From a virus (lineage: Duplodnaviria > Heunggongvirae > Uroviricota > Caudoviricetes): a stretch of 8,748 nt of DNA. Each line of letters starts with the position of its first letter. The first letter of the stretch is position 1. The notes beneath the pieces are model-generated. The model made no database searches. It saw only the letters and a program-made list of their open reading frames with translations, and had not been told where the DNA came from. Made by a program: the position numbers and the translations under genes. Below, one piece after another: positions 1 to 8,748 of the stretch. The stretch is taken from IMG/VR virus record IMGVR_UViG_2541047780_000006. One strand, written 5' to 3'.

Positions 1-249
1 ATGCGTATTGAAATCTGCATAGCCAAAGAAAAAATGACTAAAATGCCAACCGGTGCTGTGGATGCGTTAAAGGAAGAATTAACCCGACGCATCAGTAAAC
101 GTTATGACGATGTAGAGGTGATCGTAAAAGCCACCAGCAACGATGGCCTTTCTGTTACGCGCACCGCCGATAAAGATTCAGCTAAAACTTTTGTTCAGGA
201 AACTCTGAAAGATACCTGGGAGTCTGCTGACGAGTGGTTTGTTCACTAA
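1..249 (+). CDS. DinI-family protein (DinI-like RecA/SOS modulator), 82 aa
   Basis: The 82-aa ORF aligns over its full length with E. coli DinI (81 aa) as recalled from memory: MRIE..IAK N-terminus and the conserved acidic C-terminal tail [10 protein letters not shown]. It diverges from chromosomal DinI, so it is a DinI-like paralog rather than dinI itself. The ATG is at window position 1, so the promoter and any LexA box are not visible. Confidence 0.8.
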
Positions 250-316
250 TTAGCACGTAAAATCAGTAACAGCTGGAAATCATTCAATACTCGCACTATC
301 GAAAGTTAACCAGCCA

Positions 317-362
317 GCCGCAGTATCCTGTCATGACAAGTTACTGCGGCTTTTTACTTTTT
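317..362 (+). terminator. Rho-independent terminator downstream of the dinI-like gene
   Basis: Inverted repeat GCCGCAGTA (317-325) / TACTGCGGC (342-350) with a short inner palindrome in the loop, followed directly by TTTTTACTTTTT (351-362) on the plus strand. It lies about 65 bp after the stop at 247-249. Confidence 0.6.
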
Positions 363-366
363 ATAT

Positions 367-609
367 TTAACGGATCAACATCCAGATCAGCAGACACGCC
401 ACCACCGGCACAGCAAAATCCATCAGGCTTGCCACATCCCATGCACGTGGATCAAAACCGCCCCACCACGGCATGTTAATCCGCTTGCCATGCCCGAACA
501 TTTCAATCCAGCGATATTCTGCCTGGGTGTGTTCACGCGCAATGAAGAACGTACAACCGGCTATCGCCCCGTAAGCCCAGTTTCCGGTAAAAAGACCAGC
601 CAGTAGGTT
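367..609 (-). pseudogene. Orphan 3-prime gene fragment (C-terminal piece of a hydrophobic, Trp-rich protein); possible displaced host gene end at the prophage boundary
   Basis: Minus-strand frame open for 80 codons between an in-frame TGA (rc of 610-612) and a TAA (rc of 367-369). It has no start codon until a Met 44 codons from the end and no RBS. Hand translation: NLLAGLFTGNWAYGAIAGCTFFIAREHTQAEYRWIEMFGHGKRINMPWWGGFDPRAWDVASLMDFAVPVVACLLIWMLIR. Absent from the ORF track, presumably because the Met-initiated part is short. I could not identify the parent gene. Confidence 0.3.
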
Positions 610-644
610 TCAAAAAACACAATAACCAATTGTATTTGAAGCAA

Positions 645-775
645 AAGACAAGACTTTGAGATGTTTTTTTGTACCTTTTTTTTATGTTTTTAACTGTCTG
701 ATTTTATTGAAATCTTTTTTAGTTTTGCAGAAGGAATTTTTTACTTGATTGTAACTTTTTCGTTTTTTTGGGGCT
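645..775. other. Very AT-rich spacer with a dense series of T-tracts (A-tracts on the minus strand); candidate curved DNA, att arm or H-NS/IHF-binding region
   Basis: Nine runs of 4-8 T within about 105 bp (664-670, 676-683, 687-691, 702-705, 715-720, 723-726, 737-742, 756-760, 763-769). No ORF on either strand. Spacing is irregular (7-18 bp), so strict helical phasing is not demonstrated. Confidence 0.3.
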
Positions 776-912
776 AATTGACGCGCAATGCTGGGCGGGG
801 AGCGCACAGCCAAAAAAACCGAAATTGACCGCTAATTACTGCCAATCATCATCGCTCTGATTGAGCGTAAATCATTCAGGTTATTCAGTTCTTCCTTCTG
901 CTCTCGCTGACG

Positions 913-1083
913 TCAATAAATCCCATCATTGCGATCAACCTCATCCTTAACCATTGATGCGAGCAGTTCTTCCAGTTTCTGCGCTGACAGCTTTACCTGG
1001 TGATCTTCAGCATCTTCCCGGGCTATTGTGGTTCGCGCAGTGGCTGATTTTGCTGACATCACCACAGGGGGCAGACGGACCAT
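913..1083 (-). CDS. Hypothetical small acidic protein, 56 aa (MVRLPPVVMSAKSATARTTIAREDAEDHQVKLSAQKLEELLASMVKDEVDRNDGIY)
   Basis: ATG at rc 1081-1083 is preceded by GGAGG about 10 nt upstream (rc of 1091-1099); stop is rc of 913-915. The ORF track shows a 93-aa version starting at 1194, but that N-terminal extension runs through the degenerate hairpin of repeat copy A and has no RBS, so the shorter form is preferred. No recognisable family. Confidence 0.35.
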   Translation of the reverse strand: MVRLPPVVMSAKSATARTTIAREDAEDHQVKLSAQKLEELLASMVKDEVDRNDGIY

Positions 1084-1147
1084 TGAACCATGGCCTCCGG
1101 AACAAATAAGGGCAAAAATAACAACCACTATCGAAAGCTCACAAACT

Positions 1148-1363
1148 AACCGCAGCACGTTCCTGCATACGACGTATCTGCGGCATAATCCCAATGATTA
1201 CTCCCTGACAGGATTTGCAGGCCACTCAATATCAGGTGCAGTTGATGTATCAACACGATTCAACAATACCCGATATTTATTCCATGCCTCCAGCAACGAT
1301 CTTTCTTCCTCCGTTGCGATTTCCAGATCTACAGCATCCTGCAGTGGCGCAATATACTCACTG
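1148..1363. repeat. Direct repeat copy A (~216 bp): tfa 3-prime end plus a degenerate downstream hairpin
   Basis: Manual alignment of 1148-1363 with 2198-2412 gives about 87% identity, with one indel inside the hairpin. Flanking sequence is unrelated on both sides. The hairpin CCGCAGCACGT...ACGTATCTGCGG (1150-1183) is an imperfect version of the perfect palindrome in copy B. Confidence 0.85.
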
Positions 1364-1467
1364 AATTCCTGGATGTAGAACTGTGTGGTGACGGTCTTCC
1401 AGCCATTCGGCTCCTGCTGTATCGAAGCATACCAGGCTATTTCAATATCGCTATGCTGCGGCAGCAT
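1198..1467 (-). CDS. Short tail fibre assembly protein paralog, 89 aa (unique 36-aa N-terminus fused to the conserved Tfa C-terminal ~53 aa; tfaX-like)
   Basis: The C-terminal 53 aa ([53 protein letters not shown]) are near-identical to the C-terminus of the full Tfa at 2247-2831. The N-terminal 36 aa ([36 protein letters not shown]) are unrelated to Tfa. A good RBS, AAGGGG, sits 4 nt before the ATG (rc of 1472-1477). It could be a functional short chaperone or a recombination remnant. Confidence 0.6.
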
Positions 1468-1523
1468 TTAACCCCTTGTAATTCATCGCCATAATTGATT
1501 TAATTCACAAATAAAACTATAAC

Positions 1524-2192
1524 ATGGTGAAATCAATGAAAAAAAACACAGATGATGGGGCTAAAATTTACACACCACTTACCCTAAAGCTTTATGACTG
1601 GTGGGTTTTGGGAGTATCAAATCGGCTTGCATGGGGATGTCCTACAAAGGAACACCTTCTTCCACACTTTCTGGAACATGTAGGTAACAACCATCTGGAT
1701 ATTGGTGTTGGAACTGGGTTTTACCTTACTCACGTACCTGAGAGTAGTCTGATATCTTTAATGGATTTGAACGAAGCTAGCCTGAACGCGGCATCTACAA
1801 GGGCTGGGGAATCAAAAATTAAACATAAAATTAGCCATGATGTTTTTGAACCTTATCCCGCGGCGTTACATGGTCAATTTGATTCCATTTCCATGTTTTA
1901 CCTTCTTCACTGCCTGCCTGGAAATATATCTACAAAAAGCTGTGTAATACGCAATGCGGCGCAGGCCTTAACTGACGATGGAACTCTATACGGAGCCACA
2001 ATTCTTGGCGATGGAGTTGTGCACAATAGCTTCGGTCAAAAACTGATGCGCATTTACAATCAGAAAGGCATCTTTTCAAACACAAAAGATTCCGAAGAAG
2101 GCTTAACACATATACTCTCAGAGCATTTCGAGAATGTTAAAACCAAGGTTCAAGGTACTGTAGTAATGTTTTCCGCTTCAGGGAAAAAATAG
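1524..2192 (+). CDS. ybcY: Class I (Rossmann-fold) SAM-dependent methyltransferase, 222 aa; prophage cargo gene, YbcY-like
   Basis: Motif I HLDIGVGTGFY, an acidic residue at the end of beta-2 (LMDLNE), motif II FDSISMFYLLHCLP and motif III LTDDGTLYGATIL. No DPPY/NPPY or PCQ motif, so it is not a DNA methyltransferase. Visibly more AT-rich than the flanking phage genes and on the opposite strand. The symbol is assigned from my recollection that DLP12 of E. coli K-12 has the order tfaD-ybcY-tfaX, with ybcY a putative SAM methyltransferase; this was not verified by alignment. An alternative start at ATG 1536 (MKKNTDD...) has a GGTGA Shine-Dalgarno 5 nt upstream and may be the true start. Confidence 0.75.
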   Translation: MVKSMKKNTDDGAKIYTPLTLKLYDWWVLGVSNRLAWGCPTKEHLLPHFLEHVGNNHLDIGVGTGFYLTHVPESSLISLMDLNEASLNAASTRAGESKIKHKISHDVFEPYPAALHGQFDSISMFYLLHCLPGNISTKSCVIRNAAQALTDDGTLYGATILGDGVVHNSFGQKLMRIYNQKGIFSNTKDSEEGLTHILSEHFENVKTKVQGTVVMFSASGKK

Positions 2193-2197
2193 CATCC

Positions 2198-2412
2198 AAC
2201 CGCAGCACGTTCTTGCTTAAGACGTGCTGCGGCATAATCCCAATGATTACTCCCTGACAGGGTTCGTAGGCCACTCAATATCAGGTGCAGTTGATGTATC
2301 AACACGGTTCAGCAACACCCGATACTTTTTCCAGGCTTCCAGCAATGAGGTTTCTTCCTCCGTTGCAATTTCCAGATCTGCAGCATCCTGAAGCGGCGCA
2401 ATATGCTCACTG
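2198..2412. repeat. Direct repeat copy B (~215 bp): authentic tfa 3-prime end plus downstream hairpin
   Basis: Partner of 1148-1363 at about 87% identity. Covers the last ~55 codons of tfa and about 50 bp of 3-prime flank, including the perfect palindrome at 2200-2232. Confidence 0.85.
2200..2232 (-). terminator. Perfect 11-bp-stem palindromic hairpin between the convergent tfa and methyltransferase genes; probable terminator
   Basis: CCGCAGCACGT (2200-2210), loop TCTTGCTTAAG, ACGTGCTGCGG (2222-2232). On the minus strand it lies 15 nt after the tfa stop, with a T-run (rc of 2184-2189) about 10 nt after the stem. On the plus strand it lies 8 nt after the methyltransferase stop but has no T-run. 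Confidence 0.45.
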
Positions 2413-2831
2413 GCTACCTGCATCAGGTTGTTTTTTGTTTCTTCCGCCTCCCGGATCCGGAACAGTTTTTCTGCTTCCGTATCCTTCACCCAGGCTGTGC
2501 CGTTCCACTTCTGAAACTCCCCTTCCGGCGATAACCAGGTAACATTTTCCGGTAACGGACCGAGTTCAGAAATAAATAACTCGTCCCCTGACGCTACGTC
2601 ATAAACCGTTTTCCCCCGATGGTCTTCAACGAGATGCCACGATGCCTCATCACTGTTGAAAACAGCCACAAAGCCAGCAGGAATATCTGGTGGTGCAATA
2701 TCGGTACTGTTTGCTGGCAGACCTGTATGAGGCGGAATATATGCGTCACCTTCACCAATAAATTCATTAGTTCCGGCCAGCAGATTATAAATTTTTATGG
2801 TCCGTGCTTGTTCACTCATTCTGAATGCCAT
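2247..2831 (-). CDS. tfa: Tail fibre assembly protein Tfa, 194 aa
   Basis: Same length and near-identical sequence to phage lambda Tfa as I recall it ([53 protein letters not shown]...). The start ATG overlaps the stf stop in TAATG. GAGG Shine-Dalgarno lies 8 nt upstream. Confidence 0.95.
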
Positions 2832-5800
2832 TATGCAAGCCTCACAATATAGTTAAATGCGATGTTTTTGACGGTGTTTTCCGCGTTACCCGCAGCGTTA
2901 ACGGTGATGGTGTGTCCATGTGAACCAATCGCAACGGAGTGCGTATGCGCACCAATACCTACAGTATGTGCATGTGCGCCAGAACTTGCTGCAGTACCAG
3001 ACAGCGAGTGGGTATGAGCACCTGCTGACTGTGTCTGAATACGTTGATAATACGATCTATAGGAAGAAGTCTCCGGGCTTACTTGATACTGTGAATTCTG
3101 GACATAAGTGAACCCACCGCCATCATAAAATGCTAACGCAGAACCGCCGCCTCCTGGCCAACGAATACCATTACCATGAGTATGAACACCGGCAGACCCC
3201 GTAGAGCCACTCAGACTGTGCGTATGCGCCCCAGTGTTATTCGTGGATTTAGTGCCGTAATCAAACGACGATGTGGTTTTCGTCCCCAAATCCGTACTGG
3301 ATGCGCTGGCGCTGTGGGTGTGCGATTTTATGCCGTCCTGTTCCTGAGACAATACGGCCCGGCCACTGGCGGGTTTGCCCTTGATTGTCCAGCCGCGCAT
3401 ATCTGGAATAACACCTGAAGGATAGGCAATAGCCAGTTTCGGATATGCTGCCTTATCAAACGTCTGCCCCTGCATGATTGCATAACCTGCAGGTGGTGTA
3501 TCTGATGGCCACGGCAGCGGAACACCTGGCGGAAACGCTTCAATATTTGCCGAGCCGTCAAATTTTACGCCGTTAATTGTCCTTGCAGTTTGCAATTTGG
3601 TTGCTGTGCTTGCATTACCCGATAAAGATCCAGTGATACCACCACTCGCGTTTAATTTAGTTGCAATTGTAACATTGCCAGTATGGTTACTAATTATAAA
3701 CGGCCTTAAGCTATTGTGCGTACCAAGACTGTTACCCGAATCTGTCAACATAAAATATGTGTTTGATCCATCATTTCGGATAAAGAATCCATAGTTGCCA
3801 TAGGCAATACGCAGACCATTTGCTGACCTTGAAATAACCTCACCAGCAGCAGTTAAACCACCTGAAAGAGTCCCTCCAGTTAATGCCAATGCCCCAATAT
3901 TTGAAGGGGTCAATGTGATATTTGCACTACCATCAAATGACACACCGTTAATCGTTCTGGCTGCCTGAAGTTTCGTGGCGGTCGCAGCATTACCTGTAGT
4001 GTTTTGATTACCGGTAGCGTTGACTCCAGGCAAGTTGATATCTGCCGATCCATCAAATGCCACGCCCCCAATCTTACGTGCTGTCTTGATCTTGGTCGCA
4101 GTATCTGCGTTTCCGGTCAAATTACCAGTAACACTACCACCAACTTTTAGTCCATTACCGATGGACACCAACCCTGATCTTAAGTTTATAGAGAATGGTC
4201 TTAATGAACCGATGTCTCCATTTTCCCCCTCCCCTTCATTAGTCGGAATAAGATGAAGATGATCTTCGGAACGCCTAAAAATAAGGCCAAAGGCTTGGTT
4301 GAATATTCGAAGAGCATTTATCGTGCTGATTTTTAACTGCCCTCCCATTGTGTCGCCAGTTTTTTGAACTGAACTATCTTTAACAGTTTTAACTGCCTTT
4401 GGCGTTGCCGCCAGCTTTTCACTGGTGCTGTTTGTTGCACTGCTGAGCTGTACTATCCCCTTTTTCGTCGTGCTCGCATCCTCCAGCGCCACGGCGGATG
4501 CAATATCCTCTGCCCGTTTTGCTGCTGTCTCGGCGCGCGTTGCCGCGGATTCAGCAGCAACTTTGCTCTGAGATGCAGCCGTCGCACTGCCTGCCGCCTC
4601 TGATGCTTTCGTTGTTGCTGTCGTGGCACTACCTTTCGCTGCTGACGCTTGTCTGGTCGCCTCATCTTTTGAAGCAGACGCAGATGATGCCGATGACGCC
4701 GCTGAACTGGCTGACGATGCGGCTGCCGCCTTAGAGGAAGCAGCATTGTCTGCTGAAGTCTTTGCATTTGTTTCAGAGGTTTTTGCTGCAGAAGCAGACC
4801 TCGCTGCTGCAGTGGCTTGCTCAGTGGCTTTGCCAGCCTTCGTTGTGGCTGTTGAAGCGGATGATGCGGCGCTTTCTGCCGATTTTCCGGCGGCGGTGGC
4901 ACTGGCTGAGGCCTGCCCGGCACTTGTTGACGCGGCACTGGCAGATAATGCAGCCGCTGTTTTTGAACCTGCCGCAGCTGAGGCGCTCTGTCCCGCTGCT
5001 GTTTCAGAAGACTTAGCGTTCGTCTCGGACGTTTTTGCCGCCTTCGCGGAATTTCCTGCCGCCGTTGCCGAGGAAGCTGCACTACTGGCACTTGATGATG
5101 CATTCGTTTCTGAAGATTTCGCTGCCTCTTTTGAGGCCGCCGCACCCCGTGCCGAGGTGGCAGCTTCTGACGCCTTCGTGGTCGCTGTGGATGCAGAAGT
5201 GGCTGCCGATTTTTGTGATGCTGCGGCATTCGTTTCTGACGTTTTCGCGGCACTGGCGCTGGTAGCTGCCGCGCTTTTTGATGACTCTGCAGCAGCAGCA
5301 CTTTTTGCTGCTTCACGGGCCTTTGTCGATGCCGTTCCTGCGCTGGAAGACGCTGACTGAGCCGACGACGCGGCCTGTCCGGCTGACGTGCTGGCGGCAC
5401 GTGCTGAGGCTGCAGCATCGGTTGCATGAGTTGCCGCCTCGCTGGCTGATGCACTGGCATCGCTGGCTGATTTTTTCGCGGCTGCCGTATTCTGTGCAAC
5501 CGCGGAGGCGTTACGTGACACCTCTTCCACCATCTGCTCAAAGCGGCGCAGTGCCTCCGGTCGGACATCATCCTCCGTCATGGCACCGAGAAAATCATTC
5601 AGCGTACCTGGTCTGGAACCTTCATAGACGGTAATGGTCCCGGCATGTGAAGGCGGAAAATCTTCAACCAGCAGGGTGACGCTGTACTGGCCATACTCAA
5701 CATCCATGCTGTAACGCCCGGCTTCATCCGGATTTTCAGAGGCCACCGTGTTCACCACCACCGTGCTGCTGGTCCGTCTGGCCTTCAGCACAATGGTGCA

Positions 5801-5857
5801 GTTCTGTACTGGTTTTCCTGTGCCATCTTTAAGCACGCCAGAAATTTTTACTGTCAT
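2831..5857 (-). CDS. stf: Side tail fibre protein Stf, 1008 aa, mosaic
   Basis: The N-terminal ~115 aa ([22 protein letters not shown]...) and the C-terminal ~250 aa (PWPSD...[32 protein letters not shown]...GAHTHSLSG...[29 protein letters not shown]) match lambda Stf as recalled. In between are a long Ala/Ser/Thr-rich repeat region and three copies of the phage tail-fibre repeat (G-N-A-x-T-A-T-K-[IL]-x-x-A-R-x-I-x-G-V-x-F-D-G-S-A-[DN]-I). Confidence 0.93.
4420..5515. repeat. Intragenic degenerate tandem repeats (Ala/Ser/Thr-rich shaft of Stf; about 42-bp, 14-residue periodicity)
   Basis: The protein motif K(T/S)SETNA recurs at spacings of 42, 28 and 7 residues. The corresponding DNA motif GC(A)TTYGTTTCWGANGNTTTYGC recurs near 4764, 5016, 5101 and 5227. 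The region is nearly stop-free in several frames, which generates long shadow ORFs on both strands. Confidence 0.6.
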
Positions 5858-5870
5858 ACTTTTCCACCAA

Positions 5871-5905
5871 TAAAAAAAGCCCGCAGCAGTGACGCCACGG
5901 GCTTC
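5871..5905 (-). terminator. Candidate rho-independent terminator between lom and stf
   Basis: Minus-strand RNA would read AAGCCCG, a 14-nt loop, CGGGCUU, then a U-tract (rc of the A-run 5872-5878). It ends about 14 nt before the stf ATG, with a GGTGGA Shine-Dalgarno between. The loop is long, so strength is uncertain. Confidence 0.45.
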
Positions 5906-6008
5906 AGGACAGTGTAACTTTACGTTTCCTCAAACGCAGTTCACCCCATAAGGCGGATGAACCTGCGTATCATAACAATATTTACAGAAGATAAATCGGC
6001 GTCTGTTG

Positions 6009-6608
6009 TCAGAAACGGTATCCGATACCAACAATAAATGCATCCGTTCGCCAGTCGCCACTGCCGGAGCCTTCATAAGCAATATCAATGGCCACGGATT
6101 CGGTCGGGTTAAACTGCACGCCAGCCCCCCACGCCAGAGACGTGTTGCTGTGGCGACCGTCATCACTTCCGGTCAGCACATCGTGCGTTTTCCCCTTGTT
6201 GTCAGTTACGCGGAGATAATCCCCGGAGAAAGTCGACACACGGCTGTAAGCCACACCCACCATCGCATACGCGCTGAACCATTCATTCACGCGTACAGAC
6301 GGCCCCGCCATCACGCTGAACCAGCGGTTACGCACGGAATCTTCATGCCAGCGGGTATCGCTGTAATGCGTTTTTTGCTCATCTTTGGCATTGGCATAAC
6401 TGAATGACGTCACCAGCCCCAGCGTGTCCGTAAACTCATAACGGTATTTCACGTTAATCCCGTTCAGATCATCGCTGCCAGGCATATCAGTATGGGTCTG
6501 AAGATACCCGGCGCTTAGTGTGGACTGATGCTCTGCTGCGCTCGCTGGCGTACCAGCGGCAACCAGCCAGACTACTGCGGACAGAATAACAGCACATAAT
6601 TTACGCAT
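6009..6608 (-). CDS. lom: Outer membrane protein Lom (Ail/Lom/OmpX/PagC family 8-strand beta-barrel), 199 aa
   Basis: Signal peptide MRKLCAVILSAVVWLVAAGTPASA. The C-terminus IAYEGSGSGDWRTDAFIVGIGYRF matches lambda Lom. GAGAGG Shine-Dalgarno lies 6 nt upstream. Position between J and stf is as in lambda. Confidence 0.95.
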   Translation of the reverse strand: MRKLCAVILSAVVWLVAAGTPASAAEHQSTLSAGYLQTHTDMPGSDDLNGINVKYRYEFTDTLGLVTSFSYANAKDEQKTHYSDTRWHEDSVRNRWFSVMAGPSVRVNEWFSAYAMVGVAYSRVSTFSGDYLRVTDNKGKTHDVLTGSDDGRHSNTSLAWGAGVQFNPTESVAIDIAYEGSGSGDWRTDAFIVGIGYRF

Positions 6609-6632
6609 AATTACCTCTCGCTTTTCTGCAAT

Positions 6633-6656
6633 AAAAAAGGCGCCATTTCTGGCGCC
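6633..6656 (-). terminator. Rho-independent terminator between J and lom
   Basis: Minus-strand RNA reads GGCGCCA, loop GAAA, UGGCGCC, followed immediately by UUUUUU (rc of 6633-6638). It lies about 20 nt after the J stop and about 25 nt before the lom start. Confidence 0.6.
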
Positions 6657-6675
6657 CGTATTGGGGTTATAAAAT

Positions 6676-8748
6676 TCAGCTAATCGTGATGCCTGCAGTG
6701 GCTTTCTTCATCACAACAACCAGCAAATCGCTGATACTTGCTGTGGGATACCAGCCATTTACCCACCATGCTGATACAGAAAACTCCAGCGTCATGTGAC
6801 CGCGACCAGCAGGCATATCAATAACACCACTGTAAACCAGCGTATTATCCAGCGCGGTACGGTTATAAATTTCAGCACCGTTTTTCTTCACTATCAGGCG
6901 GCATGACGAATAAGTATCGCTGTTCTCCCGCTCATGTCTGGCACCGCTGAAAGCCACCGCCGGAATAACAATCTGCCGGTTAAACGGCTGATCGTCATAA
7001 ACCCTGACGGTAATGGTTCCTGATGGCCAACGCTTCGGTGCACGGGAGTCACGAGGGAAAGCCTTACCCACTGTTTTAACGAGATCGCCTTCAATCTGGT
7101 TTGCAGACAGTTTCCCTCTGATGACACAGTTCTCGTTAATGGTGACATTATTGAGCGTGCCGGTATTCGCCGTGATGGCTCCACTGATATCCGCATTGCG
7201 GGCTGTCAGCCTGCCATCCGGCGTCAGGGAAAACGTCGGAGGATTGCCGGATGACGTGATGCTCACCGCAAACAGTCGCTTCAGGAACACGTCGTTCATG
7301 AACAGCTGATTCCCCTGCGCCACAAACAGCGGCGTGGTGTTGCCGTTCTCCGGGGTAATCATCGCAATGCGATCGGCCTGCAGCAGAATGTTACTCAGGG
7401 TCTGACCATCAACATCCTCAATCCCCGCGCCAATCCCGGCCACATAGGGAATACCGTTTTTTGTTTTCTGCACCTTCAGCATATACATGGCATTCAGCTC
7501 ATTGCGCGTGTCTGACTGAACCCGCTGGATTTGCTGTATGGTCACGGCCTGGTCACCCAGCTTTTTATCCGTGGTCGAGGTAATTTCACTCCCTTTTTTA
7601 TCCACGTACTGGCGGACCTGTGCTATCTGCCGGGCGTTTTCTGACTGCCCCTGGCTGACAGTCTGTGAGATTTCACTGCTCACCCGGTCCACTTTCTGGC
7701 TCATCTGCGCGATGGCCAGTGTCTGGTCCTCATTCTTTTTCGCAACCAGCTGCGTGAGGCTGTTTTCCGCCTCCCCGATTTTCCGGGTCACTTCTGCGAT
7801 ATCCGTGTCCATCCGCTGACGGATGTCTTCTTCCAGTTGCGTGACCTCCGTACGCAGCGCTGAAGCATCAATGCGCTCTTTCAGTGCCTGACCCAGAAGC
7901 GTCTCATCTATCAGCCCCCGGAAAATTTCCAGATACCCTTCACCATCATTGCTGGGCTGCCCGCTGGCTTCCACAAAAGCAGATTTTCCCACCAGGTTGA
8001 CGCTTCGCACGTAAAACCAGAAATCCGTCCCCGGCTTAATCCGGCTCCCCTGGACAGTCCACTGACTGCCGGACCCCAGATAACGGGCAGATTTTTCCAC
8101 CTGTGCCGTGTTCGTGATGCGTTTTTCTGAGAACCAGAATTCAAACTGTATCGTCGGATCATACACCGCAAGACGCGGGACCGCCGTTATCTGAAAATAC
8201 CCCGGCGTCAGCTCAATGGTGGCGGGTTTTGCAGGTGCGTTAATCCGGAAGGTGGTGGTGGCAGGTTCACCCTGCTGGCCATAACTGTTTATCGCCCGCA
8301 CCGTCAGGGTGTATTCCCCCAGTGGCAGGCCACTGAAACGGTGCTCCGTGTCTGCGGTGATGGCGGTGGTCACCAGTCTGGCATCCGTTCCCTTACCACT
8401 GGTCAGGCGCAGACTGAAGCGCACGCCCTTCACCACCCGCGGCGTGTCCCATTTAGCCTGCGCCAGATACTGGCCGTCAGCTGCGCTCACCTCCACCGTC
8501 AGGTGCTGTACTGCCGGTGGGATGACGCTGTTCAGGGAGCCTGACTGCGGCTCAAAGCGGGCACCGTTATCCACGATGGCTTCTTTTTCCGGTACGTGCT
8601 GCACCGCCGTGATGGCAAAGGTGCCGTCCGTGTTTTCCCGGACGGAGACACAGCGGAACAGGCGACGGCGCAGTGACGGCAGGGAGAGTCCCCACACCCC
8701 GTATGTCTCCACACCATCCGGCAGGGTGCTGACCTGTATCCGGTCCGG
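6676..8748 (-). CDS. J: Tail tip host-specificity protein J (central tail fibre), C-terminal ~690 codons; 5-prime end lies beyond the window
   Basis: The reading frame stays open from the window edge at 8748 (in frame, no stop) down to the TGA at 6676-6678. The GTG start at 8710-8712 reported by the ORF finder is therefore internal. Large protein directly upstream of lom, as in lambda. The C-terminal region is the receptor-binding part in lambda J. Confidence 0.9.

Follow-up and report, generated by a model that had tools for sequence, protein, structure and literature searches.

We find that two lambdoid prophages meet at position 602/603 of the 8,748-nucleotide stretch of viral DNA analysed here (the window), and we consider it probable, at roughly 60%, that this is an attR-like hybrid joint left by a PPompW-type integrase that acted at a poor secondary site within a yecE prophage. 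To the left of the joint lies DNA of a yecE-type prophage, which breaks off inside a phage gene; to the right lies DNA that begins with what we identify as the P arm of an ompW-integrating phage and continues into its tail-fibre genes. That an integrase made this particular joint is something we infer, above all from where the break falls.

The window, traced through an exact match of its stf product, is the reverse complement of the 8,748-base end of scaffold KE700202.1 (assembly GCA_000458095.1) and contains no Ns; the scaffold terminates inside J, at the right end of the window. Leftward of base 1 come two LexA-type boxes at −59 and −31, further left three ATGCCCCA repeats, and then a remnant of the 5′ part of yecE, terminating in the known yecE att sequence CCGCCACTTTAACTGC... 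Beyond this remnant are yecD, aspS, nudB, yebC and ruvC. The junction between prophage and chromosome is thus outside the window, 262–281 bp to the left of base 1. The original prediction had set the right boundary of a prophage within 250–1140. An att-type junction does lie in that interval, but it joins phage to phage, and the chromosome is reached only on the other side of the dinI-like gene. As yecE′ and yecD lie to the left of the window on the scaffold, dinI is inside the yecE-integrated prophage, and the suggestion that it could stand on either side of the att core does not hold.

The gene that opens the window (1–249, plus strand) is the last of this outer yecE-type lambdoid prophage, and its recognition as DinI-like is borne out by the Pfam profile PF06183 (E=1e-19, 70.9 bits against a cut-off of 24.2) and by PHROG 189. 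It is followed at 316–351, on the same strand, by a stem-loop with a 10-bp GC-rich stem and then a UUUUU run (RNA fold −20.1 kcal/mol, z=−4.7 relative to shuffled sequences), which is likely to be the intrinsic terminator of dinI. A simple terminator scanner overlooked this stem-loop owing to its long loop.

On the opposite strand, the start-less frame of 80 codons plus stop is present at 367–609 as predicted; its first internal start codon yields only 44 amino acids (367–501), and an in-frame TGA lies immediately upstream, at 610–612. We aligned the frame with the intact 288-bp genes of mEp460, PhiR40_1, E-1246, MS8345 and WP8 (WP8-S17), which places 367–605 (minus strand) as codons 17–95 of the gene for a 95-aa, membrane-like phage protein, here called hyp95, cut at the junction. 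The full-length 95-aa homologue matches PHROG 1443 (function unknown) over positions 1–95 of 97 with E=4e-57, and a Pfam search with the same full-length protein returned no family. Phages mEp460 and PhiR40_1 have hyp95 uninterrupted, as do the prophages of E-1246, MS8345 and WP8-S17. By these alignments, the orphan fragment is a piece of a phage gene and not of a host gene. The proposal that it is the displaced 3′ end of an integration target therefore stands insofar as it is the 3′ part of an interrupted gene, but not in the assumption that the gene belonged to the host. An intact copy was likewise expected in genomes free of the prophage; intact copies were recovered, though in yecE prophages and in mEp460 and PhiR40_1, beside dinI and int. 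The fragment is thus part of a gene carried within phage genomes, which is one part of what the original prediction itself had named as counting against it; in mEp460 and PhiR40_1 that gene is next to int.

In E-1246 the order is yecD, yecE′, dinI, hyp95, a gene for a 92-aa protein, stf, lom and J, with dinI 262 bp from the yecE′ remnant. In mEp460 and PhiR40_1, dinI and intact hyp95 have the tail fibre on one side and int on the other. We considered whether 606–654 might hold another N-terminal exon of hyp95, which the in-frame TGA at 610–612 rules out. We also considered a recombination hot spot in hyp95, given three other contigs that begin at or near this position; these proved to be contig breaks at two SNPs, with the gene otherwise intact.

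The two parents were separated by megablast, with 250–1140, 1–1500 and 1–640 as queries against 5426 complete E. coli genomes and phage records. The region divides cleanly into two parents that meet in a sharp discontinuity at 602/603. Matches to the left side all end at 605/606: window 1–605 is 100% identical to E-1246 and to about 13 genomes altogether, corresponding to 7001–7605 of the yecE-prophage locus that we compared, and 176 genomes have a match spanning at least 80% of window 1–640. From 603 onward, corresponding to 6001 onward of the ML35 locus, the window is 99–100% identical to hundreds of genomes such as ML35 (99% to ML35 itself over 603–6635). The flank identities put the breakpoint at 603–605, where the trinucleotide GTA is common to both parents. 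Other mosaic boundaries in the window lie at 835, 1220 and 1755. We found no ompW-like sequence in window 1–700 and no significant ompW-like match in the intact hyp95 region.

In ML35 the DNA of the right flank adjoins a 42-codon 3′ remnant of ompW and then yciE, while int and the restored ompW are at the far end of the prophage. The stretch next to the joint is the one that had been singled out as AT-rich, bendable DNA of the kind found in att arms, and this part of the original prediction is well supported. The nine T-tracts that it described at 645–775 are all there (nine runs of at least four T, seven of at least five), forming the densest such cluster in the 8,748 bases; G+C falls to 26% (50.4% over the whole window), and 53% of the bases are T. 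The stretch overlaps 603–733, which comparison with other att loci identifies as the attP P arm of a lambdoid phage that integrates in ompW (PPompW type). In the attP of free phage 204576 the arm is contiguous with the core and int: the order is int, three GGTTTTGCAGAG repeats, a copy of the 3′ end of ompW, ...CCATGTACCACACTG, and then GTAGGTTTC..., the last being equivalent to window 603 onward. The same arm abuts ompW′ and yciE in ML35, ECL27977 and about seven to eight further loci. The border between core and arm in 204576 reads ...CCACACTG on the core side and GTAGGTTTC on the arm side, and ten other loci all read the same, one of them being an attP-like joint of tandem prophages (CP102341.1). 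The window alone reads ...CCAGCCA before GTAGGTTTC. Tandem prophages at ompW, which we tried as an explanation of the window, predict an attP-like joint in which int and the ompW-3′ copy precede 603; CP102341.1 has such a joint and the window does not.

Near the distal end of the arm is a candidate arm-type integrase-binding motif, GTTTTGCAGA, present as a single exact copy in the window (722–731, plus strand). Three tandem copies of it separate int from the ompW-3′ copy, both in the attL of ML35 and in the attP of phage 204576. The motif is also kept in a diverged P arm at a ycaO attR (FDAARGOS_1281), which aligns with 603–733 gaplessly at about 73% identity and whose homology stops directly after GTTTTGCAGA(A/G)G. 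A scan with the IHF consensus gave one-mismatch matches at 649–661 and 691–703, in a window-wide count that is not above chance.

Beyond the P arm the window holds the tail-fibre region of the PPompW-type phage, all of it on the minus strand apart from one cargo gene. J, lom, stf and tfa do lie on the right, on the minus strand; the view that 250–1140 lies beyond the last phage-like gene did not hold, since in addition to the PHROG 1443 fragment two pseudogene remnants related to tail fibres or their assembly fall at 832–1101 and 1198–1467. The first is annotated by PGAP, in the identical stretch of ML35, as a DUF4376/tail-fibre-related pseudogene remnant, and a 56-aa ORF within it (913–1083) matches PHROG 7703 and PHROG 1141 (tail fiber). 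The second is a C-terminal fragment of a tail-fibre assembly gene, tfa′, which covers profile positions 75–130 only of Pfam Caudo_TAP and is partial in ML35 too. Between tfa′ and tfa sits the cargo gene, for a class I SAM-dependent methyltransferase (1524–2192, plus strand; Pfam Methyltransf_12/23/25, PHROG 2132), annotated alike in ML35. Then follow tfa at 2247–2831 (Caudo_TAP, E=2e-44) and the side tail fibre gene stf at 2831–5857, both so named by PGAP in ML35, lom at 6009–6608 (an ORF with a gene call and Pfam match on the scaffold), and the C-terminal 690 codons of J at 6676–8748, where the frame runs off the window at the scaffold end. A second scaffold of the same assembly (KE700196.1) has another copy of the segment from J to the methyltransferase gene, with 13 SNPs over 6994 bp between the two. 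Seven contigs encode the exact stf protein, and the tail-fibre module has been seen in three att contexts: potB, ompW and yecE.

What links the joint to an integrase is its position relative to the att overlap. We bracketed the overlap using attP, attB, attL and attR of ompW together with five secondary sites, their unoccupied alleles and one attR (that at ycaO). For the ompW-type att it is CAGTGTG in the sense of the gene and CACACTG in the orientation of the window, where the seven equivalent bases are 596–602 and hyp95 sequence, CCAGCCA, stands in place of CACACTG. The identity between attL and attR of ML35 halts at the base equivalent to window 602, and the P arm in the window starts exactly at 603, the edge of the bracketed overlap. 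The phage-side break thus appears to coincide with the position of Int cleavage, taken as the edge of the overlap. A break placed at random in a phage of roughly 50 kb would fall within 0–3 bp of that edge with a chance of about 1e-4 by our estimate. The hyp95 site itself matches the overlap at only two of seven bases, with the common TAC/GTA on the arm side. Shifting the hyp95-core alignment by one base improves the match (ACCAnnCnG, 6–7 of 9), but we rejected this register, as the observed joint would then need the loss of one G as an indel.

Such a poor match has precedent. A search for the reciprocal product as a chimeric ORF brought up other short chimeras instead, with unrelated N-termini running into the phage-borne 3′ end of ompW, at five loci: rlmC, efeO, the end of ygfX, ycaO and a gene for a BCCT transporter. 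In all five, the same 376-aa tyrosine integrase as in PPompW-type phages (Arm-DNA-bind_1 and Phage_integrase domains) adjoins the attL joint. Three to five of the seven overlap bases are in common with the canonical site (1/7 for the BCCT gene in the indel-free register), and the crossovers fall at an overlap edge. As read from these joints, the family of PPompW-type integrases does use secondary sites, with overlap identities as low as 3/7, or 1/7 in the BCCT case. The poor resemblance of the hyp95 site to the core counts against our reading.

We propose that a PPompW-type integrase acted on two substrates, an attP (or a resident attR) and a poor secondary site in hyp95, and that strands were exchanged where the 7-bp overlap meets the P arm. 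The joint would then retain the whole P arm, have target bases across the overlap and continue into the severed 3′ part of hyp95. The outcome would be insertion of a phage into a prophage, with the resident yecE prophage as host, and the predicted reciprocal joint would read ...CCATGTACNNNNNNNGTACCTGCACCGCC. Later homologous recombination between near-identical tail genes may then collapse the pair into one hybrid prophage, located in yecE and carrying the PPompW tail-fibre arm. Three present topologies would fit: an intact nested phage, a collapsed hybrid, or an inversion between prophages at ompW and yecE.

Tentatively, we raise the possibility that the joint records a two-step swap of whole tail-fibre (host-range) arms across integration specificities, an idea on which we would place only modest odds. 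An ompW-type phage would first have integrated, by means of its integrase, outside its canonical site and into the final gene of a yecE prophage, after which homologous recombination of the tail genes would have deleted the DNA between. The product would be a yecE-integrating phage equipped with a foreign stf–tfa–methyltransferase arm and a fossil P arm.

The joint between truncated hyp95 and the P arm is known from one draft assembly only: it was absent from the 5426 complete E. coli genomes, GTDB representative genomes, IMG/VR and JGI metagenomes, and among phage records none spanned at least 80% of 250–1140. A search of 5.8 billion proteins gave no chimeric ORF for the reciprocal junction, and viral and metagenome contigs did not contain it as DNA.

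This last result bears on the alternative that we weigh first, namely that no integrase was involved and that illegitimate recombination at the 3-bp GTA microhomology, or an inter-prophage deletion, ended by chance at the border of core and P arm. The missing reciprocal product, in proteins and in viral and metagenome DNA, counts in its favour, as does a joint where GTA alone is common and the overlap identity is 2/7. Lambdoid prophages are moreover highly mosaic, and the occurrence of this tail-fibre module in potB, ompW and yecE contexts is an example. However, the break would have had to land within 0–3 bp of the overlap edge in an element of roughly 50 kb, while the remaining mosaic boundaries of the window (835, 1220 and 1755) lie elsewhere, and for this integrase family the use of secondary sites with a poor match is demonstrated. 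We therefore regard an accidental break as unlikely.

A second alternative retains the integrase but changes the partner: an attR of a PPompW resident at ompW would have been joined to the pseudo-site in the yecE prophage, giving an inversion of roughly 640 kb across the replication terminus. The joint sequence expected of such an event is identical to that of phage-into-prophage insertion. Relative to K-12 gene order, which we take as the guide to the orientation of both loci, the window runs forward at yecD–yecE and in reverse at ompW, so that such a joint would be an inversion; one roughly symmetric about the terminus is of a tolerated kind. But the predicted partner ORF, the N-terminus of hyp95 fused to the 3′ end of chromosomal ompW, was not found in the same protein search, and an inversion alone leaves unexplained the second near-identical copy of the segment from J to the methyltransferase gene. 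Taken together, these points make an inversion distinctly improbable.

The uniqueness of the joint to one draft assembly also invites the suspicion that two prophage ends were wrongly joined, the more so as the tail-fibre module is present in this genome in two or more nearly identical copies and a repeat terminates the scaffold. Only 3 bp are common at the joint, however, far below the overlap or k-mer length of any assembler, which makes an assembly error very unlikely; there are no Ns, and nothing would steer an artefact to the very edge of the att overlap. Finally, the reading of 250–1140 as the boundary between prophage and chromosome, the fragment being the severed 3′ portion of a target gene in the chromosome, has in its favour the orientation of the fragment, its lack of a start codon and the adjoining AT-rich arm, but is scarcely tenable, given that the fragment belongs to PHROG 1443 and is intact in mEp460, PhiR40_1 and many prophages, that dinI and hyp95 are inside yecE prophages, and that the true junction lies to the left of the window.

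The joint has several implications. Finding an att-like arm and an orphan gene fragment beside tail-fibre genes is no proof that the prophage ends there, and boundary callers that use such cues would trim this one about 900 bp early, dropping dinI. On our preferred reading, integrase action at a secondary site in the yecE prophage, the window adds a case of the very common PPompW integrase acting outside ompW, and the analysis has yielded, as a by-product, five further secondary sites that together bracket the 7-bp overlap of the ompW-type att. If the collapsed-hybrid reading is true, site-specific recombination can seed the exchange of host-range modules between prophages. Current understanding is not overturned, as secondary-site integration and prophages within prophages are both already known.

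Three known systems, and the right end of mEp460-like phages, offer points of comparison. PPompW is a lambda-like prophage integrated in ompW with a 121-bp att; Nakamura et al. (2021, PMC8112680) report it from 44% of complete E. coli genomes. Its attR resembles the window in the P arm with its motif, the pseudogene remnants, the methyltransferase gene, tfa, stf, lom and J, all 99–100% identical to ML35 and many strains. The window differs in having no core or overlap CACACTG, no ompW 3′ remnant and no yciE; its P arm is joined to a truncated prophage gene. The left side has its counterpart in the right-arm end of mEp460, PhiR40_1, E-1246 and MS8345, where dinI, the terminator and the 3′ 239 bp of hyp95 are 97–100% identical and in the same order. 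There, however, intact hyp95 is followed by the gene for a 92-aa protein and the phage's own tail fibre, whereas the window cuts the gene after codon 17.

Integration of one prophage into another is documented between phages of the ompW and yecE types (PMC8112680). Those events use chromosome-derived copies of attB in the resident prophage (attB-in-PP_1/2/3), which are a 21-bp yecE-like, a 96-bp ykgJ/ecpE-like and a 121-bp ompW-like copy, and in the best-documented nested cases they run the opposite way, with yecE-type phages entering PPompW (PMC8112680). The window involves the same two phage types, with one prophage inside or next to another, but has no attB copy at or near the hyp95 site or elsewhere in the window; insertion through such a copy was tried as an explanation and rejected, the 21-bp attB-in-PP_1 being absent from the window at up to three mismatches.

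Integration at secondary sites (pseudo-attB) by lambda-type tyrosine integrases is classic for lambda in hosts from which attB has been deleted. The window resembles it in that the phage-side break appears to lie at the overlap edge, the target is intact in relatives and the same integrase family is found at five such sites; it differs in that its target belongs to another prophage, with two of seven overlap bases matching, and in that the reciprocal junction was not found. Since no attB copy is involved, the case is closer to classical secondary-site integration, with a prophage as the target.

The tail module carried by the window, from J through lom, stf and tfa to a methyltransferase gene, is present a second time in the same assembly, on scaffold KE700196.1 (L012). 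Over window positions 1755–8748 the two copies differ at 13 of 6994 bases, and both KE700196.1 and KE700202.1, the scaffold that contains the window, terminate within this J-to-methyltransferase repeat. The Stf protein recurs, identical to that of the window, in potB and ompW prophages of other genomes. Where stf is repetitive and rich in Ala and Ser, it is overlapped by two long alternative-frame ORFs, one of 372 aa on the minus strand (4453–5571) and one of 245 aa on the plus strand (4623–5360); these almost certainly result from the repeats and the biased composition and are not genes. The 3′ end of tfa also occurs twice within the window, as direct repeats (1148–1363 and 2198–2412) that are ~89% identical and lie on either side of the SAM-methyltransferase gene (1524–2192), which is encoded on the opposite strand. 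The arrangement looks like a cargo cassette, inserted along with a tfa 3′ duplicate.

Just 3′ of dinI, at window positions 316–351, a GC-rich hairpin is followed by a T-run. This strong structure (z = −4.7), located between two convergent genes, is probably the dinI terminator. Upstream of dinI, the DNA immediately left of window base 1 (L011, KE700202.1, positions 8749–9030) contains a pair of LexA-type boxes, at −59 and −31, of the form CTGT-N8-ACAG. In the same segment, between the yecE att site and dinI, ATGCCCCA occurs three times (at −135, −125 and −94); the yecE-type integrase may use these repeats as arm-type sites.

The 376-aa integrase of the PPompW type is not confined to ompW. Outside the window, we find it beside chimeric ORFs at five other sites (L032, L035, L038, L040/L043 and L041), namely in rlmC, efeO, the 3′ end of ygfX, ycaO and a BCCT transporter gene. 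Several of these insertions recur in multiple assemblies. Taken together, the five sites bracket a 7-bp overlap, CAGTGTG. Some of the phages at these sites have a variant core, CGGTCTG.

One genome (GCA_026020055.1, CP102341.1) carries the PPompW right arm twice, ~20 kb apart (L026 and L027), with IS1 and IS3-family elements nearby. At one of these copies the phage-borne ompW 3′ copy meets the P arm in an attP-like joint, a sign that the ompW prophages lie in tandem or have been rearranged. In some genomes (L022, L024, L026 and L031) the match to the window ends at position 835, and a pRha/Ash-type phage segment, directly adjoining trpA, stands in place of the P arm, ompW′, yciE, yciF and yciG; this is a different left boundary of the same module. 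In a 6-kb Logan contig (P0001), an ORF crosses an apparently palindromic joint, at which an inverted chromosomal ompW 3′ remnant is fused head-to-head to the phage ompW 3′ copy (...GIDIHVP|VWYMDID...). Such a joint could have arisen through inversion at att sites or as a hairpin created during assembly.

The PPompW of ML35 is near-identical to the window, except that in ML35 an IS200C transposase gene lies between J and lom (L001 12137–12538; L005 42416–42874). This insertion fits the published observation that PPompWs are frequently defective (PMC8112680).

Follow-up and report, generated by a model that had tools for sequence, protein, structure and literature searches.

The stretch of DNA analysed here (8,748 nucleotides, hereafter the window) carries a predicted methyltransferase gene inside a tail-fibre module, lying between a full-length and a truncated copy of the tail-fibre-assembly gene tfa and bracketed by two direct repeats. 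The features at the locus are as follows:

832 to 1101, minus strand: decayed DUF4376 tail-fibre-related pseudogene remnant (PGAP annotation of a 100%-identical stretch in NZ_CP032515, coordinates mapped)
1148 to 1365: left direct-repeat copy, made of a hairpin and the final 55 codons of truncated tfa'; chimeric
1150 to 1183, minus strand: left hairpin, degenerate version of the terminator of tfa (-22.1 kcal/mol, z -2.6)
1198 to 1467, minus strand: tfa', truncated paralogue of the tail-fibre-assembly gene, 89 aa, counterpart of DLP12 TfaX (phrog_2341, 4.7e-60)
1468 to 1535, plus strand: divergent AT-rich spacer with candidate promoters (27% GC over 1468-1523)
1468-1473 and 1490-1495, plus strand: alternative candidate promoter TTAACC / CATAAT, from a scan
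1495-1500 and 1518-1523, plus strand: candidate promoter TTGATT-17-TATAAC, read from the sequence
1536 to 2192, plus strand: predicted class I SAM-dependent methyltransferase, 218 aa, intact YbcY orthologue (phrog_2132)
2198 to 2414: right direct-repeat copy, made of a hairpin and the final 55 codons of functional tfa
2200 to 2232: right hairpin with an 11-bp stem, common to the convergent methyltransferase and tfa transcripts
2247 to 2831, minus strand: tfa, full-length tail-fibre-assembly gene, 194 aa (Caudo_TAP, 1.9e-44; phrog_105, 4e-100)
2831 to 5857, minus strand: stf, side tail fibre gene, 1008 aa (context)

An earlier note on this DNA, made from the letters alone, had described an authentic tfa and a short Tfa paralogue on either side of the methyltransferase gene, and both identifications hold. 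The 194-aa product of tfa matches Caudo_TAP, and the 89-aa product of tfa' is a C-terminal fragment that aligns to profile positions 75-130 only. This fragment, which can be aligned to K-12 tfaX, is labelled an incomplete pseudogene in genomes identical at this locus and is probably a non-functional remnant. To its left, the DUF4376 remnant flanks the cassette in prophages that occupy the ompW site, and an ORF at 913-1194 matches phrog_1141 (tail fiber) and phrog_7703.

The methyltransferase ORF had been placed at 1524-2192, and the protein as annotated from 1524 (222 aa) is WP_000240999. The frame and its assignment to the SAM methyltransferases stand, but not its start: the ATG at 1536, already favoured by the promoter argument of the same note, is the likely one, since the 1524 ATG reads ACG in strain Nissle, where the gene is annotated at 218 aa, and a length of about 218 aa (217-230) predominates among homologues from other genera and in the PHROG model. 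The gene has a GC content of 0.411 and a GC3 of 0.36. The corresponding values are 0.48/0.45 for tfa, 0.52/0.43 for stf, 0.54/0.58 for lom and 0.56/0.64 for J, so its composition indeed differs from that of the flanking phage genes (GC 0.48-0.56, GC3 0.43-0.64), with the greater AT-richness relative to stf, tfa and J that had been claimed in the earlier note. It is also the only large gene on the opposite strand as far as the tail module is concerned; outside the module, dinI (1-249) is on the plus strand too.

The product is a predicted class I (Rossmann-like) SAM-dependent methyltransferase. The ORF at 1524-2192 scored above the Pfam cut-offs for Methyltransf_12 (37.5 bits; cut-off 30), Methyltransf_23 (29; 27), Methyltransf_25 (27.7; 27) and Methyltransf_11 (24.6; 21.2), with no result speaking against a SAM-binding fold. 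Motif I, HLDIGVGTG, together with LMDLN, is invariant or nearly so in 30 homologues, the motif residues being D55, G57, G59, T60, G61 and D77 (218-aa numbering). The 30-sequence family alignment, with homologues down to 56% identity, has 59 invariant columns, and its conserved stretches comprise DIGVGTG, an acidic residue after strand 2, HD and YLLHCLPG (invariant Y.LHCL.G). The AlphaFold model (pLDDT 90.7) displays the seven-stranded alpha/beta fold of class I SAM methyltransferases.

Concerning the substrate, the predicted model is similar to methyltransferases of small molecules and lipids but matches none of them specifically. The top Foldseek matches were bacterial PmtA, JHAMT, phosphoethanolamine methyltransferase, SgvM and CurJ, the best being PmtA (PDB 8YS9; E 3.6e-12, TM 0.63-0.67; similar in size at about 210 aa), which a profile search of PDB sequences retrieved at E 0.056. 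In PmtA and the phosphoethanolamine N-methyltransferases, as in the YbcY-type protein, the Rossmann-like core is overlaid by an N-terminal helix; in the YbcY-type protein, this helix is Trp-rich (LYDWWVL...AW). Sequence searches against solved structures gave weak matches to JHAMT and UbiG (E 1e-3 to 6e-6) and no specific assignment, and the NCBIfam matches to CpaM, RquA and PmtA all fell below threshold, the PmtA equivalog NF045882 scoring 15.7 bits against a cut-off of 390. The earlier remark that DNA-methyltransferase motifs are missing was confirmed by a regular-expression search of the protein, which found neither the motif IV pattern (D/N/S)PP(Y/F/W) nor PCQ, only a lone ENV at 203 with no PC partner; the ORF had no Pfam match among DNA-methylase families either. 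The enzyme would be cytoplasmic or membrane-peripheral, with a small molecule or lipid rather than DNA as its substrate.

The two direct repeats are also real and close to the proposed 87% identity. Global alignment of 1148-1365 with 2198-2414 gave 193 identical columns out of 218 (88.5%) with a single 1-nt indel near 1176-1177, and a repeat search returned the same sequences as two pairs with a one-base offset, 1178-1374 / 2227-2423 and 1148-1175 / 2198-2225 (89% each), a similarity far above that expected by chance for 8.7 kb. Each copy consists of the last 55 codons of a tfa-type gene plus a hairpin, with minus-strand stops at 1198-1200 (left) and 2247-2249 (right), each preceded by exactly 55 codons. 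The left hairpin contains a terminator-like site on the minus strand (1167-1151, from a scan). The right one folds at -23.9 kcal/mol on the plus strand and -28.5 kcal/mol on the minus strand (z -5.6 and -4.3), and was kept in every context examined (ev243, Kati, Nissle and K-12). The left copy is a composite: from 1148 to about 1219 it matches the resident-prophage tfa end found at empty sites (see below), and from about 1220 on the cassette-borne tfa' of all other contexts. Most differences between the two repeats in their coding parts are synonymous (dS 0.43, dN 0.06, dN/dS 0.14), which suggests that they are two diverged tfa alleles joined by recombination. An in-situ duplication was ruled out as their origin by this divergence and by the resident allele in the outer left copy.

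The segment between the repeats is widespread. At an identity of at least 95%, it was found in 3844 of 5426 complete E. coli genomes (71%), in 4893 places and with up to 4 copies per genome; it is also carried by 14 sequenced Escherichia phages, and the identical 222-aa protein forms a cluster with 6589 members. At least six outer contexts were distinguished (the ompW site, the potB site, DLP12, the Nissle minimal remnant, ev243/W4 and Kati). The same core of 1 kb, in most cases almost identical, recurs behind various tail-fibre modules and at various chromosomal sites. In strain Nissle, the intact gene sits beside ompT in a minimal DLP12 remnant. Homologues at 68-90% identity lie amid prophage-type cargo such as dinI, sodC, sopA and perC, and in Salmonella, Enterobacter and Yersinia, homologues at 56-65% identity stand alone on the chromosome. 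No conserved partner gene was found in the homologue neighbourhoods of Salmonella, Enterobacter, Yersinia and Citrobacter, which therefore provide no guilt-by-association clue to function.

The repeat-bounded presence/absence polymorphism expected of a mobile cassette was detected. With a 518-nt query able to tell empty from filled sites, 20 complete genomes were found to have exact empty sites, where one hybrid copy of the repeat is all that lies between tfa and the same left flank, against 1128 records filled on the same flanks. In the three empty sites read base by base, the switch from left-like to right-like sequence occurs at a different point in each. Across E. coli genomes, the left homology ends at window position 1126, 1148, 1220, 1243 or 1438, and the right homology at 2219, 2232-2238, 2341-2344, 2367, 2375-2378 or 2412; these are BLAST alignment ends, and hence approximate recombination junctions only. 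Nearly all of them cluster inside the two repeats, most right-hand ones within 2198-2414. The conserved mobile core, at about 1243-2232, is approximately 1 kb long and ends on the right with the hairpin; it is thus shorter than the inter-repeat unit plus the repeats. In the left repeat, the outermost 72 nt (hairpin and last codons) are part of the resident prophage allele and lie outside the cassette. This refines the claim that the cassette is exactly bounded by the repeats: they do bracket it, but the conserved unit stops short of their outer limits. Gain and loss by homologous recombination at the tfa end, as put forward in the earlier note, fits the polymorphism and the clustering of breakpoints, the mechanism itself being deduced from comparative patterns. 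The empty sites could be ancestral states instead of deletions, and their left-like/right-like mosaics fit either direction.

Taken together, these data point, with a probability of roughly three in four, to a phage cargo gene (moron) that lies amid the debris of tail-fibre-assembly genes, has been moved through about 215 bp of tfa homology, has its own promoter and encodes a methyltransferase that does not act on DNA. The conserved core would comprise the 5'-truncated tfa', a 56-nt AT-rich spacer with a sigma-70 promoter, the 218-aa methyltransferase and the shared hairpin. Its left end would be tfa 3' sequence and its right end would usually adjoin the 3' end of a tfa gene, so that about 215 bp of direct homology would bracket it downstream of lambdoid stf-tfa pairs. 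This homology would enable host RecA or phage recombinases either to delete the cassette precisely or to transfer it to other lambdoid prophages, in which case one crossover would fall in the tfa end and the second at any point of the tail genes. Recombination of this kind may have brought the two diverged tfa alleles together.

The strongest competitor, although rather unlikely, is that the arrangement is a passive relic: tfa' would have been left from an older tail-fibre module displaced when an stf-tfa-methyltransferase block recombined in, and the repeats would play no continuing role in gain or loss. The sequence left of the cassette, a graveyard of tail-fibre fragments with the DUF4376 pseudogene and the truncated tfa', is compatible with this, as are the allelic divergence of the repeats and the preponderance of filled over empty sites (1128 to 20). 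However, a relic does not readily explain exact empty sites with at least three left-to-right switch points, breakpoints of many lineages falling within the repeats on both sides, or a usually near-identical 1-kb core behind different tail-fibre modules at different chromosomal sites.

Two further explanations appear far less probable. One of them considers the functional element to be an RNA, the repeat copies encoding the Rfam candidate sRNA IS009 (RF02111) and the methyltransferase being incidental. The model does match at 2290-2488 on the minus strand with 225.2 bits, above the gathering score of 117, and at 1241-1444 on the minus strand with 112.5 bits, just under it; but in both cases the matched sequence is tfa-type coding sequence in sense orientation, the copies diverge as a protein under purifying selection does (dN/dS 0.14), and the methyltransferase family is strongly conserved across genera, which makes this explanation very doubtful. 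Equally hard to sustain is that the methyltransferase gene is a functionless, decaying pseudogene, as in K-12, where ybcY has a 2-nt deletion at its start. The spacer is bound by H-NS (PMC3946193), and knockout of the already broken K-12 gene gave no phenotype in one assay (PMC2408971). Against decay, the ORF is intact in the window and beside ompT in the Nissle remnant, the cluster of its protein is large (6589 sequences), the segment recurs at high identity in thousands of places, and 59 columns are invariant down to 56% identity. Finally, a DNA or anti-restriction methylase shielding phage DNA is disfavoured to the point of being hardly credible. In its favour, orphan DNA methyltransferases are common in phages, and the gene has one weak PADLOC match, to mad2 (E 0.0096, 12.8 bits). 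That match is not significant and PADLOC gave nothing for the small ORFs, so that the search placed the locus in no known anti-phage defence system.

Under the cargo-gene reading, the methyltransferase would be transcribed from its own promoter and not via the late operon. Genomic SELEX detected in vitro binding sites for the RpoD holoenzyme and H-NS in the K-12 ybcY/tfaX spacer, and the promoter predicted in the RNA-polymerase-holoenzyme site (PMC3946193) is exactly the TTGATT-17-TATAAC that had been picked out from the window sequence. With this -10 element at 1518-1523, the leader to the ATG at 1536 is only about 6 nt long, which favours either the alternative promoter at 1468-1495, with which a GGTGA Shine-Dalgarno-like site at 1526-1530 goes, or a near-leaderless mRNA. 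A strong hairpin follows the methyltransferase stop, without a U-run on the plus strand. H-NS probably keeps expression down and, given its binding, the gene may be silent under laboratory conditions. In the literature on ybcY and tail-fibre-assembly methyltransferase morons, no functional study of the gene was found.

The gene would benefit the lysogen, not the virion. Going beyond this, it is conceivable, albeit improbable, that the enzyme serves lysogenic conversion by methylating an envelope lipid or small metabolite, perhaps in a PmtA-like manner with its helix at the membrane, thereby changing phage susceptibility, antimicrobial-peptide resistance or gut fitness, the tfa repeats making it a portable homology cassette between co-resident lambdoid prophages. 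If true, lysogenic conversion would account for the intact copies beside ompT in minimal remnants and for the presence of the segment in 71% of E. coli genomes. Whatever its role, few prophage cargo genes are as widespread in E. coli as this one. Pathogens and the probiotic Nissle have intact copies but K-12 a broken one, which may be why a function has never been assigned. The locus offers a countable example of conserved tfa ends as recombination anchors for the exchange of prophage cargo and, in practical terms, intact YbcY is a well-defined target for a substrate screen.

The closest known system is tfaD-ybcY-tfaX (b0561-b0563) in DLP12 of K-12, where the same three elements follow one another in matching order and orientation. 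A three-way alignment with MG1655 (581.9-583.4 kb) and its annotated features found the aligned stretch near-identical through tfa', the spacer, the methyltransferase, the hairpin and the tfa 3' end, which bears out the likeness drawn in the earlier note. The two loci differ in that K-12 ybcY has lost 2 nt at its start (ATGAAAAAAAAC -> ATAAAAAAAC) and is a pseudogene, whereas the gene is intact in the window; in that tfaD is fused to a terminase fragment; and in their left flanks, appY in DLP12 and the DUF4376 remnant in the window. The left homology with K-12 begins at about window position 1220, so the left repeat there has no hairpin. From these sequence comparisons, the locus can be regarded as the intact counterpart of the DLP12 arrangement, which is already annotated and common in E. 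coli; as its proposed mechanism is standard lambdoid mosaicism, it will not surprise phage genomicists.

Morons were reportedly defined by Hendrix and colleagues in lambdoid phages, with lom and bor of lambda as examples. Like them, the methyltransferase gene is an addition that separates two genes adjoining each other in relatives, and its base composition is deviant; it also has candidate promoter and terminator sequences and probably no role in the virion. What sets it apart is the direct homology of about 215 bp on either side, derived from a neighbouring structural gene, which would provide a homologous route of gain and loss besides illegitimate insertion. Duplicated tfa-type sequence beside a tail-fibre gene is also a property of the invertible segments of Mu (G), P1 (C) and e14 (P), acted on by Gin, Cin and Pin. 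No invertase ORF was found within the 8,748-nt window. In phage Kati, the same methyltransferase core adjoins a DNA invertase and tail-fibre genes. An invertible segment was ruled out for the window by the direct orientation of its repeats, and in contrast to such segments the expected outcome here would be deletion or insertion of the cassette rather than a switch of fibre specificity.

The methyltransferase gene borders the terminal part of a lambdoid tail module, made up on the minus strand, reading leftwards, of J, lom, stf and tfa. The genes recognized, with the evidence for each, are the following.

6676-8712, minus strand: J, C-terminal two thirds (ORF calling, Pfam, annotation of identical sequence)
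6009-6608, minus strand: lom (ORF calling, Pfam, annotation of identical sequence)
2831-5857, minus strand: stf, side tail fibre, 1008 aa (ORF calling, Pfam, annotation of identical sequence)
2247-2831, minus strand: tfa, tail-fibre-assembly, 194 aa (ORF calling, Pfam, annotation of identical sequence)
1524-2192, plus strand: methyltransferase ORF (ORF calling, Pfam)
1198-1467, minus strand: tfa', truncated tfa paralogue, 89 aa (Caudo_TAP match confined to the C-terminal 56 residues)
about 832-1101, minus strand: decayed DUF4376 tail-fibre-related pseudogene

The region 1000-2900 has 100%-identical annotated counterparts in many E. coli chromosomes, where it is labelled as class I SAM-dependent methyltransferase, tail fiber assembly protein (full and partial) and DUF4376 pseudogene. 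The centre of stf (about 4450-5500) is Ala/Ser/Thr-rich and of low complexity (GC 0.55-0.62), contains six copies of a 33-nt imperfect repeat family, D2, and gives rise to long spurious ORFs in other frames (372 and 245 aa). A 45-aa ORF (2137-2274, minus strand), which runs across the 3' end of the methyltransferase gene, the hairpin and the stop codon of tfa, is listed in many RefSeq genomes as hypothetical protein WP_001309429.1; a family search gave no hit for this ORF, and it is probably an annotation artefact.

The direct repeats described in the earlier note, which was made from the sequence alone, are real. A repeat search of the window returned the pairs 1178-1374/2227-2423 and 1148-1175/2198-2225, each with 89% identity and offset by one base, and in a global alignment of the left repeat (1148-1365) with the right repeat (2198-2414) 193 of 218 columns were identical, with a single 1-base indel. 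In each copy a tfa-type frame is represented by exactly its 55 final codons and the stop, with the hairpin downstream. The stem of the right hairpin (2200-2232) is 11 bp long, with folding energies of -28.5 kcal/mol (z -4.3) on the tfa strand and -23.9 kcal/mol (z -5.6) on the methyltransferase strand; the left hairpin is degraded (-22.1 kcal/mol, z -2.6). The coding parts of the repeats differ by 12.5 synonymous and 7.5 non-synonymous changes (dS 0.43, dN 0.06, dN/dS 0.14). By this low dN/dS, the two copies had diverged as functioning tfa genes before they were joined, and did not arise by a recent local duplication. Moreover, the left repeat is chimeric: from 1148 to about 1219 it corresponds to the resident allele of the empty sites described below, with its hairpin and flank, and beyond about 1220 there is no difference from the tfa' that the cassette carries in unrelated contexts.

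Several further signals were detected around the repeats. The candidate sRNA family IS009 (Rfam RF02111, gathering score 117) matched the right copy (2290-2488, minus strand, 225 bits) and, slightly under the gathering score, the left copy (1241-1444, minus strand, 112.5 bits). Both matches fall within tfa-type coding sequence on the coding strand, and what the family describes is probably the conserved 3' half of tfa genes, not a separate RNA. Rfam also gave a weak match, below threshold, to the chromosome-encoded Shigella sRNA CssrB (2201-2263, minus strand, 32.6 bits versus a gathering score of 76), which spans the shared hairpin and the tfa stop region. In addition, one copy of a 30-nt direct repeat with 80% identity (294-323/1126-1155, CACTATCGAAAG...AACC.GCAG) immediately precedes the hairpin that follows dinI, and the other copy immediately precedes that of tfa' on the left. 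The second copy starts at position 1126, a recurrent left homology boundary in other genomes, and the repeat may represent a small module common to gene ends in the cargo regions of prophages.

The predicted product of recombination between the repeats was used as query, in the form of a 518-nt probe to which a filled site (both repeats with the methyltransferase between them) cannot give a full match. Twenty complete genomes matched this probe end to end in one piece, with 95-99% identity, and in all of them the DUF4376 remnant directly follows tfa. The filled arrangement on matching flanks was found in 1128 records, so that the repeat-bounded presence/absence to be looked for in related prophages does exist. 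Three of the empty sites share the ompW-adjacent prophage position with filled ones. In the three empty sites compared base by base, the single repeat copy resembles the left repeat at its outer end and the right repeat at its inner end; the switch lies between 1177 and 1215 in strain EFF60, and between 1222 and 1259 in the remaining two sites, where different short left-like patches occur as well. Such differing switch points would be the expected trace of independent crossovers or conversion tracts, and are compatible with the empty site being either a deletion product or the ancestral state. Cassette entry would involve one crossover in the last 20-40 codons of a resident tfa, which the chimeric left repeat fits, and a second one further right, in the tail genes. 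Altogether, the earlier interpretation of a methyltransferase cassette exchanged by homologous recombination was supported by each of the tests proposed for it, namely Pfam search, composition and repeat-bounded polymorphism.

The core conserved across genomes is shorter than the repeat-bounded unit. Homology starts on the left at about 1220 in K-12, phage Kati and a potB-site prophage, at about 1243 in phage ev243 and O157-type genomes, and at 1438 in the Nissle lineage. On the right, it ends just past the hairpin (2232-2246) in Kati and O157-type genomes, at about 2329-2378 in ev243-like contexts and at 2412 in other genomes, and extends further into tfa in the remaining ones. Among 60 records evenly spaced over the whole E. 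coli ranking, left ends were found at 1126, 1148, 1220/1221, 1243 and 1438, and right ends at 2219, 2232-2238, 2341-2344, 2367, 2375-2378, 2412, and 2685 or beyond. In this survey, almost every right end that falls short of full length is within the right repeat, and three of the five left-end classes are inside the left repeat or at its edge. A single core occurs in at least six outer contexts.

ompW-site prophage: DUF4376 remnant as flank
potB-site prophage: host boundary almost immediately after
DLP12: adjoins appY
Nissle minimal DLP12 remnant: ompT, methyltransferase, tfaD fragment, int fragment, tRNA-Arg
ev243 and strain W4: ompT, alpha/beta hydrolase, tfa', methyltransferase, 120-nt tfa fragment, different tail-fibre module
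Kati: adjoins invertase-associated tail-fibre region

The left end of the window has a different affiliation. Positions 1-605, with a DinI-like gene (1-249) and a 288-nt gene cut off at the joint, match, with 100% identity, the terminal part of another lambdoid prophage beside yecD, and the ompW-site prophage match runs from 603 on, starting exactly at the prophage/ompW-remnant boundary. The sequence shared at the joint (near 603-605) is GTA only, and a search for this joint in 5426 complete E. coli genomes gave 0 matches; it could represent a secondary-site insertion, a prophage-prophage rearrangement or an assembly chimera.

The inter-repeat segment (1366-2197) is present in 3844 of the 5426 complete E. 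coli genomes (71%), at 4893 places, with up to 4 per genome and all with at least 95% identity. The methyltransferase protein was also found in 15 phage-collection records (14 full length), all from Escherichia phages (ev243, 2G7b, Kati, Turner and the PhiR series), of which at least ev243 and Kati are lambda-like. The methyltransferase (phrog_2132) and tfa' (phrog_2341) both fall in the PHROG category unknown function.

Four Pfam models scored above cut-off for the ORF, in agreement with the class I SAM-dependent methyltransferase call of the earlier note, and its claimed AT-richness was borne out by GC 0.411 and GC3 0.36, against GC/GC3 values of 0.48/0.45 in tfa, 0.52/0.43 in stf, 0.54/0.58 in lom and 0.56/0.64 in J. 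The start is almost certainly ATG 1536, also preferred in the earlier note, rather than 1524, since lengths of about 218 aa (217-230) predominate among homologues in other genera and in the PHROG model, and ATG 1524 is ACG in strain Nissle, whose gene is annotated as 218 aa. Alignment of 30 homologues, down to 56% identity, revealed 59 invariant columns, among them those of the SAM-binding elements and of a distinctive YDWWVL...N..AW.C.T segment at the N-terminus. The AlphaFold2 model has high confidence (pLDDT 90.7, pTM 0.88), and its best Foldseek match in the PDB is bacterial phosphatidylethanolamine N-methyltransferase 8YS9, with juvenile-hormone acid methyltransferase, phosphoethanolamine methyltransferases, SgvM and CurJ among the other top matches. 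A motif search found no DNA-methyltransferase motifs, as anticipated, and neither defence-system models nor NCBIfam at equivalog level gave a match. Homologues with 56-65% identity stand by themselves as single genes in ordinary parts of the chromosome (Salmonella, Enterobacter, Yersinia), and those with 68-90% identity (C. braakii, C. freundii, Salmonella) lie amid prophage cargo, adjoining dinI, sodC, sopA, perC and a CdiI-like immunity gene. The latter are devoid of tfa flanks, so the tfa-repeat association appears specific to the E. coli lambdoid lineage. No conserved partner gene was found among the homologue neighbourhoods. These data support the limited statement that the gene encodes a self-contained small-molecule-type or lipid-type methyltransferase.

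The spacer between tfa' and the methyltransferase (1468-1523, 56 nt) has 27% GC and contains the candidate promoter read in the earlier note, TTGATT (1495-1500), 17 nt, TATAAC (1518-1523). Genomic SELEX located an RpoD-holoenzyme site in the divergent ybcY/tfaX spacer of K-12, where the predicted ybcY promoter is exactly TTGATT-17-TATAAC and an H-NS binding site is also flagged (Shimada et al., 2014; PMC3946193); this support consists of in-vitro binding and pattern matching, so the promoter is a predicted one and not a mapped start. A consensus scan gave an alternative candidate (TTAACC 1468/CATAAT 1490-1495), which would leave room for GGTGA (1526-1530) as a candidate ribosome-binding site for ATG 1536. 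AT-richness and H-NS binding agree in being consistent with a horizontally acquired, silenced cargo gene.

The parallel with tfaD-ybcY-tfaX of DLP12, described in the earlier note as decayed in K-12, was confirmed by alignment with MG1655, which is nearly identical through tfa', spacer, methyltransferase, hairpin and tfa 3' end. A 2-nt deletion in K-12 removes ATG 1536, and the frame from the upstream ATG runs into an early stop. Judged by this alignment, K-12 has the orthologous, already named locus with ybcY as a pseudogene, and the window has it in intact form. An A8 run (1539-1546) makes up methyltransferase codons two to four (ATGAAAAAAAAC), and the K-12 lesion (GA lost) abuts its 5' end. 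In Nissle, the methyltransferase is intact (NZ_CP148105, 3586768-3587424, 218 aa) although the DLP12 remnant is minimal, whereas in K-12 DLP12 is much larger and yet ybcY is broken; this contrast may hint at selection for the methyltransferase, or at linkage to ompT. Being so widespread, and intact beside ompT even in minimal prophage remnants, YbcY is worth a substrate screen.

What is new here is quantitative and will be unsurprising to a specialist: the prevalence, the exact empty sites, the clustering of breakpoints in the repeats and the nature of these repeats as diverged alleles. The locus falls into PHROG families already defined and resembles a textbook moron in its behaviour; compared with the latter, the cassette additionally has homologous flanks, derived from the neighbouring tfa.

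Follow-up and report, generated by a model that had tools for sequence, protein, structure and literature searches.

A tfaX-type open reading frame beside the ybcY cargo gene of an E. coli lambdoid prophage is probably a chimeric remnant of a phrog_3893-family gene and tfa

The window analysed here, that is, the whole 8,748-nucleotide stretch of DNA from the IMG/VR record IMGVR_UViG_2541047780_000006, covers, in reverse orientation, the right end of an E. coli lambdoid prophage (Table 1). The product of the full-length tfa gene matches the Pfam family Caudo_TAP over positions 1-130 (E=1.9e-44) and is labelled 'tail fiber assembly protein' by PGAP. A second, partial copy of tfa makes up most of a short open reading frame (ORF), and the ybcY-type methyltransferase gene, transcribed in the opposite direction, sits between both tfa copies. 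The true start of ybcY is likely the ATG at 1536; the change M1T was seen in 10 alleles of the gene. Downstream of the short ORF, an ORF at 913-1194 matches both phrog_1141 (tail fiber protein) and phrog_7703.

Table 1. Genes and other features of the window, in order of position.
Feature	Position	Strand	Remarks
DinI-like gene	1-249		Beyond the tail-fibre fragment
Tail-fibre module remnant: DUF4376-type C-terminal fragment with internal stop	832-1101	-	Follows the short ORF directly; called a pseudogene by PGAP in L001 and L005, two near-identical loci whose coordinates were mapped onto the window
Duplicated tfa 3' UTR with degraded terminator hairpin (1150-1183)	1148-1197	-	Terminator-like minus-strand site
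Short chimeric ORF, 89 aa, ATG start	1198-1467	-	Ortholog of E. coli K-12 tfaX (b0563); phrog_2341
tfa-derived 3' segment of the short ORF, codons about 32-89 and stop	1198-1374	-	Corresponds to the conserved helical domain at the C-terminus of Tfa; left-hand repeat copy
phrog_3893-derived fragment: native 5' UTR with Shine-Dalgarno sequence, ATG, codons 1 to about 31-36	1375-1490	-	PHROG profile, tblastn, phmmer, DNA and protein alignments
ATG of the short ORF	1465-1467	-	
Divergent spacer between ybcY and the short ORF, 56 bp	1468-1523	.	
ybcY-type class I SAM-dependent methyltransferase (cargo gene, or moron)	1524-2192	+	Pfam Methyltransf_12/23/25; phrog_2132, E=4e-157
Right repeat copy: 3' end of full-length tfa and strong hairpin (2200-2232)	2198-2423	-	
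tfa, full-length tail fibre assembly gene, 194 aa	2247-2831	-	Last gene of the late operon, after stf
stf	2831-5857	-	Upstream of tfa in the late operon
lom	6009-6608	-	
J	6676-8712	-	

The two tfa copies form a direct DNA repeat of about 89% identity (1148-1374 versus 2198-2423, ~227 bp) that includes the tfa 3' UTR and its hairpin. The right-hand hairpin (2200-2232) is strong on both strands, the folding energy being -27.9 kcal/mol for the late-operon strand and -23.9 kcal/mol for the opposite one (z about -5.2), and its predicted structure is terminator-like for both of the genes that converge on it, tfa and ybcY. The copy behind the short ORF (1150-1183) is degraded: -20 kcal/mol, z = -2.05.

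An 89-residue ORF with an ATG start, carrying the C-terminal part of Tfa, is present on the minus strand as the original prediction had described it. BLASTP aligns it to full Tfa with 51/63 identities (E=1e-33), and Pfam recognises in its residues 31-86 only HMM positions 75-130 of the 131 positions of Caudo_TAP, which falls short of the complete domain and of the fibre-binding domain that precedes it in full Tfa. The last ~53 residues are a copy of the C-terminal helical region of the resident Tfa, terminal W-P motif included; the identity of about 94% that had been claimed for them is slightly high, our count being 48/53, or 91%. The AAGGGG Shine-Dalgarno (SD) sequence was found at 1472-1477 on the minus strand, with a spacer of only 4 nt (TTAA) between it and the ATG. 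The ORF is also, as had been proposed, cut off from stf-tfa by the opposing methyltransferase gene and the hairpin at 2200-2232, and no tail-fibre gene lies immediately upstream of it in the same orientation. As for its N-terminus, Pfam returned no match for the first 38 residues; AlphaFold2 gave no confident fold for the N-terminal third, the model of the whole chimera being all-helical and of low confidence (mean pLDDT 62.7; 51-56 for the first 30 residues).

Judged by its sequence, the short ORF is tfaX, an E. coli prophage gene that has long had its place in the catalogues; the comparison with TfaX, suggested along with the original prediction as a check, thus pointed to the right gene. 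K-12 TfaX, a 61-aa protein, is identical in 61/61 positions to residues 1-61 of the ORF, after which TGG is replaced by TGA; the ORF matches phrog_2341 over positions 1-88 of 88 (E=4e-61); and the gene order is the same, with tfa followed by ybcY on the opposite strand and then the short ORF. Hundreds of complete E. coli genomes contain near-identical DNA, with ST131/O25b-type strains as the best matches, and the locus is also carried by viable temperate phages, for example PhiR26_1, ev243 and 2G7b; the methyltransferase is named YbcY in one phage record. PGAP annotates the short ORF in near-identical genomes as a partial pseudogene ('tail fiber assembly protein, incomplete, missing N-terminus'). 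An 82-aa form whose Tfa tail is replaced after VDTS (P0021) occurs often in the protein database, on at least 998 contigs.

A 191-nt segment that spans the fusion junction, the spacer and the start of ybcY (1340-1530) is present, at a coverage of at least 80%, in 3437/5426 complete E. coli genomes (63%). That the chimera occurs in 63% of these genomes, makes up a PHROG family of its own and has a genuine SD and ATG is an observation that counts against its being a scar. An exact-junction scan with one genome per species recovered only E. coli and E. albertii, plus two metagenome-assembled genomes (MAGs), labelled Bacillus and Planococcaceae, which are likely contaminated. With the junction restricted to E. 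coli and E. albertii in this one-genome-per-species scan, there is no diverged lineage that would allow a real test of selection.

The original prediction took the N-terminus to be novel and unrelated; instead, PHROG profile, tblastn and phmmer matches identify it as residues 1-36 of a small phage protein of the phrog_3893 family. Among PHROG profiles, phrog_3893 (positions 2-36, E=3.3e-7) covers residues 3-37 of the ORF, and tail fibre assembly (Tfa) families cover residues 29-87. The match to phrog_3893 is restricted to positions 2-36 of a 79-position profile; HK225 gp28 and a Klebsiella phage ORF match it over positions 1-79 (E=1e-42 and 1e-37, respectively). When queried with the first 38 residues, tblastn recovered all of the chimeras and, more weakly, the N-termini of other small phage ORFs: those of phage Ayreon (75%), a 79-aa ORF of the Klebsiella phage (51%, E=8e-6), and HK225 gp28, HK140 and mEp390 (35-39%). 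An exhaustive phmmer search with the same 38 residues added two full-length phrog_3893 members, P0123 and P0124, which are 65-69% identical to the query. NCBIfam and PADLOC returned no match for either the short ORF or the phrog_3893 members.

In the protein alignment, the switch from one parent to the other falls inside a short Q-x-x-S-E/K stretch that is common to both. In the DNA alignment with the phrog_3893 parent, the SD and the ATG are common and homology ends upstream of about -25: about 23-25 nt of the parental 5' UTR, SD included, survive in the window, and the ybcY upstream region replaces the rest. Since the SD and the ATG are inherited from the phrog_3893 parent, they are not evidence of selection on the fusion. 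All tfaX-type copies have CTG in place of the family-conserved start ATG, which lies 7 nt from the SD, and are left with only the upstream ATG, 4 nt from the SD. The identification of this second parent, which explains the ribosome binding site (RBS), is a modestly new detail that we draw from profile matches and alignments.

The phrog_3893 gene is divergent from dinI in HK225 and in the metagenomic locus L131. A LexA box lies upstream of it, canonical in HK225 (CTGTATATACATACAG) and in the Klebsiella phage (CTGTATATAAAAACAG) and degenerate in L131; the combination of LexA box and divergent dinI is a context that we observed, with dinI checked in HK225 and L131, rather than a published definition of the family. 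Neither canonical LexA box occurs within 1468-1523 of the window, where the ybcY upstream sequence is found instead, and the divergent dinI neighbour is also absent. PGAP places a 'DinI family' pseudogene antisense to the N-terminus of the short ORF, a label that we do not take as evidence of a dinI fragment at this position: the call probably derives from DinI proteins in the databases that have an N-terminal extension. This origin is suggested by a long antisense ORF in frame with dinI in HK225.

We then considered how the short ORF might be expressed. A consensus promoter scan of the 56-bp spacer yielded two candidates for ybcY, TTAACC-16-CATAAT (1468-1495) and TTGATT-17-TATAAC (1495-1523), and no sigma-70-like site on the minus strand upstream of the short ORF. 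The ybcY/tfaX spacer of K-12 bears an in vitro SELEX peak for the RpoD holoenzyme as well as an H-NS mark, and a tfaX promoter, ATGGCA-15-TTAAAT, has been proposed there (PMC3946193). We rejected this promoter for the short ORF: its -10 element overlaps the ATG, and the transcript would thus lack the start codon and provide no translatable message. For K-12 tfaX, a macroarray detected induction in mixed biofilm, and an overexpression screen lists the gene with a 3-fold increase in kanamycin MIC; both hints are weak and concern the truncated 61-aa form. RNA polymerase binding to the K-12 spacer in vitro, the biofilm macroarray and the kanamycin screen are all observations that count against a scar.

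These signals bear on the reading of phrog_2341 as a functional, independently expressed small protein, which we consider quite unlikely. The Tfa trimerisation helices that it retains could allow such a protein to enter or poison Tfa/Stf assemblies, whether as a mini-chaperone that helps the resident fibre or as a decoy directed at lambdoid phages that are co-resident or superinfecting. Besides the SELEX peak and the weak expression and overexpression hints, this reading can draw on a genuine SD and ATG and on the very wide distribution of the chimera. As for expression, however, the K-12 hints come from the truncated form, the native LexA-box spacer has been lost, the consensus scan found no promoter upstream, and the promoter of PMC3946193 would leave the start codon out of the transcript. 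Comparison with Tfa chaperones cuts both ways. The Tfa-derived part aligns to residues 123-174 of Mu gpU (5YVQ chain sequence, E=1.8e-9), and in PMC9608196 trimerisation is assigned to the conserved C-terminal domain and fibre binding to the N-terminal domain. On these assignments the Tfa-derived part falls in the trimerisation domain, which keeps the mini-chaperone and decoy readings alive, but the N-terminal domain given the fibre-binding role is missing. Moreover, the cassette is found in phages without lambda-type stf/tfa, the ORF is frameshifted in the viable phage 2G7b, and PADLOC returned no match.

A more specific version holds that the chimera is a real, separately expressed mini-protein in which a fragment of an apparently SOS-regulated protein presents the Tfa trimerisation helices, and that it acts as a dominant-negative decoy against the tail-fibre assembly of competing lambdoid phages or as a tuner of the resident side fibres; the 89-aa form would be the active one, and the truncated forms would be losses in decaying prophages. 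We regard this version as very unlikely.

The state of the ORF across related loci bears directly on these proposals. The decay sample comprised 120 IMG/VR loci with an exact anchor in the N-terminal part, together with annotated loci, giving about 125 copies: 82 keep an 86-89-aa frame with a Tfa-like tail, 40 are disrupted and 3 run off contig ends. A frame that is open in 82 of about 122 scorable copies, with the C-terminal motif kept, speaks for a functional small protein; the recurrent and varied nature of its inactivation speaks against one. The lesions in the disrupted copies, about one third of the sample, are of at least 9 different kinds, among them stop codons in place of W12, Q29 and W62, a 7-bp deletion, further frameshifts, 3' ends that have been replaced after VDTS (yielding 101 and 110 aa) and replaced 5' ends. 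The frameshifted form with the 7-bp deletion is the one found in phage 2G7b. An ISEc8 element borders a truncated short ORF in the one O157:H7 strain that was covered, with ybcY intact beside chromosomal genes; in argU-associated DLP12 remnants, everything past the first 30 nt of the short ORF is deleted and ompT abuts ybcY; and many further frameshifted forms are found among database cluster representatives. The terminal W-P motif is lost in the 61-, 66-, 82- and 101-aa alleles. Two thirds of the sampled copies are open (86-89 aa) and have the Tfa C-terminal W-P motif, an observation that counts against a scar. The Tfa-type tails of these open copies vary, mirroring different tfa alleles.

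Relatives with frameshifts or stops, which the original prediction had named as the sign of neutral decay and as grounds for its refutation, are thus present in the sample. The open frame and the RBS had also been offered, if weakly, as a hint of function, and this hint does not hold: stops, frameshifts, truncation by an IS element or exchanged 3' ends affect about one third of the copies, all copies are young, as is evident from their identity of at least about 97%, and the RBS is inherited.

The neighbouring ybcY is intact in 96/104 of the same loci and is clearly under purifying selection: its variant sites comprise 26 nonsynonymous (N) and 26 synonymous (S) changes against an expected 0.72 : 0.28, which gives an omega of about 0.35-0.4. 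Within the tfaX lineage, single-nucleotide variants in the short ORF amount to 5 N and 1 nonsense versus 3 S, with about 0.68-0.75 N or nonsense expected under neutrality, and in the 32 phrog-derived codons, which tfa cannot convert, to 3 N, 2 nonsense and 5 S; both sets are small counts from related copies. Within-lineage substitutions therefore look neutral, with no synonymous excess of the kind that a functional small protein would call for, and given the small numbers of variants and the relatedness of the copies this is an absence of evidence for constraint, not proof of neutrality. We also compared the short and the full tfa copies, a check that had been suggested with the original prediction. 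Their dN/dS of 0.09-0.16 (dS about 0.44) was rejected as a sign of constraint: the divergence predates the fusion. The ratio is uninformative because both copies diverged within intact tfa genes and gene conversion keeps importing selected sequence. The adjacent non-coding part of the repeat differs by only about 10%.

The repeats that flank ybcY invite a different reading, in which the locus matters solely as DNA: the duplicated tfa 3' end and terminator would serve as a portable homology arm for the movement of the ybcY cassette between tfa-bearing phages and for its loss, the ORF being incidental. Several observations are in line with it. Breakpoints vary within both repeats: homology to the window breaks in the tfa-derived part of the short ORF (about 1220-1250) in 50/123 related loci, and at several points within the right repeat (2230-2390) in 64/123. 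Several different tfa alleles are represented among the Tfa tails of the short ORF. A search with a synthetic 'empty site' query found one prophage (L140) that carries, at the same chromosomal position, an allele with a full-length tfa followed by the downstream flank of the short ORF, without ybcY; the 3' end of this tfa is a patchwork of the two repeat copies of the window. Finally, a full lambda-type tfa is missing beside the cassette in about half of the loci that bear it; there, the cassette follows unrelated tail-fibre modules and has tfa fragments on either side. In those phages, the short ORF cannot be a required fibre-assembly factor.

Nevertheless, we find it unlikely that a homology arm is what the locus is for. 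The proposal describes the consequence of a scar rather than a selected function, and there is no sign that the repeat itself is selected for; among the top matches, a single clear empty site was found; and 89% identity over about 227 bp is a modest substrate for homologous recombination.

That the region specifies an IS009-family small RNA (Rfam RF02111) instead of a protein is, in our view, extremely unlikely. The model does match 1241-1444 on the minus strand (112.5 bits, E=1.3e-26) and the 3' region of full tfa (225 bits), and K-12 shows the same pattern; however, the score of the short ORF lies below the gathering threshold of 117 bits, and what the model aligns is mostly unpaired tfa coding sequence, so the match reflects tfa homology rather than an independent RNA gene.

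Taken together, we favour the reading of the short ORF as a tfaX-type chimeric remnant, that is, an in-frame phrog_3893-tfa mosaic joint that hitch-hikes with ybcY, the tfa-3' repeat being a recombination substrate only; we put its probability at roughly three in four (about 0.76). The original prediction had left the choice between an alternative fibre-assembly factor, a decoy and a recombination scar: the evidence favours the scar. Besides the two-parent origin, the lost LexA-box spacer, the decay and the near-neutral variant counts, this reading draws on the match to K-12 tfaX and its gene order, the homology breakpoints within the tfa-derived part, the empty-site allele, the loci that lack a full tfa, the degraded hairpin behind the ORF, the PGAP pseudogene calls and the low pLDDT of the first 30 residues.

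We propose that the ancestor was a lambdoid phage with stf, tfa and the terminator, then ybcY on the opposite strand, followed by a phrog_3893-family gene that pointed away from ybcY. A crossover in the common Q-x-x-S-E/K stretch, illegitimate or guided by microhomology, would have joined codon about 33-36 of the small gene in frame to codon about 139 of tfa, and in doing so duplicated the tfa 3' end and terminator. The fusion has kept the parental SD and an ATG, and has lost the parental LexA-box spacer and the family-wide start codon. The fragment would persist by its physical attachment to ybcY, whose promoter region it may overlap or abut. The ~227-bp tfa-3' repeats would act solely as a substrate for recombination, exchanging patches with other tfa alleles by gene conversion and letting the ybcY cassette be gained or lost, and the peptide, if made, would be expected to be dispensable for fibre assembly.

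As a discovery the ORF carries little weight: the K-12 reference genome already lists it under the name tfaX, and its usual annotation is that of a partial tail-fibre-assembly pseudogene. Its N-terminus and RBS come from a second parent gene and are no evidence of function, and dN/dS between both tfa copies is misleading, the divergence having preceded the fusion. The selected unit at the locus is the ybcY methyltransferase cargo gene, and the flanking tfa-3' repeats document the gain, shuffling and loss of cargo cassettes at the ends of lambdoid late operons. For annotation purposes, phrog_2341, or 'protein TfaX', is better treated as a chimeric fragment.

The closest known counterpart is E. 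coli K-12 TfaX (tfaX/ylcE, b0563), located in the cryptic prophage DLP12 in the order tfaD-ybcY-tfaX: it is the same gene, with the same SD, the same 56-bp divergent spacer and the same gene order. In DLP12, a TGA at codon 62 limits the product to 61 aa, whereas the window retains the full 89-aa frame with the Tfa C-terminal tail; likewise, K-12 ybcY is a pseudogene (A7 instead of an A8 tract), whereas ybcY is intact in the window.

With lambda Tfa and Mu gpU (PF02413, Caudo_TAP; 5YVQ), the short ORF shares its last roughly 55 residues, a close copy of the C-terminal helical region that includes the ...RVDTS..P.IEWP motif. Unlike these chaperones, it lacks the N-terminal domain, which is the fibre-binding one according to PMC9608196, as well as the first part of the C-terminal domain; it has no adjoining co-oriented fibre gene, and its N-terminus comes from an unrelated family. 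That N-terminus is instead shared with the phrog_3893 proteins (for example HK225 gp28 and the 79-aa ORF of Klebsiella phage Kp4882-3), and the homology takes in residues 1-36 together with the SD and the region of the ATG; the identity is 51% for the Klebsiella phage protein and 65-69% for the E. coli-type members P0123 and P0124. Parents of the phrog_3893 type have LexA boxes and a divergent dinI, whereas the short ORF has ybcY with its upstream region, and CTG in place of the family start codon.

Finally, the locus as a whole resembles the mosaic joints and morons of lambdoid phages, in which cargo with its own promoter and terminator is inserted between the end of the late operon and the attachment site. 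As in morons, ybcY has promoter candidates and a putative hairpin terminator, is transcribed against the late operon and has gene fragments at its borders. Unlike at usual moron borders, one of the border fragments here is an in-frame fusion with an inherited RBS, and gene callers therefore report it as a protein.

The N-terminal part of the short tfaX-type chimeric ORF belongs to phrog_3893, a conserved, uncharacterised phage family whose small proteins measure about 79 aa (loci are listed in the table below). In phage HK225 and in the metagenomic locus L131, dinI is divergent from the phrog_3893 gene. In Klebsiella phage Kp4882-3 there is an overlap between the gene and the first part of a 130-aa ORF; judged by eye, that ORF looked UmuD-like, although a Pfam search returned no match for it. 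Canonical LexA boxes are located in the spacer upstream of the phrog_3893 gene: CTGTATATACATACAG in HK225 and CTGTATATAAAAACAG in the Klebsiella phage. Given this setting, phrog_3893 is, as judged from sequence, probably an uncharacterised SOS-induced phage gene.

At one related locus (L133), PGAP calls a pseudogene, ‘DinI family protein, missing C-terminus’, antisense to the N-terminal part of the short ORF. As a long HK225 ORF antisense to gp28, the phrog_3893 member of that phage, continues in frame into dinI, the source of the call is probably over-extended DinI entries in the databases. The call fits the inferred dinI-adjacent origin of the N-terminal fragment.

Coordinates of features in the window, and of the regions that hold the named feature in related loci
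Feature	Locus	Position	Strand	Remark
Intact DinI-family gene	window	1-249	+	beyond the tail-fibre fragment
Tail-fibre gene fragment, DUF4376 / phrog_1141 type	window	832-1194	-	downstream of the short ORF
IS009 match, short ORF	window	1241-1444	-	
Equivalent of the DinI pseudogene call in L133	window	1369-1449	+	L133:2530-2610
Predicted -10, TATAAC	window	1518-1523		
A8 tract	window	1539-1546		
45-aa hypothetical protein WP_001309429.1	window	2137-2274	-	PGAP
IS009 match, tfa 3' coding part	window	2290-2488	-	
phrog_3893	L127 (HK225)	2950-3300		
ORF antisense to gp28	L127 (HK225)	2662-3288		
phrog_3893	L128 (Kp4882-3)	2960-3243		
phrog_3893	L131	240-685		
phrog_3893	L132	140-461		
Collapsed cassette	L126 (Ayreon)	2786-3099		
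Empty site	L140 (NZ_CP043406.1)	1424-2452		
Truncated short ORF	L134 (SS TX 313-1)	1-2535		

Rfam model IS009 (RF02111), which carries an RNA gene label in Rfam, scores 225 bits on the 3' coding part of tfa and 112.5 bits on the short ORF, and the same match pattern is seen for K-12 tfaD and tfaX; what IS009 models seems to be tfa coding sequence and not an RNA in its own right. The ORF of WP_001309429.1 spans the terminator-like hairpin, reaches into the end of ybcY on one side and of tfa on the other, and looks like a spurious gene call. In near-identical loci, PGAP reports an internal stop in the tail-fibre fragment. Positions 1-602 of the window are unlike ST131-type genomes, which the remainder matches.

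An ‘empty site’ allele occupies the same prophage position in NZ_CP043406.1: neither ybcY nor the short ORF is present, and the DUF4376 remnant comes straight after a full tfa. At the 3' end of that tfa, bases diagnostic for one repeat copy of the window are mixed with bases diagnostic for the other. Phage Ayreon carries a collapsed form of the cassette, in which a remnant of the tfa 3' end, 32 codons long, and the hairpin are followed by no more of ybcY than its last few bases. These are joined to the spacer, and next comes a copy of the phrog_3893 N-terminus that is more diverged and ends after 32 codons. In E. coli O157:H7 strain SS TX 313-1, the short ORF is cut to an annotated fragment of 156 nt adjoining an ISEc8 (IS66-family) element, a truncation from which the 82-aa form abundant in databases may stem. 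As ybcY is the sole intact phage-derived gene remaining there beside yciG/yciF/yciE, its retention suggests that it is kept for the benefit of the host.

The annotated ybcY ATG at 1524 directly abuts the predicted -10, and 10 related alleles have lost it by mutation (M1T). Translation therefore probably begins at the ATG at 1536, which, if so, would make the mRNA nearly leaderless. The A8 tract follows this ATG immediately. The K-12 copy of ybcY is a pseudogene and has A7 in place of the window’s A8. In 5 of 104 loci ybcY breaks off at codon 9 of the annotated frame, which fits the slip seen in K-12; given both observations, the tract is a possible hot spot of slippage.

Follow-up and report, generated by a model that had tools for sequence, protein, structure and literature searches.

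A lambda-like side tail fiber gene of an Escherichia coli prophage joins a long, predicted coiled-coil heptad shaft to a mosaic distal arm

The window, as we call the whole stretch of DNA analyzed, is 8,748 nucleotides long and carries the gene order J, lom, stf, tfa of the lambdoid phages, with all four genes on the minus strand; the layout of the stf region is the same in lambda and Rac. The stf gene (2831–5857) is a complete ORF of 1008 codons, with the boundaries and length that the original prediction had given it. Profile searches match it to the Pfam families phage_tail_N, Gp34_trimer, Collar, and Phage_fiber, PHROG searches to tail-fiber families, and RefSeq genomes label its product "prophage tail fiber N-terminal domain-containing protein." Directly upstream lies lom (6009–6608), which encodes an Ail/Lom outer-membrane protein (PF06316, E 1.8e-128), and next to it are the C-terminal 690 codons of the central tail fiber gene J (6676–8748; Pfam Ig_J, Phage_Tail_Tip, and Ig_GpJ_C), the frame of which stays open to the window edge, where scaffold KE700202.1 ends and J is cut. 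On the other side, the start of tfa (2247–2831), the gene for the tail fiber assembly chaperone (PF02413, E 1.9e-44; PHROG 105), overlaps the stf stop in the sequence TAATG, and a second, partial tfa copy follows downstream at 1198–1467 in direct orientation. A non-coding RNA explanation for stf was dropped: the only Rfam match in the window, IS009, falls within tfa and outside stf, and no tRNAs were found in the window. The 2831–5857 ORF is an intact, ordinary stf of a lambda-like E. coli prophage, and there is little doubt that it encodes the side tail fiber (Stf) of a lambda-like siphovirus.

The protein begins with a tail-docking, or collar, domain (aa 1–94; 5576–5857). PF08400 matches at full length over aa 1–134 (E 1.8e-69), as expected of the docking domain of a lambdoid Stf, and phmmer aligns the domain with residues 1–94 of lambda Stf in PDB 9e7m/9mgh (E 6.8e-47). 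In Ur-lambda, 12 copies of the Stf N-terminal domain make up a collar where gpV meets gpM (PMC12617516). The lambda-like character of this end, which had been predicted, extends well beyond the docking domain: by BLASTP, aa 1–352 are 77% identical to lambda Stf without a gap.

Between aa ~107 and ~456 (4490–5539) lies a proximal shaft of about 50 uninterrupted heptads. The segment is rich in Ala, Ser, and Thr, as had been noted from the sequence, with an A+S+T fraction of 0.68–0.78 per 50-aa block over aa ~107–460, but the 14-residue period ascribed to it proved to be a harmonic. Formal autocorrelation of residue identity does find periodicity, with z = 9.8 at lag 7 and 7.4–9.6 at lags 14 to 56 and no peaks between; the multiples of 7 behave alike, lag 7 is at least as strong as lag 14, and the fundamental is 7 residues. 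A single register runs through the ~50 heptads, in which three fixed positions are occupied by Ala (96%), Ser (76%), and Ala (71%), the 96% Ala being at one core position. Structure prediction agrees: an AF2 model gives one continuous helix over aa 98–479 (mean pLDDT 73.5), and this model, a single-sequence monomer with pTM 0.27, informs on helicity and not on trimerization or trimer geometry. The extreme composition of the segment, its small core residues (Ala/Ser in place of the usual Leu/Ile), and the lack of any Pfam match to it could be taken to indicate a disordered low-complexity linker or a non-helical fiber. We regard this as highly improbable, given a strict 7-residue register held for 350 residues with zero shifts, the continuous predicted helix, and a dN/dS of 0.13 relative to Rac, which indicates that the sequence itself is conserved, beyond its composition. 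Moreover, the homologous segment of Ur-lambda was modeled as a proximal coiled coil that fits the cryo-ET density (PMC12617516). The shaft periodicity is that of a coiled-coil heptad.

The shaft had also been described as expanded. This holds relative to lambda, in which a block of 105 aa, or 15 heptads, is missing (aa ~312–416; 4610–4924): aa 404–499 align with lambda Stf 299–394, an offset of 105, and the best single-gap placement puts the block after residue 303–314, with an ambiguity of about ±8 aa. It does not hold relative to Rac StfR, which aligns with aa 1–499 at 90% identity with zero gaps, nor relative to the 49 IMG/VR relatives, in 33 of which the anchor-to-anchor shaft is 356 aa, the commonest class. 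In these alignments lambda is the short-shaft variant, and a long shaft is not peculiar to the 2831–5857 stf. Shaft length does differ in frame among natural alleles, as had been anticipated. Near-identical alleles carry deletions of 7, 28, 42, 49, 105, and 28+84 aa, and whole heptads account for about half of shaft indel events; out-of-register deletions of 22, 23, 34, and 1 aa also occur.

The cause proposed for this variation was replication slippage or unequal crossing-over on tandem repeats in the DNA. In addition to the whole-heptad differences themselves, a 21-nt periodicity of the shaft DNA (0.449 against a baseline of ~0.36) is in keeping with this idea, and two of the deletion junctions, those of the 42-aa and 7-aa deletions, fall on exact repeats of 14 and 12 nt, the longest in the shaft. 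However, no DNA-level repeats above codon-shuffled expectation were found. TRF detects only two arrays, of 26–29 nt, and none longer in the shaft; self-blastn returns a single 26-nt match; find_repeats likewise shows no repetition in excess of composition; among exact direct repeats, the longest in the shaft DNA measures 14 nt, compared with 12.3 ± 1.3 (maximum 17) in the codon-shuffled controls; and there are 4 repeats of at least 11 nt, against 3.4 ± 2.0. Deletion junctions share 0–14 nt of identity in the window DNA, and apart from the two just mentioned only 0–8 nt. Because the shaft DNA is no more repetitive than codon-shuffled expectation, slippage is not borne out as the cause and appears unlikely; microhomology-mediated or homeologous recombination with subsequent selection for register would fit the data at least equally well. 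A further idea is that in-register gain and loss of heptads, from 1 to 32 among the relatives, results from tuning and not from drift: fiber reach would be fitted to the thickness of the O-antigen or capsule layer of the host, and the excess of heptad multiples would reflect a molecular-ruler selection acting on frequent microhomology-mediated indels. We consider this quite unlikely. A full-text literature search returned nothing relevant on heptad-quantized Stf length variation, which is weak evidence of absence.

Beyond the shaft, the end of the helix is followed by a conserved 26-residue motif (together aa 457–499; 4361–4489), a candidate hinge consisting of one alpha/beta fibrous unit, which aligns with lambda 352–394, Rac 457–499, and Mu S 83–150 (PDB 5yvq). 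Judged by the description in PMC5537660, the motif probably belongs to the gp34/gp12 repeat type. The middle module then comprises three parts. Unit A (aa 500–612; 4022–4360) contains a GDTMGG motif, a knob, and the first TATK repeat; it aligns with unit B at 42% identity across 114 aa (E 7.5e-23), and nothing in lambda Stf matches it as protein, nor anything in lambda or Rac as DNA. An extra TATK..FDGS repeat separates the two units (aa 613–666; 3860–4021), within which aa 621–654 are 71% identical to aa 746–779 (E 6e-14). Unit B (aa 667–775; 3533–3859) has a GGTLSGG motif, a knob like those of gp34 P4 and Mu S, and the third TATK repeat. PF21446 (Gp34_trimer) matches aa 620–722 with 94.2 bits (cut-off 27; E 1e-26) and, on the isolated middle module, two stretches with 97.2 bits; in addition, unit B matches Mu S (5yvq) residues 268–350 (domain E 2e-24) and T4 gp34 997–1121. 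The motif TATK[IL]..AR.I.GV.FDGSA.I has exactly three matches in the protein, at aa 586–607 (4037–4102), 626–647 (3917–3982), and 751–772 (3542–3607), all within the interval 3520–4120 to which these repeats had been assigned. We describe them by this motif, having dropped their assignment to PF03406 (Phage_fiber_2, "phage tail fibre repeat"): with the threshold relaxed to E ≤ 10, hmmscan of the middle module still returns no match to that family, and a few relatives have a precomputed match to it.

The borders of the middle module also show at the DNA level. Window positions 4388–5884 and 2198–3538 are homologous to lambda and Rac, and this homology is absent from 3539–4387. The first mosaic joint lies after the hinge motif, where this homology ends at ~4388, and the second after unit B, where it returns at 3538 for lambda and 3514 for Rac. 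The GC content of the middle is 42–46% against 57–60% in the shaft, and the best phage matches of the module are fibers of the P1/P7 S type, at 65–71%. Pfam and PHROG profiles, BLASTP, matches to solved structures, and the DNA homology breakpoints all support the original view of a mosaic fiber with lambda-like ends, a longer shaft, and three repeats in its middle, and alignment to lambda and Rac confirms that, relative to lambda stf, an extra module of 264 aa has no lambda counterpart. The two joints correspond to lambda R393 and S528, which have served as fusion points for functional chimeric fibers (PMC11338833).

The kinship of the middle module with the S fibers of Mu and P1/P7, which are under invertase control, raises the question of whether an invertible segment of the Cin/Gin/Pin type swaps the C terminus of this fiber and thereby switches host range, as in Mu, P1, and e14. 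In Rac, pinR adjoins tfaR, and the partial second tfa would also be in keeping with such an arrangement. However, the window contains no recombinase ORF, the tfa fragment is a direct and not an inverted repeat, and no inverted repeats reach 20 nt in window 1–3300, which makes an invertible segment extremely improbable here.

The receptor-binding tip (aa 776–1008; 2831–3532) consists of a collar domain and an HxH needle. It is of the T4 gp37 type, with a match to the gp37 tip structure (PDB 2xgf) over aa 743–1008 (E 1.2e-79), PF07484 Collar (E 5.8e-11), PF03335 in five stretches, and seven HxH motifs. In the T4 gp37 needle, metal ions are coordinated by the histidines of these motifs. The lambda-like nature of this end was also correctly anticipated, aa 764–1008 being 64% identical to lambda Stf 519–774. 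The exception is a variable segment at aa ~886–943 (3029–3202): its alignment with lambda, Rac, and T4 gp37 is gapped and weakly conserved, and window 3029 to ~3181–3200 has no DNA match in lambda or Rac. This segment is probably the receptor-contacting apex, placed there by analogy with the structure of T4 gp37. The last 45–65 codons of stf and tfa form one DNA block, 92.6% identical to lambda and 94.9% identical to Rac.

A gene at least 99% identical is present in 378 complete E. coli records. The 2831–5857 stf is already known, being in RefSeq and in hundreds of E. coli genomes almost unchanged. Among 50,697 phage records, by contrast, none matches the protein at 80% coverage or more; because the architecture is not found at this coverage in any deposited phage genome, it is known only from prophages. 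This distribution suggests another reading, in which a cryptic prophage retains stf as a relic without function, intact because there has been too little time for decay. Some carriers are damaged nearby: in ML35 an IS200 separates lom from J, and strain SW070919 carries an inserted IS3. The relatives include truncated or frameshifted genes, such as L040 with 258 aa, and the closest named relative, Rac StfR, resides in a cryptic prophage. Against this, neither the 1008-codon frame nor the overlapping tfa is disrupted, and over anchor and shaft dN/dS is 0.12–0.13 relative to Rac and 0.13–0.28 relative to lambda, values that place these regions under purifying selection at the level of sequence comparison. 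Among close alleles, the pooled pN/pS includes five loci fetched by exact protein identity, which have zero nonsynonymous differences by construction; in the unbiased set of L001 and five IMG/VR alleles, synonymous differences are relatively commoner than nonsynonymous ones, with small counts. Moreover, prophages that carry the stf cassette occupy three different chromosomal sites, implying that it has moved recently. We consider a relic rather unlikely and favor a functional fiber gene in a prophage that may still be active.

Exchange of the cassette is seen directly in one pair. The SCU-387 prophage, at the same yecD site, shares window 1–605 and 5507–8748 and carries an Stf of 687 aa. Recombination between lambda and Rac inside stf/tfa, at 88% identity, has been measured experimentally at ~2e-6 (PMC3945230), and the 5′ 1.5 kb and the 3′ end with tfa are 84–95% identical in nucleotide sequence among lambdoid phages. 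These conserved flanks may be substrates for relaxed homologous recombination that swaps the intervening sequence; here, the swapped-in piece would be the lower-GC middle module, the nearest phage relatives of which are the P1/P7 and Mu fibers.

Taken together, the data suggest the following model. By analogy with Ur-lambda, one fiber would consist of three chains, the aa 1–94 domains of which would dock at the junction of tail tube and tip. The segment at aa ~107–456 would form a rigid trimeric coiled coil of ~50 Ala/Ser-cored heptads, ~52 nm long at ~0.15 nm per residue, compared with ~36 nm for the 35 heptads of lambda. The conserved alpha/beta motif would act as a hinge, and the distal arm beyond it would be a beta-structured rod bearing two knobs of the gp34/Mu S type along with the three TATK..FDGS repeats, ending in a gp37-type HxH needle whose variable apex may bind a receptor on the host surface. 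The folding chaperone would come from tfa, the neighboring gene, which overlaps stf translationally. The fiber may speed reversible adsorption, ahead of J engaging its own receptor; assembly of the trimer on the virion and receptor-speeded adsorption are Stf features established only for lambda (PMC12617516).

The discovery value of the locus is small, the protein being already deposited and its mosaicism familiar. Nevertheless, its natural joints, after the hinge motif and before the tip collar, coincide with the fusion points of engineered lambda-based delivery particles, and the in-register deletion series shows how much coiled coil natural alleles can spare. Mosaic tail fibers have been described since the early 1990s and are now textbook material.

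Comparison with named systems places each part of the protein. P7/RCS47-type S fibers are 65–71% identical to the whole middle module; in Mu S (5yvq), residues 268–350 align with the unit B knob (aa 670–751), most residues being identical, and the same knob aligns with residues 997–1121 of T4 gp34, in the P4 region (PDB 4uxe, 5nxh, and 9x3r; PF21446). The T4 gp37 tip (2xgf) shares with our protein the collar domain and HxH repeats, as well as 11 near-identical residues at the C terminus, but its segment at ~148–178 differs and is longer in our protein, and the rest of gp37 is unrelated. The Mu, P1/P7, and T4 fibers belong to contractile-tailed phages and have other N-terminal attachment regions, and in P1 and Mu an invertase, absent here, switches the fiber C terminus. 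Ur-lambda Stf, which is organized as an N domain, a linker, a coiled coil (102–393), a hinge, a distal domain, and an OmpC-binding receptor-binding domain (PMC12617516), is 774 aa long, as the original prediction had stated. It has the same gene position, with the tfa start likewise overlapping the stf stop, and shares the N domain and shaft (77% identity), the hinge motif, and the tip (64%). However, it is 15 heptads shorter in the shaft; its residues 395–518 give way in the present protein to 264 residues that carry two knobs and three copies of the TATK repeat, which lambda lacks; and because its variable tip segment is a different one, binding to OmpC should not be assumed here. Rac StfR (E. 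coli K-12 b1372, 1120 aa) contains a single TATK repeat and a single knob of this type, against three and two here, in a middle that is longer and of other content than the 316 residues in our protein, with no DNA homology across 3515–4387, and its tip apex differs. Yet it has the same anchor and 50-heptad shaft (aa 1–499, 90% identical), the same HxH tip scaffold, and a tfa block that is 94.9% identical.

The open reading frame of 1008 codons at 2831–5857 (−) occupies the stf position of a lambdoid prophage. Upstream lie lom (6009–6608, −) and the C-terminal 690 codons of J (6676–8748, −; frame open to the window edge), and downstream lies tfa (2247–2831, −), whose ATG overlaps the stf stop codon (TAATG); this J–lom–stf–tfa layout is that of lambda and of Rac. 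In Pfam searches, Stf matched PF08400 (prophage tail fibre N-terminal; aa 1–134, E 1.8e-69), PF21446 (Gp34_trimer; aa 620–722), PF07484 (Collar; aa 778–825), and the PF03335 HxH repeats, and PHROGs tail-fibre families matched along the whole protein. Rfam IS009 (RF02111) matched full length at 2290–2488 (−; 225 bits, gathering score 117), a match that lies wholly within tfa and has the same orientation, and this family may simply be a model of conserved tfa coding sequence. Two ORFs overlapping the shaft in other frames (372 codons, 4453–5571, −; 245 codons, 4623–5360, +) encode low-complexity Arg/Gln/Pro or Ala/Asp/Phe runs and look like by-products of a GCN-rich periodic coding sequence, not genes.

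The original prediction was mostly right in what it observed, and comparison with the lambda and Rac fibres supports its main interpretation, a side tail fibre of modular, mosaic build. Ur-lambda Stf has 774 aa, the length given in the prediction. Residues 1–352 are 77% identical to it without gaps, residues 404–499 correspond to lambda 299–394 at an offset of exactly 105 residues, residues 500–763 have no lambda counterpart, and residues 764–1008 align with lambda 519–774 at 64% identity. Rac StfR (1120 aa) is 90% identical over aa 1–499 with zero gaps and nearly identical at its extreme C-terminus, but differs in the middle. At the DNA level, homology to both extends over 4388–5884 (84–88%) and returns in a block comprising the last 45–65 stf codons and tfa (92.6% to lambda, 94.9% to Rac); none was found in 3539–4387 or, within the tip, in ~3029–3200. 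GC content is 57–60% in the shaft versus 42–46% in the middle module.

The shaft had been described as having a 14-residue periodicity, which formal analysis corrects to seven. Identity autocorrelation of aa 120–460 (500 shuffles) gave z = 9.8 at lag 7 and z = 7.4–9.6 at lags 14, 21, 28, 35, 42, 49, and 56, with in-between lags at or below zero; since peaks fall only at 7 and its multiples, the peak at 14 is a harmonic of a 7-residue period. Arranged seven to a line, residues ~107 to 456 form ~50 heptads in a single register without a stutter, and three set positions of the heptad carry Ala, Ser, and Ala in 96%, 76%, and 71% of cases. In the trimeric fibre of Ur-lambda, the homologous segment forms the proximal coiled coil (PMC12617516). 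An AF2 single-sequence model of aa 95–500 is one unbroken helix over residues 98–479 (mean pLDDT 73.5). Coiled coils rise ~0.15 nm per residue, so that the 350 residues here would span about 52 nm versus about 36 nm for lambda's 245. Because shaft dN/dS is 0.13 versus Rac and 0.28 versus lambda, the shaft is under constraint in its sequence, and not just in its composition.

The suggestion that this gene varies in length in frame was borne out by near-identical alleles that carry shaft deletions. Between the conserved anchors VEEV.RNA and KGIVQL, the shaft measures 356 aa in this protein, the same as in Rac, versus 251 aa in lambda; the proposed expansion thus holds only relative to lambda and is no peculiarity, because 33 of the 49 IMG/VR relatives with both anchors also have 356 aa (the others have 132, 136, 244, 348, 349, or 400). 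Among the 120 closest 90%-identity clusters, in-register deletions remove 7, 28, 42 (three clusters), 49, 105, and 28+84 residues, and out-of-register deletions remove 22, 23, and 34 residues, plus one residue at A187. The latter, loss of one alanine in KSAAAAES, occurs in five clusters (P0029, P0044, P0046, P0061, and P0084) and puts an otherwise continuous coiled coil out of register by one. With the lambda and IMG/VR classes counted, about half of ~16 distinct events are multiples of seven versus 1/7 expected (8/16, binomial P ~8e-4, the event count being approximate and made without a tree). DNA-level repeats had been offered as the cause of this variation, which our analyses do not support. 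TRF found two arrays of 26–29 nt and nothing more; exact direct repeats in shaft DNA reach at most 14 nt (longest repeat in codon-shuffled controls 12.3 ± 1.3, maximum 17), and there are four repeats of at least 11 nt (controls 3.4 ± 2.0), so neither length nor number is in excess. Deletion junctions, mapped on window DNA, share 0–14 nt, the 42-aa deletion sitting on a 14-nt repeat and the 7-aa deletion on a 12-nt repeat. Microhomology-mediated or homeologous recombination may alter shaft length, with register-preserving products favoured.

The mosaic has two joints, one just after the hinge motif (~4388, aa ~490–499) and one just before the tip collar (~3538, aa ~764–774). These correspond to lambda R393 and S528, the fusion positions of functional chimeric lambda fibres (PMC11338833). 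De Paepe et al. reported lambda × Rac recombination within stf/tfa, at 88% identity, at ~2e-6 and largely dependent on Red-beta (PMC3945230). Cassette exchange is directly visible in the SCU-387 prophage at the same yecD–aspS site, which encodes a 687-aa Stf and has 1–605 (100%) and 5507–8748 (95.4%) in common with the window; the 4.9 kb that was exchanged therefore extends from the stf anchor/coiled-coil boundary (aa ~117) as far as the DinI-proximal ORF. Prophages adjoining ompW/yciE (ML35) and potB–pepT–phoQ (L005, L006) carry the same cassette as well.

The left 605 bp of the window carry a DinI-like gene and a truncated small ORF and match the end of a different prophage, that of SCU-387 at yecD–aspS, at 100% identity, while the ompW-type cassette matches from position 603 on. 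No complete E. coli genome joins these 605 bp to the rest of the window, and the junction at 603–605 reflects either true recombination or the joining of scaffolds in the draft assembly. The source genome, GCA_000458095.1, holds two J–lom–stf–tfa–methyltransferase blocks, both at scaffold ends (L007, KE700202.1; L008, KE700196.1), which are 99.8% identical over 1755–8748 with identical stf genes, suggesting that the resident prophages have recently exchanged sequence. The 3′ end of tfa recurs as a 227-bp direct repeat (1148–1374 and 2198–2423, 88% identity), which brackets a gene for a class I SAM-dependent methyltransferase encoded on the opposite strand (1524–2192, PHROG 2132) and leaves a truncated tfa copy at 1198–1467. 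A metagenome contig (L009) lacks exactly 1375–2197, the segment that recombination between these repeats would remove.

This is an ordinary stf gene of a well-described family, and its sequence is already in public databases. The window equals the end of scaffold KE700202.1 (GCA_000458095.1) read on the complementary strand, and the exact protein is recorded in NCBI and ENA assemblies. Among 5,426 complete E. coli genomes, megablast gave 378 records whose best match to stf has at least 99% identity and 423 genomes with a single match over at least 80% of the gene, annotated as "prophage tail fiber N-terminal domain-containing protein" (e.g., WP_000216487.1 in ML35). Since no deposited phage genome, of 50,697 searched, matches 80% or more of the protein, the architecture is known from prophages only. 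At 1008 aa the protein is of unremarkable length, complete Stf proteins with this N-terminus spanning 258 to 1680 aa. The tail module of some carriers contains insertion sequences: ML35 has IS200C between lom and J (L001, 11909–12367), and SW070919 (H23) has an IS3-family element within its stf match; at least some copies therefore lie in decaying prophages. As a by-product, only the naturally occurring series of heptad deletions that keep the register is of mild interest.

Residues 743–1008 match the solved receptor-binding tip of T4 gp37 (2xgf, E 1.2e-79), including the collar, seven HxH motifs, and an 11-residue C-terminal sequence. A tip segment, aa ~886–943, is unlike lambda, Rac, and T4; by analogy with the gp37 structure, this segment would lie at the distal apex contacting the receptor, and because it differs, lambda's OmpC specificity is not transferable to this allele. 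The middle module (aa 500–775) consists of two units (aa 501–612 and 667–779; 42% identical, E 7.5e-23), each with a GGT..G.L-type motif first, then a knob, and TATK[IL]..AR.I.GV.FDGSA.I last, with an extra repeat between them (aa 621–654, 71% identical to aa 746–779). Motif matching located all three predicted TATK..FDGS repeats, at 4037–4102, 3917–3982, and 3542–3607 (−); PF03406 did not match them even at E ≤ 10, and they are therefore left out of that family. Proteins with the same N-terminus carry none (lambda), one (Rac), three (this allele), or up to four. The knob of the second unit matches Mu fibre protein S (5yvq residues 268–350, domain E 2e-24) and T4 gp34 residues 997–1121, a region comprising a triple beta-helix and the P4 triangular domain (PMC5537660), and the best whole-module matches among deposited phages are S fibres of the P1/P7 type (65–71%).
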